Shown here: positions 1 to 64,000 of the stretch, piece after piece | Layout of the letters: the number at the start of each line of letters is the position of its first letter | Numbering within the stretch: position 1 is the stretch's first letter | Assembly (NCBI RefSeq): GCF_001194135.2 | Contig: NC_069007.1 | Coordinates: 12,784,544-12,848,543, forward strand | Source: Octopus bimaculoides | Lineage: Eukaryota | Direction: 5' to 3' | Length of the DNA stretch: 64,000 bases | Position numbers and translations under genes: made by a program | The notes under the pieces: generated by a model | The model's input: the letters and a program-made list of their open reading frames with translations, nothing else | Told to the model about the DNA's origin: nothing | Database searches by the model: none

Positions 1-480
1 AACACATGAAATATTTTGTGTGATTGATGAGGTGAAGGGATCAAACCTACACAGAACACATTCAATATCCAGGCACCAACAGATAACAGAACCCACCAAA
101 ATTTTCAACTAGCAAAAATATATTAGAAATGTTCTTCAATCAACATTTCTGATAGTCATGAAATACAGAATCAGCTTTATTAGTTTCACATTTAACATGT
201 TGTCTGAGGAATGCGTTTGACAGGTTGTTACCTGTTGCATTTGGGTGAGTGATTTTAATTTGTAAACTGATTTAACCAACCTTTCAAGAGGAGTATAAAG
301 TTGGTCATCATCATCATCTTCATTTTCCCCATGCTGGCATGGTTGTCTGTGTAGTCAAGAAGCTTGTTTCCCAACCACATGGTTTCAGGTTCAGTCCCAC
401 TGTGTGGCACCTTGGGCAGGTGTCTTCTACTATAGCTTCAGGCCATCCAAAGCCTTGTGAGTGGATTTGATACATGGAAA

Positions 481-561
481 TTATAAGAAGCCCATCAGGT
501 GTGTGTTTGTGTGTGTGCACGAGAGAATGTGTGTGAGAGCATGTGTGTGTGCAAGAGTGTG

Positions 562-593
<32 letters not shown>

Positions 594-612
594 CAAGAGC
601 ATGAGGGTGTAT

Positions 613-657
<45 letters not shown>

Positions 658-659
658 CA

Positions 660-697
<38 letters not shown>

Positions 698-745
698 AGA
701 GAGAGCACAAGTGAGTGTGTGTGTGAGAGAGAGAGCACAAGTGAG
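481..745. repeat. Compound (GT)n/(GA)n microsatellite with a recurring GAGAGCACAA motif
   Basis: Read directly from the sequence. Confidence 0.95.
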
Positions 746-3449
746 TGTGTGTAATGCTCAGCCACTTCTACGTTAATTTCACGAGCAGACTGTTCAGTTG
801 ATCGGGTTAACTGGAACCCTTGCCATGCATATATATATATATGGTGAGGCTGTGCAGCAAGGAGTTTGCTTCGCAACCACATGGCTTTGAATTCGGTCCC
901 AGTGTGTAGTACTTTGGCAAAGTGTGTATAACTGTCCCACCAACTAACAACACACACACACACCTTGTGTATGTGTGTTCGATTTTCTGTGTGTGTGTGT
1001 GTGTGTGTTTATGTCCCCCCACCACCACTTGACAACCAGTGTGGTGCATTTACGTTGTAGTAACTTAGCAGTTGGACAAAAGAGACTGGTGGAATAAGTT
1101 CCAGGCTTTACAAAATTAATGAGTACTGGGTTTGAGTCTTTAAGATGGTGCTCCAGCATGGTCGCAGTCTAATGACTGAAACATGTCAAAAATAAAAGAT
1201 AAGGCACTTTCAAAAAGTGCCGTGCAGTAGGATGGAACCGAAAACACCATGGTTGCAGAGTGAATTCACTACCCCATAACCATGCTTACAGCTAGGATGC
1301 ACGCATGTTAACAACCTAGTGACAGCAACCTCTGGATAGAGGGCTGCTCTTGTTATTTTTCTCCTCCTCTCACTCCAAAACCTACAATATCTTTTCTACT
1401 CTAAGCACAAGGCCTGAAATTTTGGGGGAGGGGAGGCAGTCGATTAGAATGACCCCAGTATGCAACTGGTACTTAATTTATCAACCCTGAAAGGATGTTG
1501 AACTCAGAACATAAAGACGGACGAAATACCACCAAAACCTACAATATCTAAACCATCTTCAAAGAAGCTCAACCTCAACTCTTTATTNNNNNNNNNNNNN
1601 NNNNNNNNNNNNNNNNNNNNNNNNNNNNNNNNNNNNNNNNNNNNNNNNNNNNNNNNNNNNNNNNNNNNNNNNNNNNNNNNNNNNNNNNNNNNNNNNNNNN
1701 NNNNNNNNNNNNNNNNNNNNNNNAATGGTTAGCAAAAAGATTACTGTTGGGAAAAAGGCATATAGAAATATCATCATCATTTAACATCCACCTTCCAGAC
1801 TAGCACAAGTTGGATGGTTTAACAGGAGCTGGCCAGGTAGAAGCCTGCACCAGACTCCAGTGTCTGTTTTGGCAGGGTTTTTACAGATGAATGCCCTTCC
1901 TAACACCAACCACCCAATGGAGTGGACAGTGCTTTTTACATGGCACAAACACAGACGAGGTCAGTTTTGGCATGGGTTTTACAGCTAGATGCCCTTCCAA
2001 ATGCCAACCACTTTACAGTGTGGACTGGATGCTTTTTACATTGCACCAGTACTGGCTGGGTCACTAAGTAACTTGCAAGACAAAGATCCTTTGAGAGTGG
2101 GGGGAGGACATTGGAGGGGGTGATCTTGTGTCAGATAATGAAAGGCGAACAGAGACTATCAAAATAAAATATTTTGTCATCGTTTTAATGTCTACTTTTC
2201 TATGCTTGCATGGGTGAGAAGAGTAATTGAAGCAGATTTTCTATAACTGAAGGCTCTTCCTATCACCAACTCACACCTGTTTACAAATAAGGTGAGATTT
2301 CTCTACAGTTGGACAAATGTTCATAGAAGACTGAACAAATGAAACCTGCCTGTATGATGGTGATACTCATATGAGTTTGTGTGTGTGTGTGTGTGCGCGA
2401 TCACCATCATTATTTAATGTCCATTTTCCATGCTGGCATGGGTTGGACAGCTTGACAGGAACTGGCAAGACCAGGGGCCCAACACCAAGTTCCATAGTCT
2501 GATTTGGCATGGTTTCTATGGCTGGATGCCCTTCCTAATGCCAACCACTTTACAAAGTGTACTGAGTGCTTTTTACAGTGTGTGTATGTGTGTGTGTATA
2601 ATGGGCTTCTTTCAGTTTCCCTCTACTGCAGAGTAGAAGACACATGCTGTAGCACCTACTTTTAAGGATGATCATAATAAAATATCTAAATATTAATGAG
2701 TGATGACACTTAGGGTGAGAGAACATTTGTTTAAATTAATCCCCAGTATTTATATTATTTAGTATTAGGGCGGGGTAGAGGGGATACTTAATCGATTATA
2801 TAAAGCTCCGTACTCAGCTGGTACTTATTTTATCGTCCTGAAAGGATGAAAAGCAGAATCGACCTCAGCCAAATTTGAACTCTGAATGTAAAGACCCAGA
2901 AATGCTGCTAAGTATTTTGTCCAGCATGCTAATGATTCTGCCAGCTCGCTGCCTTAATAATAATAGTAATCATAATCCTTTCTACTATGGGCAAAAAGCC
3001 TGTAATTTTGGGGGAGGGGACAAGTCAATTGCATCAACCCCAGTGTTTCATTGGTACTTAATTCATCCACCCCGAAAGGATGAAAGTCAAAGGAATTTGA
3101 ATTCACAATGTAATACTGCTAAGCATTTCGCCCAGTATGGTAACGACTCTGCCAGCTCACCACCTTCAATAATAATAATCCTTTCTACTATAGGCATAAG
3201 GCCTGAAATTTTGGGGGAGGGGACCAGCCAGTTTACATTAAATCCAGTGTTTCACTGGTATTTGATTTATCAACCCCGAAAGAATGAAAAGCAAAGTTGG
3301 CCCCAGCAGCATTTGAACTCAGAACGTCAAGACAGGCGAAATACCGCTTAAGCATTTTGCCCGGCATGCTAACGATTCTGCCAGCTCACCGACTTCAATA
3401 ATAATAATAAATAGAAAATATTTGTAAAATGATAGAAAATTTTACATAC

Positions 3450-3554
3450 TTTTTACATTTGTCACAGCTGTACATGTTGTCACCTTTTAGTTCGTCAGCA
3501 GAGAAAAACGCAGAAAGACAGTCTTGTAATGTTATAGTTGGACCCATAATCCAG
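3450..3554 (-). CDS. USP20: USP20/33 coding exon 11 (later exons not found in the window)
   Basis: (S)[34 protein letters not shown](K). Flanked by tatcAG and GTATGT, 105 nt, phase 2-2. The His-box and DUSP exons were not found in 1-3449. Confidence 0.97.
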
Positions 3555-5480
3555 CTGATAAATTAAGAATAAAATAAAATATAATAAACAGAAAAGCAAA
3601 AAAATTTTAAAAACTTAATAAACTTCAAAAAATTTAATAAACTGATAAATTTTAATTAACAATGCACTCCTGCATGTGCTGGTTGGTTATTTGACTTCTT
3701 GTATGCATGCAAGACATGAATCTTCAACCCTCACTGCAGGGATAGATACCCCATCTTGGGACTTGGACCACATCACAAACATGCAGGTCTGTGAAATCGT
3801 GCAGTATTACATTAAGGCCCACAATGGTAACGAAAAAGACATTATGGCCATGTAATGAGATCCAGAGACCTTGTAAAGATCATTGTTTAAGGAACTGTGG
3901 AGGACAGAGGAAAAGATAGATGGGCAACACACAGGAACGAACAAGGAAATAAATTGGCACTCCATTGATTATAAGGGATCCAGTTGATCTGATCAATGGA
4001 ACAGTCTGCTTGTAAAATTAACACGCAAGTGGCTGAGCACTCCACAGACACACGTACCCATAACAAAGTTCTCAGGGAGATTCAGCATGATACAATGTGA
4101 CAAGGCTGGCCCATTGTAATACAGGGACAATTCATTTTTGTCAGTTGAGTGAACTGGAGCAATGTGAAATAAAACATCTTGCTCAAGGACACAAATGCAC
4201 CACCAGGAATCGAACTCACAACCTCTCGATCACGAGTCAAATACCCAAACCACCTTCACTAACAAGGAAATAAACCATTTGCAGAAAAAGGAGCTGGTGC
4301 ACAACAACGCTGCTATGACATCAGCTATAGTTGCGAGCTGAAGACACAGGAAACTTTTTGGTACTATTAATCCCGTACTTAGGAATGAAAATAACCTTTT
4401 TCTACACTTTGGAATGGAAATATTGGTCTTCAATCTAGGTATTTTATTCCTCCTTGGATGCATGCCTAGTCTCTGAGAACCAGGGATACCTGTTTTTTCT
4501 TACCTAGACATAAATAATAACATTCTTAGTCACTAGGTCACTAATACAATTAAGTTAATAGTTCTCTGGAATTTATTATCCTATTAATAGGTTAGATATA
4601 TATTTGGGCAAAAATTGATTAAAAAAAAAACTTCAGGCAAGCCCCATCCACCAAAAAAAAAAAAAAAAACCCTACAAATATTATTATATTATTATCATTT
4701 AATGAACACAGAATAGAGATATGAGCAACTAATAGCTTCTTGCTTTGGAGACATGGGCATCAGCATGCCTTGTGTCTCCAAGCAATCTTCAGGCTTGGAG
4801 ACACAATATTATTATATACCATTACATTATACACTATATATATTATTGTATACTGTTAATTCAGGAAATACAATGTTGTCTCAACTCCACTTTAGAATCG
4901 TTTCTTTACCTGTTTCCTATAACCCCAACCCCGCCTTCATCAAATTAATCATCTTGATTCTTTCCCTTTATTTGTTCACCATTCAGATATTTTCTCTTAT
5001 AAAAGTTTAGTCTTTACACTATTTACATAATATTAACATTAGTAATTTAATATTAACACCCTAGTACACAACACAGTTTATTGCATAACATTAACAATCC
5101 TATATTAATTTGACAACTTCAAGGACAATAAATCAACTAAAAATCAGCTAAAATAAAAAATTCTAATCTGAAAATGATTTTATCCTGTTTAAGAATTATG
5201 GCTTTAGAATATAAAAATTTCTAGCACAGATCCAATGTCACAGTAAAATATATACCCTTTTTAAAGATTATTTAGAATTAATCAAGGGCTTACTGAAAAA
5301 GAACAAACTTCAGCAAGGAGGTAAAACTGTAGAAATCAATGAACACAAAATGAAATAAGCAGAACAGGAGGAGATACGTGGGATGGAGAGTTGCTGAAGA
5401 GGTCACAGGATGTGTCACAAAAGAACTTTGACAAAAAGTAAAACAACAATAATAAAGCTGAAGTGAAGACCAAATATATA

Positions 5481-5516
<36 letters not shown>

Positions 5517-6049
5517 AATTGGCAAAACATGACCATCCCTAAGTTTAACAATACAAACAATAAAACTTACTGTGTATTAGTCGGTCTGGTGACCTCATGT
5601 TGATTGTTACTTTCATTACATTTCAGCTGCATACACTCCAGCTTTCTTCAGGTGTCTTATGACTCACTCTATTACTTTGCCTGGGATTGAAATCGAAACC
5701 TCTAGATAACTGCACTGCATTAACTAGCACCTTTACCCACTATGCCGGGGTGCACACAGCCGAAATGTAGTGAAAAGCTGAAACGCAATGACCAAGATCT
5801 TCATTGTTGCTTTCCCAATGCTCCAGCTTTCTTCAGGTGCCATTGTGATTCACCTTACTGTCTTGCTTGGGATTGAAATCAGCACTCTTTGGTGACCGCA
5901 CTGTATGAACTAGCACCTAACTCCACTATGCTGGAGTGTACACAGCCAAAACATAGTGGAAGGCAATGACCAAGATGAGGACACCAGTCTGACGAATACA
6001 TAATAAAAAATTCCTCATCTGAGAAATCCTGAATTGCAATAAAACTTAC

Positions 6050-6210
6050 CTTTTGAGCCACATCAATATCGTAGCCACCCAACCTTGGTTTACTTCTCCA
6101 CAAGCCCCACCTTTGGTGTTTGAACTTTGGTTGGCATGCAACATAAGTAAATGATCTTTACTGGGAATTGGCAGTGATAAGTCTTGAAATGTTTCTTTTG
6201 TCGTAGAAAT
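6050..6210 (-). CDS. USP20: USP20/33 coding exon 10
   Basis: ISTTKETFQDLSLPIPSKDHLLMLHANQSSNTKGGACGEVNQGWVATILMWLK contains the ETFQDLSLPIP motif. Flanked by ttctcAG and GTAAGT, 161 nt, phase 0-2. Confidence 0.97.
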
Positions 6211-6475
6211 CTGAGAAAAAAAAAAAGATCAGTAACAACAAAAACAATAATAATAATAATAATCCTTTCTACTATAGGCACAAGGACTGAAATTTGTGGG
6301 GAGGAGAACAGTCAGTCACATCGACCCCAGTACTCAAATGGTACTTCGTTTACCAACCCCGAAAAGATGAAAGGCAAAATCAAGCTTGGCAGAATTTGAA
6401 CTCAGAATGTAGCGGCAGACTAAATACCGCTAAACATTTTACCCGGCGTGCTAATGATTCTGCCAGCTCACTGCC

Positions 6476-6527
<52 letters not shown>

Positions 6528-8337
6528 CAACAACAATAATGATAATTTCCTTTCAATAACATAAAAACATTCGTGCACCTCTCCCACCAAAAATAGAAAA
6601 AGTAGTTTGACCCAGGGTAAGCCAGCCTGGGCAGGTAGCTTCTTAAACTGCCTTGGGTCAACTCAAGCTTTGTGAGTGAAATTAGACAGAAACTTTGTGG
6701 AAGGTGGTCAGATCAACTGCTTCTGTTCTTGCATGGCCAGCTTAATTCCTTGCCCACTTCAACACCATCACTACCACCAGCTGGCCCTTGGGTGCTTTTA
6801 ACAGATGTCACACTGTTTATAATCGTTCAGACCAAATCTCCAGCTTCTTTGACCCTTTGACCATCCAGTTGTGGCCAGCTTCATCAAAAACAAAGGTCAT
6901 CACTGTCAACCTTCCCACCAATCTTAACAAAGCCATCTTTTATCTTTTACTTGTTTCAGTCATTAGACTGTGGCCATGCTGGAGCACTGCCTTGAATTTT
7001 TTTCTTTTTAGCCAAATGTATTGATCCCACGACTTTCTTTTTAAACTTGGTAGTTATTCTATTGGTCTCTTTTGCCAAACTGTTAAGTTCCAGGGGCATA
7101 AAAACACCAACACTGGTTATCAAGTGGTGGTGGGGAACAAACACAGACATAAAGACACACACACACACACACATACTTGTGTGTGTGTGTACGATGGGCT
7201 TCTTTCTGTTTCTGTCTACCAAAATCCACTCACAAGGCCTGAAGCTGTAGAAGACACTTGCCCAAGGTACCATGCAGTGGGGCTGAACACGGAACCGTGT
7301 GGTTGGGAAGTAAGCTTCTTTATTTCATCAAGATTAGCCATAAAGGCCTCATACAGAAAAAGGGAAGCTGTGGGCTGGACATAGACATAATGTTATGTGA
7401 ATGTAAAAAAGATGATTAATGAATAAATGGGGGGGGGGGACAAGCAGCACCCGTCAACTGTCNNNNNNNNNNGGGGGGGGGGGGGACAAGCAGCACCCGT
7501 CAACTGTCTGATCCCCGAAAACATTGTTATCTTATATATGAGGCAACAAGCCTCTTACACTGTTCGTAATGTTCATCATCATCATCATCATTTAACGTCC
7601 GCTTTCCATGCTAGCATGGGTTGGACGATTTGACTGAGGACTGGTGAAACCAGATGGCTACACCAGGCTCCAATCTGATTTGGCAGAGTTTCTACAGCTG
7701 GATGCCCTTCCTAACGCCAACCACTCTGAGAGTGTAGTGGGTGCTTTTACGTGTCACCCGCACGAAGGCCAGTCAGGCGGTACTGGCAACGGCTACGCTA
7801 AAAATGGTGTATCTTACGTGCCACCTGCACAGGAGCCAGTTCGGTGGCACTGGCAACGATCTCGCTCATTGATACAAAAAGGAGGCATTACACCTCTTAC
7901 TTTGTTTAAACAAAATGAGGTTTCAAACCCCTCCTCAATTCATAACATTGAGGNNNNNNNNNNCCGGCCACAAGCGATATTCCTCATTAAGCCCCTTCAA
8001 CCTCTGCAACACTGACAACGTTATGACCTCCACAGCTATCTGCGGAGGCCATTCGGGATCACGTGTGCAGGTCAAAGTTGCTCCCTTCTGGTGCTTTTCC
8101 AACACCCCCTCAACCTCTCCGCCTCTGTAGAAGACCAATAATTCCTCTTCCTCCAGGGACGAGGTAGCCACTTCCGCCGTCGGTGGCACAATTCCCATCG
8201 ACAGTGGCTCCTCCCCCACCGGTGGCATAACTCCCACCAATGTGGTTGGGAAGCAAGCTTCTTACCACACAGCCACACCTGCACCGATATAAAAAAAAGT
8301 AAAGAATGTTCTCATCTTTTAAAAATTATCAACTTAC

Positions 8338-8426
8338 TCGTTCACATGTCAAACACTGTACAGAACTCAATAAACGGCCATCAAATATATCTGATATGAC
8401 ACTTTGATGTATTAGAGGTCGTTTGG
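8338..8426 (-). CDS. USP20: USP20/33 coding exon 9
   Basis: (S)[29 protein letters not shown], comparable to human [22 protein letters not shown]. Flanked by tttccAG and GTAAGT, 89 nt, phase 1-0. Confidence 0.97.
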
Positions 8427-9409
8427 CTGGAAAGAGAACAAAACAGAGAAAAAACGGTAAACAACATGTATTAATGAGAAGTTGAGGAGGGTAACGTTAG
8501 GAAGACAGAAGAATTGGTAGTTGTGGAGTTAGAAAATGGTGACTAAAACACTGGATTCTTGGTAGTAGCAAGTCACTTAATTCTACATTAGTTTGAGGTT
8601 TTGGTGATGAATGCATTATTATTATTATTAATGATAATGAACTTCGTTTGTAATATGAATGATTAATGATAATTTATTAATTAATAATGATAATAATGAA
8701 CTTCGTTTGTATTATTATTATTATCATAATAAAGGCAGCAAGCTGGACAAAATGTTTAGCGGTATTTCGCCTATCATTACATTCTGAGTTAAAATTACGT
8801 CAAGGTCAACTTTTGCCTTTCATCCTTTTGGGGTCAATAATTTAAGTACAAGTGAAACACTGGGGGTCAATGAAATCGACTTATCCCCTTCCCCAAAATT
8901 GTGGCAAAATTTGAAACCACCACCACCATTATTATTATCATCATTATTATTATTATTATTTAGTAGTAGTGGTGACTTTACCTTTCATCTTTTCAGGTTG
9001 GATAAAGTAAGTACCCGATGAGCACCTGGGGTCAGTGTAATCAACTTCCCCTCCTCTTGAAATTGCTGGCCTTGTGCCGAAATTAGAAAGAACTATTGTC
9101 ATTATCATCATTAGTGTTGACCTCTCCCAGTTGGGTAATGTGGTCAGTTGAATGCCAACCCTTACAATTTAGAGAACATTAGTGGTGGACTGTGTTCTTC
9201 AAGGAGGGATCGAACTAAACTCCTAGAAAATTCTTAGCTTAGGAAGTATGGATAACTCCCAGAAATTCCTGTCCCCGATAGATAATACTAACGAAGGGAG
9301 TTCAGGATTAAATATAGAGACAATATCAAAGTACCATCAGCCAGACAATGAAACTATTGAGCATCAACCACAGATTCATAATCGCAGCACTCAAATTCAT
9401 CCTACTGAA

Positions 9410-9701
9410 CAACTATTACATGTTCGATACAGTTTAATATCGACAAAAATGTGGAATTGCAATGGAAACCCGAGCTGCTCCAGTGATTGTGAACCTTGTA
9501 ATGGGTTACCTAGAGCTTAAAATATATCGATCATCACTACAAAAATATGGCACTTCTTTTCATTGCTATTTAAAGGAGAACTGGAAGAGGTATTTGGACG
9601 ATTGCTTTATACTTTGGAAAGACAGCATGGACAAACTCCTCGATTTCAAAATAATGCTTAACAATATTAATAGCAACATACAATTCACTAAGGAACACAG
9701 T
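9410..9701 (+). mobile_element. Penelope-like element reverse transcriptase fragment (degenerate)
   Basis: One frame reads NYYMFDTV*YRQKCGIAMETRAAPVIVNLVMGYLE...WKRYLDDCFILW...LNNINSNIQFTKEHS. The G.AMG..AP, RY.DD and IQFT.E motifs are typical of PLE RT. Confidence 0.85.
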
Positions 9702-10595
9702 TTAAAAAATGTGGTCGACCTAACTGTGGTACTTGCCCCCACCGTTTGGAGGGTTCTAAGTTCCACTTTAAACAAGGTGAAATATATTTAAGATTAAATC
9801 AAATTTCACCTGTGCCTCGGAAAATCTAATCTATGCCATTACATGCTTAGGGTGCAGTAATAACTATATTGGCCAAACAATTATATCACTCTGTAGAAGA
9901 ACTACTCTCCACAAAGAACAAATCCGCCACCCACATTACAGACAGATACAGGTCAGTGGACACATAGAAAGGTGTGTGAGGAATCTTAATCCTAATTTCC
10001 CCCTTCTATCAATGTTCACAGATCACATCAACACAACAAAGAATGAATAAAGAGGCAATTTTCATTAATAAATATCTTCCTCAACTAAATATGAACACAT
10101 AACATAATATAGAACACCACTAATCTTCCATTTAATATCACTAACCCCCATACACCATTCATACTACAAATCCAGATCTACCCTAATTGCACCAAATCCA
10201 GAACNNNNNNNNNNNNNNNNNNNNNNNNNNNNNNNNNNNNNNNNNNNNNNNNNNNNNNNNNNNNNNNNNNNNNNNNNNNNNNNNNNNNNNNNNNNNNNNN
10301 NNNNNNNNNNNNNNNNNNNNNNNNNNNNNNNNNNNNNNNNNNNNNNNNNNNNNNNNNNNNNNNNNNNNNNNNNNNNNNNNNNNNNNNNNNNNNNNNNNNN
10401 NNNNNNNNNNNNNNNNNNNNNNNTATACAGTGGGACTGAACCCTGAACTGTGTGGTCAGGAAGCAAGCTTCTTACCACACAGCCACGCCTGCACCTGTCC
10501 ACACAGCCATGCCTAGTGGGGCTAATGGTCTGAAAACTTTCCATCTTAATCCTTATTAAGAGTTACAACATCTTAAAAACATGAATTTAACTTAC

Positions 10596-11346
10596 ATCTA
10601 TTATTTGTTGGTATTTTTGAGGTTTTGGGATTATTTTCAGTGTGGGATTGTTCCGATTTCACCTTTGCTGTTGACGCCGTTTTCGTTTTGGTCTCACCAT
10701 CACTGGGAATATCATGTAGTTCAGAATTGGTGAATGCTTTGTTAGTGGTTGCCGCTGTGGTTTGTGCTGCTGCAGGGTCATCTGAAGGTTCAGATACTGT
10801 TCCGATTCCAGCTTCATTCTGTGATGATGTCTGTTTGTAGAGTAAATTCACTGTGTCTTTCATCTCCTTTGAGACCGTTACGAATTCCTTGTTGTCCGTC
10901 ATTGATTCTATCTGGACGTTAAGGTCGGCGCCATCTTTACAGTTGGTTGAATGGTTCAACACATTCTCGTTATTGTCCATGTCATTATAACTACCTCCCC
11001 CACCACCAGTCACAACCTTGAAATTGGATTTTTTGCCACTCAACTGTGTCATTTCGCTGGTGTCACTGCTCTCGTCCCCCGACAAATTGACCTCTGGTGT
11101 ACCTCCGCGTTCGCTGCAAGGTGCCGAATCACAAGTTTCATAGTCTGAGTGGCTGCTTGACGAGTCAATCGATGACTGGCGTTCGTGGCCATTAATGTAA
11201 GACGATTTCCCTGTTGATTCATGGAGCAAAGGGTTTGATGTCGAGGAGCAGATGGCAACCGAGTTCACAACTTCCATGTCAAACATTGGCTGTTTCAATT
11301 CTTCGTGCAATTGATCCATGAAACATCGCAGGAATTCCTGAGTATC
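10596..11346 (-). CDS. USP20: USP20/33 coding exon 8 (end of QQD box plus large disordered insertion)
   Basis: Starts DTQEFLRCFMDQLHEELKQP, a family-diagnostic motif, then runs about 230 aa rich in Ser, Thr and acidic residues. Flanked by gaaAG and GTAAGT, 751 nt, phase 0-1. Confidence 0.96.
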
Positions 11347-11704
11347 CTTTCAAACAGAAGCGAAAAACAATTCATTAATAAATAGCGTGGACATTTTCCA
11401 ATGCAGGTATATGAGTGAAAAGAGAGACATATGAGGTGGTGTGGGTATGTAATGTGTACGGAAAGGAGGGTAGCTATGAGGAGGTACCAAGCAATCCGTG
11501 TGGAAGGGATTGATGGAAGAGGAAAACACGGGGAAATGATCTGAGGAGGCTGAGCTTCATAAAAGAGATGACAAAAGATTACAAGTGGTGTGATGCTATC
11601 TAACCTATGCAAGTAAGAAAAAAATGGGTTGAAAATGGTGATGTAACAGTAACAATTTCTCTTTTGGTGTGCTCACCATGTGTTCACATATTTATAGTTT
11701 AGCC

Positions 11705-11963
11705 CAGGTGTTCTTAACTGGAGTTCACATGACCCTTCTGTTACCATATAAGATTTTGGTGTTAAAATTTATGCGCAATAAATTGGCTCTATTTCTACAA
11801 TACATGAAATATTTTAACAATTTTGTATAAAATTCTTAATAACATTTAATTATAAAAATACGATAGGATTTTTTTAAAACATTGAATGGATATGAGAGTC
11901 CAGTGGAGTAAAAAGGAATTGAAGGGGTACATAGATAAAAAAAAAAATGCCTGAGAACAACTG
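11705..11963. mobile_element. Older hAT MITE
   Basis: Imperfect TIRs CAGGTGTTCTTAAC / CAGTTGTTCTCAGG and an 8-bp TSD GTTTAGCC / GTCTAGCC. Confidence 0.7.
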
Positions 11964-12284
11964 GTCTAGCCAATGAGCAAATTTCTATTGTGGTCATGCA
12001 GCCTGCTAGATATAGAAGTCAAATCTTGCTCAAACCACACCTTACTATCATCATCAGTCATTTAACACCCCTTTTTCTATGCTAGCATGGGTTGCATCGT
12101 TCAACAGGAATTGATGAGCCTGAAGACGGCACCAAGCACCAATGTCTGCTTTGGCATCATTTCTACAGCTAGATGCCCTTCCAAACACTTGAAAAATACA
12201 CGATGGTCAGCATTGGATTGCCTGCGGCCATAAGCTAGCATCTGGACGAGATACTAATACAAAATCTATAAGAAAACAACTAAC

Positions 12285-12363
12285 CTGTTGGGTATATCCT
12301 TTGAACATGGGGTGAACAGATTTTATTCCATTTGCGATACCATTCGGAACGACATAGCTGGGC
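12285..12363 (-). CDS. USP20: USP20/33 coding exon 7
   Basis: (R)PSYVVPNGIANGIKSVHPMFKGYTQQ, comparable to human [27 protein letters not shown]. 79 nt, phase 2-0. Confidence 0.97.
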
Positions 12364-14294
12364 CTGCAACAGACAAGGTGAAGTGTTGGAATAATAATGG
12401 TTTCAAATTCCGGCACAAGGCCAGCAAGTTCGGAAAAGGGGGCAAGTCAATTATATCAACCCTAGTGCTCCACTGGTACTTATTTTGTTGACCCTGAAAG
12501 AATGAAAGGCATAGTAAGTCTTAGCGAGATTTGAACTCAAAACAAAGTTGGAAGAAATACCATTCAGCAGCCTGGCATACCAACAATTCTGCCAGTTCAC
12601 AGTCTTAAGTATTGTAATAATCCTTTTTATTATAGGCACAAAACCTGAAATTTTGGTGAAGGGGAGATAGTCGATTACATTGACCCCAGTACATGACTGG
12701 TACTTAATTTGAACTCAGGATGTGAAGACAGACAAAATGCCACTAAGCATTTTGCCCAGCATGATAACAATTCTACCAGCTCACTACCTTAATAACGATA
12801 ATAATAACAATTAAAAGTAATGTTGGTGATGGTTGTCTGAACAGCAACAGCTGTTGGGGTAGTAACACTGATGGTAGTAGGTAGCAAGCTGGCAGAATTG
12901 CTAGCATGCTGGGTAAAATGCTTAGCAGTATTTCATCTGCAGTTACATTCCCAGTTCAAATTCTGCCGAGGTCAACTTTGCCTTTCATCCTTTCGGGGGT
13001 TGATTGAANNNNNNNNNNCGGGGGGTTGATTGAATAAGTACCAATTATGCACTAGGGTCAATGTAATTGATTTAATCCCCTTGTCTGTCCTTGTTTGTCC
13101 CCTCTATGTTTAGCTCCCTGAGGGCAATAAAGATATAAACAATGATGGTGGTGGTGGTGGTAGTAGTAGTAGTAGAAGACCCGATGCTGGCCTCAACAGT
13201 GTGAACTTTCTTACTGTTTAGTGAGGCTAAGGAAAGCCAACATTCATCATTTCTTCCAGGGCCACTGAGACAGTAAAGAGGGAGAGAGAAAGGAGGGGAG
13301 AAGGCCTCACAAACTTAATGAGTCACTGCAGTAGAAAGCAGCAATGATACACGTTCAGGTGTTCTTTACTCACAAGGCCTATCACCCACTCACTTGCACA
13401 TAAGTGTTCTTATCTATCAGTCCACTGACAGACAAATATACGCATTTATTCTCAGCCACCATACCACTCACAGACATAAGCATCCAGTCCACACTATAAA
13501 GTGGTGGCCATTTGGAAGGGCATCCAGCTGTAAAAATTGTGCCAAAACTAACCTTGCCTGTGCTAGTGCCACGTAAAAAGCACTGAGTCCACTCTGCAGA
13601 GTGGTTGGTGTTCGGAAGGGCATCCAGCCATAAAATCCATGCCAAAACAGACACAGTAGCCTAGGGTAGTTTTTCTACCTGGTCGGCTCCTGTCAACTGT
13701 CCTACCCATGCATGCATGGAAGATGGACGTTAAACGATGATGATGATGATGATATATCATGGTATCAACCAGACTATTGGGTATTACATATCGCTAGTCA
13801 CAGTGCGCTTTGCATTGTTTTAGCTTTCAAATGATGCCACCCTGCTGGCTTGGCAAGCAGGGCAACATTGCTCTTGACTGGAAGGCTATCTTGTTACATG
13901 GTTACCCATTAACAGCTGAGTGGACTGGGGCAACGTGAAATGAAGTGTTTTGCTCAAGAACATGATACACTGCTCAGACTGGGAACTGAACCCACGATCT
14001 AGCACGCACGCACATATACACACAAATATACACATGCATACTCATCCACTATTAGCATATATAATCATCATCGACATTTAGTCCATGTTCCATACTTGCA
14101 ATAGGTTGGATAGTTTGACAAAATCCGAAGGGTTCAAGAACTGCATTGTACTCCAGTGTCTGCTTTGGAATGGTTTCCATGGTTGGATGTCCTTTCAAAC
14201 ACCAACCACTTTACAGAGTGTATTGGGTGCTTTTGTCGTGTCCCCGACAGTAGTGAGGTTACCATGTAGCTCACATGCATACATGCATGTTCTC

Positions 14295-14525
14295 ATTCAA
14301 CATGTAGCCTTGTCTAATTCTATTCAGCTATAAGAACAAGGTCATCAGCATAGAGAAGCTCCCATGTGCAACTAATTTTAAATTCCTCTCATAGGGTCAG
14401 GTGGACTGTGATAGACAAGAGTGGAGGCTGAGAACTGAGCCTTGGTGAACTCCTACCTGCACACCAAATTTGTTGTTACACTTAGTGATGACTTTCACCT
14501 TACTAATAGCATCCATGTACATGAC
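14295..14525 (-). mobile_element. RTE-clade LINE RT core fragment
   Basis: The minus strand gives GVHQGSVLS and then EFKISCTWELLYADDLVLIAE, the YADD RT motif, with frameshifts. Confidence 0.8.
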
Positions 14526-14961
14526 TTGTCCACCCACCCCCCTCCACACACACACTTATTCTCAACCACCAAACTATTGGCATGTATGACTGCAGCCATG
14601 CTGGAGCACTACCTTTAGTCGAACAAACTGAACCCAGGACTTATTCTTTGTAAGCTTAGTGCGTATTCTATTGGTCTCTTTGGCCGAACCGCTAAGTTAC
14701 AGGGACATAAACACACCAACATCAGTTGTTAAGCAATGGTGATGGGGGACAAACACAGACACACAAACATATATATACATATCCATAACAGTCTTCTTTC
14801 AGTCTCCATCAGACAAATCCACTCAAAAAGCTTTGGTGCCATGCAGTGGGACTGAACCCAGAAGCATGTAGTTGGGGAAGCAATCTCCTTACCACACAGT
14901 CATACCAGCACCTACAAGAGCAGCAACATGAAAGCAAAAAAGAAAAAAATAGAAAACCTAC

Positions 14962-15075
14962 CTCTTTTTGTGCCAAATTTCAGAAATAAGCCGCAGATAA
15001 TGACGTGATAGCATTGGATTTCTGTCAGGTCGTACAAAGCCATAACAGTCGAGGAAAAACCGGGTTAGAGGAGGA
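14962..15075 (-). CDS. USP20: USP20/33 coding exon 6
   Basis: (C)[37 protein letters not shown](R), comparable to human CPPLTQFFLECGGLVR...VSEVWHKKR. 114 nt, phase 2-2. Confidence 0.97.
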
Positions 15076-15584
15076 CTGGAGAATGAAGACAATTTTAGGA
15101 GAATCATTCAACAGAAACTGAAGAATTAAAACATAATATGAACAATTAAATATTTGGGAGAAGCTAGGTACCAAGAGTAGGTAATTTACTGCAGTAGGGG
15201 CATTATAAAGAAGACTGGGCTTCACAGAGGCAAGGTGGAGGAGTTCCTTTTGTGTGTTGGGCCTCACGAAGGCAATGACCAAGATCTATGGCATTATGTC
15301 ATGCGTGAGAAGAAGACCCATCAAGCTGAGCAAAATCAGTCGTGGCAGATACCGATTTTACACAAATTGGTACATAAAAGCACCCCGGTGTCACGCAAAT
15401 GGCACCCATGCCAGTGGCACACAAAAGCTTGACAAACACCATTCCTCCATGTGATCAGCTAGAAAAATTGTTCAGATATTAAGATATTTTAACATGAAAC
15501 CAATGGTAGCTTTAATACACAAATTTTATTCACCAATGTGGTGTTGAGCACTCAGTCTCATTGTTCAACATTTATGTGTGTGTT

Positions 15585-15660
<76 letters not shown>

Positions 15661-16525
15661 AGAGAGAGGACAGACACACAGGACAGCAGAAGGAATAAAA
15701 ACCTTGACTGTCACATTGTCCAACATATAATTAATCAGAATATGTTAGGATTTGTTTTCATAGTTCAATCAGGAGATAAGGTGGTGCCTATGACACATTC
15801 CAGAATCTCTAAAATGGGAGGAAAAAGAGGAAGTGTCCAGAAACCAGACACTTGGCCTCAAACACTTGCAATAGAGCACACCATACTAAAGGCACCCTTC
15901 ACAAATAAGCCATGGTAGGATTTCAACTCAGTACATGAAGTACCAGAACAGATACCACAAGGCATTATGCTTGATGCTTTACAGATTCTGTTAATCCACT
16001 GCCTAAGGCTGGTACTTCATTTATCAAGCCAGGGAGGATGGAAGCAAAGCTGACCTCAGACTACAAGAATCCTGGATAAATACTGCAAGGCATTTCATCT
16101 CGTGCTCAACCACTTTTGCCAATTTACCAATGTGCTGTATGGCCCTCAACCAGACTGAGGTATGCCATATCAGGAGCTATGACTTGAAACTAGTCAGGTC
16201 TTAACTGAAGCTACACCACAACACCATAACCAACAACTTAATTGCCTGACGTGCAGGAGGCAGTAGCTTAATCTCCCTTAATAACACCTTTTCCTATTAT
16301 TTTATTAGATGGGACACATTACACAAAATGGTCTTGGGCACACAGTAACTATTAAAAAGAAAAGAAAAAGGAAAAAAAAGAGATTAGCTGGCCATGGATA
16401 GAATGTCTTTTTTTTTTTTTCATTAGTCCATTTGATTAGGGCTCACCTGGAACAAATCAACAACAGCAACAGCAATAATGAGGTTTACAAAAGGGGAAAC
16501 TAATGGAGTAAAAAAAACTTCTTAC

Positions 16526-16595
16526 CAGTTTGATAAAGCTTGTAAAGCAGCATTCATGTAACAACTGTTGCCTAAGTTCTGTAGACCAGTTAAAC
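16526..16595 (-). CDS. USP20: USP20/33 coding exon 5 (catalytic Cys box)
   Basis: (G)[22 protein letters not shown](C) is a canonical USP Cys box. Flanked by ttatcAG and GTAAGA, 70 nt, phase 1-2. Confidence 0.98.
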
Positions 16596-16649
16596 CTGAT
16601 AAGAGAGACGAGAGTAGGTTAATACTGTGTTGGTATTACATAAAAAATA

Positions 16650-17406
16650 TCTTGAAACGCTAAAGAGTAAATTTATTCAATAAAATTGCCATTGCCTTCA
16701 ACTGCAGCCTCCAGACACTTCAGAATCTCATGCAACTTTTCTGGGCAGTCTCCTTGTTTAAGTTGGTAAATGCTGCCATAATCCTTGCCTTCAGTTTATC
16801 TTTGGTGTTACAAGGAGTTTTGTTGGTCGCTCGCTTAACTGTGCCCCACACATAATAGTCAAGGGGGTTGCAGTCTGGGGAGTTAGGTGGCCAAATGTTA
16901 GGAGTGATGTGGTCACAGAAATTGTCTGTCAGCCATGACTGAGATCTCCTGCTTGTGTGGCATGGTGCAGAGTCTGGTTGCCAGACATAGGGTGTTCTAG
17001 CAGCCACCTTCTTGACCCAGGACAGTACTACCTCCTCTAGACACTTGATTTAGGCCTTCTTGTTGAGTCTGAAGCCGTGTGAGAAGATGAACGGAGGCAT
17101 AATGTCACCATCACTAGTGATCACTCCAAACACCCTGATGTTGACTGGATGTTTGATTTTTATCACTCAGTACAAGTTTTGGGGACAATCTGTCCACACA
17201 TTAACACCCAAACACTGAAATGTTTGTATTGGAGCTCCTGGTGCAAATGCCAAGCAGTACAGCTTGTCGTTTCCAAATTTCTAGCAGAGTGAATTGCATC
17301 AGTGGTGTTTTTCTCAGACAGTGCCCAACTGACCCTACCATAATGTGTAGTCAACAAAATCAAACAAAAATATAAAATGGCGACATTTTACATATCACAT
17401 CCTGTA
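16650..17406 (-). mobile_element. Tc1/mariner (maT/DD37D-like) transposase relic
   Basis: KHPVNIRVFGVITSDGDIMPPFIF...YVWQPDSAPCHTS...WPPNSPDCNPLDYYVWGTV. One TA-flanked TIR-like end (TA-CAGGATGTGATATG) lies at 17406; the other TIR was not recognised. Confidence 0.88.
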
Positions 17407-17833
17407 TATATATATATATATATATATACAAACATAGATATATAACTTAAGGGAGCCTCTAGATGGTCACTCGACATGCTACAAATAGCAATCAAAGCTT
17501 CCTCAAAGCACTACTGTCTTCAAAAAAACTGTAGGGACACACTGAACAGTGTAGTCCTATTATACAAGAAGATAGGGTTTGCAATGGGTTCAACACCTTT
17601 GATGGTAGGTTTGCTCCATCAGGACCTAAACAACAACAAATATCTGTACAATCCAACGAGGGAGCCTCTGGAGGTTCAATGGCAAACTAGAAATAGCAGT
17701 GAAATCTAAAAATCACAGCAATGTATTAAAAAAAAAAAAAAAAAAAAAGAAGACACATTGAACAATGTAGTCCTTTACACACAAATGGGATGCAATAGTC
17801 ATGACTTAGCTGGAGCAAAACATATTTAGTTAC

Positions 17834-17961
17834 CTCTGGGTTTAATAGTATCATCATCCATATCAGACTCCGAGTCTTCAGGTTCAAATGCACTTCTCTG
17901 TGGTGAGCTGTCAGTTGAAACATCTTGGTGGTCTAGCATCTGGTAAGGCCGGTCTAATATT
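17834..17961 (-). CDS. USP20: USP20/33 coding exon 4 (acidic linker)
   Basis: ILDRPYQMLDHQDVSTDSSPQRSAFEPEDSESDMDDDTIKPR(G), comparable to human ESESEDDDLKPRG. Flanked by ttcAG and GTAACT, 128 nt, phase 2-1. Confidence 0.93.
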
Positions 17962-18030
17962 CTGAANNNNNNNNNNNNNNNNNNNNNNNNNNNNNNNNNN
18001 AAAAAAAAAAAAAAAAAAAAAAAAAATATT

Positions 18031-18570
18031 GATGCAGTACCAGGCAGTGGCTCTTATGGCTTCTGATCTTAAGTAATCGGAAGTGTTATCATGTAAATTG
18101 TTTTGTCTTGGTATAAAAGATGAGCTACAGTAAATATTCTGCTCAATACCACAGATTTCCTTGTCAGTTGTTTGACCATAACCAGTTGAGCATGTCCCTT
18201 GGTGGCTGATGATATGTGCACCTCTGATCATGAGCAGAAGTAGTGGGGGAGGCATCATAGCCATGTGTTGAGAGGGATTCTTTGGGGTTTGAATAATTCA
18301 CCTCTGGAAACATGAGTGTGTTGTTCAACATCCTTAAACAACCCTTATTCAGGGACCTTTTGAGCAGGATGGGCTACTTGACCAGAGGGAAATTCTAACT
18401 GGGCCTCACTGGCAAGGTTATGTGCTTGTTTATCTCGATATGAGATCACCATGTTGCCCACATATGGTTGCGATGCATGCGCCTGGTACTCATGATGGGT
18501 ATACTAGGCTCCATATATATTACCCCAGTGTCACTTTGATGGCATGCACTGTTCTCTCAATAATAATAAC
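18031..18570 (+). mobile_element. ~540-bp (AAT)n-tailed retroelement fragment; inverted copy at 28778-29316
   Basis: The two copies are colinear in opposite orientation, roughly 80-90% identical by eye, and end in an AATAAT tail. Confidence 0.75.
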
Positions 18571-20332
18571 ATTAATATTAGTTGAGGGAGATAGTTGACC
18601 CTAGTAAATGACTGGTAGTTTATGTGTGTGTGCGCGCAGACATGGCTACGTGGTTAAGAAGCATGCTTTGGGAATGATTTGTTTGACTAGGCTCTTGAAG
18701 GCAGTGCTCCAGCATGGCTGCTGGCTGATAACTGAAACAAGTCATATAAAAGTTGTGTGTTCGCATATATATATATATAGGCACACACATGACTGTGTGG
18801 TAAGAAGCTTGCTTCCCAACCACATGGTTCCAGGTTCAATCCCACTGTGTGGCACCTTGAGCAAGCTTCTTACCACACAGTCACACCAATCCTGTTTTTG
18901 TTCCCAACTTTGACCTTCCATAAATCCTAAATGTTATTTTAGAATTTATGGGAGCAACTGTCCTTGAAGACTCATATTGTTGTTGAATACTTGAAAACAG
19001 CCAACAACTGATAAAGGGTCATTTCTCTGTGTTTACTTGTCCTGTTTTACATATTTCATGTTGTTTGCACAGTTGATGACATCCTGTACCCATATATGCA
19101 TATATATACACATATATATATATGCGCACATATACACACAACAGTAAACATGACATGGTTTAATAAAAAGACCAGTAATAGTAAAGTTATATTCCATATT
19201 ATTGTGACTTCTAATCACAATCAAAGACAACAGAACAAATATCACAAGGTAAACATCATTATTGTTGCTGCTTTGTCATGGAGCAAGGACAAATCAGGTT
19301 AGAATAATCTAGATCAGAGTTTCTTTAGCATTGTTTTCTTTTTTTTTATATATTTCCTCACCACCACGATACTCTCCTCCCCCTCTGACCTACGATAAGA
19401 CAGCTTGTTTGCACAACACACTGTATTATTGCATAACATTAACACTAACCTTATATTAATTAAACATTAGCATCGTTAAAATGAATATTAAAGAAAATAA
19501 ATCAGGTGAAAAGAAAAGAAAAAAAATGGAAAATAATAAAATTATTTTTCGACCTTAAAAAAAAAAAAAATCCCACTGGAATTCCACAACTTCCTCCTGG
19601 AATCTTGGTATGTGTCCCAGATTAATAATTGTGGGGGATTTGAATGTGATTGGTTGGTGTTCTGATGCAGAAAAACTGTACCAGTCACACAGTTATGCAC
19701 ACAGGTGAAGTCAAGCATGCACACACATACTATCACAAGGAGTCAGTCTCTCTCCCTCACTCTCCCTCTCAAACACACACAATCATAAAGAGGAAATAAA
19801 CAGAGAGAGAATGAATATATATATATGTATATATNNNNNNNNNNNNNNNNNNNNNNNNNNNNNNNNNNNNNNNNNNNNNNNNNNNNNNNNNNNNNNNNNN
19901 NNNNNNNNNNNNNNNNNNNNNNNNNNNNNNNNNNNNNNNNNNNNNNNNNNNNNNNNNNNNNNNNNNNNNNNNNNNNNNNNNNNNNNNNNNNNNNNNNNNN
20001 NNNNNNNNNNNNNNNNNNNNNNNNNNNNNNNNNNNNNNNNNNNNNNNNNNNNNNNNNNNNNNNNNNNNNNNNNNNNNNNNNNNNNNNNNNNNNNNNNNNN
20101 NNNNNNNNNNNNNNNNNNNNNNNNNNNNNNNNNNNNNNNNATATATATATATATATATATATATATAGGGGCAGGCATGGCTGTGTGGTAATTAAGCATG
20201 CTTCCCAACCACATGGTACAATGTTCAGTCCCACTGCATGGTACCTTGGGCAAGTGTCTATTACTATAGCCTTGGGTCAATCAGAGCCTTGTGAGTGGAT
20301 TTGGTAGACAGAAACTGAAAGAAGCCACCAAA

Positions 20333-20565
20333 GGTGGTGAGCTGGCAGAAGCGTTAGCACACCAGGCGCAATGCTTAGCGGTATTTCTTCTGTCTTTATG
20401 TTCTGAGTTCGAATTCCGCCGAGGTCGACTTTGCCTTTCATCCTTTCGGGGTCGATAAATTAAGTACCAGTTACGCACTGGGGTCGATGTAATCTACTTA
20501 ATCCCTTTGTCTGTCCTTGTTTGTCCCCTCTGTGTTTAGCCCCTTGTGGGCAATAAAGAAATAAG
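20333..20565 (+). mobile_element. tRNA-derived SINE family A with a Nin/Deu-like central domain (representative; dozens of copies)
   Basis: The head GGTGGTGAGCTGGCAGAA...GAGTTCGAATTCC contains A- and B-box-like motifs. The core GAGGTCGACTTTGCCTTTCATCCTTTCGGGGTCGATAAATTAAGTACCAG resembles the Nin domain. A 17-bp TSD flanks the copy. Confidence 0.85.
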
Positions 20566-20582
20566 AAACTGAAAGAAGCCAG

Positions 20583-20635
<53 letters not shown>

Positions 20636-21633
20636 CTCCCCCACCACCACCACCATCGCTTGACAACCGATGCTGGTGTGTTTATGTCCCTGTAACTTAG
20701 CAGTTCAGCAAAACAGACAAATAGAATAAGTCCTGGGATTGATTTCTTTAAAGCAGTGCTCCAGCATAGCCACAGTCAAAGTAATGGAAACAAGTAAAAG
20801 AACAAAAGAATATATAGTACATCTTGTGTGTTCAGTTGGATGTACAACTGCTCTTGTTGAGTTTGAAGCTCCGGGAGAAATTATGATGAATACTAGTTTA
20901 CATCCTTTGTTCCCGACAGATGTTTCACCATTGTGGCTGTTTGGAACTTTGCACTGAATGTTTCCAGTAAAATTTGATGCTTAACCACAATGGATCATCG
21001 TCATCAGGGGAACATTTTATTGCATTGTTACAGACATCAAATGTCTATTGTCTGCCTCTAGATACGTGTGTGTGTGTGTGTGTGTGTGTGTGTTGATGTT
21101 TGTTTTCATGTTTATTCATAATAAAAACAATTTTACATTAACCTGAAGAGTTACTATTCTTTTACTTGCTTCAGTCATTTGACTGCAGCCATGCTGGAGC
21201 ACCACCTTTAGATGAGCAAATCGAACCCAGGACTTATTCTTCGTAAGCCTAGAACTTACTCTATTGGTCTCTTTTGCCGAACTGCTAAGTTACGGGGATG
21301 TAAACACACCAGCATCAGTTGTCAAACAATGTTGGGGGGGGATAAACACAGACACACAATCACATGCACACACACACATATATGACGGGCTTCTTTCAGT
21401 TTCCATCTACCAAATTCACTCACAAGGCTTTGGTCGGCCTGAGGCTATAGTAGAAAGCACTTGCCCAAGGTGCCATGCAGTGGGACTATACATCTGCAGA
21501 ATACACGTTGATTCTTAAACAAGAATAATGTTGACAGTGACTTCGAAGTCTTGGACAGTTAAGCCATTGTCAGATGATGGCTTAACTGGTTAAAACTTTA
21601 ATGTCACTATCAACATTATTCTTGTTTAAGAGT

Positions 21634-21665
<32 letters not shown>

Positions 21666-22054
21666 TATAACTACCTAGTCACTGTATTATGACACCAGGT
21701 GACAGAATATTCCACAGACATCTGTACCCTTAACATTATCCAAGGGTAGAATAAGTATGACCAGAAACATTCACATCCACCCACAAATACCTCCTCACTG
21801 ATTTGGCTTAACCGGCCAAAACTTCAAAGCCACTGTTAACAATATTCTTGCTTAAGAATGTATATAGATACACAAACTGGCCGAGTATTCCACAAATACT
21901 TCTATCCTGAACACAACCCTGCAAACATACTAAACAAGTGACAAGGTTAGGCTTACGAATTCCAAGTACAACCTATTCAACAAAACACACACACAATGTT
22001 AAAGAAAATACATAGAAACACAGAATTCTACAAAAAAAATCCAAAGGCACTTAC

Positions 22055-22152
22055 TGTAACGGTGGGCTGTTATGATCCAAAACTTCATTTTCACAAGAGT
22101 AACACCAGATTCTCATGGTAGTCAAGTTGATAGTCAGACAGTGATTGTGTTC
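22055..22152 (-). CDS. USP20: USP20/33 coding exon 3 (end of ZnF-UBP)
   Basis: EHNHCLTINLTTMRIWCYSCENEVLDHNSPPL, comparable to human [21 protein letters not shown]. Flanked by tttAG and GTAAGT, 98 nt, phase 0-2. Confidence 0.96.
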
Positions 22153-24441
22153 CTAAATATAAACATATAGACGTCATGTACATATATTAGCATCGAAATT
22201 GGTACAGCCATCAGCATCTTATCTATGAAACTACATGTAAATAACACACCTTCCAACCTACGTAAAGCTTTCCACGTGATACATATACACGTTTGTATTT
22301 AAAATGTGAGGAAAAGTACTTGACACGCACATATATCATCACTATCATCATCATCATTTAGCGTCTTTGCAGGGGTTGCTGTGTGGTTAGGAAGTTTGCC
22401 TCCTGACCATAATTTCAAGTTCAATCCTACTGCATGGCGACTTGGGCAAATGCCTTCTACTATAACCCAAGACTGACCACAACCTTGTGAGTGAATTTGG
22501 TAGACAGAAACTGAAAGGTGGCGAGCTGGCAGAAACATTAGCACACCGGGCGAAATACTTAGCAGTATTTTCGTCTGCCGCTACGTTCTGAGTTCAAATT
22601 CCGCCAAGGTCGACTTTGCCTTTCATCCTTTCGGGATCAATTAAATAAGTACAAGTTACGCACTGGGGTCGATATAATCGACTTAATCCATTTGTCTGTC
22701 CTTCTTTGTCCCCTCTGTGTGTAGCTCCTAGTGGGCAGTAAAGAAATAAGAAACTGAAAGAAGACCTATGTTTGTCTGTGAATGTTTGTGTTCCCTTGTC
22801 TTGATATTATGTGATAGCTGTAAAATGATTTCCACTGTCATCCAAACAGTGCCATTCGTTTCCAATATTCCATGAAAACATATCAGGTCACAGGGAAATG
22901 TTACCTTACTTGGAAACAGGTGTTAAGAAAGGCATCAGGCCATAGAAAAATCTGTCTCAGTAAAAGCTTCACCTGAGCCATGCAAGCATGAAAAAGTGGA
23001 TGTGAAAATGATGACAATGACATCAATGCTATGATAACTCAGACTTTAATAAATATCTTAAGAGTGCAGATGTGGCTCCATGTTTAAGAAGTCTGCTTTG
23101 TAATCACTTGGCTCCAGGTTCAAGCCCCTATGCTGGGTACTACTTTCAAGTGTTTAGCTGATTATATGGACCCTAAGAACATATTTCAGTAGGTACTAAC
23201 TCAGAGAGCAGACAACTGATGGTGATACAGTGGCAGTGATAGCAAGAGACCATTGCTAAATAAACCAAAGGGAAGACAAGTCCCAGTTGTGTTTTAAATA
23301 AATTATGGCAGCGATACGAAGGTGATAAGGGCAGCTTTAATAAGCTGAACTGGGAAACGAAATTAGAGTAAAATAAATAAACAAAAATACTAATTAGAGC
23401 TCGTTTTCTTTCTCTAAACATTGTGTGAGTGTGTGACTCTGCATTAAAATTACTTTTAAATAAAAGTATACCTATTCCCCCACCACACCTTTGCCTCCTC
23501 CTCCACTCAAGCACCATCAACAATGGGTAATGTAATAGTTGTGTTGTTGGTGATGATGGTTGCTGTGTAGTCCCAGACTGAGGAGCCCCATGGTATGTAG
23601 CTAGTTGACACATTCCTTAGCAACATTTAGCAGGGATTGTAATTGCTCAAAAATTTCCAACAATATGAAGGGTTAACTGTCTCTTCTCCCTACCAGCACC
23701 ATCACACCTCCCTGCACCTATGTCCTACTACTACTAGTAGTAGTAGTAGTAGTAATTTGTGGTTGTACTGTAAGATTCCAAATCTTAATGGAAGCAAATG
23801 CCTGATAATTAACAGATAATATTCAAACTGATCCCCCACCTCCCCCTTAACATAGAGACATTGTTACATGCTTTAATGTCCTCAGTTGTTTCATATTAGA
23901 GTAAAAAAAAAAAAAGAAATAGAGTAAGCAAAGAAAAAAAAAACATCAAAACAAACAACAGCAGACAAGTCTGCAGTCAGTGAATGAGATGAATCAGATG
24001 AAAATATGACAAATGCTGAGGTTTGTAAAAACTTGTGATGAAACAGGTGTAGCTGTGTGGTAAGAAGTTTGCTTTCCAACCACGATTTCTGGTTCAGTTC
24101 CACTGCAAGGCACCTTGGGCAAGTGTTTTCTACCATAGCCCCAAGCTGGCTGAAGCCTTGTGAGTGGATTTAGTTGAAGGAAACTGAAAGAAGTCTGTTA
24201 ATAGCACATAAAAGCACCCACTACACTCTCAGAGTGGTTGGTGTTAGGAAGGGCATCCAGCTGTAGAAACTCTGCCAAATCAGATTGGAGCCTGGTGTAG
24301 CCACCTGGTCCACCAGTCCTCAGTCAAATCGTCCAACCCATGCTAGCATGGAAAGCGGACGTTAAACGATGATGATGATGATGATAGATATATATATATA
24401 TTTTGTGTATGTTACTGAAAGAAGCCTGTTAAATATATATA

Positions 24442-24810
24442 CAGCATACCTCACCCTACATCGTTAATTGGTTCCAGGAGACATGACTTAAGTTGAATTA
24501 ACTTGTCCCTAGGCTAGTTTAGGCCGAATTTACTTGTCTCTAGGCTAAACTGATAATAACCATTCCCAGTTCTGTACTTTATTTATGAATGCATTTTCAA
24601 TAATACATGGTTAATAAAAACCATGTGTGCTAAATTCTTGTCCTTATGTACAATCATCGATACAGTTGTCTGTCTCATCCCAAAAGGTCATGCAATTGCT
24701 ATCACTTTTTCACCTTTTTCATGGTGTTTTATCATACCCAGTTTATCTTCCAGTGATATAGCATGACGCTTAGCACTTCCACTGTGAATTTTCTTTGGCT
24801 CCATAGGGAC
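24442..24810 (-). mobile_element. Tigger/pogo transposon relic
   Basis: The minus strand encodes KRHAISLEDKLGMIKHHEKGEKVIAIA, a CENP-B/psq-type HTH. A Tigger-like terminus TA-CAGCATACCTC lies at 24442. Confidence 0.75.
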
Positions 24811-25291
24811 AAAAAAAAAAAAAANNNNNNNNNNNNNNNNNNNNNNNNNNNNNNNNNNNNNNNNNNNNNNNNNNNNNNNNNNNNNNNNNNNNNNNNNNNN
24901 NNNNNNNNNNNNNNNNNNNNNNNNNNNNNNNNNNNNNNNNNNNNNNNNNNNNNNNNNNNNNNNNNNNNNNNNNNNNNNNNNNNNNNNNNNNNNNNNNNNN
25001 NNNNNNNNNNNNNNNNNNNNNNNNNNNNNNNNNNNNNNNNNNNNNNNNNNNNNNNNNNNNNNNNNNNNNNNNNNNNNNNNNNNNNNNNNNNNNNNNNNNN
25101 NNNNNNNNNNNNNNNNNNNNNNNNNNNNNNNNNNNNNNNNNNNNNNNNNNNNNNNNNNNNNNNNNNNNNNNNNNNNNNNNNNNNNNNNNNNNNNNNNNNN
25201 NNNNNNNNNNNNNNNNNNNNNNTTATTTTTCCATATATTATTTTTGAAAACCAACGAATAATCAAGAACGACTTAAGTCAAGGTATGCCTG

Positions 25292-25334
<43 letters not shown>

Positions 25335-26028
25335 GTGTGTGCATTACTGACACCCTGCTTTGACATTGTATGCTAATTGTAAGCAAATGTCATTGTCATG
25401 AAAACAGCGTCTTTTGTTTCCAATCACAGGGAAATATTACCTCTTGCTGGAGGTTCAACAACAGGAAGGGCCTCTGGCCATAGAAAATCTATCGCAAGAA
25501 AAAATTCCATCTAACCTAAGCAAGCATAGAAAAGTGAATGTTAAAATAATGAGGAGGAAGAGAAGGATGGGTGATACCTGAAACCAACAACCATTTGAGC
25601 AAATGTTGCAACTACAGAGAGTTGATTAGACTGACCGAAGGCAGAAATTCAAATCTAATCAACAGCACTGTTATGTCTTAACTCTTATGTAGCCTGGTCT
25701 AACCAGCTGTAAAGAGGCATCAGACAATCAACCAAAAAGACAATAGTTCACAATAAGACATTCTCGCTACTCTGTGACAGGAGCCAAGACAATTCTTGAA
25801 CAGCCCAGTCTACCCAACTGTTAACAGGTACCAAATAACCATCTAAGCAGTGAAGGGTTCTAATCCTGTCACTAGTGCTATATCGGTAGAGTTCTTAGCG
25901 CTGGGTGTTGCAATTTGATCCATAATAGGGATGAGAGAGAAAGAGAGAGTGGCAGGCATGACAAATCAATTATGTTGAATGTACGACAAAGGAAAGAAAG
26001 AAAAAAACAACAAAACAATGGATCTTAC

Positions 26029-26148
26029 CACTGCATGATATCCACTATGATCACTGGATGATTCCCCACATCCAATATAGTTGCAGTTGCCAACGAGACA
26101 CAACCAAAGATTGGGAGGCTGTGCGTGACAGGTGTGACATTCTTGTGC
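26029..26148 (-). CDS. USP20: USP20/33 coding exon 2 (ZnF-UBP)
   Basis: AQECHTCHAQPPNLWLCLVGNCNYIGCGESSSDHSGYHAV matches the family motif C..C...PNLW.CL...C.Y.GCGES..DHS..HA. Flanked by tttcAG and GTAAGA, 120 nt, phase 0-0. Confidence 0.96.
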
Positions 26149-27487
26149 CTGAAAGAAAAAGAAAACATAGAAATAGGAATAATAATAATAATAATAATGA
26201 TTTCAAATTTTGGCATAAAGCCAACAAGTTCAGGGGAGGGGTTAAGTTGATTATATCGACCCTAGTGCTCAAATGGTACTTATTTTATTGACCCCAAAGG
26301 GATGAAAGGCAAAGTCGACCTCAGCAAAATTTGAACTCAGAACGTAAAGACAGACAAAATGCTGCTGAGCATTTTGCCCAGCATGCTAATGATTCTGCCA
26401 ATGCATCACCTTCATGTGCAGGTAACCAAGGTAACAAAACTGCATGAACATTACATAGAATATGGACAGGAAGTGAACAGTGAATAAGTTGTTAAAAAAA
26501 TAAAAACAGGGGTGGCGGGGGCATCAGGAAGATAAACACTAGTTTTTTTATTTACATTTTTTCTAACCTTTCAGCTTTGAAAATTTGAAAGTNNNNNNNN
26601 NNCACCTTGAAGGTGTAACACCTGAATCTTTCCTAAACCCCACCTTACTGCTTTAAAAAAGGACATGGAGGCTTTGGAACACTGTGTCCCTGAGGAGGTG
26701 GGGAGAAACAGACAGGGTATTCATGGCTAGTCAAAGCTGACCCAGGACTCAACAGAAAAAAAAAAAAAAAGAAACCCACAGAAAACATAACAAAAGCCTG
26801 AAGATGAAGCAGTATATATATTCCATAACAAGTTGTTTACTCATTAAGAGACCTCTCACTGAATAAATTATTGACTCAACTCCAGCTATTTACTCACAAA
26901 GAGTACATTTAAATAACACCGCCTGGAATAAATCAGTTTATTTGTTTGACAGATCATTGTTCTTTTGTAAAAGCTGTGTCAATGAATAATAGATTTAGGT
27001 CATTGCTGCCAACACAGATAAATGATAGAACTTCAACCAACAAGGGAACTAAGTCACAACATCACACCTTTTCAGATGAGGGGCCTTAAGGGATATCTAT
27101 GTGCACCAGAGACATTCTTAAAATACAACTTGGGGTTTTAGAAAATCCATGCTTGACACCTTGAGTATCCGGTAAAAGAGGTTATTTCTAATTACATGTG
27201 ATTAAAAAAGTAGATATGGCCATGTAGGTAAGAAGTTCTTTTCTCAATTACATGGGTTCAGGTTCAATCCTACCACATGTTACTTTGGGCAAGTGCCCTT
27301 TTTTTTTTGGGCACCAGGATGAGCAAGGTCTTATAAACGAATATGGTAGACAGAGACAGCAAGAAGCTACAGTCACAAAATGTCCCCATTTGTAGATTTG
27401 CAGCTGAGTTTCAACTGGTGACATTTGTTCCCATTGTCTATCAACAAGGAATCAGTTAACTCTGTGTTTTGAGATTCCTCTGGAATA

Positions 27488-27520
<33 letters not shown>

Positions 27521-27986
27521 AAAAACTGTTATGGTAAGGGTTATTGACAGGAAGAACATCTGGCTGTAAAAATCCTACCTCTTATTCTACCCTTTCTTCC
27601 CATACTAGCATTAAAAACAGACATTAAACAAACACAATAAATAAACAAGGTAAGCAGGATTTTATTTTTATATTTTTCCTTAAATTTTCAACTTGAAAGC
27701 ATCATTTCTTTCCTATGTAACTTCCCTATGTGAAATTTACCAGAAATTTCTTAATCTCCAGCTTGTCATCAAGTCAAAAAGATTAAAAGACAGTGCTGCA
27801 TTGCAGGGAACATGCTGGAAATGATAGTCTTAAATCTTCCTCAAATCTAAGCACTTGGAGGCCTCCTCACTAGCTTGTGGTGGTATGAGAAATATTGTTT
27901 GTTGATAAAATTGTTTTTACAGCTAGACTAATGACTTTCCTACTCCCAGTTTTTCTTTTTTCTTTTTATATTGTGAAGTTATTTAA

Positions 27987-28204
27987 CCCTTTTGATACCA
28001 ACTACCTGAGACTGCCCCAGGCTCTATGACAAACTTATTGTTTCAAAAAAGGTCTAAATTATGATCTTCCATCAAATGTTTTCGCTAAATTGTTCCAGGT
28101 CCCAGTTTAATAATGCAAAAGTTATTTTACTAAATTCTTCATTATTTTAAAAATTAATTGAAACAAAGGCAACATATGTTAACAGAAACATAGTAACAAA
28201 AGGG
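27987..28204. mobile_element. piggyBac-type MITE (family 1)
   Basis: TTAA|CCCTTTTGATAC ... GTAACAAAAGGG|TTAA. Confidence 0.8.
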
Positions 28205-29329
28205 TTAACATTTTAGCAGTCAGATTACTGTCAAGATATAATACTTCTTTATTCATGTTTTGAACCCCTAAAAAAAAAACAGCTACAGTAGTAGCATCTA
28301 ATGTACTTCCACAGTCCCCATCTGGCAATGCCGGTCAGGAGAGGAGGTCAATGAGAGGGTTAGGGGAGAAAATATTTGGTCAATGGTGCCAGACATACTA
28401 CATAGGGAATTTGGAGTGGACAGAGCTGGGAGCTTCTCAGGAGAACAACACAACAACAACATAAAAAGATTTTAAGTGATTAATAGATCTCTTCGCAGTT
28501 AATTATCAACAATTGTATTCATCATTAAAATGAATAATTAGTATTATTAACATGGTGAGCTGGAAAAATTGTTAACATGCCAGTCAAAATGCTTAGCGGT
28601 ATTTAGTCTGTCTTCATGTTCTGAGTGGAAATTCTGCCGGGGTCGACTTTGTCTTTTATCCTTTCGGGGTCAATAAAATAAGTACCAGTAAAACACTGGG
28701 GTCAATGTAATCAACTTACCTACCCCTCCGAGGTTGTTGGCCTTGAGCCAAAATTTGAAACTATTATTATCGTTATCATTGAGTGAAGGAGCAATGCATG
28801 CCATCAAAGTGACACTGGGGTAAAATATACGAAGCCCAGTATACCCATCATGACTACCCGTCTGATAAGGGTGCACTAGGCACATGCATCACAACTATAT
28901 GTGCACGACATGGTGATCTCAAAGCAAAATAAACAGTGCATGACCTTACAGATGAGGCCCAGTTAGAATTTTCTTCAGGTTGAGTAGCCTATCCCACTCA
29001 AAAAGTCCCTGAATAAAGGTTGTTTAAGGATGTTGAACGACACACTTATGTTTCCAGAGGTGAATTATCCAAACCCCAAAGAATTCTTCTCAACACCTGG
29101 CTTTGATGTTAATTTCTGCTCATGATCAGAGATGCACATATTGTCAGCCAGCAAGGAATATGCTCAACTGGTTGAGCAGCTGACAAGCAAATCTGTGGTG
29201 TTGAGCAGAATATATGCTGTAGCCCATCTTTTATACCAAGACAAAACAATGTACATGATAACACTTCCAATCAGTTAAGATCAGAAGCCATGAAAGCCAC
29301 TGCCTGGTACGGCATCAGAGAATTGGAGA

Positions 29330-30825
29330 CCAAGCTGGCAGAATAGTAACCATGCTGGAAAAAACACTTAACAGCAAAGTCCAAAGTCAACTTTGCCGTT
29401 CATCCTTTCAAGGTTGATCCCAGTACTCAACCGATACAACATTTCAGGCCTTGTGCCTATTAGTAGAAAGAATTATTAAAGTGGTGAGTTGGTAGAATCA
29501 GTGGAGTATAGAATATACTTTACAGCATTTCTTTCAGCTTGCTACATTTGGAGTTCAAATCTTGCCGAAGTCAACTTCTTTGTTCTTTTGGGGGAATCAA
29601 TAAAATAAAGTACCAGTCATATACTGAGATCAATGTAATAGATTAACCCTCCTACCCTTCAAAATTTCAAGCCTTATGCCTAAATCAGAAATTATTATTA
29701 TTATTGAGTGGTTGGCGTTAGGAAGGGCATCCAGCTGTAGAAACTCTGCCAAATCAGACTGGAGCCTGGTGTTGCCATCCGGTTTCACCAGTCCTCAGTC
29801 AAATCGTCCAACCGATGCTAGCATGGAAAGTGGACGTTAAACGATGATGATGATGATTATTATTACTTGAGGCAGCACGCTGGCAGAATTGCCAGCGTGC
29901 TGGGCAAAATACTTAGCAATATTTCACCCATCGCTATGTTCTGAGTTCAAATTCCACCGAGGTTGACTTTATCTTTCATCCTTTCTGGGTCAGATAAAAT
30001 AGATATGAGTTGAACACTGGGGATCAATGTAATCAATTCATCCCCACCCCCAAAATTGCTGCCCTTGTGGCAAAATTTGAAACTTATTATTATTATCATT
30101 ATTATTATTATTATTATTATTAAGCTGGCAGAATTGTTAATGCACTGAGCAAAATGCTTAGCAGCATTTTATCCATCCTTACATTCAGAGTTCAAATTCC
30201 ACCAAGGTCAACTTTGCCTTTCATCCTTTCGGTGTCAATGAAATAAGTACCAGTGCATTACTGGGATTGATGTAATTGACTGCCCCTTCCCCTTCAAAAT
30301 TTCAGGCCTTGCGCCTATAATAGAAATTATTACTATTATCATCATCATCATCATCATCATCATTGCAAGTTAATAAAATCATAAAAATGCAGACAAAATG
30401 CTGAGTAGCATTTCATTCATCTTTTTGCTCTGAATTCAAATTCTACCAAGGTTGACTTTGCCTTTCATCTTTTTATTTTTTGGTGGGGGTCAATAAATTA
30501 AGCATCAGTTAAGTGCCGAAAACAATGTAATCAACTTACCCCCTCACCACCACCACCACCCGCCCTCCACTTGCCTGTCTTGTGCCAAAATTTGAACACA
30601 ACATTATTATTAATATCATTAAGGCAGCAAGCCGACAGAATTGTTAGCACACCAGGCAAAATGCTGAGCAGTATTTCGCCCGTTGCTCCGTTCTGAGTTC
30701 AAGTTCCACCGAGGTCGACTTTATCATTCAGAGTTGATAAATTAAGTACCAGTTACATACTGGAGTTGATCTAATCAACTGGCCCCCTCCCCAAAAATTT
30801 TGGGCTTGTGCCTAGAGTAGAAATG

Positions 30826-30857
<32 letters not shown>

Positions 30858-31080
30858 CATTATTATTATTGTCATTATCATTACCTGAGTGGTTGGCGTT
30901 AGGAAGGGCATCCAGCTGTAGAAACTCTGCCAAATTAGATTGGAGCCTGATGTTGCCATCCGGTTTCACCAGTCCTCAGTCAAATCGTCCAACCCATGCT
31001 AGCATGGAAAGCGGACGTTAAACGATGATGATGATGATGATGATGATTATTATTATTATTGTCATTATTATTACCATTAT
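29330..31080 (+). repeat. Head-to-tail stack of SINE-A copies and RTE tails joined by (ATT/ATC/GAT)n tracts; similar stacks at 35245-36260 and 48435-49075
   Basis: About 6 same-orientation SINE-A units, each ending in a trinucleotide microsatellite. Confidence 0.85.
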
Positions 31081-33615
31081 TATTATTATTACCATATGTT
31101 TGCTATTTGGTATATATTAGTATATATTGATTCATTTTTAATTGTTTTGTTGTTCCTGTACTATTAATGTTGGAATTTAGGTCTAGGTTACATGGAGAAT
31201 AAATTGAACTAAATGAATTATTAATAATCAGGCCAGACTGAAGTATTATTGTGTTTGTTTGTTCAGTCAGAGAAGAGACAGTCAAGTTCTGTCAGGTTAA
31301 TGACATTGCTCCAATTCATATGCAGTTAGAACATTTGGAGAGAGTACTTGAGCAAGGGGCACAATTCCATAAGGTGAAATAACTGACGGTGGGGGGGGGG
31401 GTTATGTTTTCTGTAGTAGTTTCAGGTCAAGAGCTGCAGTCATGCTGGAGCACAGCTGTTAGAAATAAGTTGATATTGGTTTCAAATTTTGACATAAGGT
31501 CAGCAACTTCAGGAAGGGGGTAGGTTGATTACATCGACCCCAATACGCAACTAGTAGGAGATACTTGCCCAGATACTTGCACTGGAATGGAACTTTATTT
31601 ATTGAGCCCCAAATAGATCAAAGGAAAAGTTGATTCCGGCAATATTTAACCCTTTGGTACTCATTATTCTGTCAAATGTAATGATTTTTTTTTATTCACA
31701 TTGTTTGGAATTAATCATGCATTATCTCACAGCTTTGAGATTTCAATGATGTGATTACTCTCTCTTTTACTTGTTTCAGTCATTTGACTGTGGCCATGCT
31801 GAAGCACCGCCTTTAGTCAAGCAAATCGACCCCAGGACTTATTCTTTGTAAGCCTAGTACTTATTCTATTGGTCTCTTTTGCCGAACCGCTAAGTTACGG
31901 GGATGTAAACACACCAGCAACAGTTGTCAAACGATGTTCGAGGACAAAGACAGACACACATATATATACATATATATATGCAACAGGCTTCTTTCAGTTT
32001 CCGTCTACCAAATCCACTCACAAGGTTTTGGTCGGCCCGAGGCTATAGTAGAAGACACTTGGCCAAGGTGCCACGCAATGGGACTGAATCCAGAACCATG
32101 TGGTTGGTAAGCAAGCTACTTACCACACAGCCATGATTTATACAATGACATAGTAGGATAGGCGTGAGAGGCCAGAGTTGGCTGGTTTGAACATAAAACA
32201 ATATTTTGGTCTGGTGTGGCTGGTTTAAACACTAAAGGGTTAAACTCAAACCACAGAGAACAAGAATAAGTCAACAAGGTCAACACAATTATGTTCAACA
32301 GCTCCTTACTTGAACCGATTAAAATAGAAATAAAAAGGAATTTCTCCATATTTTCAATTCAACGGTAAATAAAATTAATAGGATTTGACATTATAAAAAC
32401 CAATTTATGATAGACACAAAAAAAAAAAAGCAACTCATAATTATCTCCCCTTTTTGAAATTTGACAGAGGAGGAAAAGTGGTATCCATAACATATGTTGT
32501 GGTACCTCAGAGACTGAAAAGCAATGGATTAAGCCATCATCTTCATTTAACATCTGTTTTCCAGGCTGGTATGAGTTAGATGGTTTGACTGTAAATTGGT
32601 AAGCTGGAGAGCTGCAGCAGATTTCAATCTGATTTGGCAAGGTTGCTATGGATGGATGCCCTTCCTAATGCCAACCAATCTAAGACTGTGGTGGGTGTTC
32701 TTCACATGCCACGAGCATGGGTGCCACTGACTTGACAGGTCTACACAAGCACAGTATATCACCAAAGGCCTCAGTCACCTGTCACTGCCTCCATGAAGCC
32801 CAACGCTTGAACAGTGCTTTTTACGTGCCTGTCAGACGGCACAACATTTGATTTGCAACAGAAAGAAATGATGCATCAAAACACTGAGTTTATTCTAGGT
32901 GTGTGTAGTGTTTTCTGCTATGCATATGTAGCATGTTTTCTCGTGTGTGTCTTGTATGTGGTGCATCTTTTCTCCGATGTAAGTAGTGTCTTCTATATGG
33001 AAGTGTTTTCTATAAGTGCGTGTGAGGGTGATTTCTTCAGTGTGTGTGTGAGCTTTCTCCAATGTATAAGCTGTGTGTTTTCTCCTGTGTTAAGAACTGG
33101 GTATTTTCTCATGTCTGGCTTGGCATTTTCTCCCTATCTGCAAGAACCATCAGTGACAAGATTTTAGTTTGACATTCATCTTGGTAGGAGGGAGAGTTAC
33201 CATGGGTAAATAGCTAATTAGTGGTGGTCGTGGTGGTATTTGCATTGATAAACCCACAACCTCCATACTGATTATGCAATGTAAACAAAGGGTGCACAAA
33301 AGACGCAGTGAGATGCAAAGCAGGCTGAAAGAGAAGAAGGTGCACATAAGTAGCAGACATACAGATGTAATTAGAGATAGAGTATCACTGAAATGTAATA
33401 TTGTAACTGACTGTACTTAGAAGGGGTTGACAGGGTCTGTTACCTAGGCAACAGATTCAGCAGTGGGAGTGAGTGTTGTAAAAATAGAGCGATTAAAGTT
33501 GTTATGACTATGAATAGGAGCAGACATGGCTGTGTGGTAAGAAGCTTGCTTCCCAACCACATGGTTCCAGGTGGATTGTGAGTGGATTTGGGAGATGGAA
33601 ACTGAAAAGAAGTTC

Positions 33616-33654
<39 letters not shown>

Positions 33655-34240
33655 ATCTTTGTGTATCTTTGTGTATCTCCCCCACCACTTGACAACCGGT
33701 GTCGGTGTGCTTACGTCCCTGTAACTTAGCAGTTCAGCAAAAGAAACTAATAGAATAAATACCAGACTTTAAAAAATTTTTTTTAAAGTACTGGGGTTGA
33801 TTCATTTGACTAAAAACTCTTCAAGGTGGTGCCCCAGCATGGCCACAGTCTAATGACTGAAACAAGTAACAGATAAAAAAAATAAAGATTTACATAGGAA
33901 CCAGTGTTACAAGAGAGAACTATTACCTCTGCTGGCAATAAAAGGTTTCCATCTTCAAGTGAAGAACGATTACAATATCACACTTTGCTTGTAGGCAAAG
34001 TGTAGAATTACATGGCGGTGAGATATGTTGAATGGAGAGGATGTGCAAAAGATGAGAAAAAGAGAAAAGGAAAAAAAACGCAATACCTATTTCTGAGGGA
34101 TTAGAATATAGATCTACGAATGTGAATAGTGCAAAATATTCAATGTGTGTCTATCATCTGTGAGAACTCAGAACTGGTTAAAGAGTATATTAGTGATATG
34201 ACAGTGTTAATAATAATAATAATCCTTTCTACTATAGGCA

Positions 34241-34271
<31 letters not shown>

Positions 34272-34995
34272 GTTTAACGTCCTCCTTCCATCCTGGTATG
34301 GGTTGGATGGTTTGACCAAAACTGGCCAGGCAGAGAACTGCATCAGAATTGTGTGTTTGTTTTGGCACGGATTTTATAGGTGGATGCCTTTCCTAACACC
34401 AATCACCAGCAGAGTGGACTCAGTGCATTTTACATGGCACCAGCAAGATCCGTTTTGGCATGGTTTTTACAGCTGGATGCCTGTCCTAACACCAACCACT
34501 TTACAAGGTGGACTGGATGTTTTTTTACATGGCACCAGGATCACTGAGTAACTCATAAGCAAAAGATCCTTTGAGAGGGGTGGAGCATTGAAGGAAGGGG
34601 CATTGAGTCAATGGGTATGAATATGTAGAACTGTATAAAAAATACGAAGCCTTCCAACAGTCATATAAACACAAGCAACAGTTAATGCATTCTGGGTAGC
34701 AGAGCATTGTGGGTCACTGCTGGTGCATGTTATTCCAATTCAAAACCTGAAAGTTGAGGAAGGTGTTTAGTCAATTACATCGAACCTCAGTGTGTGACTG
34801 GTATGTTATTTTATCAACCTCGAAAGGGTGAAAGGCAAAATTGATGAGTAATGTCAGACAAGGAAAACTGCTTGTATGGATGTTATGTTCATGAAGGATG
34901 CAAATTGGGTGAAGAATTATTGCATGATCCAACCTGACTTTAAAAAAAAAAAAAACTGGTTCCGAAGACAGACAGAAATCAAAATAAATACTAAC

Positions 34996-35073
34996 ATCAT
35001 GTTTCTTGCATATTTCCCACGACTGGTTTTCGCTGATCACATGAACATGTGGACAATTGGATGACTGGCGCAT
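34996..35073 (-). CDS. USP20: USP20/USP33-like deubiquitinase, coding exon 1 (start of ZnF-UBP domain)
   Basis: Translates MRQSSNCPHVHVISENQSWEICKKHD, containing the CPH motif that opens the zf-UBP domain. Acceptor ctcttgtAG precedes 35097 and donor GTTAGT follows 34996, phase 0. Confidence 0.88.
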
Positions 35074-37135
35074 TATAGCTGGCTTCGTTTGGACACTCTA
35101 CAAGAGAAAGAAAAAGCGAATAAAAATTAACGAGCATCTATATTAATCATAAAGAATTTTTTGGTTTGTTACTTTTTAAAACATTAAAACACACACAATA
35201 AAGTAAATAAATAAGTAGCAATGTTCATCATCATCATCATCATCAAGGCATTTTGTCCATCTTACCAAGGTGGTCTTTGCCTTTCATCCTTTCAAGGGTC
35301 AACAAAATAAGTACCAGTTGAGCACTGGGGTCTATGTAATTGACTTACACCTGCCCTAAAAATTGCTGGCCTTGTGCCAAAATTTGAAATCATTATCATT
35401 ACTATTATTATTAAGCCAGTGAGCTGGCCGAATTGTTAGCACGCTAGATGAAATACTTAGCAGTACTTTGCCAGTTGTTATGTTCTGAGTTCAAATTCCA
35501 CCAAGGTTGACTTTGCCATTCATCCTTTTGGGGGTCAATAAATTAAGTACCAGTTACGCACTGAGGTTGGTGTAATCGACTAGTTCCCTCCCACCAAATC
35601 TGAGGCCTTGTGCCTCCAGTAGAAAGGATTATTATTATTATTAAAGTGGTAAGCTGGCAGAATCATTAGCATGCCAGGCAAAATGCTTTATGACACTTCA
35701 TCCGTCTTCACGTTCCGAGTTCAAATTCTGCCAAGGTTGACCTTACCTTTCATCATTTCAGGGGTCGATAAATTAAGTACCAGTGAAACACTGGGATCAA
35801 TGTAATAGACTAGTCTCCTTCCCCAAAATTTCAGGCCTTGTGCCTTTAGTAGAAAGCTGGCAGAATTGTTAGCATGCTGGGCGAAATGCTTAGTATTTCG
35901 CCCATCACTACATTCCAAGTTCAAATACCACTCAGGGTCGATAAATTAAGTACCAGTTGAATACTGGGATCAATGTAATCGACTCATCACTTCCCCCAAA
36001 ATGGCTACCCTTGTTGCAAAATTTGAAACCATTATTATTATTATTATTATTGTTATTATTACTGAGGTAGTGAGCTAGCAGAATTGTTAGAACACTGAGA
36101 AAAATGCTTAGCAGCATTTTGTCCATCTTTACATTCTGAGTTCAAATGCTGCCAAGGTGGACTTTGCCTTTCATCCCTTTGGGGTCAATAAAATTAGTAC
36201 CAATGAAGCACTGGGGTCAATACAATTGACTTACCCAAACCCCTAAAGTTGCCAGCCTTATGCCAAAATTCCTAACTGATATTCATCATCTTTTAATGCC
36301 TGTTTTTCCATGTTGGAATGGGCTGGATGGTTCAACAGAAGCTGACAAGCCAGAGAACTGCACCAAGCTCCATTATCAGCTTTGGCATGGTTCTTTTTAT
36401 GGCTGGATGCCGTTCCTAATGCCGACCACTTTGCAGAATGTACTGGATGCTTTTTAAATATGGTAATTCCTTGACTATCGCAGGTGTTACATTCCAAAAC
36501 CCACCATGACAGGTGAAAATCCGCAAAGTAGAAACAGTATTATCATTTTCATAATTTGTATATATTTTATTATAAATGCAAGACAACACCACGGAGGAAT
36601 TGACGTAAGCTTAAATAATAAACCACAATATGGCGAGGGATTACTGTAGCACCAACAACAGTGAGGGCACACCACAAGGTAACTCAAAAGATGGGACCCC
36701 TTAACTGAGAGGGGGAAGTAATATTGAGGAAAGTGGCTTTATACTAGGTGATGAAAGGTTAAAGTAGGATAGAGGGTCTGAAACAGATGTCCCCCACTAC
36801 TGCTTGACAACCAGGGATGGTTTGTTTATGTCTCTGTAACTGAGCAGTTTGGCAAGGGAGACCAATAGAATAAGTACCAGATTCATTCAACTAAAACATT
36901 TTTCAAGGCAGTGCCCCAGTATGGCCGCAGTCTAACAACTGAAACAAATAAGAGATGTTAAGCATGAAACCTGGAGCACAAGTGAGCTGCGTGAGAGGGG
37001 ATGGTCACTAAAGACATTTGCTTGTGTAAGAAAGTTGGTATAGTCTATTGGATGTGTAATGTTATCCAGAATGCAAAGTTGCAGCAGAAGTGAGCTTTGA
37101 GGTTGATGGCTGGGTGCTGAAGACGTTGGCTAAAG

Positions 37136-37394
37136 CAGTGGTTCCCAAACATTTTCGAGCTGCCGTTCTTGACACCCAGTCCCCACCCCAACTAACCATC
37201 ACAAACATAGACCTCTTTCTGAAGCAAATTCAAAACAACTGTATTTAACAAATAAAAACTTAACATAATGAACCCATTATTTTGTTGTTTTTACATGAAT
37301 CGCTACCCTGTTATTGCCCCACTTTTCTTCAACGTCCCCTTGGACCTTTCCACTGCACCCAGGGGGGCAATACCACCCACTTTGGGAACCACTG
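37136..37394. mobile_element. hAT (Charlie-type) MITE
   Basis: Perfect 14-bp TIR CAGTGGTTCCCAAA and perfect 8-bp TSD GGCTAAAG at 37128-37135 and 37395-37402. Confidence 0.93.
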
Positions 37395-37859
37395 GGCTAA
37401 AGTATGCTGGAGAGATGACTATTGGAACAGCTGTTTGGAAGTGGTAAAATAAAGAGTACTGAGTGAGAAAGAAGGGATACACTGAGTAATGCTCAACACA
37501 TGCAAACAGATGAGATGGTCATGGTTGGACCACTTTTGATTATGGGTTAGCTCAACCGGGGATGAACTACAACTAAAACAAGTTCTGAATTATTTCTTTG
37601 TTGTAATCATGTTACCCACAATCACTGTCACATGACTTGGAAGTAATTTAAAATTAACAATTAATAAACTGAGTCAATGAGGGAGCTTGTATGTGGTTGC
37701 TTGAATTGCTAGAAATAGCACCCAAATAAACTTCATGAAATAAACAAGGCTGAAATGCTTGATCAGGTTCACATGGGCAGAACATAAATTAAAATAATAC
37801 ATTTGCAGGAAGGTCCAAGCGTCCTATTGTTTTGCAGGCCTGAAAATAACAACCAAGAT

Positions 37860-38150
37860 TTACCCAAAGTGACTGAGAAGATTCAGTAGAAAAGAATGAG
37901 AATTGCTGGTCATTGCATCGGTCACCCAGAAGAACCTGTGTCAGTGTCAATTGGTCTTATGACAGTTAGTTGAGAGAAGAATCAACAGGGGAAGAAAGCA
38001 TCAAACCTATGTGGACAACTTGTTTTAAGGACAGTGGAATGGCAAATGTTGAGAAATTAAGAAAATACATGGAGGACCGTGGTGGATGGTGTGCTTGTAT
38101 GAAATCACTGAAGCATTTGGGAAGATGGCCAAACTAAAACTGAACTGAAA
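37860..38150 (+). mobile_element. 3' end of an RTE/RTEX-like LINE
   Basis: Translates LPKVTEKIQ*KRMRIAGHC...GRKHQTYVDNL...DRGGW, the C-terminal R..GH...GR...W pattern, and ends in a short CTAAAA/CTGAA repeat tail. Confidence 0.6.
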
Positions 38151-40803
38151 GCACTTACATGTTTAACCCTTTCTCTTGAAAAACACTACCTCTACTTCAG
38201 TTAATTTTGAAACTAAAGAATTTGGTATATTAACTTTGTCATTATTAAGCCTATGTTTGGAATATAAATGGACATGAAATTTTGATGGAAGGTTTTAGTT
38301 TTGGTCACTTTAAAATGATGGGCTGGTTATCAAAGGAGTTCGATATATTCAAGTAGTTGTTTACCTCTTGGTCAGTCTTGATCAAAAACACTTATGATGA
38401 AAAGTATTCCAGCCATGACAATCCTGTCTTTTTAAAGCTAGCTACGAATAAATATTATACAATGTCCTTCCCTGCTATTTATAAGGGATATTTAACTTAT
38501 TCCTAATAGGTTGATTGAAAGCATTCCCACCATTTTTCGTTCCATTTCCCACCTCCTGGCAATTTTTCAAAACTAAATTTACCCCACCCACTCTCCTTAC
38601 TTTGCTCAATATGACCTTGCACTTTTATCAAGCTAAAACAACAAACAAAGAGGAAATTTTTAAATAACTGTTTTTCAACATTATTCTTTTAATTACAAAT
38701 AACAATAAAAACAGTCACATCACAATGTTATTACACCTAATAATGACCTAATGAATAGATACCAGAACCAAACACATTCTTCTAAATTAGACTGAATTAA
38801 CAACAGTAATTATGAATTACACAATACAAATTGTTAAATTCTAAGTGAAACAATGACCAGATTTGGTATTCTTTCACAAAACAGGATTACTTCATATTTT
38901 CTCAACATCAAATTTTGAAGAATTATAACCAGAAAAAAAAAAAAAGTACAAATTCAGAACCAGCAAAATTACCTAATGAGAAGGTAAAATTCATCTTAAT
39001 TTCAGAGCCCTAGACGTAGAGGCCTCCCTCTGTGGATCAATTTGGCTTGAGTGTTGGACCAGAGAAATGTACATCATCTTCATCAACATTTAAAGTCCAT
39101 TGTCCATGCTGGCATGAATTGGATGGTTTGACCAGGGCTGGCAAGCTGANNNNNNNNNNAATGCCAACCACTACGTGAGTGTAATGGGTGCTTTTACGTG
39201 CCGCTGGCACGGGTGCTGGTTCATTTCTACTTTAGGCACAAGGCCCGAAATTTTGGGGAAGGGGGCCAGTCAATTAGATCGACCCCAGTACGCAACTGGT
39301 ACTTAATTTATCAACCCCGAAAGGATGAAAGGCAAAGTCAACCTCGGCGGAATTTGAACTCAGAACATAAAGACAGACGAAATACTGCTAAGTATTTCGC
39401 CCGGCGTGCTAACGTTTCTGCCAGCTCACGGGTGCTGGTTGCGTGACACCAGTATCCATCATGACTGATTTCACTTGGCTTGGTGGGTCTTGTACTCAAG
39501 CAAGGCATGTTACTAAAAGGTCTGTCATTTGTGGTTGCCTCCATGAGGCCCAACACTCAAAAGTGGTTTTTACATGCCACCAGCACAAGTGCCAGTTGTG
39601 CAACACTGGCATCAGTCATATTGCCTCCGTGAGGCCCAACACTGTCACCAGCACAGGTGCTACTTGCACGACACCAGCATCAGCCACATTGTTTCCATGA
39701 GGCCCAACACTCAATAGGTGGTTTTTATGTGCCACCAGCATTGGTCATGACAAAGATTTCACTTGGCTTGACAGGTCTTCTCAAGCATGGCATCTCACTA
39801 GTCATTGCCTCCACAAGGCCCAACATTCAGAGATCATGTTTCATCATCTCATCCCGTGTCTTCCTGGGCCTACCACTTCCACAGGTACCCTCCACATAGT
39901 TATGAAGCAAGTTTCTTAAACACACAGCCAAGATGCAGATGTGGTTACATGGTTAAGAAGACTGCTTCCCAGTTATGAGGTGTTCAGTACAGTCCCACTG
40001 CACAGCAACTTGGGCAGGGGGTCTTCTACAGCCCCAGGCTGACCAAAGTCATGTGAGTGGATTTTGTAGATGGAAACTTCCATGAAAAATATTACCTTGC
40101 TTGTAAACAGGTGAGGATTGGCATTAGGAAGGGCATCTGGCTGTAGCAAATCTGCATCACCAAATTCTATCTGACCCATGCAAGCATGGCAGACAGCATG
40201 TTAAATAATGAAGATGATAGCTCTTAAGCAATTTAACAGCCAATTAGCACAACCCAGGAACTGAATATGGTGTCAGACAAAGAATGCCTGAAATAACACA
40301 CAACAACCAATGGAAGAGTTTGTATGTATGTGTTTGTATGTATGTATGTATGTATATTACACACATGTATATGTAAGAGAAGGTGCTGAAAAGTTTCTGA
40401 TTTTAAGGGTATTGTGACAGGCCTGGTTTGAGGCCCAACCTTCCAAGTTCTTTTACAGGGCTGAGAAAAACTGAAGGGCTGCTGCAATAACTGTATGAAT
40501 CTGAAAGGGGAATATGTTGAATAAAATCATAATTAACTGATCTTCCTGCATTTTCTTTTACCCAAAGCCAGGAAGTTTTCAGCCCCACCTCATCCGTGTG
40601 TGTGTGGGGGGGGGTGTAGGCACAGGCATGGGTGTGTAGGCACAGGCATGGGTGTGTAGGCACAGGCATGGCTGTGTGGTAAGAAGCTTGCTTCCCAGCC
40701 ACATGGTTCCTGGTTCAGTCCCACTGTGTGGCACCTTGTGTCTGTATCAACCAAAGACTTGTGAGTGGATTTAGTAGATGGGAACTGAAAGAAGCCTGTC
40801 ATA

Positions 40804-41456
40804 TATTGGGTCATCCCATAAATAATGCAGTTTTTTCAATTGCAAGAACTAAAAGTCAGAGAGAGATGGGATAAACTACCTGCATCAACTTGCTATAAAA
40901 GCAGGTAGTAATTTTGCCTTGGACTTTGATTATAACTGTTGAGGAACTAGCAGAGACTTGGATTTGGTCATTCAACCATCGACACCTGCGTGTCATTGGA
41001 AAAGTCAGCAAATTGGGTCAATGGGTTCCTCACAAACTTTCTGAGTCTAATCACATGCAGGGAGTGAATGTGTGCTCTTCTTTGCTGTCATGTCACATGA
41101 ATGAATCGTTTCGGGGCTGAATAGTGTCTGGTGATGAGAAATGGGTTCTCTATAGAAAAACATCAAGCACCGAAGACAGTGGGTAGGGGCAGGAGAAACA
41201 CTGGCATCCCGGGCGAAAGAAGGTCTTCACCCATTTAGGGTGTTGTTATCTGTTTGGTGGGATATGAAAGGTTTAGTCCACTTTGAACTTTTAAGCCCAA
41301 AGCAAACAATAAAGATCTACTACAAGCAGCTTGATTGGCTTAAGTGGGCACTAAAAGAAAAACGACCATGTTTGGTTTCAAGACGAAAGATGTTCTTCCA
41401 TCAGGATAATGCTCAGCCACACACAGTGAGGATGACATTCCAAAGACTGGAATAGT
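40804..41456 (+). mobile_element. mariner (Mos1/Hsmar-type) transposon relic, 3'-truncated
   Basis: Starts with a TA and the TIR-like TTGGGTCATCCCATAAATAATGCAGTTTTT. Frameshifted motifs follow: GKVSKLGQWVPHKLS, GDEKWVLY, MLLSVWWDMKGLVHFELL and FHQDNAQPH. Confidence 0.92.
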
Positions 41457-44400
41457 CAATACATTTGACTAAAAATTCAAGGCAGTGCCCCAACATGGCC
41501 ACAGTCTAAAGAATGAAACAAGTAAAAGGTAAAAGATATATAGATACACACATATACAAACTTAAAAAAAAAAAGACAATCAGCAGTACATACCAAATCA
41601 AACACAGCAGCTGTCTTCAAGAAGATCAAATGTTAGCTAAAGCTTTTAAAGGCATCTGAAACATTGGAAAATATAAATAATTATTAGTGACAGAAGCAGT
41701 ATTAATATCAAAAGGCAATATTTATATCCAACTTAACATGGATGTTGTGTTAGAACACCAAATACTGCATTATTTACCGAGAGAGAACCTCTCATACAGA
41801 CCCTTGGTGCATAAAAGCACTCATGTCTATATCATTGGCAAACGAGAATCATCTGCTGCAGCCGCTGGAAACTGCAAGTGATTGTCTGTCAATGATAGGA
41901 GTGCTTTTATGCACCGCAAGTTTATACAAGAGGTTCTCTCTAAGTAAATAATGCAGCATTTAGTGATCTGACAAAGCATTCACATTAAGTTGGACATAAA
42001 GGTTGCCTTTCATAAATATATTTATGTATAGGCACAGACGTAGCTGTGTGGTAAGAAGCTTGCTTTCCAACCACATGTTTCTGGGTTCAGTCCCACTGTA
42101 TGACACTTTGGACAAGTGTTTTCTACTATAGCCTTGGGCCAACCAAAGCTTTGTGAGTGGATTTGGTAGACAGAAACTGAGAGAAGCTTGTCATATATAT
42201 ATGTATGTGTTTGTGTGTCTGTGTTTGTTTCCCCACCATCGCTTGACAACTGATGTTGGTGTGTTCACATCCCCATAACTTAGCAGTTTGGCAGAAGGGT
42301 CTGATAAAATAAGCACTAGGCTTACAAAGAATAAGTCCTGGGGTCATTTTGTTCAATTAAAGGCGGTGCTCCAGCATGGCTGCAGTCAAATGACTGAAAN
42401 NNNNNNNNNNNNNNNNNNNNNNNNNNNNNNNNNNNNNNNNNNNNNNNNNNNNNNNNNNNNNNNNNNNNNNNNNNNNNATATATATACACACACACACACT
42501 TTTATCATAATTATTCTTTATCTGAAGAATTTCTAATAGGAACTATAAATAGCAATATGACCCAGTGGATACAGTTATTAAAATACTAGTTTACTAGTTC
42601 ATCATCATCTCCATTTAACATCTGTTGTCCATGCAGGCATAGGTTGGATGGTTTAACAGGAACTGTTATGCCAGAAGACTGTACCAAGCACTGTCTGTTT
42701 TGGCCTGGTTTCTACAGCAGGATGCCCTTCCTAATGCCAAACACTTTACAGAGTGAACTGGGTGCTTTTTAATGTTGCACCAGTGAGGTCACCAATTAAC
42801 TCACAACACAAGACCCTTCAACTGAAAGAGAGAGCAGCACAAGAGGCGCCTTTGTGCCAGGTGATGAGAAGGTACAGATTCGGGTGTCATGCTGTAGAGG
42901 AGATATATGGCTGCCTCAGTTAGAAAGAGAGGGGAGGAGAGAGGTATTAGTTCATGTTCATTCTGGGAGTAGTATTTCAGTGTTCTTGTCAAACACTGGA
43001 TTCCATGTCATATTTACTGAGATGTTGAGTTAATAAAGGGAACGTGTGCATAGTCACTCAACATGCTTGAAATGGCAACTAAAAATCTTTCAAATAAAAT
43101 TCGGCCATTTTGAAATACAAAAGGCCATGGATAATATAATCTTGGATACAAGGTCTGAAAAGAAAAGACTGTGTGGTCACACCAGGTACAGGTTTGAGCA
43201 TTGATTTGTAGGATCAAAAGAGACCTGGATTTGAACAACAACATCTAAATATTCTCTAAGGTTTCAAGAACAAAAGCTCAAATAATCTCCAAGATCCCAG
43301 TGTATTACAGGTAACCAACGACTTGCTAAACTGACATAAACACTCAAATCAATTAACTTGTGCATAAAAATCAGATTTGGGCTTCGTTTTCTTCAGTCAA
43401 GAAGAGCATCTTCATGATTAACACCTCATCTCCCATCAAACCTGTCAATACATCAAATAAACTGTATATATAGCATCATATAAGGCAATGTGTTCGAGGC
43501 TGGTGTTGCATAACTAGTACCCATACCAGTGGCACATAGAAAGCACCTTTAGGGCGTTGAGCTTCACGGAGGCAATGACAAATGACTGAGACCTTCAGCA
43601 ATATGCCGTGCTTGAGTAAAAGACCCATCAAGCCAAGTGAAATCATAGTTGTGGCAGATACCAGAGTCACGCAACTGGCAGCCATGCCAGTAACACATAA
43701 AAAGCACATAACAAGCACTTGTTACACTCTCGGTGCGGTTGACATTAGGAAGGGCGTCCAGCCATAGAAATCATGCTAAATCAGACTGGAGTCTGGTGCA
43801 GCCCTGATCAAATCGTTCAACCCATGCCAGCATGGACAACAGATATTAAATGACAATGATGAGATATAAGCAAAACACAGGCGTGCGACCGAGTTGAAGG
43901 CAGATTTACTTCTGCCTTTATAGCATGTAAAGAAAACAGAGTTGTAGGAGTGTACACATCACATGTACTACAGCAGTATTATGCGTAGCTTAAATACCAA
44001 GACTGAAAAGCAGGTGCAAATTATGCCTACCTAATCTACAAAAAAAAAAATCAAATATTTTGCATTTTATGCATAGTAATGAGAGTAACCTTCATAATTT
44101 TATTGAATTAGGTGCATATTTTGCCATAAAAGGGAAATGTTGCTATAAATCTATTTTATTCAAGGTAGGTGGTGCCTACCTTACCTACCCAAGCGGCACG
44201 TCCCTGATATACACACACACACACAAAGTAAGCACTTAAATGCAAAACAAGGTGGAAAAAAATATTACTTGAATACCAAAAGGCAGAGTTCCATGCTTTT
44301 ATTAAAGCTGGAAAAAATCTTGGCAAACTGCTACTAAGAGTTTCCGGTTACCATTCATTAGGCAGAATGATCACGACTCTCCAACAAATGTGAAACTGAG

Positions 44401-45499
44401 GAACAGCTTGTGAAGAATTTTTTAGCTTTTATAAGGCAACAGCACAAAAAGAAAACACATGTGAGACAAAATTTAAGTTTAAAACTTAAAAAGGGAACCT
44501 GACGTTTTGGATGCTAATTCTTCGTCAGGAGAAAGAGAAGTAAAAAATAAAGAGAATGAGAAAAGGTGAAGCAAAGTAGATAGAGGTCAGGTGGGAATAC
44601 GATTCTATGGGAGGAATTAAGAAGGGGGGAGGGGTATACGTGTAGAGATGGATGTGGGAGAGGTCTGGTTGTGCAGATTTTTAGGGTGTGTATGGTTTCT
44701 TGGGGCGTATGTAGTTGTGTGGAGGCATATAGTGTCCGTAAACTTGTCAAAGATGTACGTGAATGATTTCCAGTAGAAACCAGAAAGGACTGCATAGAGA
44801 CAATAACATCGATGTCTCACATACACACATGACTGTGCAAAAACTGCTAACAAGCCCAGGCCAGATGTGAAATATATACCCTTAAATATAGATCAACTGA
44901 TAATTTGGTCCATGGCAAAATGTGATATGAAGACACCCCCATTCAAACAATTCAAGTATCTTAAATTTTTAAAATGCTGGATGACTGATGTATCTGTGAG
45001 TCTTTACCTGTTTCAATCATTGGACTGCGGACATGCTGAAGCGCTACTTTGAAGGGTTTAGCTGAACAAATCAACCCCAGTACTTTTTTTTGCTTCAAAA
45101 GCCTGGTACTTATTCTTTCGGTCATTTTTAGCCGAACCGCTAAGTTACGGGGACGTAAGTCAACTAACAGCAGTTGTCATGCGGTGGTGGACAAATACAC
45201 ACGCACACATGCAACAGGTTCTTCTAGTTTGTCTAATAAATCCATTCACAAAGCTTTGATTGCTTCGGGGATATAATAGAAGACTCCTGCCCCAGGTGCC
45301 ATGCAGTAGGACTGAACCCTAAACTACGTAGTTGGTAAGCAAACATCTTACCATGAAGCCACACCTATCTCTAAGCAGTGTAGATAATGTATCTACAAGA
45401 GAACGAAATGAAAGAACAAGTATGATCATAATCCGTTACGTGAGAGCTCCCTATAGCTTCTTGTCATTGGGAGATTTCCTTAAAAGTGAAGCACCTTAC

Positions 45500-45560
45500 C
45501 ATCTGGCCTAGCTGGACCGTAACCCTTTACAAGGGCCAGTTATGTGATGCAATCCTTCAT
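45500..45560 (-). other. Candidate upstream USP20/33 exon ending in ATG|GTAAGG (5' boundary unknown)
   Basis: The minus strand reads ...GCTAGGCCAG ATG|GTAAGG, a good donor. Splicing to 35097 would put this ATG in frame with the 24 open nt before the ATG at 35073. There is no transcript evidence. Confidence 0.3.
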
Positions 45561-45907
45561 ATTACATAAGGCGTGGATAACTTTTAAGTAGCAGTAAGCT
45601 TTAATTAAACTGCTCATTCATCCTCGTCGTTAATCATCCACGCCATTATTAAAACAGTAATTCTCTAAGTACAGAGTAAGTCTTAACAACATTTACTCAA
45701 CCAGAGAGAAATCGGGAGCGAATGAGGAAGAGAGAGAGAATTGTTCATATTAACAGGGATATGCCTAAAGATTTGTGGAATTTTAGCTAAAAACAAAAGT
45801 GATGTTTACGATTTATAAGCATGACCTTTCGCAGGCCACACAGAAAGTCATTAAGAGCCACACGCGACCCTAATATTGGTCCATGCTCGAGATGTAGATT
45901 ATATACA

Positions 45908-46090
45908 CGGCGCTAATGCATCATATACACAAACTCAGCGTTAATGCATTATATACACCATATAAACGGCGTTAATGTATTATATACACCACAGAGTCAA
46001 TGTATTAGATATACATACAGCGTTAATGTCTCATACACCATGTACATGGTCAATGCATTATATACACCATATATACAGTGCTAATGCATA
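45908..46090. repeat. Degenerate ~30-bp minisatellite
   Basis: About 6 copies of the approximate unit GCGTTAATGCATTATATACACCATATA(AAC). Confidence 0.75.
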
Positions 46091-46698
46091 GTTGATGACA
46101 TTAAAACATCAAACTACATACATTGCTAATACAAACAGACCATCCGAATATAGCTTATACATATACTGTATATACATCGTCAATATATCAAAAGTAGTGT
46201 ATCGCACCACATATACCATACATTAACTATATAGCGTATACACATGGTCAATGCATCATGTTTAATATGCTTGTAAATCAATATCGCATATGCAATCATA
46301 CATATACGCCGTTGAAACATGAAATATATTGGACATACGTTAATACATCACACACACACAGACAGCTAGATAGATAGATAGATGTACACACACACATCAT
46401 TAATAAATTTAAATATACAGTATAAACATCAACATTTGAAAAACAAAATATAAAATATATAATGGATGTGCGAGTATGTGTGTATATATATATTCAATAC
46501 TTTACTGCTCTATACTTTAAGAGTATATATATATGATACATTGACAATCAATATTATATATATATAGATACACACACACACACACACACACATGGTCAAT
46601 AGGCCTACATCAAAAATAACATACATTCATTGTTAGTATATCAAATACATTGGACAAATATTGTTAATTCATCAGATATATACACAATATATATATAT

Positions 46699-46754
<56 letters not shown>

Positions 46755-47938
46755 GCACATACAAAAACACATACACACTCAGCAATGTATATGTTAGTCT
46801 GATGACCGTTAACTGACCCTTCGGCCCCTCCTTCCATTGGCCGTGTACTGTGTCTTGTGTCTGTCCGAAAACCTCTTTTGACCAACACAAATATATTCAC
46901 ACTGACCACTCTCGTGTATATAATAAATAATAGGTACAAGAATGCTTGGCCAAAAATAGAAACCTTAACAAACATAACGCACCATAACAAATCATGTTAA
47001 AGATTGAGATAAGGAAACAAAAGAAGAAATCGGAAAGGAATTAAATTTACCTGAAATAAAACCAAAGAATTCGAACAGAAAAACCTGCAGCAATGAACGA
47101 GGTGATGATGGGGGGGAGCAAAATAAAGGCCCTTTTCGTAATATAGCAGCTGTTAATTTAAGGTTTAAATAGCCTAAGATCGTCTATAGAGACATATATA
47201 GTTTGATGTTATATATTTATATACATATGTATATAAATATAAGTCATAAGCCAGTAGCATTCATTGTCCAAGACATGGACCTTGTTTGAAACGAGGAACA
47301 GTACTAATAAATAAATAAATTTTTTTCGATATTTTCAATCTTATTTTTTTTAACTAGTGATATAATATATACAAGTATTTTGATAAATGAAACAGTAATT
47401 TTTGATTAATTTTTAAAATATCATTTGAAAAAAAATTATTATTATTAATATTAATGAATAAAGATTCAAAGCAAGTTCGGTAATATGAAAGCATCAGAAA
47501 TAATTACGTAAATGCACGACGCCTGAGTTAACATTCATTGACGGAAAATTACGGAGATTACCGAACACTTTAATTTTTATCTATCCATTTTTATGCAGTT
47601 TTTTATATTTTCGGAACCTAATTAATGTTGTATAATTAGTGATATATAATTAATGTTAGCCTATTTCTGTTGTCGTTGTTGTTGTTTTTATTTTTAGCGG
47701 ATAGATGGATTTTTTTGTTGTTGTTATTGGTAAATGTACTTGTAAGAATCGATTAAATTTTTGGTAATAAATTTTCAATATATCACCACGGCTACTATTA
47801 CTACAGATGTATCAATACTACTATGACAAATTAGGATGCTACTATTTTCCATAAATGTATTATTTCGCGGAATCCTATACGTAGCCACTTGACCTGCTAG
47901 AAATAGTAACTAAATCTCCCTCTAATCAAGCACCTACT

Positions 47939-48349
47939 CAGAGCCTGATTTAGACCCTGTGGGGTCTCTGGTTCAATAGGTTTTGGCAAAGGCTTTACGA
48001 TGACAATTCAAAACATGAGATAATATAGAGATCCCCATTAAATTTAGTAGTTGCAAACAGTTTGAAGAGGCCCCAAAACTTAAAAGGACTTCAGTACATT
48101 AAGAGGGGCTCAGTTAAATTTAATAGCTTGTTAAATCTATAAGGGCTCAGTAATTTTATAAGAAGTCGATTGGATTAAAAAATATCTTAAAATTAAAATT
48201 ACAAACTATTTGATTACTGTAAATATATTATTTTTAATTTTCAACTCACTAAAGGGTTCTGTGAGTTAAATGGAGGTTCCAATACTCAGGGACCCCTAAG
48301 CTTGGAGGCTTCTGGGCTATGGCCCATGTTATATGTAAATCTTGCCCTA
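47939..48349. mobile_element. Degenerate hAT-like MITE
   Basis: Ends CAGAGCCTGATTTA and TAAATCTTGCCCTA, internal GGGCCCC-type motifs, and an 8-bp TSD CACCTACT / CACATACT. Confidence 0.55.
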
Positions 48350-49809
48350 CACATACTGTCTTAAATAAATAGATACACCTCACATTTTTCTGTTTGAATT
48401 TCTGAGATATTATCATTATTAGACACAAATGCAGGCAGAGACCTGGCAGAATTGTTAGCACAATGGGCGAAATGCTTTGTGGTATTTCGTCCGACTTTAC
48501 ATTCTGAGTTCAGATTCTGCCAAGGTTGTCTTTGCCTTTCATCCTTTTTGGGGGGGTCGATAAATTAAGTATCAGTGAAACACTGGGGTCGATTAAATCG
48601 ATTAGTCCCTCCCACCAAATTTCAGCCCTTGTGCCTATAGTAAAAAGGATTATTAGACACAGATGCAAAATCTTTGGTGGTATTCCGTCTGTCTTTAGGT
48701 TCTGAGTTCAAATTCTGCTGGAGTTCACTTTGCTTTCATCCTTTCGGAGTCAATAAAATAAGTACCAGTTGAACACTGGTGTCGATGTAATTGACATATT
48801 ACCTCCCCTGAACTTACTGGCCTTGTGCAAAAATTTGAAACCATTATTAGACACAGATAAGGTGGTAAGCTGGCAGAATTATTAGCATGCCAGATGAAAT
48901 GCTTAGTGGCATTTCATCCATCTGTATGTTTTGAGTTCAAATGCTGCTGAGGTCAACTTAGCCTTTCATCCTTGCAGAGTCAGTAAAACAAGTACCAGTT
49001 GAGTAAAGGAGTCAATGTATTCAACTAAAAAAACTCCTGCAAAATTTCAGACCTTGTGCCTGTAGTAGAAAGGATTGTCCTCATTTTGGTGGTTATAGAT
49101 GCAAAATTTGGGCCAATGTACCTTCCAGCCCTGTTCAGGTTATATTTTTGGGGTTTTGAACCAAGTACGGACAGCAGAATGAGAACACTCTATTGTTGTA
49201 GATTTAATAAAGGGTTGTGTTTGAAATTCCAAGGATGTTACTGAATACAACAGGCACTTGAAGAAGGGAAGTGAGTACTATGGGGTTTTGAATTTTGATA
49301 CTGGCAATTTTTGGAGAAGGTGGTGGGTTAGTGCTTTTTTGCATGTTACCAGTGCTAGTGATGTTGTCATGTAATTTGCAAGACAGGAGGGAACAGAGGG
49401 AGTGGAAAAGGTAAAAAAAAAACTCTCACTACTAAAAGGAAGTATTTAGGAGGGGAAGGGGAAAGTGGAGATTGGGTGGCTTTATGCCAAATGTTGAAAG
49501 GTTAAAGTATGTTATGAGGACAAGCACAGATGTCTTACTAGAGAGGAGATACATGGCTGAATAGGAAGATAGTGATAAGATACAAGAACAAACTCTCAAA
49601 GAGCAAGAAGATGAACATAGGAGAGGATGTGGACAGTGGGTTTTGGGAGGGGTTCGAAAAGAGATAGATGCTTTTGTTTGAGGGTGAGTGAGGAGTGGAG
49701 GTTAAGGTAATGAGTTATGAACAAGGATAGGGATGCAGGTGATGGTAAATGTGCAGGAACAGTTAGGACAAAGAATGTACAAAGAAAAGACTTCCTCAAA
49801 TGCTTGGTG

Positions 49810-50110
49810 GGTGAGTGGGGGGGGGGTCCTTAGAAATAGTAGATAGCTTCTGCTACCTAGGTGACCAAGTTAGCAGTGAAGGAGGAAGTTCTGAAAGCAT
49901 AGTTGCTGGACTGAGAACTGGCTGGGCAAAGTTCAGAAAGCTTTGGTAACAGACGCCTCTCCCTGAGAGCGAAAGGTGAAGTCTGTGTATGGACAGCCAT
50001 GCTACATGGCTGTGAAACATGGGCTGTGACTACAAAGGACATGCGAAGGCTTGAAAGAAATGCAGCTAGCATGCTCTGCTGGATGGGTAATGTCAGTGTG
50101 CACATATGAC
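49810..50110 (+). mobile_element. RTE LINE ORF C-terminal fragment
   Basis: LEIVDSFCYLGDQVSSEGGSSESIVAGLRTGWAKFRKL...AMLHGCETWAVTTKDMRRLERNAASMLCWM. Confidence 0.85.
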
Positions 50111-50288
50111 ACAGTGTAAATGAGAAATCTGACTGCTATCTCTAACAGGTCAAGCGAGCCACTGCATAGGCTGTAAGACTGGCATGGGTAGCCTTTTTCT
50201 AGAAGCAGGCTACACGAGATATAAGTCATCATTAGGTGGGCTGCACGACTTAAATATTGAAGGTAAGTTTTCGTTTAGGTGTACTATA

Positions 50289-50660
50289 GGCGCAGGAGTG
50301 GCTGTGCGGTAAGTAGCTTGATTACCAACCACATGGTTCCGGGTTCAGTCCTACTGCGTGACACCTTGGGCAAGTGTCTTCTACTATAGCCTTGGGCTAG
50401 CCAAAGTCTTGTGAGTGGATTTGGTAGACGGAAACTGAAAGAAGCCCGTCGTATATATGTATATATATATATGTATGTGTGTCTGTGTTTGTCCCCCAAC
50501 ATCGCTTGACAACCGTGCCCGTAACCTAGCGGATCGGCAAAAAGAGACCGATAGAATAAGTACTAGGCTTATAAGTCATTGTGGTCGATTTGCTCGACTA
50601 AAGGCGGTGCTCCAGCATGGCCGCAGTCAAATGACTGAAACAAGTAAAAGAGTAAAAGAG
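50289..50660 (+). mobile_element. tRNA-derived SINE family B with a MIR/CORE-like CCTTGGGCAAG segment, full-length young copy (others at 31766-32133, 42025-42399, 21160-21487, 51740-52087)
   Basis: GGCGCAGGAGTGGCTGTGCGGTAAG...GGTTCAGTCC...CACCTTGGGCAAGTG, an internal (TA/TG)n tract, and the tail GAAACAAGTAAAAGAGTAAAAGAG. Confidence 0.85.
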
Positions 50661-50664
50661 TATG

Positions 50665-50830
50665 CAGAAAGTACCGCGGGTCACAGGTTTCCCATGACTG
50701 CCCTAAAATTGGGAGCGTTTACATTATCTCCCTTGGATGTTAGGCGGAAGTGACATTAAAAGAACGGCGCGGATTCTGTTTTATAAATATTGTTTAAGCA
50801 GAGTGAGAGGTGGCGGTACGGTGATCGATA
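50665..50830 (+). promoter_or_regulatory. Putative promoter and first non-coding exon of BBIP1/ANAPC5
   Basis: A locally CpG-enriched, non-repeat patch containing the ETS/GABP-type motif GGCGGAAGTG at 50743-50752. Candidate donors are AGA|GTGAGA (50803) and GCG|GTACGG (50816). Confidence 0.5.
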
Positions 50831-50997
50831 GATTTTGTGCTTAATAGGATTAGTATGTTAAACTAAGTATTGGGTAAACACAAGGAGATATATAAAGCAA
50901 AGCTGTCTTACGACACAGTTTCTTCAACTACAAGACCAATCATGTATTTGTTGTCTTAAACTATAATTGGGGTTTAAAGCAGTTATTTTTCTTGTAG

Positions 50998-51381
50998 AAA
51001 AAGACCGAAGACGGGAAATAAATTACTAGAAACAAAAGTTACAGAAGAATATTTAAACCTATCTGAATATGTCTAGTTCTAATGTGACAATCAAAGAAAT
51101 ATTGCCGAAGAAAGAGCGAGTCTACGACAGGGCAGTGCCATCTGCCATCCTCTGTAAACCGAAATTACTGCCGCTTCGGTCAGTCACTTTAGAGAAATTG
51201 GAGAAAATTCAACGTGAAGCCCAGGATATTATTAAAAAAGAAGAAATGTTACAATAATACAACCCACACACCTCATATGCATCTGTCTTTCTAACTGTTA
51301 TACACATCGCACATCTTTCTCCAAATCGCAGCATCCACTAGAATAGAACATTTCCTCTCCTCTCTTTAGATAAAGTAATTG
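50998..51381 (+). other. BBIP1: Internal exon carrying the whole BBIP1 ORF
   Basis: Acceptor ttatttttcttgtAG ends at 50997 and donor TTG|GTAAGT has its GT at 51382. No AATAAA occurs between the BBIP1 stop and the donor or in the next ~150 nt. Confidence 0.7.
51069..51257 (+). CDS. BBIP1: BBSome-interacting protein 1 (BBIP10/BBS18), complete single-exon ORF, 62 aa
   Basis: MSSSNVTIKEILPKKERVYDRAVPSAILCKPKLLPLRSVTLEKLEKIQREAQDIIKKEEMLQ. LCKPKLLPLRSVTLEKLEK matches human BBIP1 LCKPKLLPLKSLTLEKLEK, recalled from memory, at 17 of 19 positions. An in-frame TAG at 51027-51029 fixes the start codon. Confidence 0.95.
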   Translation: MSSSNVTIKEILPKKERVYDRAVPSAILCKPKLLPLRSVTLEKLEKIQREAQDIIKKEEMLQ

Positions 51382-51581
51382 GTAAGTTTTGACTATTTTT
51401 ATTTGATACTTGACTTTTAAAATTCTTTCTAAGCTTTGTGTTTTTTTTTTTATCGCTTACACGTAGTGTAGGTCTTAGTCTAGTTTTACTTAGCAACCAG
51501 TCACCAACAAATGGTGCCATGGCTCTGCACCCACATATCTCTTGCTTCAGTTAAATATCGATCACTTTTGATCACAAGAGA

Positions 51582-51614
<33 letters not shown>

Positions 51615-51907
51615 TATAATATATATACATATATTTCTTTTTCGGATAATACTGTAAACATTAACCATATATATATATATATATAATATTATCCGGAAAA
51701 GAAATATATGTATATATATTATATGCCTATATATATATACCCTTTACTCTTTTACTTGTTTCAGCACCGCCTTTAGTCGAGCAAATCGACCCCAAGACTT
51801 ATCCTTTGTAAACCTAGTACTTATTCTATCGGTCTCTTTTGCCGAACCGCTAAGTTACGGGGATGTAAACACATCAGCTTCGGTTGTCAAGCGATGTTGG
51901 GGGACAA

Positions 51908-51940
<33 letters not shown>

Positions 51941-52163
51941 CGACAGGCTTCTTTCAGTTTCCGTCTACAAATCCACTTACAAGGCTTTGGTTGGCCCGAG
52001 GCTATAGTAGAAGACACTTGCCCAAGGTGCCACGCAGTGGGACTGAACCCAGAACCATGTGGTTGGTAAGCAAGCTACTTACCACACNNNNNNNNNNNNN
52101 NNNNNNNNNNNNNNNNNNNNNNNNNNNNNNNNNNNNNNNNNNNNNNNNNNNNNNNNNNNNNNN

Positions 52164-52199
<36 letters not shown>

Positions 52200-52611
52200 A
52201 AAGAGTAAAGGTCCCCTTTGGTGATCCTCCTAGTCACAAGTCCGGGCAAGGTTGACTTATGGAAGACCAGCAGTCGCCCATGCATAGCAGTCTCCCCTCC
52301 TTACACCACCGTTGTTACCCAAGGGAAAGGCAAAGGGGCCGATACAGGTTGGCACCAGTAACGTCGCAACTCATTTCTACAGATGAGTGAACTGGAGCAA
52401 CATGAAAATAAAGTGCCTTGCTGAAGAACACTACACACAGCTCGGTCCGGTTCATCGAATGCACAATGTTACGACTGTAAGCCCGATGCTCTAACCACTG
52501 AGTCATGCGCCTTGTGTGTATGGGGAGGAACGCATGTACTAAGGGAAATCAATAATATAATCAACAATCATTTTTATTTTCATTTTATTTTAGGATCATC
52601 CAACTCTGAAA

Positions 52612-52857
52612 ATGTCTTACGTCTCATCAGGTTCAGATTTGTTCATGTTTGAACCCTCAACTAAAAGATCATCAAAGGAACAAGTCACCTCTCACAAAGT
52701 GACCTTACTTGTTCTGCTTTATGAATTCCTAAATGCTTATGAGAAAAAGTCACAAATTCGAGAACAGTACCAACAGAATTTGGACCTCAAGGTGGAAATG
52801 GATTTTACTGATGTAGAAGTGAAAGCTATTCTTACATTGATATTAGATCTTTATCAG
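52612..52857 (+). CDS. ANAPC5: Anaphase-promoting complex subunit 5, coding exon 1 (exon starts at 52594)
   Basis: MSYVSSGSDLFMFEPSTKRSSKEQVTSHKVTLLVLLYEF...ILTLILDLYQ, comparable to human KDWVTPYKIAVLVLLNEM...LLLPLLQ. Acceptor ttttattttAG ends at 52593 and the donor is CAG|GTAAGC. Confidence 0.9.
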
Positions 52858-52934
52858 GTAAGCTTACACAGGATTCTTTCATTTGTTTTCACATTCATTT
52901 TTATATGCTTGCATGGGTTAGAAGAATATATTAT

Positions 52935-53500
52935 TGAGGACATGCAAAGGCTTGAAAGAAATGAAGCAGTATGCTTTGCTGGGTGTGTACTGTCAGTGTG
53001 CATGAACAAAACAGTGTAAGCTTCTTGAGAGAAGAATTGGGCATAAGAGGCATCAGATGTGGTGTGTAAGAGAGAAGACTGTACTGGTATGGTCATGTGA
53101 TGCATATGGATGAGGACAGCTGTGGAGGGAGCCTGTGGAAAAGGTAGACCCAGGAAGACCTGGTTATGGTCATGTGATGCATATGGATGAGGACGGCTGT
53201 GGTGGGAACCTATGGAAGATGTAGACCCAGGAAGACATGGGACGAGGTGGTGATGCATGATCTTTGGATGTTGGCTTTCAGGGAGGTGATGACAAGTGAT
53301 CGAGACCATTGGCAATTTGCTGTGCTTGAGAAGACTCGTCAAGCCAAGTAAAATTGTAGTCGTGGCCATGCTGGTGGCACATAAGAGGCACCCACTACAC
53401 TCCTGGAGTCGTTGGTGTTAGGAAGGGTATCCAATCATAGAAACCGAGCCAGACCAGACTGGAGCCTGCTACAGCTCTCCAGCTTATCAGTTCCAGTCAA
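52935..53500 (+). mobile_element. RTE LINE ORF end joined to its 3'UTR
   Basis: EDMQRLERNEA...LGIRGIRCGV*ERRLYWYGHVMHM...GRPRKTW, with an internal ~76-bp duplication. It runs directly into the abundant 'GCACCCACTACACTC..GTTAGGAAGGG' repeat. Confidence 0.85.
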
Positions 53501-54816
53501 CAACAGACAACTAAATTTCTCACTGTTCACTAGCAAAACTAGTGGAATTTCCACAGATTTCACTCATAATAGTAATAATAATGATAATAATAATAATAAT
53601 AGTAATAATAATAATAGTAATAATAATAATCATAAGAGTACTCAGAGAGCGCAATCCTCCACCATGGCAACACCAACGTCCTCTCAATGATTAGCCAGAG
53701 ATGGTTTTTAAAATAAGGATATCTGAAATAAACCCAACTGCTCTCACAAATGAGAATACTAAAAATGAACCTGACTACTCTCAAAAATTAAGTAAAAAAG
53801 CTGGAAAAATAATTTAGAATCCTTGTCCGGTGCTGGATCAATCCCAAAATCTAATCAGTTTGTGCCAGTCATGAGGCCAAACATCCCTGAAAGTTTCAGC
53901 CGAATCCATCCAGCGGTTCTTGAGATATCTTGTCCATGGACAAACAAACAAACACAACTGAAAACAATACTTTCGCCTTTGCTAAGGTGAGGGTAATGAT
54001 ACTATGTGTCAATATTTTGTGCTTCTAAGGCATAAGGCAGCAAGCTGGCAGAATCTTTAGATGCTCAGCTGCATCATGTCTGTCTTTGCCTTCTGAGTTC
54101 AAATTCTGCTGAGGTCGACTTTGCTTTTCATCCTTTTGGGGTCAATGAAATAAGTACCAGTTAAGTACTGGGGTTGATGTAATCAACTTATCCCTCTCCT
54201 CTGATATTGCTGGCCTTGTGCTAAAATTTGAAACCAATATTTTGTGCTTCTAACAAACTTTCATTACACATCCTCACTCTTCTCTCTGTACCCCCTCTAC
54301 AGCAAGACTCNNNNNNNNNNAAACTTTCATTACACATCATCACTCTTCTCTCTGTACCCCCTCTACAGCAAGACTCCTTAAGTACTGGGGTTGATGTAAT
54401 CAACTTATCCCTCTCCTCTGATATTGCTGGCCTTGTGCTAAAATTTGAAACCAATATTTTGTGCTTCTAACAAACTTTCATTACACATCCTCACTCTTCT
54501 CTCTGTACCCCCTCTACAGCAAGACTCCTATTCCTATTCCTCTATCATATTCTTTCCTCTCAACACCTGGTATAAGCTACCTCCATTAGTACTACACTCC
54601 ACTCAGTCGAGGAGTCTTGTTTTGCAGGGTGCCTGCCACCTCACAAGTGCCAGTGACATAAAAATAGAAACGTACCCAATCCACTCTGTAAAGTGGTTGG
54701 TGTTAAGAAGGGCATCATCAGTGTGTAACCGTGTTGAAATAGGCATTGGAGTTTGACACAGTCCACTGACTGTCACATCCTGTCAAAGTGTCTGACCCAT
54801 GCTAGTGTGGAATATG

Positions 54817-55194
54817 TTGGCACTCTGTCGCTTACGACGTCGAGGGTTCCAGTCGATCCGATCAACGGAACAGCCTGCTCGTGAAATTAACGTGCAAGTA
54901 GCCGAGCACTCCACAGACATGTGTACCCTTAACGTAGTTCTCAGGGATATTCAGCGTGACACAGTGTGACAAGGCTGACCCTTTGAATTACAGGCACAAC
55001 AGAAACAGGAAGTAAGAGTGAAAGAAAGTTGTGGTGAAAGAGTACAGCAGGGTTCGCCACCATCCCCTGCCGGAGCCTCGTGGAGTTTTAGGTGTTTTCG
55101 CTCAATAAACTCTCACAACGCCCTATCTGGGAATCGAAACCACGATCCTATGACCGCGAGTCTGCTGCCCTAACCACTGGGCCATTGTGCCTCC
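54817..55194 (-). mobile_element. Full-length tRNA-derived SINE family C (Ceph-SINE-like), inserted into an RTE tail
   Basis: The minus-strand head is GGAGGCACAATGGCCCAGTGGTTAGGG...GGTTTCGATTCCC. An imperfect ~13-bp TSD (CTAGTGTGGAATA / CCAGTATGGAATA) flanks it. Partial relatives lie at about 750-820 and 3955-4225. Confidence 0.75.
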
Positions 55195-55330
55195 CCAGTA
55201 TGGAATACAGATGCTGAATGATGATGATGATGATCTAAAACTATTATGATTATGAAAGTGTGAAAAGGGAATTCATAAATAATTTTCCTTCCCAATGATG
55301 TTATTTTTTAATCTTTTATCCACATTATAG

Positions 55331-55413
55331 GGACCTGAAAAAGCTCTTCGTGACTTAATTCCCCGTGTGAAGAAAGTGACCAATGCAAAGTTGGCTGACA
55401 GATTTACAGGAAG
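55331..55413 (+). CDS. ANAPC5: ANAPC5 coding exon 2
   Basis: GPEKALRDLIPRVKKVTNAKLADRFTG(R), comparable to human GPDITLSKL...QLANSVQIR. Flanked by tatAG and GTTTGA, 83 nt, phase 0-2. Confidence 0.85.
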
Positions 55414-56419
55414 GTTTGAGAAGATTTTTGTAATATTTTTATTTAATTTGTAGTGTCCTCATTGTTTTTTTTTATTTTGTGTGTGTGTGTTGGGGTTGGG
55501 GGGATTCCTTTATCAGAATGTGGTCAGTCGAAGAAAACTTGTCTGTAGTTAAGGGCCTATGACAGAATCAAAAATATTATACAACTTGGTCAGAAGCTCT
55601 CTAGATTTTCCAGCCCTAAGCTTTAGCCTAATAAGTCTTGCTGAGCCTGCTTCTCTGTGCATGTGCTTGAGTCTATCTGTGTGTGTATGCATGTGTATCT
55701 ATATATATTTAGCTTGACATGTACAAAGCCTATAGTCAACGCTTGTTTGCCTGGATTGTCTCCCCCATTGTTTAAAGATGGAGTTTAGACATCTTATCTA
55801 GTCTGAGCACTAATCTGTATCAATTATATGCCATCTGACACATTCTTACCCATTATATGTATATATGGTCTGATCAATAAGTATCCAGACTGTTGCCACA
55901 GTAACAAAGCTAAAGCATGCAGAGTGAAGCCACTTGGCACAGACTGACCTTGGACTCTGTTGTGCATGCATACTATGCTTTAATGTTCTAGCTCACTTCC
56001 GCTGTTTACGGCAATGCTTGGAAGGAAGGTGTGTAGCATGTGATCGTCACATTGACTGTCTACTTACAAAGGTGCTTATGTAAATATGATGTGTGGGTGG
56101 TACCTGTGGCATTATGGTACCCCTATCTTCTTTCTACATGTCAACTAGGTAAAGAGGTAGGTAGGTAGATAGGTTTATGTGCTTAGGTCAGTTATGTAGC
56201 ATGTTAGTTACTTAGTTAATTATGTAGTTAAGTACAGGGCTATGGAGTCAGTCAGAAACAATTAAGGGGTAGCTGGAGTCAGAGTCAGTAAAACGATACT
56301 GACTCTGATTCCAACTCACAATGTCTTTATTCTTTAATATGAACCGGTTATAAGATATAGGCCTACTCAAAGTACAAGCGTTTACATATGCTTTATGAGA
56401 TATGTAAACCACAATCACT

Positions 56420-57013
56420 GGATCTTTTTTAAAACGGGGGCCACATTTTCATTAACGAAACACTTTGAAACTTGGAACACTGGTAGAATGTGTCATAAAA
56501 CATCTTTTTCTCTTAGTCTTCTTTAAAAAAAAAGAAATCCCTAAGTTATTCCATGTTAAAGTTGTCGTATTTCTGTAATTTCAACCAATCACTGACGTCC
56601 ATTCAGCCGATATACATTAAGTGCCGACTACATAAACAAACGATTCTGAAACAATTCTATCGGTGATAGGGTTAGGGTTAGGGTAAAACAGCAAATTTAA
56701 AAAGAAAAAAGCAAATAAAACGAAGAAAAAAAAGATGATGAAAAAAGCAAATTTAAAATGAAAAAACCAAATAAAACGAAGCTATGGCTTAATCAGCCAA
56801 AGGAGTAAATGTAAACAACTGAATACTTGTCAGTGATTGGTTGAAATTATCGAAATAAGACAATTTTTTACATGAAATAAATTTGAATACAAAAATATTT
56901 TTCTGTTCTATAACACAAAATAGATAAGTATACGAAGTTTGAAAGTCTTTCGGTACCAAAAACACTACGTAAAACATTAATGAAAAATGTGGCCCCCGTT
57001 TTAAAAAAGATCC
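56420..57013. mobile_element. Non-autonomous TIR element, Merlin-like (594 bp)
   Basis: 36/37-bp TIRs GGATCTTTTTTAAAACGGGGGCCACATTTT(T)CATTAA and a perfect 8-bp TSD CAATCACT at 56412-56419 and 57014-57021. Confidence 0.85.
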
Positions 57014-57157
57014 CAATCACTTAATTACATAAGGTGGAGTTGGAGTTGGCGGTACCAATAGTAGAGGAGTTGGAGTCAAAGATTTTTGTTATGCTATGTC
57101 TTGTGGCTTGCTTTCTCATAAAATTGCACTTCAACAATTCCTCTCTCTAATTTCCAG

Positions 57158-57270
57158 GTTGACTGTCATAGCTGAAGGAGGAATCCGAGCCCTCAATGAG
57201 TTTTTTAATCAATTTACAGACGATTTTTTGCATTTCTCAGAAACATTAATGCATAAATCATCATTGTTCG
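57158..57270 (+). CDS. ANAPC5: ANAPC5 coding exon 3
   Basis: LTVIAEGGIRALNEFFNQFTDDFLHFSETLMHKSSLF(G), comparable to human LKLMAEGELKDMEQFF...VHKTSVVG. Flanked by ttccAG and GTAAGT, 113 nt, phase 2-1. Confidence 0.93.
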
Positions 57271-58050
57271 GTAAGTTTGGAAAAATTAGTTTTTGTTTGT
57301 TTTTGTTTTGTCCTTCCTGTATCCGTCTCCACTCCCATTCCATGCTCCAGAGGTGGTGGTGGTGGGGCTTGTTTCATTTAATGATTGTTTAAAACATACC
57401 CTATGTACATTAACACACGCATGCATTGAATTCTTTTGTGATTGTTTTAATCATTGTCATCATCACCATCCTTATCAATCACTTCATCTTTATTCACATC
57501 ATTTCTATCTTCATCCACTATAACCTTTCGTCATCTGACACAAGGTCACCTCCTCCAATGCCTCCTCCTCTCTCAAATGATTTTTGTCTTGCAGGTTACT
57601 TGGTTACCCTGTCAGTGCAGGTGCCACTTAAAAAGCACCCAGTCCACACTGTAAAGTGGTTGGTGTTTGGAAGGGCATCCAGGTGTAAAAACCTTGCCAA
57701 AACTGACCTCACCTGTGCTTGTGCCATATAAAAAGCACTCAGTCCACTCTGCTGAGTGGTGGTGTTAGAAAGAGCATCCATCCATTAAAACCCTGCCAAA
57801 ACAGTCACAGAAGTCTGGTGCAGGCTTCTACCTTGCTGGCTCCTGTCAAACCATCGTACCCATGCCAGCATAGAAGGTGGACGTTAAATGATGATGTTGA
57901 TGATAGATACAGGCTTGTCCTTTACAGGTTCCAATGTACTCATGCTGGTGCTGCCTAAATGCACCCATGCCAGTGGCATGTAAAATGCATCCAGCACACT
58001 GTAAAGTGTTTGGCATTAGGAAGAGCATCCAGCTGTAGAAACCAGGCCAC

Positions 58051-58484
58051 GGTAGAGACGGACTATACGTAATCTGAACCTTTNNNNNNNNNNNNNNNNN
58101 NNNNNNNNNNNNNNNNNNNNNNNNNNNNNNNNNNNNNNNNNNNNNNNNNNNNNNNNNNNNNNNNNNNNNNNNNNNNNNNNNNNNNNNNNNNNNNNNNNNN
58201 NNNNNNNNNNNNNNNNNNNNNNNNNNNNNNNNNNNNNNNNNNNNNNNNNNNNNNNNNNNNNNNNNNNNNNNNNNNNNNNNNNNNNNNNNNNNNNNNNNNN
58301 NNNNNNNNNNNNNNNNNNNNNNNNNNNNNNNNNNNNNNNNNNNNNNNNNNNNNNNNNNNNNNNNNNNNNNNNNNNNNNNNNNNCAGAATCGGAATCTCCA
58401 TAGCCTAAAACGTGGGATTCCGTAAAAAAAAAAAAAAAATAATAAGGGGGGAAAGGTTCAGATTACATATAGTCCATCTGGACC
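58051..58484. mobile_element. Second Merlin-like TIR element (interior mostly N gap)
   Basis: TIRs match at 29 of 33 positions and begin GGT. A perfect 8-bp TSD CAGGCCAC lies at 58043-58050 and 58485-58492. The element splits an RTE 3'UTR repeat whose halves rejoin when it is removed. Confidence 0.8.
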
Positions 58485-58589
58485 CAGGCCACAACAGACA
58501 ATTGGAGTCTGGACAGCTCTCTGGCTGGCCAGCTCCTGTCAAACCGTCTAACCCATACTAGCATGGAAAACAGACGTTAGATGATGACG

Positions 58590-58860
58590 ACAACATTGAT
58601 CATCATCATCATCATCATACTGAATATTGCCATGTTCTTAATTATCATTGTCTTCTTCCAATCACTTCATCTCCAATTTTATCATGTATTCCATCTCTAG
58701 CACCATTCTCACCATCTTCATCATCATCTTCATTATCATTATCCCCATCATCATCATTGTCATCATCATTACCAGCGTAATCATCATCTTCTTCAACATC
58801 ATTATCATCACCATCATCATCACCGTCATTATCATCATCTTCATTATCGTCTGCTATCTT
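58590..58860. repeat. Degenerate (ATC)n trinucleotide tract extending an RTE tail
   Basis: Read directly from the sequence. Confidence 0.9.
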
Positions 58861-60102
58861 TCCTAAAGTGACAAAAGTATAATTTGGGGAATTGTAAACA
58901 AAAACCGTTAGACTATTGGAGAAGATGCTTTGTACTTTTTGTTCTGGTTCTTTGTGTTCTGAGTTCAAATCCTGCCAGGGTCTACCTAGGTGGTAAACTT
59001 AAACTTTCACCCTGTTTAACATCGTCACCTGACCCCTTGAGTCTTTATTTGAGTCATGTCTCCAGTTTGAAGATAATGTCTTTCCCTCACTTTCTCCCTT
59101 CCTTCTGTCCACCTGTCTTGGAGGCCCTGAAAGGGATCTTGATTAGCTCCTTTTCCTCATGCCCAAACAATAATGTGAAAAAAGCCCAGACTGTTAATAA
59201 TAATAATGCTTGGGAAAAATGCTACGGTAATAGCAATAATGTGTTTCTTTTAAAGATAATTCATTTATATTATGATAATGGGTTTACATTAATTATAAAG
59301 GAAAGTCGTTGGTATTAGGAAGGGCATCTAGCTGTAAGAATTGTGCCAAAGTAGACAGCTGTGCTTGGCATAGTCTTTTGGCTTACCAATTCTTGTCAAA
59401 CCATCCAACTCATGCTAGCATGGAAGACGGATGTTAAATAAAGATGATGATAATGTCATCATTATCATCATCGTTTAACATCCGCTTTCCATGCTGGCAT
59501 GGGTTGGATGGTTTGACTGAGGACTGGCAAGCCAGTAGGCTGCACCTGGCTCCAATCTGATCTGGCAAGGTTTCTACAGCTGGATGCCCTTCCTAACACC
59601 AACCACTTTGAGAGTGTAGTGGGTGCTTTTTACATGCCACCGGCACGGGAGCCAGTCAGGGGCACCGGCATTGACCATGTCCAGATGATGCTTTTTATGT
59701 GCCACCAGCATGGGTGCAAGTCAGGGGACACTGGCATCAACCACGTTCAGATGGTGCTTTTTACGTGCCACCGGCACAGGAGCCAGTCAGGGGGCACTGG
59801 AATCGACCACATTCGATGGTGCTTTTTAATTTTGACTTATATTAATTATAATAATGTATTATATTAAGTGGAGTATTAAACCAGTTAGCTGGTAGAATTG
59901 TTAGCATGCTGGACAAAATGCTTTGTGTTCTGAGTTCAAATGCTGCTGAGCTTTGACTTTGCCTTTCGTCTTCAAAGGGTTGATAAAGTAAGTTCCAGTT
60001 GAGCACTGAGGTCTAAGTAATTGACTCTCTCCTTCCTCAAAAATGACTGACCTTGTGTCAAAATTAGAAATTATTAATTAACTGGATTAATTAACATTTC
60101 AG

Positions 60103-60268
60103 GTCTGTTCGCCCGGAGGATGATGGTAACTTTCAACATGTTATCGTTGAGTGAAGTGGTCAACATATTCAACCGTTTTCATGCTGAAATGATGAGTATT
60201 ACTGCTGATAAAGAGAAAAATTGTAGAGACTCAGTTGGTCCGGACGATGCTTTCGGTCAGGGCAAGAC
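60103..60268 (+). CDS. ANAPC5: ANAPC5 coding exon 4
   Basis: (G)LFARRMMVTFNMLSLSEVVNIFNRFHAEMMSITADKEKNCRDSVGPDDAFGQGK(T), comparable to human GLFLRHMILAYSKLSFSQV. Flanked by tttcAG and GTTAGT, 166 nt, phase 1-2. Confidence 0.9.
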
Positions 60269-60591
60269 GTTAGTATTGATTGCTGTAACATATATTGAAA
60301 TGTCTGTCCCTGTTGTGTGGAGGATGGTTTCTGGGTGTTGTGTGGTGGAGATATTGTAACCTGAATGTGTATTTGTGGATGCGTAAAAAGAATTAGGGTG
60401 ACATGAGAAAAACACTGGTGATGGTGCCACATAAAAAGCACCTAGTATGCACTGTAAAGTAGGTGGCATTAGGAATGGCATCCAGCTGTAGAAACCAAGC
60501 CAAATCAGACTCTGGAACCTGTTGTGGCACCTGGCCTTACCAGTTCCTATCAAGCCATCTAACCCATGCCAGAACGGAAAACAGACGTTAA

Positions 60592-60804
60592 CCCTTTAGC
60601 ATTCAGATTACTCTGTCAAATGCAATGCTTTTTTATTCACATTGTTTTGAATTAATCCTGCATTATCTTGTAAACTTGAGATTTCAATGATGCGATTGCA
60701 TATTCTTAGAATGACACTGTAGGGTAGGTGTGAGAGGCTGGATCTGGCTGGTTGAAATAGGTAGAATATTTGCATTGGATATGGCTGGTTTAAATGCTAA
60801 AGGG
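60592..60804. mobile_element. piggyBac-type MITE (family 2); a second copy at 31650-32239 is split by a SINE-B insertion
   Basis: TTAA|CCCTTTAGCATT ... AATGCTAAAGGG|TTAA, a 12-bp perfect TIR. Confidence 0.88.
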
Positions 60805-61169
60805 TTAAAGGATGATGATGATGTGTGGTGGTAGTAGTCTGACCATGCTTTCTCGCGATTGTAACATGGATGCGTGTGTGTGTGTGTGTGTGTGTGTGTG
60901 CAAGTTGTGGTGTAGGTGCTCAGTGTAACCATGTGCGAGTATGTATGTGTACATGTGTGGTAGGTGTAGTTTAGCCATGTGTGCATTTGTGTGAATGTTG
61001 TGTGGTGTGGTTGTGTTGCATGGCTGGAGTAAAGTGCAGCCAGGTTATTTGATGGTGTTGGTGATAGCGACGGCAGTGTGGGGAGAATGGAAATGGAGGG
61101 GCAGGGTGGGGGTCAAGATGTGAAGCGTGTGTGAGAGCTGTGTTACGTTTTGCTAGTTTATTAATATGT

Positions 61170-61425
61170 GGAGGCACGTGGCCTAGTGGTTAGGGTGTCA
61201 GCATCATGATTGTAAGATTGAGGTTTCTATTCCTGGACCGGGTGACGTGTTGTGTTCTTGAGCAAAACACTTCATTTCACGTTGCTCCAGTCCACTCAGC
61301 TGGCAAAAATGAGTAATGCTGCTATGGACTGGCGTCCTGTCCAGCTGGGGAACAAATACACCATTGAAACCGGGAAACCGGGCCCATAAGCCTGGCTAGG
61401 CTTTAAAAGGGCGAAAAAAAAAAAA
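61170..61425 (+). mobile_element. Full-length tRNA-derived SINE with a V-domain-like segment and poly(A) tail
   Basis: Head GGAGGCACGTGGCCTAGTGGTTAGGG, segment ATGGACTGGCGTCCTGTCCAG resembling the V-SINE domain, and an A12 tail. The TSD is AGTTTATTAATAT / AGTTTATTCATAT (12 of 13 identical). Confidence 0.75.
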
Positions 61426-61479
61426 GTTTATTCATATATTCCTGCCTAACCAAGCGTTTATATTTCTTGCCCCCAACAG

Positions 61480-61540
61480 ACAACCGCCCCCTGTGACGTA
61501 TAAATCTCAGAAACAGGCAGAATATTACATAGCCAACCAG
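61480..61540 (+). CDS. ANAPC5: ANAPC5 coding exon 5
   Basis: QPPPVTYKSQKQAEYYIANQ, comparable to human LSQKQAEFFLSQQ. Flanked by caacAG and GTGAGA, 61 nt, phase 2-0. Confidence 0.92.
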
Positions 61541-61879
61541 GTGAGAGTCTTCATTTCTTGGATTCTTTTTTGATGCTTTTATGCTCTGTGTTTTTGTTTT
61601 TCTGCCAGTTTCATAGGGTTTTCGGCTTTACAATGTGGACTGGATGCTTTTTGTGTGGTACCAAATACTGGCAAGTAATATGCAAGTATATATTCTTTTA
61701 TTTGTTTCAGTCATTTGACTGTGGCCATGCTGGAGCACCGCCTTTAATTGAACAAATTGACCCCAAGACTTATTCTTTGTAAGCCTAGTGCTTATTCGAT
61801 TGGTCTCTTTTTGCCGAACTACTAAGTTACAGGGCGTAAACACACCAACATCGTTTGTCAAGCAATGATGGAAGGACTT

Positions 61880-62528
61880 ACAAAGCATCAGATGTGGTGT
61901 GCAAGAGAGACGACTGCTGGTATGGTCATGTGCTGCAATGGATGAGGAGAGCTGTGTGAAGAAGTGTCACTCCCTAACAGTGGAAGGAACCCATGGTAGA
62001 GAGAGACCCAGGAAGACATGGGGTCAGGTGGTGAAGCATGACCTTTGAACGAGGGTCTTACAGAGGCAATGATGAATGACTTGAGACCTCTGGAGATATG
62101 CTGTGATTGAGGAGACTGCAAGTAAAGTGAGATCACAGCCTTAGCCTACACCAGTGTCACATAACCAGCCCATTTAAAAAGTACCCTTGAATCATCGAAT
62201 GACATGCTGGGCTTGAGGAGACCTATTGAGTCAAGTAAAATCAAAATCAAATCACAATCAAATGGAAATTGTAGTTGTGGCAGATGTCAGTGCTGCCTGA
62301 CTGGCTCCCTGTGCCAGTGACATGTAAAAAGCACCATCCAAACATGATCGATGCCAGCCCCTCTGCCCCGACTGACTCCTGTGCCGGTAGCACATAAAAA
62401 GCACCCACTACACTCTGGGAGTGACCAGATCAGACTGGAGCCTGGTGTGGCCTCCTGGCTTGCCAGTCCCCAGTCAAACCATCCAACCTATGCCAGCATG
62501 GAAAACGAAGGTTAAACGATGATGATGA
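61880..62528 (+). mobile_element. RTE LINE 3' end with (GAT)n tail
   Basis: SIRCGVQERRLLWYGHVL...RPRKTW, followed by the 3'UTR and ...GCATGGAAAACGAAGGTTAAACGATGATGATG. Confidence 0.85.
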
Positions 62529-62640
62529 TGTATATATATGGCTATGTGTATATATATGTTTATACCTATATATATATGTGCGTGTGTATATATATATATA
62601 TCTTCATGTATATGTACATACATGTATATGTGTGTGTGTG

Positions 62641-62686
<46 letters not shown>

Positions 62687-62809
62687 TATGTATATGTATA
62701 TACATGTATATGCATGTATATATATGTATATGTGTGTATGTATATGTATGTATGTGTATATATATATATATGTGTATGTATATATATGTATATATATATA
62801 TATATATAT

Positions 62810-62846
<37 letters not shown>
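62528..62846. repeat. Long degenerate (TA/TG/CA)n microsatellite; pure (TA)n tracts also at 15586-15658 and 46690-46752
   Basis: Read directly from the sequence. Confidence 0.97.
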
Positions 62847-62848
<2 letters not shown>

Positions 62849-63037
62849 ATGCGCTTCTTTCAGTTTCTGACTATCAGATCCACTAACAAGGCTATTGTAA
62901 AAGTCACTTGCCCAAGGTGCCATGCAATGGGACTGAACCTGGAATCATGTGGTTTGGAAGCAAGCTTCTTACCACACAGTCACACCTATAGATTTTAATA
63001 TTCTTTTCATTCTGTTTCTTTCATCTTCTCTTTTCAG

Positions 63038-63139
63038 GCATTCCTCATTCACCATAATGTCACTAAAGCTGCACCGCCCAATGAATTACAAGAGCGGATC
63101 AGAAACTTACTTAAGGAGAATCCAAATTTAGCAGAAGCT
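63038..63139 (+). CDS. ANAPC5: ANAPC5 coding exon 6 (gene continues past the window end)
   Basis: AFLIHHNVTKAAPPNELQERIRNLLKENPNLAEA, comparable to human ASLLKNDETKALTPASLQKELNNLLKFNPDFAEA. Flanked by ttttcAG and GTAAGT, 102 nt, phase 0-0. Confidence 0.95.
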
Positions 63140-63377
63140 GTAAGTATTGTTGTTTGTTTTACTTCTATTGTTCCATGATAGCATGGGTTAGGTGAATACA
63201 TTATTTGAAATGTTATTTCAAAACCTGATATTCTTGCTGTTGCTAACACTTACTTGTTTTTCAAGTAAGAGATCTCTTATTTCACACATCTTCATGCTTG
63301 ACTGCTAAATTACAATGACGTAAACACACCAATATCGATTGTCAAGCAGTGTTGGGGGTGGGGACACACACACGAGC

Positions 63378-63428
<51 letters not shown>

Positions 63429-63732
63429 ATGAATTTATAAATTTATATCCAGTTTTATTCAACAGTTAATTACTTCTTTTCGTTTTTTCACCTACACATG
63501 TTTCTGCAGCAACTAACTAATGCACACTGCAAAATGTGCATCTTTATGTGCACTTATTGTTAGTTGTTACTTTTTCAGGGTGGATACAACCACATTGTTC
63601 AGATAGAATCTAAATTAATGCAGTGTGCATTAGTTAATTGCTGCAGAAACATGTAAGTGCAGAAATGAAAAGAAATAATTTACTGCTGAATAAAACTAGA
63701 TATAAATCTCTATTCTTCTTCATTATAAATTC

Positions 63733-64000
63733 ATCATCATCATCATCATCATCGTTTAACGTCCGCTTTCCATGCTAGCATGGGTTGGACGATTTGACTG
63801 AGGACTGGTGAAACCGGATGGCAACACCAGGCTCCAGTCTGATTTGGCAGAGTTTCTACAGCTGGATGACCTTCCTAACGCCAACCACTCAGAGAGTGTA
63901 GTGGGTGCTTTTACGTGTCACCCGCACGAAAACGGCCACGCTCAAAATGGTGCATCTCATGTGCCACCCGCACAAGAACCAGTCCAGGGGCACTGGCAAC
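63733..64000 (-). mobile_element. Young 5'-truncated copy of the (GAT)n-tailed RTE 3'-end repeat, representative of many copies (e.g. 7575-7862, 13560-13752, 24205-24385, 29706-29855, 30887-31045, 59460-59825)
   Basis: Near-identical ~150-300 bp copies occur on both strands, all ending in CATGCTAGCATGGAAAGCGGACGTTAAACGATGATGATG. Confidence 0.85.

What the first reader, a model, noticed from the sequence alone, without database searches (positions are those of the whole stretch)
50998..52857. Complete BBIP1 ORF sits in an exon that appears to splice into ANAPC5: candidate bicistronic or cassette-exon BBIP1-ANAPC5 unit
Seen in the sequence: the full 62-aa BBIP1 ORF (51069-51257) lies between a clean acceptor (50997) and a consensus donor TTG|GTAAGT (51382), and the next good acceptor (52593) opens the ANAPC5 start exon. 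No AATAAA follows the BBIP1 stop before the donor or shortly after it. The spliced intercistronic distance would be 142 nt and contains one tiny uORF (MHLSF*, 51277-51294). An in-frame TAA (51376-51378) rules out a fusion protein. I see no separate promoter-like patch between the two ORFs. Inference: one promoter (~50.7 kb) yields either a true bicistronic mRNA or alternative isoforms. Skipping the exon would give monocistronic ANAPC5. Including it would give BBIP1 with its stop 124 nt before a junction, so ANAPC5 would need reinitiation or the mRNA would be an NMD target. Established knowledge: metazoan bicistronic loci are rare (SNURF-SNRPN, ASDURF-ASNSD1, MOCS2A/B), BBIP1 is a BBSome subunit needed for ciliogenesis, and APC/C drives mitotic exit and has been linked to cilium disassembly. 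I know of no described BBIP1-ANAPC5 coupling.
Basis: partly seen in the sequence, partly recalled or inferred. Interest (0 to 1): 0.88.

Follow-up and report, generated by a model that had tools for sequence, protein, structure and literature searches.

The report
BBIP1–ANAPC5 bicistronic gene in cephalopods
In octopus and cuttlefish the small cilia protein BBIP1 is encoded in the first exon of the gene for the cell-division protein ANAPC5, so one spliced mRNA carries both reading frames; this is a real, conserved and apparently undescribed animal bicistronic gene.

Summary
The window is Octopus bimaculoides chromosome DNA. The ORF at 51069-51257 is a full-length BBIP1/BBS18 (E 1.5e-15 to the bovine BBSome subunit). 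The exon at 52594-52857 opens the annotated ANAPC5 CDS.

The key test came from cuttlefish RNA-seq assemblies (Sepia esculenta, S. pharaonis; more than 100 runs). These are about 4.5 kb spliced transcripts: leader, BBIP1 ORF, 170-173 nt spacer, then an intronless 762-aa ANAPC5 ORF. The junction sits exactly on a genomic GT donor and AG acceptor 6.4 kb apart.

The O. vulgaris evidence-based gene model uses the orthologous 51381>52594 junction. Argonauta keeps the same layout. Oyster ANAPC5 transcripts and a chiton ANAPC5 locus lack BBIP1.

BBIP1 is under strong purifying selection (dN/dS about 0.05). The assembly gap lies inside the intron and is harmless.

In cuttlefish BBIP1 is in exon 1, so the cassette-exon alternative is disfavoured, and the 50997 acceptor is unverified. 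How ANAPC5 is translated is inferred, not shown; reinitiation is most likely.

No paper found describes this. It is a new member of a known kind, of moderately high interest.

The parts
50745..50783 (+). Conserved core-promoter patch (ETS-like CGGAAGTGA ... GGCGCGG); probable transcription start region at about 50778-50785
   Evidence: The motif CGGAA[G/A]TGA followed by GGCGCG is shared by O. bimaculoides, O. vulgaris and the cuttlefish-like genomic contig L017. Four independent Sepia transcript assemblies begin within about 4 nt of each other at the GGCGCG. The TSS in octopus is inferred by homology, not shown.
50785..51068 (+). Putative 5' leader of exon 1, about 285 nt, with two tiny uORFs (ATG 50855, 3 codons; ATG 50942, 5 codons).
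   Evidence: By analogy with cuttlefish, the 363-nt leader there is collinear with the genome, so there is no intron. The acceptor is weaker in O. vulgaris.
51069..51257 (+). BBIP1/BBS18 coding sequence: 62 codons plus TAA, in a single exon
   Evidence: PDB 6vbu E 1.5e-15, Pfam PF14777. The ORF is intact in O. vulgaris, Argonauta and Sepia. dN/dS is 0.04-0.06.
51258..51381 (+). 3' part of exon 1, forming the first 124 nt of the intercistronic spacer; contains the uORF MHLSF* (51277-51294); ends at the donor TTG|GTAAGT
   Evidence: The donor is identical in O. vulgaris and is used by its gene model. An equivalent donor is verified by transcripts in cuttlefish (TAG|GTAAAG).
51179..51341 (+). Possible optional internal intron ('exitron', CG|GTCAGT ... 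CTAG|AA) that would remove BBIP1 codons 38-62
   Evidence: Deduced from the O. vulgaris annotated 68-aa model P0005 (...LLPLR|IEHFLSSLDKVIG|LSSSENV...). No direct RNA evidence was seen here.
51382..52593 (+). Intron 1 (GT 51382-51383 ... AG 52592-52593), rich in repeats and microsatellites; contains the assembly gap at 52088-52163
   Evidence: The O. vulgaris orthologous intron is 1267 nt and gap-free.
52594..52611 (+). Last 18 nt of the intercistronic spacer, at the start of exon 2
52612..52857 (+). ANAPC5 coding exon 1 (aa 1-82), with donor CAG|GTAAGC
   Evidence: The annotated CDS start of XP_014787767.1 maps here. It is 87% identical to the Sepia ANAPC5 N-terminus.
55331..55413 (+). ANAPC5 coding exon 2
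   Evidence: tblastn plus GT-AG model
57158..57270 (+). ANAPC5 coding exon 3
60103..60268 (+). ANAPC5 coding exon 4
61480..61540 (+). ANAPC5 coding exon 5
63038..63139 (+). ANAPC5 coding exon 6; the gene continues beyond the window
   Evidence: the concatenated 257 aa are 100% identical to P0010

Best explanation
In coleoid cephalopods, including O. bimaculoides, BBIP1 and ANAPC5 form one transcription unit.

- A single TATA-less, ETS-type promoter at about 50.75-50.78 kb drives the primary transcript.
- Exon 1 holds a roughly 285-nt leader, the whole intronless BBIP1 ORF and 124 nt of trailer.
- Exon 1 is spliced (51381>52594) to the exon that begins 18 nt before the ANAPC5 start codon.
- The mature mRNA is therefore bicistronic: BBIP1 (62 codons), a 142-nt unstructured spacer, then ANAPC5 (759 codons).

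Proposed translation. BBIP1 is read by ordinary cap-dependent scanning. ANAPC5 is most likely reached by ribosomes that terminate at the BBIP1 stop, or at the tiny uORF just after it, resume scanning and reinitiate. Ribosomes that leak past the BBIP1 AUG probably contribute a share.

What is shown: both protein identities; the splice sites; the bicistronic spliced mRNA in two Sepia species; the shared junction in the O. vulgaris model; synteny in Argonauta; purifying selection on BBIP1.

What is inferred: use of the junction in O. bimaculoides itself; the TSS position; the translation mechanism; and the origin. The intronless BBIP1 CDS suggests a retrocopy landed in the ANAPC5 5' exon in a cephalopod ancestor.
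For: (1) BBIP1 identity.

(2) ANAPC5 identity. The window exons are 100% identical to XP_014787767.1. The Sepia downstream ORF matches human APC5 at E 4e-122 over nearly the full length.

(3) Bicistronic spliced transcripts L001-L010, L018 and L019.
- BBIP1 P0003 is indexed in 169 blocks, 120 of them with contigs of 2-5 kb.
- All 24 longest contigs carry ANAPC5 downstream, and all 24 longest ANAPC5 (P0049) contigs carry BBIP1 upstream.
- Runs are identified as Sepia esculenta and S. pharaonis, from independent laboratories.

(4) The junction coincides with genomic splice signals.
- Acceptor: T-rich tract then CAG|GTATTGG in L011 (100% identical to the transcript) and in L017.
- Donor: TAG|GTAAAG in L017.
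- The two sites are 6.4 kb apart on the same strand.
- This excludes assembly chimeras.

(5) The O. vulgaris model P0005 reads through the orthologous donor into the ANAPC5 exon. The neighbouring ANAPC5 model is N-terminally truncated to 697 aa. That annotation used Iso-Seq and RNA-seq through PASA, TransDecoder and EVM (PMC10700109).

(6) Argonauta shows BBIP1, a GTAAGC donor, and ANAPC5 exon 1 1.4 kb downstream.

(7) BBIP1 dN/dS is 0.04 (Octopus pair) and 0.056 (Sepia versus L017). Synonymous sites are saturated between octopus and cuttlefish while dN is 0.13.

(8) No canonical poly(A) hexamer lies between the BBIP1 stop and the donor, and none near the donor is conserved.

(9) All upstream ORFs end before the ANAPC5 AUG. 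The spacers are AUG-poor over the last 105-133 nt and fold no better than shuffles (z +1.4 and +1.2).

(10) The only BBIP1-family proteins found for cephalopods in a database of 5.8 billion proteins are these loci.
Against: - No O. bimaculoides RNA was available. The exact 62-aa protein is not on record in any transcript assembly, so the junction in the window species rests on conservation.
- Short-read de Bruijn contigs prove local continuity. They do not prove that single molecules run from the BBIP1 AUG to the ANAPC5 ORF. An internal TSS after the BBIP1 ORF for part of the ANAPC5 mRNAs cannot be excluded.
- A short BBIP1-only mRNA with intronic polyadenylation also cannot be excluded. 49 of the 169 blocks hold only contigs shorter than 2 kb, and these were not inspected.
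- Reading only the 24 longest contigs favours the longest isoform.
- Reinitiation after 62-68 codons is usually inefficient.
- AUGs are not depleted in the BBIP1 ORF or the spacer, so neither reinitiation nor leaky scanning has a positive sequence signature.
- In Argonauta the sequence just upstream of the ANAPC5 ATG is a C/A-rich low-complexity repeat with no obvious polypyrimidine acceptor.
Confidence: 0.78

Rival explanations
1. Two overlapping transcription units. BBIP1 mRNAs mostly end at an unconventional poly(A) site in intron 1. Most ANAPC5 mRNAs start at an internal TSS in the 3' part of exon 1 and share its donor. The bicistronic molecule is then a minor read-through species that short-read assemblers stitch together.
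For: - Short-read contigs cannot phase the TSS with the junction.
- 49 of the 169 blocks with BBIP1 have only contigs shorter than 2 kb.
- O. vulgaris has an AATAAA 172 nt past the donor.
Against: - If intronic read-through were abundant, the assembly graph would branch at the donor and contigs would break there. 48 of 48 inspected contigs run through the splice.
- No inspected contig starts after the BBIP1 ORF.
- The AATAAA near the O. vulgaris donor is absent in O. bimaculoides. No PAS hexamer lies within about 1.1 kb of the BBIP1 stop in the window.
- The spacer is only 124-147 nt of A/T-rich sequence with no promoter-like motif.
Confidence: 0.12
2. Cassette-exon model. A non-coding exon near 50.8 kb splices either to the BBIP1 exon (acceptor 50997) or directly to the ANAPC5 exon (52594). 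This would give alternative BBIP1-containing and monocistronic ANAPC5 isoforms.
For: - A good-looking acceptor (TTATTTTTCTTGTAG|A) is present at 50997.
- A weak donor (GAG|GTGGCG) lies near 50809.
- Nothing excludes it in octopus.
Against: - In cuttlefish the transcript 5' end is collinear with the genome through the BBIP1 ORF, so BBIP1 is in the first exon.
- The 50997 acceptor is degraded to ACAAG in O. vulgaris, with a 4-nt indel just after it.
- No BBIP1-less ANAPC5 contig appears among the 24 longest in Sepia, although such an isoform (about 3.8 kb) would rank there.
Confidence: 0.07
3. The BBIP1 ORF is only a regulatory uORF or a decaying relic whose peptide does not matter. The functional BBIP1 would be encoded elsewhere.
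For: - It sits in a 5' leader like a uORF.
- It is not annotated in the O. bimaculoides record.
Against: - dN/dS is 0.04-0.06, and the reading frame is intact across octopods and cuttlefish with saturated synonymous sites.
- It aligns over its full length to the BBSome subunit in solved structures.
- No other cephalopod BBIP1 was found.
Confidence: 0.02
4. Artefact: a scaffold misjoin at the gap, or chimeric transcript assemblies.
For: There is a gap at 52088-52163 between the two exons.
Against: - Gap-free orthologous loci exist in three other assemblies.
- The junction lies exactly on GT/AG sites.
- The result is reproduced in more than 100 runs from two species.
Confidence: 0.01

Closest known systems
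Vertebrate bicistronic loci in which a 5'-leader ORF encodes an independent conserved small protein (ASDURF-ASNSD1, MIEF1 microprotein-MIEF1, SNURF-SNRPN); named from my own knowledge, not tested here
   Same: - One capped, spliced and polyadenylated mRNA.
- A 60-100 codon upstream ORF encoding a real subunit of a protein complex.
- A non-overlapping downstream main ORF, with no fusion protein.
   Different: - The upstream protein here is an ancient, widely conserved gene (BBIP1) that is free-standing in vertebrates. It appears to have moved into another gene's leader.
- The downstream cistron is an essential APC/C subunit.
- The two products belong to unrelated complexes.
- The arrangement is lineage-specific: seen in coleoids, not in the oyster transcripts or the chiton locus examined.
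Green-algal conserved bicistronic loci translated by leaky scanning (PMC7896298, PMC11892635)
   Same: - Two conserved protein ORFs on one mature mRNA.
- A short ORF1 and a short spacer.
- Conservation over hundreds of millions of years.
   Different: - The algal model relies on a weak ORF1 Kozak context and on depletion of AUGs in ORF1.
- Here the BBIP1 AUG has A at -3.
- Internal and spacer AUGs are at the shuffled expectation.
- Pure leaky scanning is therefore not supported.
Insect di- and tricistronic mRNAs (for example the silkworm tricistronic cytokine mRNA, PMC2978622; Drosophila dicistronic genes, from my own knowledge)
   Same: A mature animal polycistronic mRNA read by context-dependent scanning or reinitiation.
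   Different: This is a different phylum and a different gene pair. No mollusc example was found in the searched literature.
SL trans-spliced operons (nematodes, tunicates and others)
   Same: Two genes share one promoter and one primary transcript.
   Different: Operon transcripts are resolved into monocistronic mRNAs by trans-splicing and polyadenylation. Here the mature mRNA keeps both ORFs, and the downstream ORF's exon is cis-spliced to the BBIP1 exon.
Conjoined or read-through genes
   Same: The transcript joins the coding regions of two genes through cis-splicing.
   Different: Read-through transcripts are normally minor isoforms alongside independent mRNAs of each gene. Here no independent 5' exon for ANAPC5 and no independent 3' end for BBIP1 was found.

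Membership tests
BBIP1/BBS18 (Pfam PF14777, BBSome subunit) | Sequence homology over the whole small protein, including the conserved LCKPKLLPL(K/R)S(L/V)TLEKLE core | tested here: met
   phmmer against PDB 6vbu chain 0 gives E 1.5e-15 over residues 5-61 of 62. Human 6xt9_J gives E 2.1e-12. PF14777 is assigned.
BBIP1/BBS18 (Pfam PF14777, BBSome subunit) | Physical incorporation into the BBSome, and a role in ciliary function | not testable with these tools
   Needs co-purification or a knock-down in a cephalopod.
ANAPC5/APC5 (Pfam Apc5_N PF21371 + ANAPC5 PF12862) | Full-length homology to the APC/C subunit 5 | tested here: met
   - The window exons are 100% identical to XP_014787767.1 'anaphase-promoting complex subunit 5 [Octopus bimaculoides]'.
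- The Sepia orthologue matches human APC5 (5g04_O) at E 4e-122, residues 71-753 against 58-746.
- Exon 1 alone gave no PDB hit.
Eukaryotic bicistronic mRNA (two independent protein ORFs on one mature transcript) | Both complete ORFs are present, non-overlapping and in the same orientation on one spliced transcript | tested here: met
   - Met in Sepia esculenta and S. pharaonis transcript assemblies, with the junction on genomic GT/AG sites.
- For O. bimaculoides it is inferred from conserved sites and the O. vulgaris model.
- Caveat: these are short-read assemblies, not single molecules.
Eukaryotic bicistronic mRNA (two independent protein ORFs on one mature transcript) | Both ORFs encode functional proteins under selection | tested here: met
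   BBIP1 dN/dS is 0.04-0.06. ANAPC5 is conserved over its full length.
Eukaryotic bicistronic mRNA (two independent protein ORFs on one mature transcript) | Both ORFs are translated from that same mRNA | not testable with these tools
   Needs Ribo-seq, proteomics or reporter assays.
Eukaryotic bicistronic mRNA (two independent protein ORFs on one mature transcript) | Absence, or minor role, of monocistronic mRNAs for either gene | tested here: inconclusive
   None was seen among 48 long contigs. However, only the longest contigs were read, and BBIP1-only contigs shorter than 2 kb were not inspected.
Leaky-scanning bicistron (green-algal type) | Weak ORF1 start context, and depletion of AUGs between the ORF1 start and the ORF2 start | tested here: not met
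   - The BBIP1 AUG has A at -3 in octopus and Sepia.
- Two internal AUGs plus 1-2 spacer AUGs are present.
- Observed counts equal shuffled expectation (P 0.30-0.66).
SL trans-spliced operon | The downstream gene's mRNA is resolved by trans-splicing of a spliced leader at its 5' acceptor | tested here: not met
   In every transcript, the acceptor upstream of the ANAPC5 AUG is joined in cis to the BBIP1 exon.
IRES-driven second cistron | A structured or otherwise specialised element in the spacer | tested here: inconclusive
   The spacers fold no better than shuffles (z +1.42 and +1.17) and show little sequence conservation between octopus and Sepia. This gives no support, but unstructured IRES-like elements cannot be excluded by computation.

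The most novel reading that the evidence does not exclude
BBIP1-ANAPC5 may be an obligate bicistronic mRNA that arose once in the coleoid ancestor, plausibly by retroposition of an intronless BBIP1 copy into the ANAPC5 5' exon with loss of the parental gene. In that case it has been kept for roughly 300 million years. An essential APC/C subunit would then be made only by ribosomes that have first translated, or bypassed, a BBSome subunit ORF. This would couple the output of a ciliary trafficking component and a mitotic-exit component, in stoichiometry or in regulation, at the level of translation.
Probability: 0.3. Interest if true: 0.8.

Novelty: new member of a known kind. Interest (0 to 1): 0.66.

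Why it matters
- It adds a clean, deeply conserved bicistronic protein-coding mRNA in a mollusc lineage. The upstream cistron is an ancient stand-alone gene rather than a lineage-specific micropeptide, and the downstream cistron is essential for cell division.
- It is a natural system for studying how metazoan ribosomes reach a second ORF after a 62-68 codon first ORF. It also bears on how such an mRNA avoids NMD, since the first stop lies upstream of many exon junctions.
- It has practical consequences for annotation:
  - BBIP1 is not called in the O. bimaculoides record.
  - In O. vulgaris it is mis-modelled as a 68-aa chimera.
  - The O. vulgaris ANAPC5 model is truncated to 697 aa.
  - BBSome-completeness surveys in cephalopods would therefore wrongly score BBIP1 as absent.
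- It dates a gene-relocation event that can serve as a rare genomic character for cephalopod phylogeny, once Nautilus, Vampyroteuthis and squids are checked.

Tried and rejected
- Exact look-up of the window's 62-aa BBIP1 in public assemblies found nothing on record, so there was no direct O. bimaculoides transcript.
- ANAPC5 exon 1 alone against PDB gave no hit. Identity had to come from the multi-exon model and the annotated protein.
- Oyster ANAPC5 transcripts (Ostrea edulis and Crassostrea virginica clusters) have 650-890 nt leaders. tblastn finds no BBIP1 in them. Their small ORFs look unremarkable.
- Haliotis: the ANAPC5 gene range was too long and no DNA was returned.
- Chiton (Liolophura): no BBIP1 in 41 kb around ANAPC5.
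- AUG-depletion test for leaky scanning: negative.
- Spacer folding for an IRES-like structure: negative.
- Rfam scan of 49-54 kb: no family found.
- CpG profile as a way to locate promoters: uninformative, because the flanking SINE-like repeats carry most of the CpGs.
- Literature searches for BBIP1+ANAPC5, BBIP1+bicistronic, cephalopod+bicistronic/polycistronic, and two cephalopod gene-modelling papers: no description found.
- Chimeric-assembly and gap-misjoin explanations were considered and rejected.
Full report
**1. Checking the observation**

- A 62-codon ORF runs from 51069 to 51257, with TAA included.
- An AG at 50996-50997 precedes 50998.
- The exon ends at 51381 in TTG|GTAAGT.
- The next exon begins at 52594, after TTTTATTTTAG.
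- The ANAPC5 ATG is at 52612.
- The spliced distance from the BBIP1 stop to the ANAPC5 AUG is 142 nt (124 + 18).
- The only AUG in that spacer opens MHLSF* (51277-51294).
- TAA at 51376-51378 is in frame with ANAPC5 across the junction, so no fusion protein is possible.
- No AATAAA or ATTAAA lies between the BBIP1 stop and the donor. The only one before the ANAPC5 AUG is at 52407, inside an intronic repeat.

**2. The assembly gap**

The gap (52088-52163) lies wholly inside the intron 51382-52593, so no reading frame crosses it. The real question is whether the two exons are truly neighbours.
- The window maps to O. bimaculoides CM046627.1, the same assembly, so that record is not independent.
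- The O. vulgaris orthologous intron is 1267 nt with no N, against 1212 nt here counting 76 N.
- The Argonauta hians locus and a cuttlefish-like long contig also span the BBIP1 to ANAPC5 exon 1 interval without gaps.
- The adjacency is therefore real.

**3. Identities**

- The small ORF aligns over residues 5-61 to bovine BBS18 in the BBSome cryo-EM structures (6vbu, E 1.5e-15) and to human BBIP1 (6xt9, E 2e-12). It carries PF14777.
- The 82-aa exon peptide has no PDB hit alone.
- Using a cuttlefish full-length protein as a guide, I found six collinear GT-AG exons in the window: 52612-52857, 55331-55413, 57158-57270, 60103-60268, 61480-61540 and 63038-63139.
- Their 257 aa are 100% identical to XP_014787767.1, 'anaphase-promoting complex subunit 5 [Octopus bimaculoides]'. 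That protein's annotated CDS starts exactly at window 52612.
- The cuttlefish orthologue matches human APC5 in APC/C structures at E 4e-122.
- No BBIP1 gene is called upstream in the O. bimaculoides record.

**4. The decisive evidence: real transcripts in cuttlefish**

- A 68-aa BBIP1 (P0003, 74% identical) is indexed in 169 blocks of public run assemblies, 120 of them with contigs of 2-5 kb.
- The 24 longest contigs all have the same layout (L001-L010):
  - a leader of about 360 nt;
  - the BBIP1 ORF;
  - a 170-173 nt spacer;
  - an uninterrupted 762-aa ANAPC5 ORF;
  - a 1.5-kb 3' UTR ending just after an AATAAA.
- Approaching from the ANAPC5 side (allele P0049, 67 blocks) gives the same answer. 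All 24 longest contigs carry BBIP1 upstream, and one (L018) is merely cut inside BBIP1.
- The runs include Sepia esculenta larvae from several studies and S. pharaonis whole animal.
- The same 90% protein cluster contains APC5 of Acanthosepion (Sepia) pharaonis.

**5. These contigs are spliced mRNAs, not chimeras**

- A genomic contig of the same species (L011) is 100% identical to the transcript across ANAPC5 exon 1. It diverges exactly at TTTTGTAAATCAG|GTATTGG, 25 nt before the ATG, and again at the exon's 3' donor.
- A 194-kb cuttlefish-like genomic contig (L017) carries the whole unit on one strand:
  - the transcript's 5' end at about 9585;
  - BBIP1 at 10001-10207;
  - the donor TTTAG|GTAAAG at 10355;
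  - a 6.4-kb intron;
  - ANAPC5 exon 1 at 16783-17054;
  - exon 2 at 19185.
- The transcript leader is collinear with the genome. In cuttlefish, BBIP1 therefore lies in the first exon.

**6. Octopods**

O. vulgaris keeps an intact 62-aa BBIP1 ORF, the identical TTG|GTAAGT donor and the TTTTAG|GAT acceptor.

Its published annotation was built from Iso-Seq and RNA-seq through PASA, TransDecoder and EVM (PMC10700109). It contains a 68-aa 'BBIP10' model reading ...LLPLR|IEHFLSSLDKVIG|LSSSENVLRIIWFRFVHV.
- The last segment is the ANAPC5 exon read out of frame, so the model uses the junction orthologous to 51381>52594.
- It also uses an internal 163-nt intron, equivalent to window 51179-51341.
- The adjoining ANAPC5 model is consequently truncated to 697 aa.

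Argonauta hians has BBIP1 (64 aa), a CCG|GTAAGC donor about 200 nt after the stop, and ANAPC5 exon 1 1.4 kb downstream, followed by collinear exons. Its acceptor region is a C/A-rich repeat and is unclear.

**7. Distribution**

- The arrangement is present in Octopodiformes (two Octopus species and Argonauta) and in Decapodiformes (two Sepia species plus one unidentified sepiid-like contig). That places it in Coleoidea.
- Oyster ANAPC5 transcripts (Ostrea and Crassostrea clusters) have long leaders but no BBIP1.
- A chiton ANAPC5 locus of 41 kb has no BBIP1.
- To my knowledge the two genes are on different chromosomes in human; this was not tested here.
- The fusion therefore looks derived within cephalopods. 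Nautilus and squids could not be examined.

**8. Is BBIP1 a real gene here?**

Yes.
- Between O. bimaculoides and O. vulgaris the conserved 54 codons show 6 synonymous and 1 non-synonymous change (dN/dS 0.04).
- Sepia against L017 shows 14 against 4 (dN/dS 0.056).
- Between octopus and cuttlefish, synonymous sites are saturated while dN is 0.13.
- No other cephalopod BBIP1 turned up.

**9. Promoter**

- A patch CGGAA[G/A]TGA ... GGCGCG is shared by octopus (50745-50783) and L017 (9562-9590).
- Four independent Sepia assemblies begin within about 4 nt at that GGCGCG.
- The proposed upstream intron (acceptor 50997) is neither needed nor supported. The acceptor is ACAAG in O. vulgaris, and cuttlefish has no intron there.

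**10. How it probably works**

- BBIP1 is the first sizeable ORF, with A at -3, and should be translated by scanning ribosomes.
- To reach ANAPC5 (also A at -3), ribosomes must pass 3 further AUGs in octopus and 4 in Sepia.
- All upstream ORFs terminate before the ANAPC5 AUG, leaving 105-133 nt free of AUGs.
- AUGs are not depleted relative to synonymous or composition shuffles. The leaky-scanning signature described for green-algal bicistrons (PMC11892635) is therefore absent.
- The spacers fold no better than shuffled controls and are somewhat less stable than the shuffle mean (z +1.4 and +1.2). They are poorly conserved, which gives no hint of an IRES.
- I therefore favour termination-reinitiation, with some leaky scanning. 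This is inference.
- Short-read assemblies cannot exclude an internal TSS for a fraction of ANAPC5 mRNAs, or a short intronically polyadenylated BBIP1 mRNA.

**11. Comparison and novelty**

- The closest known systems are animal bicistronic genes with a protein-coding leader ORF: ASDURF-ASNSD1, MIEF1-MP and SNURF-SNRPN (from my own knowledge), insect polycistronic mRNAs (PMC2978622) and algal bicistrons (PMC7896298).
- It is not an SL operon, because it is cis-spliced and the mature mRNA keeps both ORFs.
- It does not look like a minor read-through transcript.
- Full-text searches found no description of BBIP1-ANAPC5 coupling, and none of bicistronic nuclear genes in cephalopods.

**Verdict:** real, conserved and a new member of a known kind. 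Interest is moderately high, at 0.66.

Noticed in passing
window 50288-50661 and 51740-52087 (arms detected at 50304-50515 and 51881-52087): Two copies of a SINE-like repeat, each with a (TA)n/(TG)n tail, lie in inverted orientation (91-95% complementary) and bracket the promoter and the BBIP1 exon. The upstream copy is an O. bimaculoides-specific insertion, absent from O. vulgaris. The downstream arm ends exactly at the assembly gap. The upstream arm lies before the presumed TSS, so a pre-mRNA hairpin is unlikely.
   Followed up: partly
window 51599-51739: A near-perfect AT-rich palindrome in intron 1: 63-nt arms, 90% complementary, with a 15-nt loop.
   Followed up: no
window 53088-53240: A tandem duplication of a 77-nt unit (91% identical) in the intron after ANAPC5 coding exon 1. 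Similar sequence recurs in the O. vulgaris locus.
   Followed up: no
L013 (O. vulgaris OX597840.1) 10001-11637 and 11783 onwards: There is an annotation problem. BBIP1 is modelled as a 68-aa chimera (CAI-series protein, UniProt A0AA36BXS9) that runs out of frame into ANAPC5 exon 1. ANAPC5 (CAI9741813.1) is truncated to 697 aa and lacks its first exon. The intact 62-aa BBIP1 ORF is present in the DNA.
   Followed up: yes
L012 (O. bimaculoides CM046627.1), the 10 kb upstream of ANAPC5; window 51069-51257: No gene is called for BBIP1 in the O. bimaculoides record. The ORF appears to be unannotated there.
   Followed up: partly
window 51179-51341 (O. vulgaris L013 equivalent): The O. vulgaris model implies an internal 163-nt intron (CG|GTCAGT ... 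CTAG|AA) within the BBIP1 exon. It would delete BBIP1 codons 38-62 and the small uORF. In O. bimaculoides the product would be a 45-aa truncated peptide. It could be a real 'exitron' isoform or a modelling artefact.
   Followed up: partly
L020 (Argonauta hians BAAFZT010000069.1) 11620-11702: The sequence just upstream of the Argonauta ANAPC5 ATG is a CCCAACCCAG-type low-complexity repeat rather than a polypyrimidine tract, so the acceptor there is unclear. The C-terminal 499 aa of Argonauta ANAPC5 (P0011) are recorded on a different contig, while the model starting at 11703 is 871 aa. This suggests an assembly or annotation inconsistency.
   Followed up: no
L014 1-889, L015 1-858, L016 1-655 (oyster ANAPC5 transcripts): Oyster ANAPC5 mRNAs also have unusually long, AT-rich 5' leaders (650-890 nt). 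The Ostrea leaders contain an identical 65-codon ORF with no recognised homology. It is unclear whether this is a retained intron, a long UTR or another upstream cistron.
   Followed up: partly
L013 1-2766 (minus strand), about 7 kb upstream of O. vulgaris BBIP1: The upstream neighbour is a divergently oriented ubiquitin-specific protease gene (zf-UBP, UCH and DUSP domains). In O. bimaculoides the downstream neighbour of ANAPC5 is COQ4 on the minus strand.
   Followed up: no
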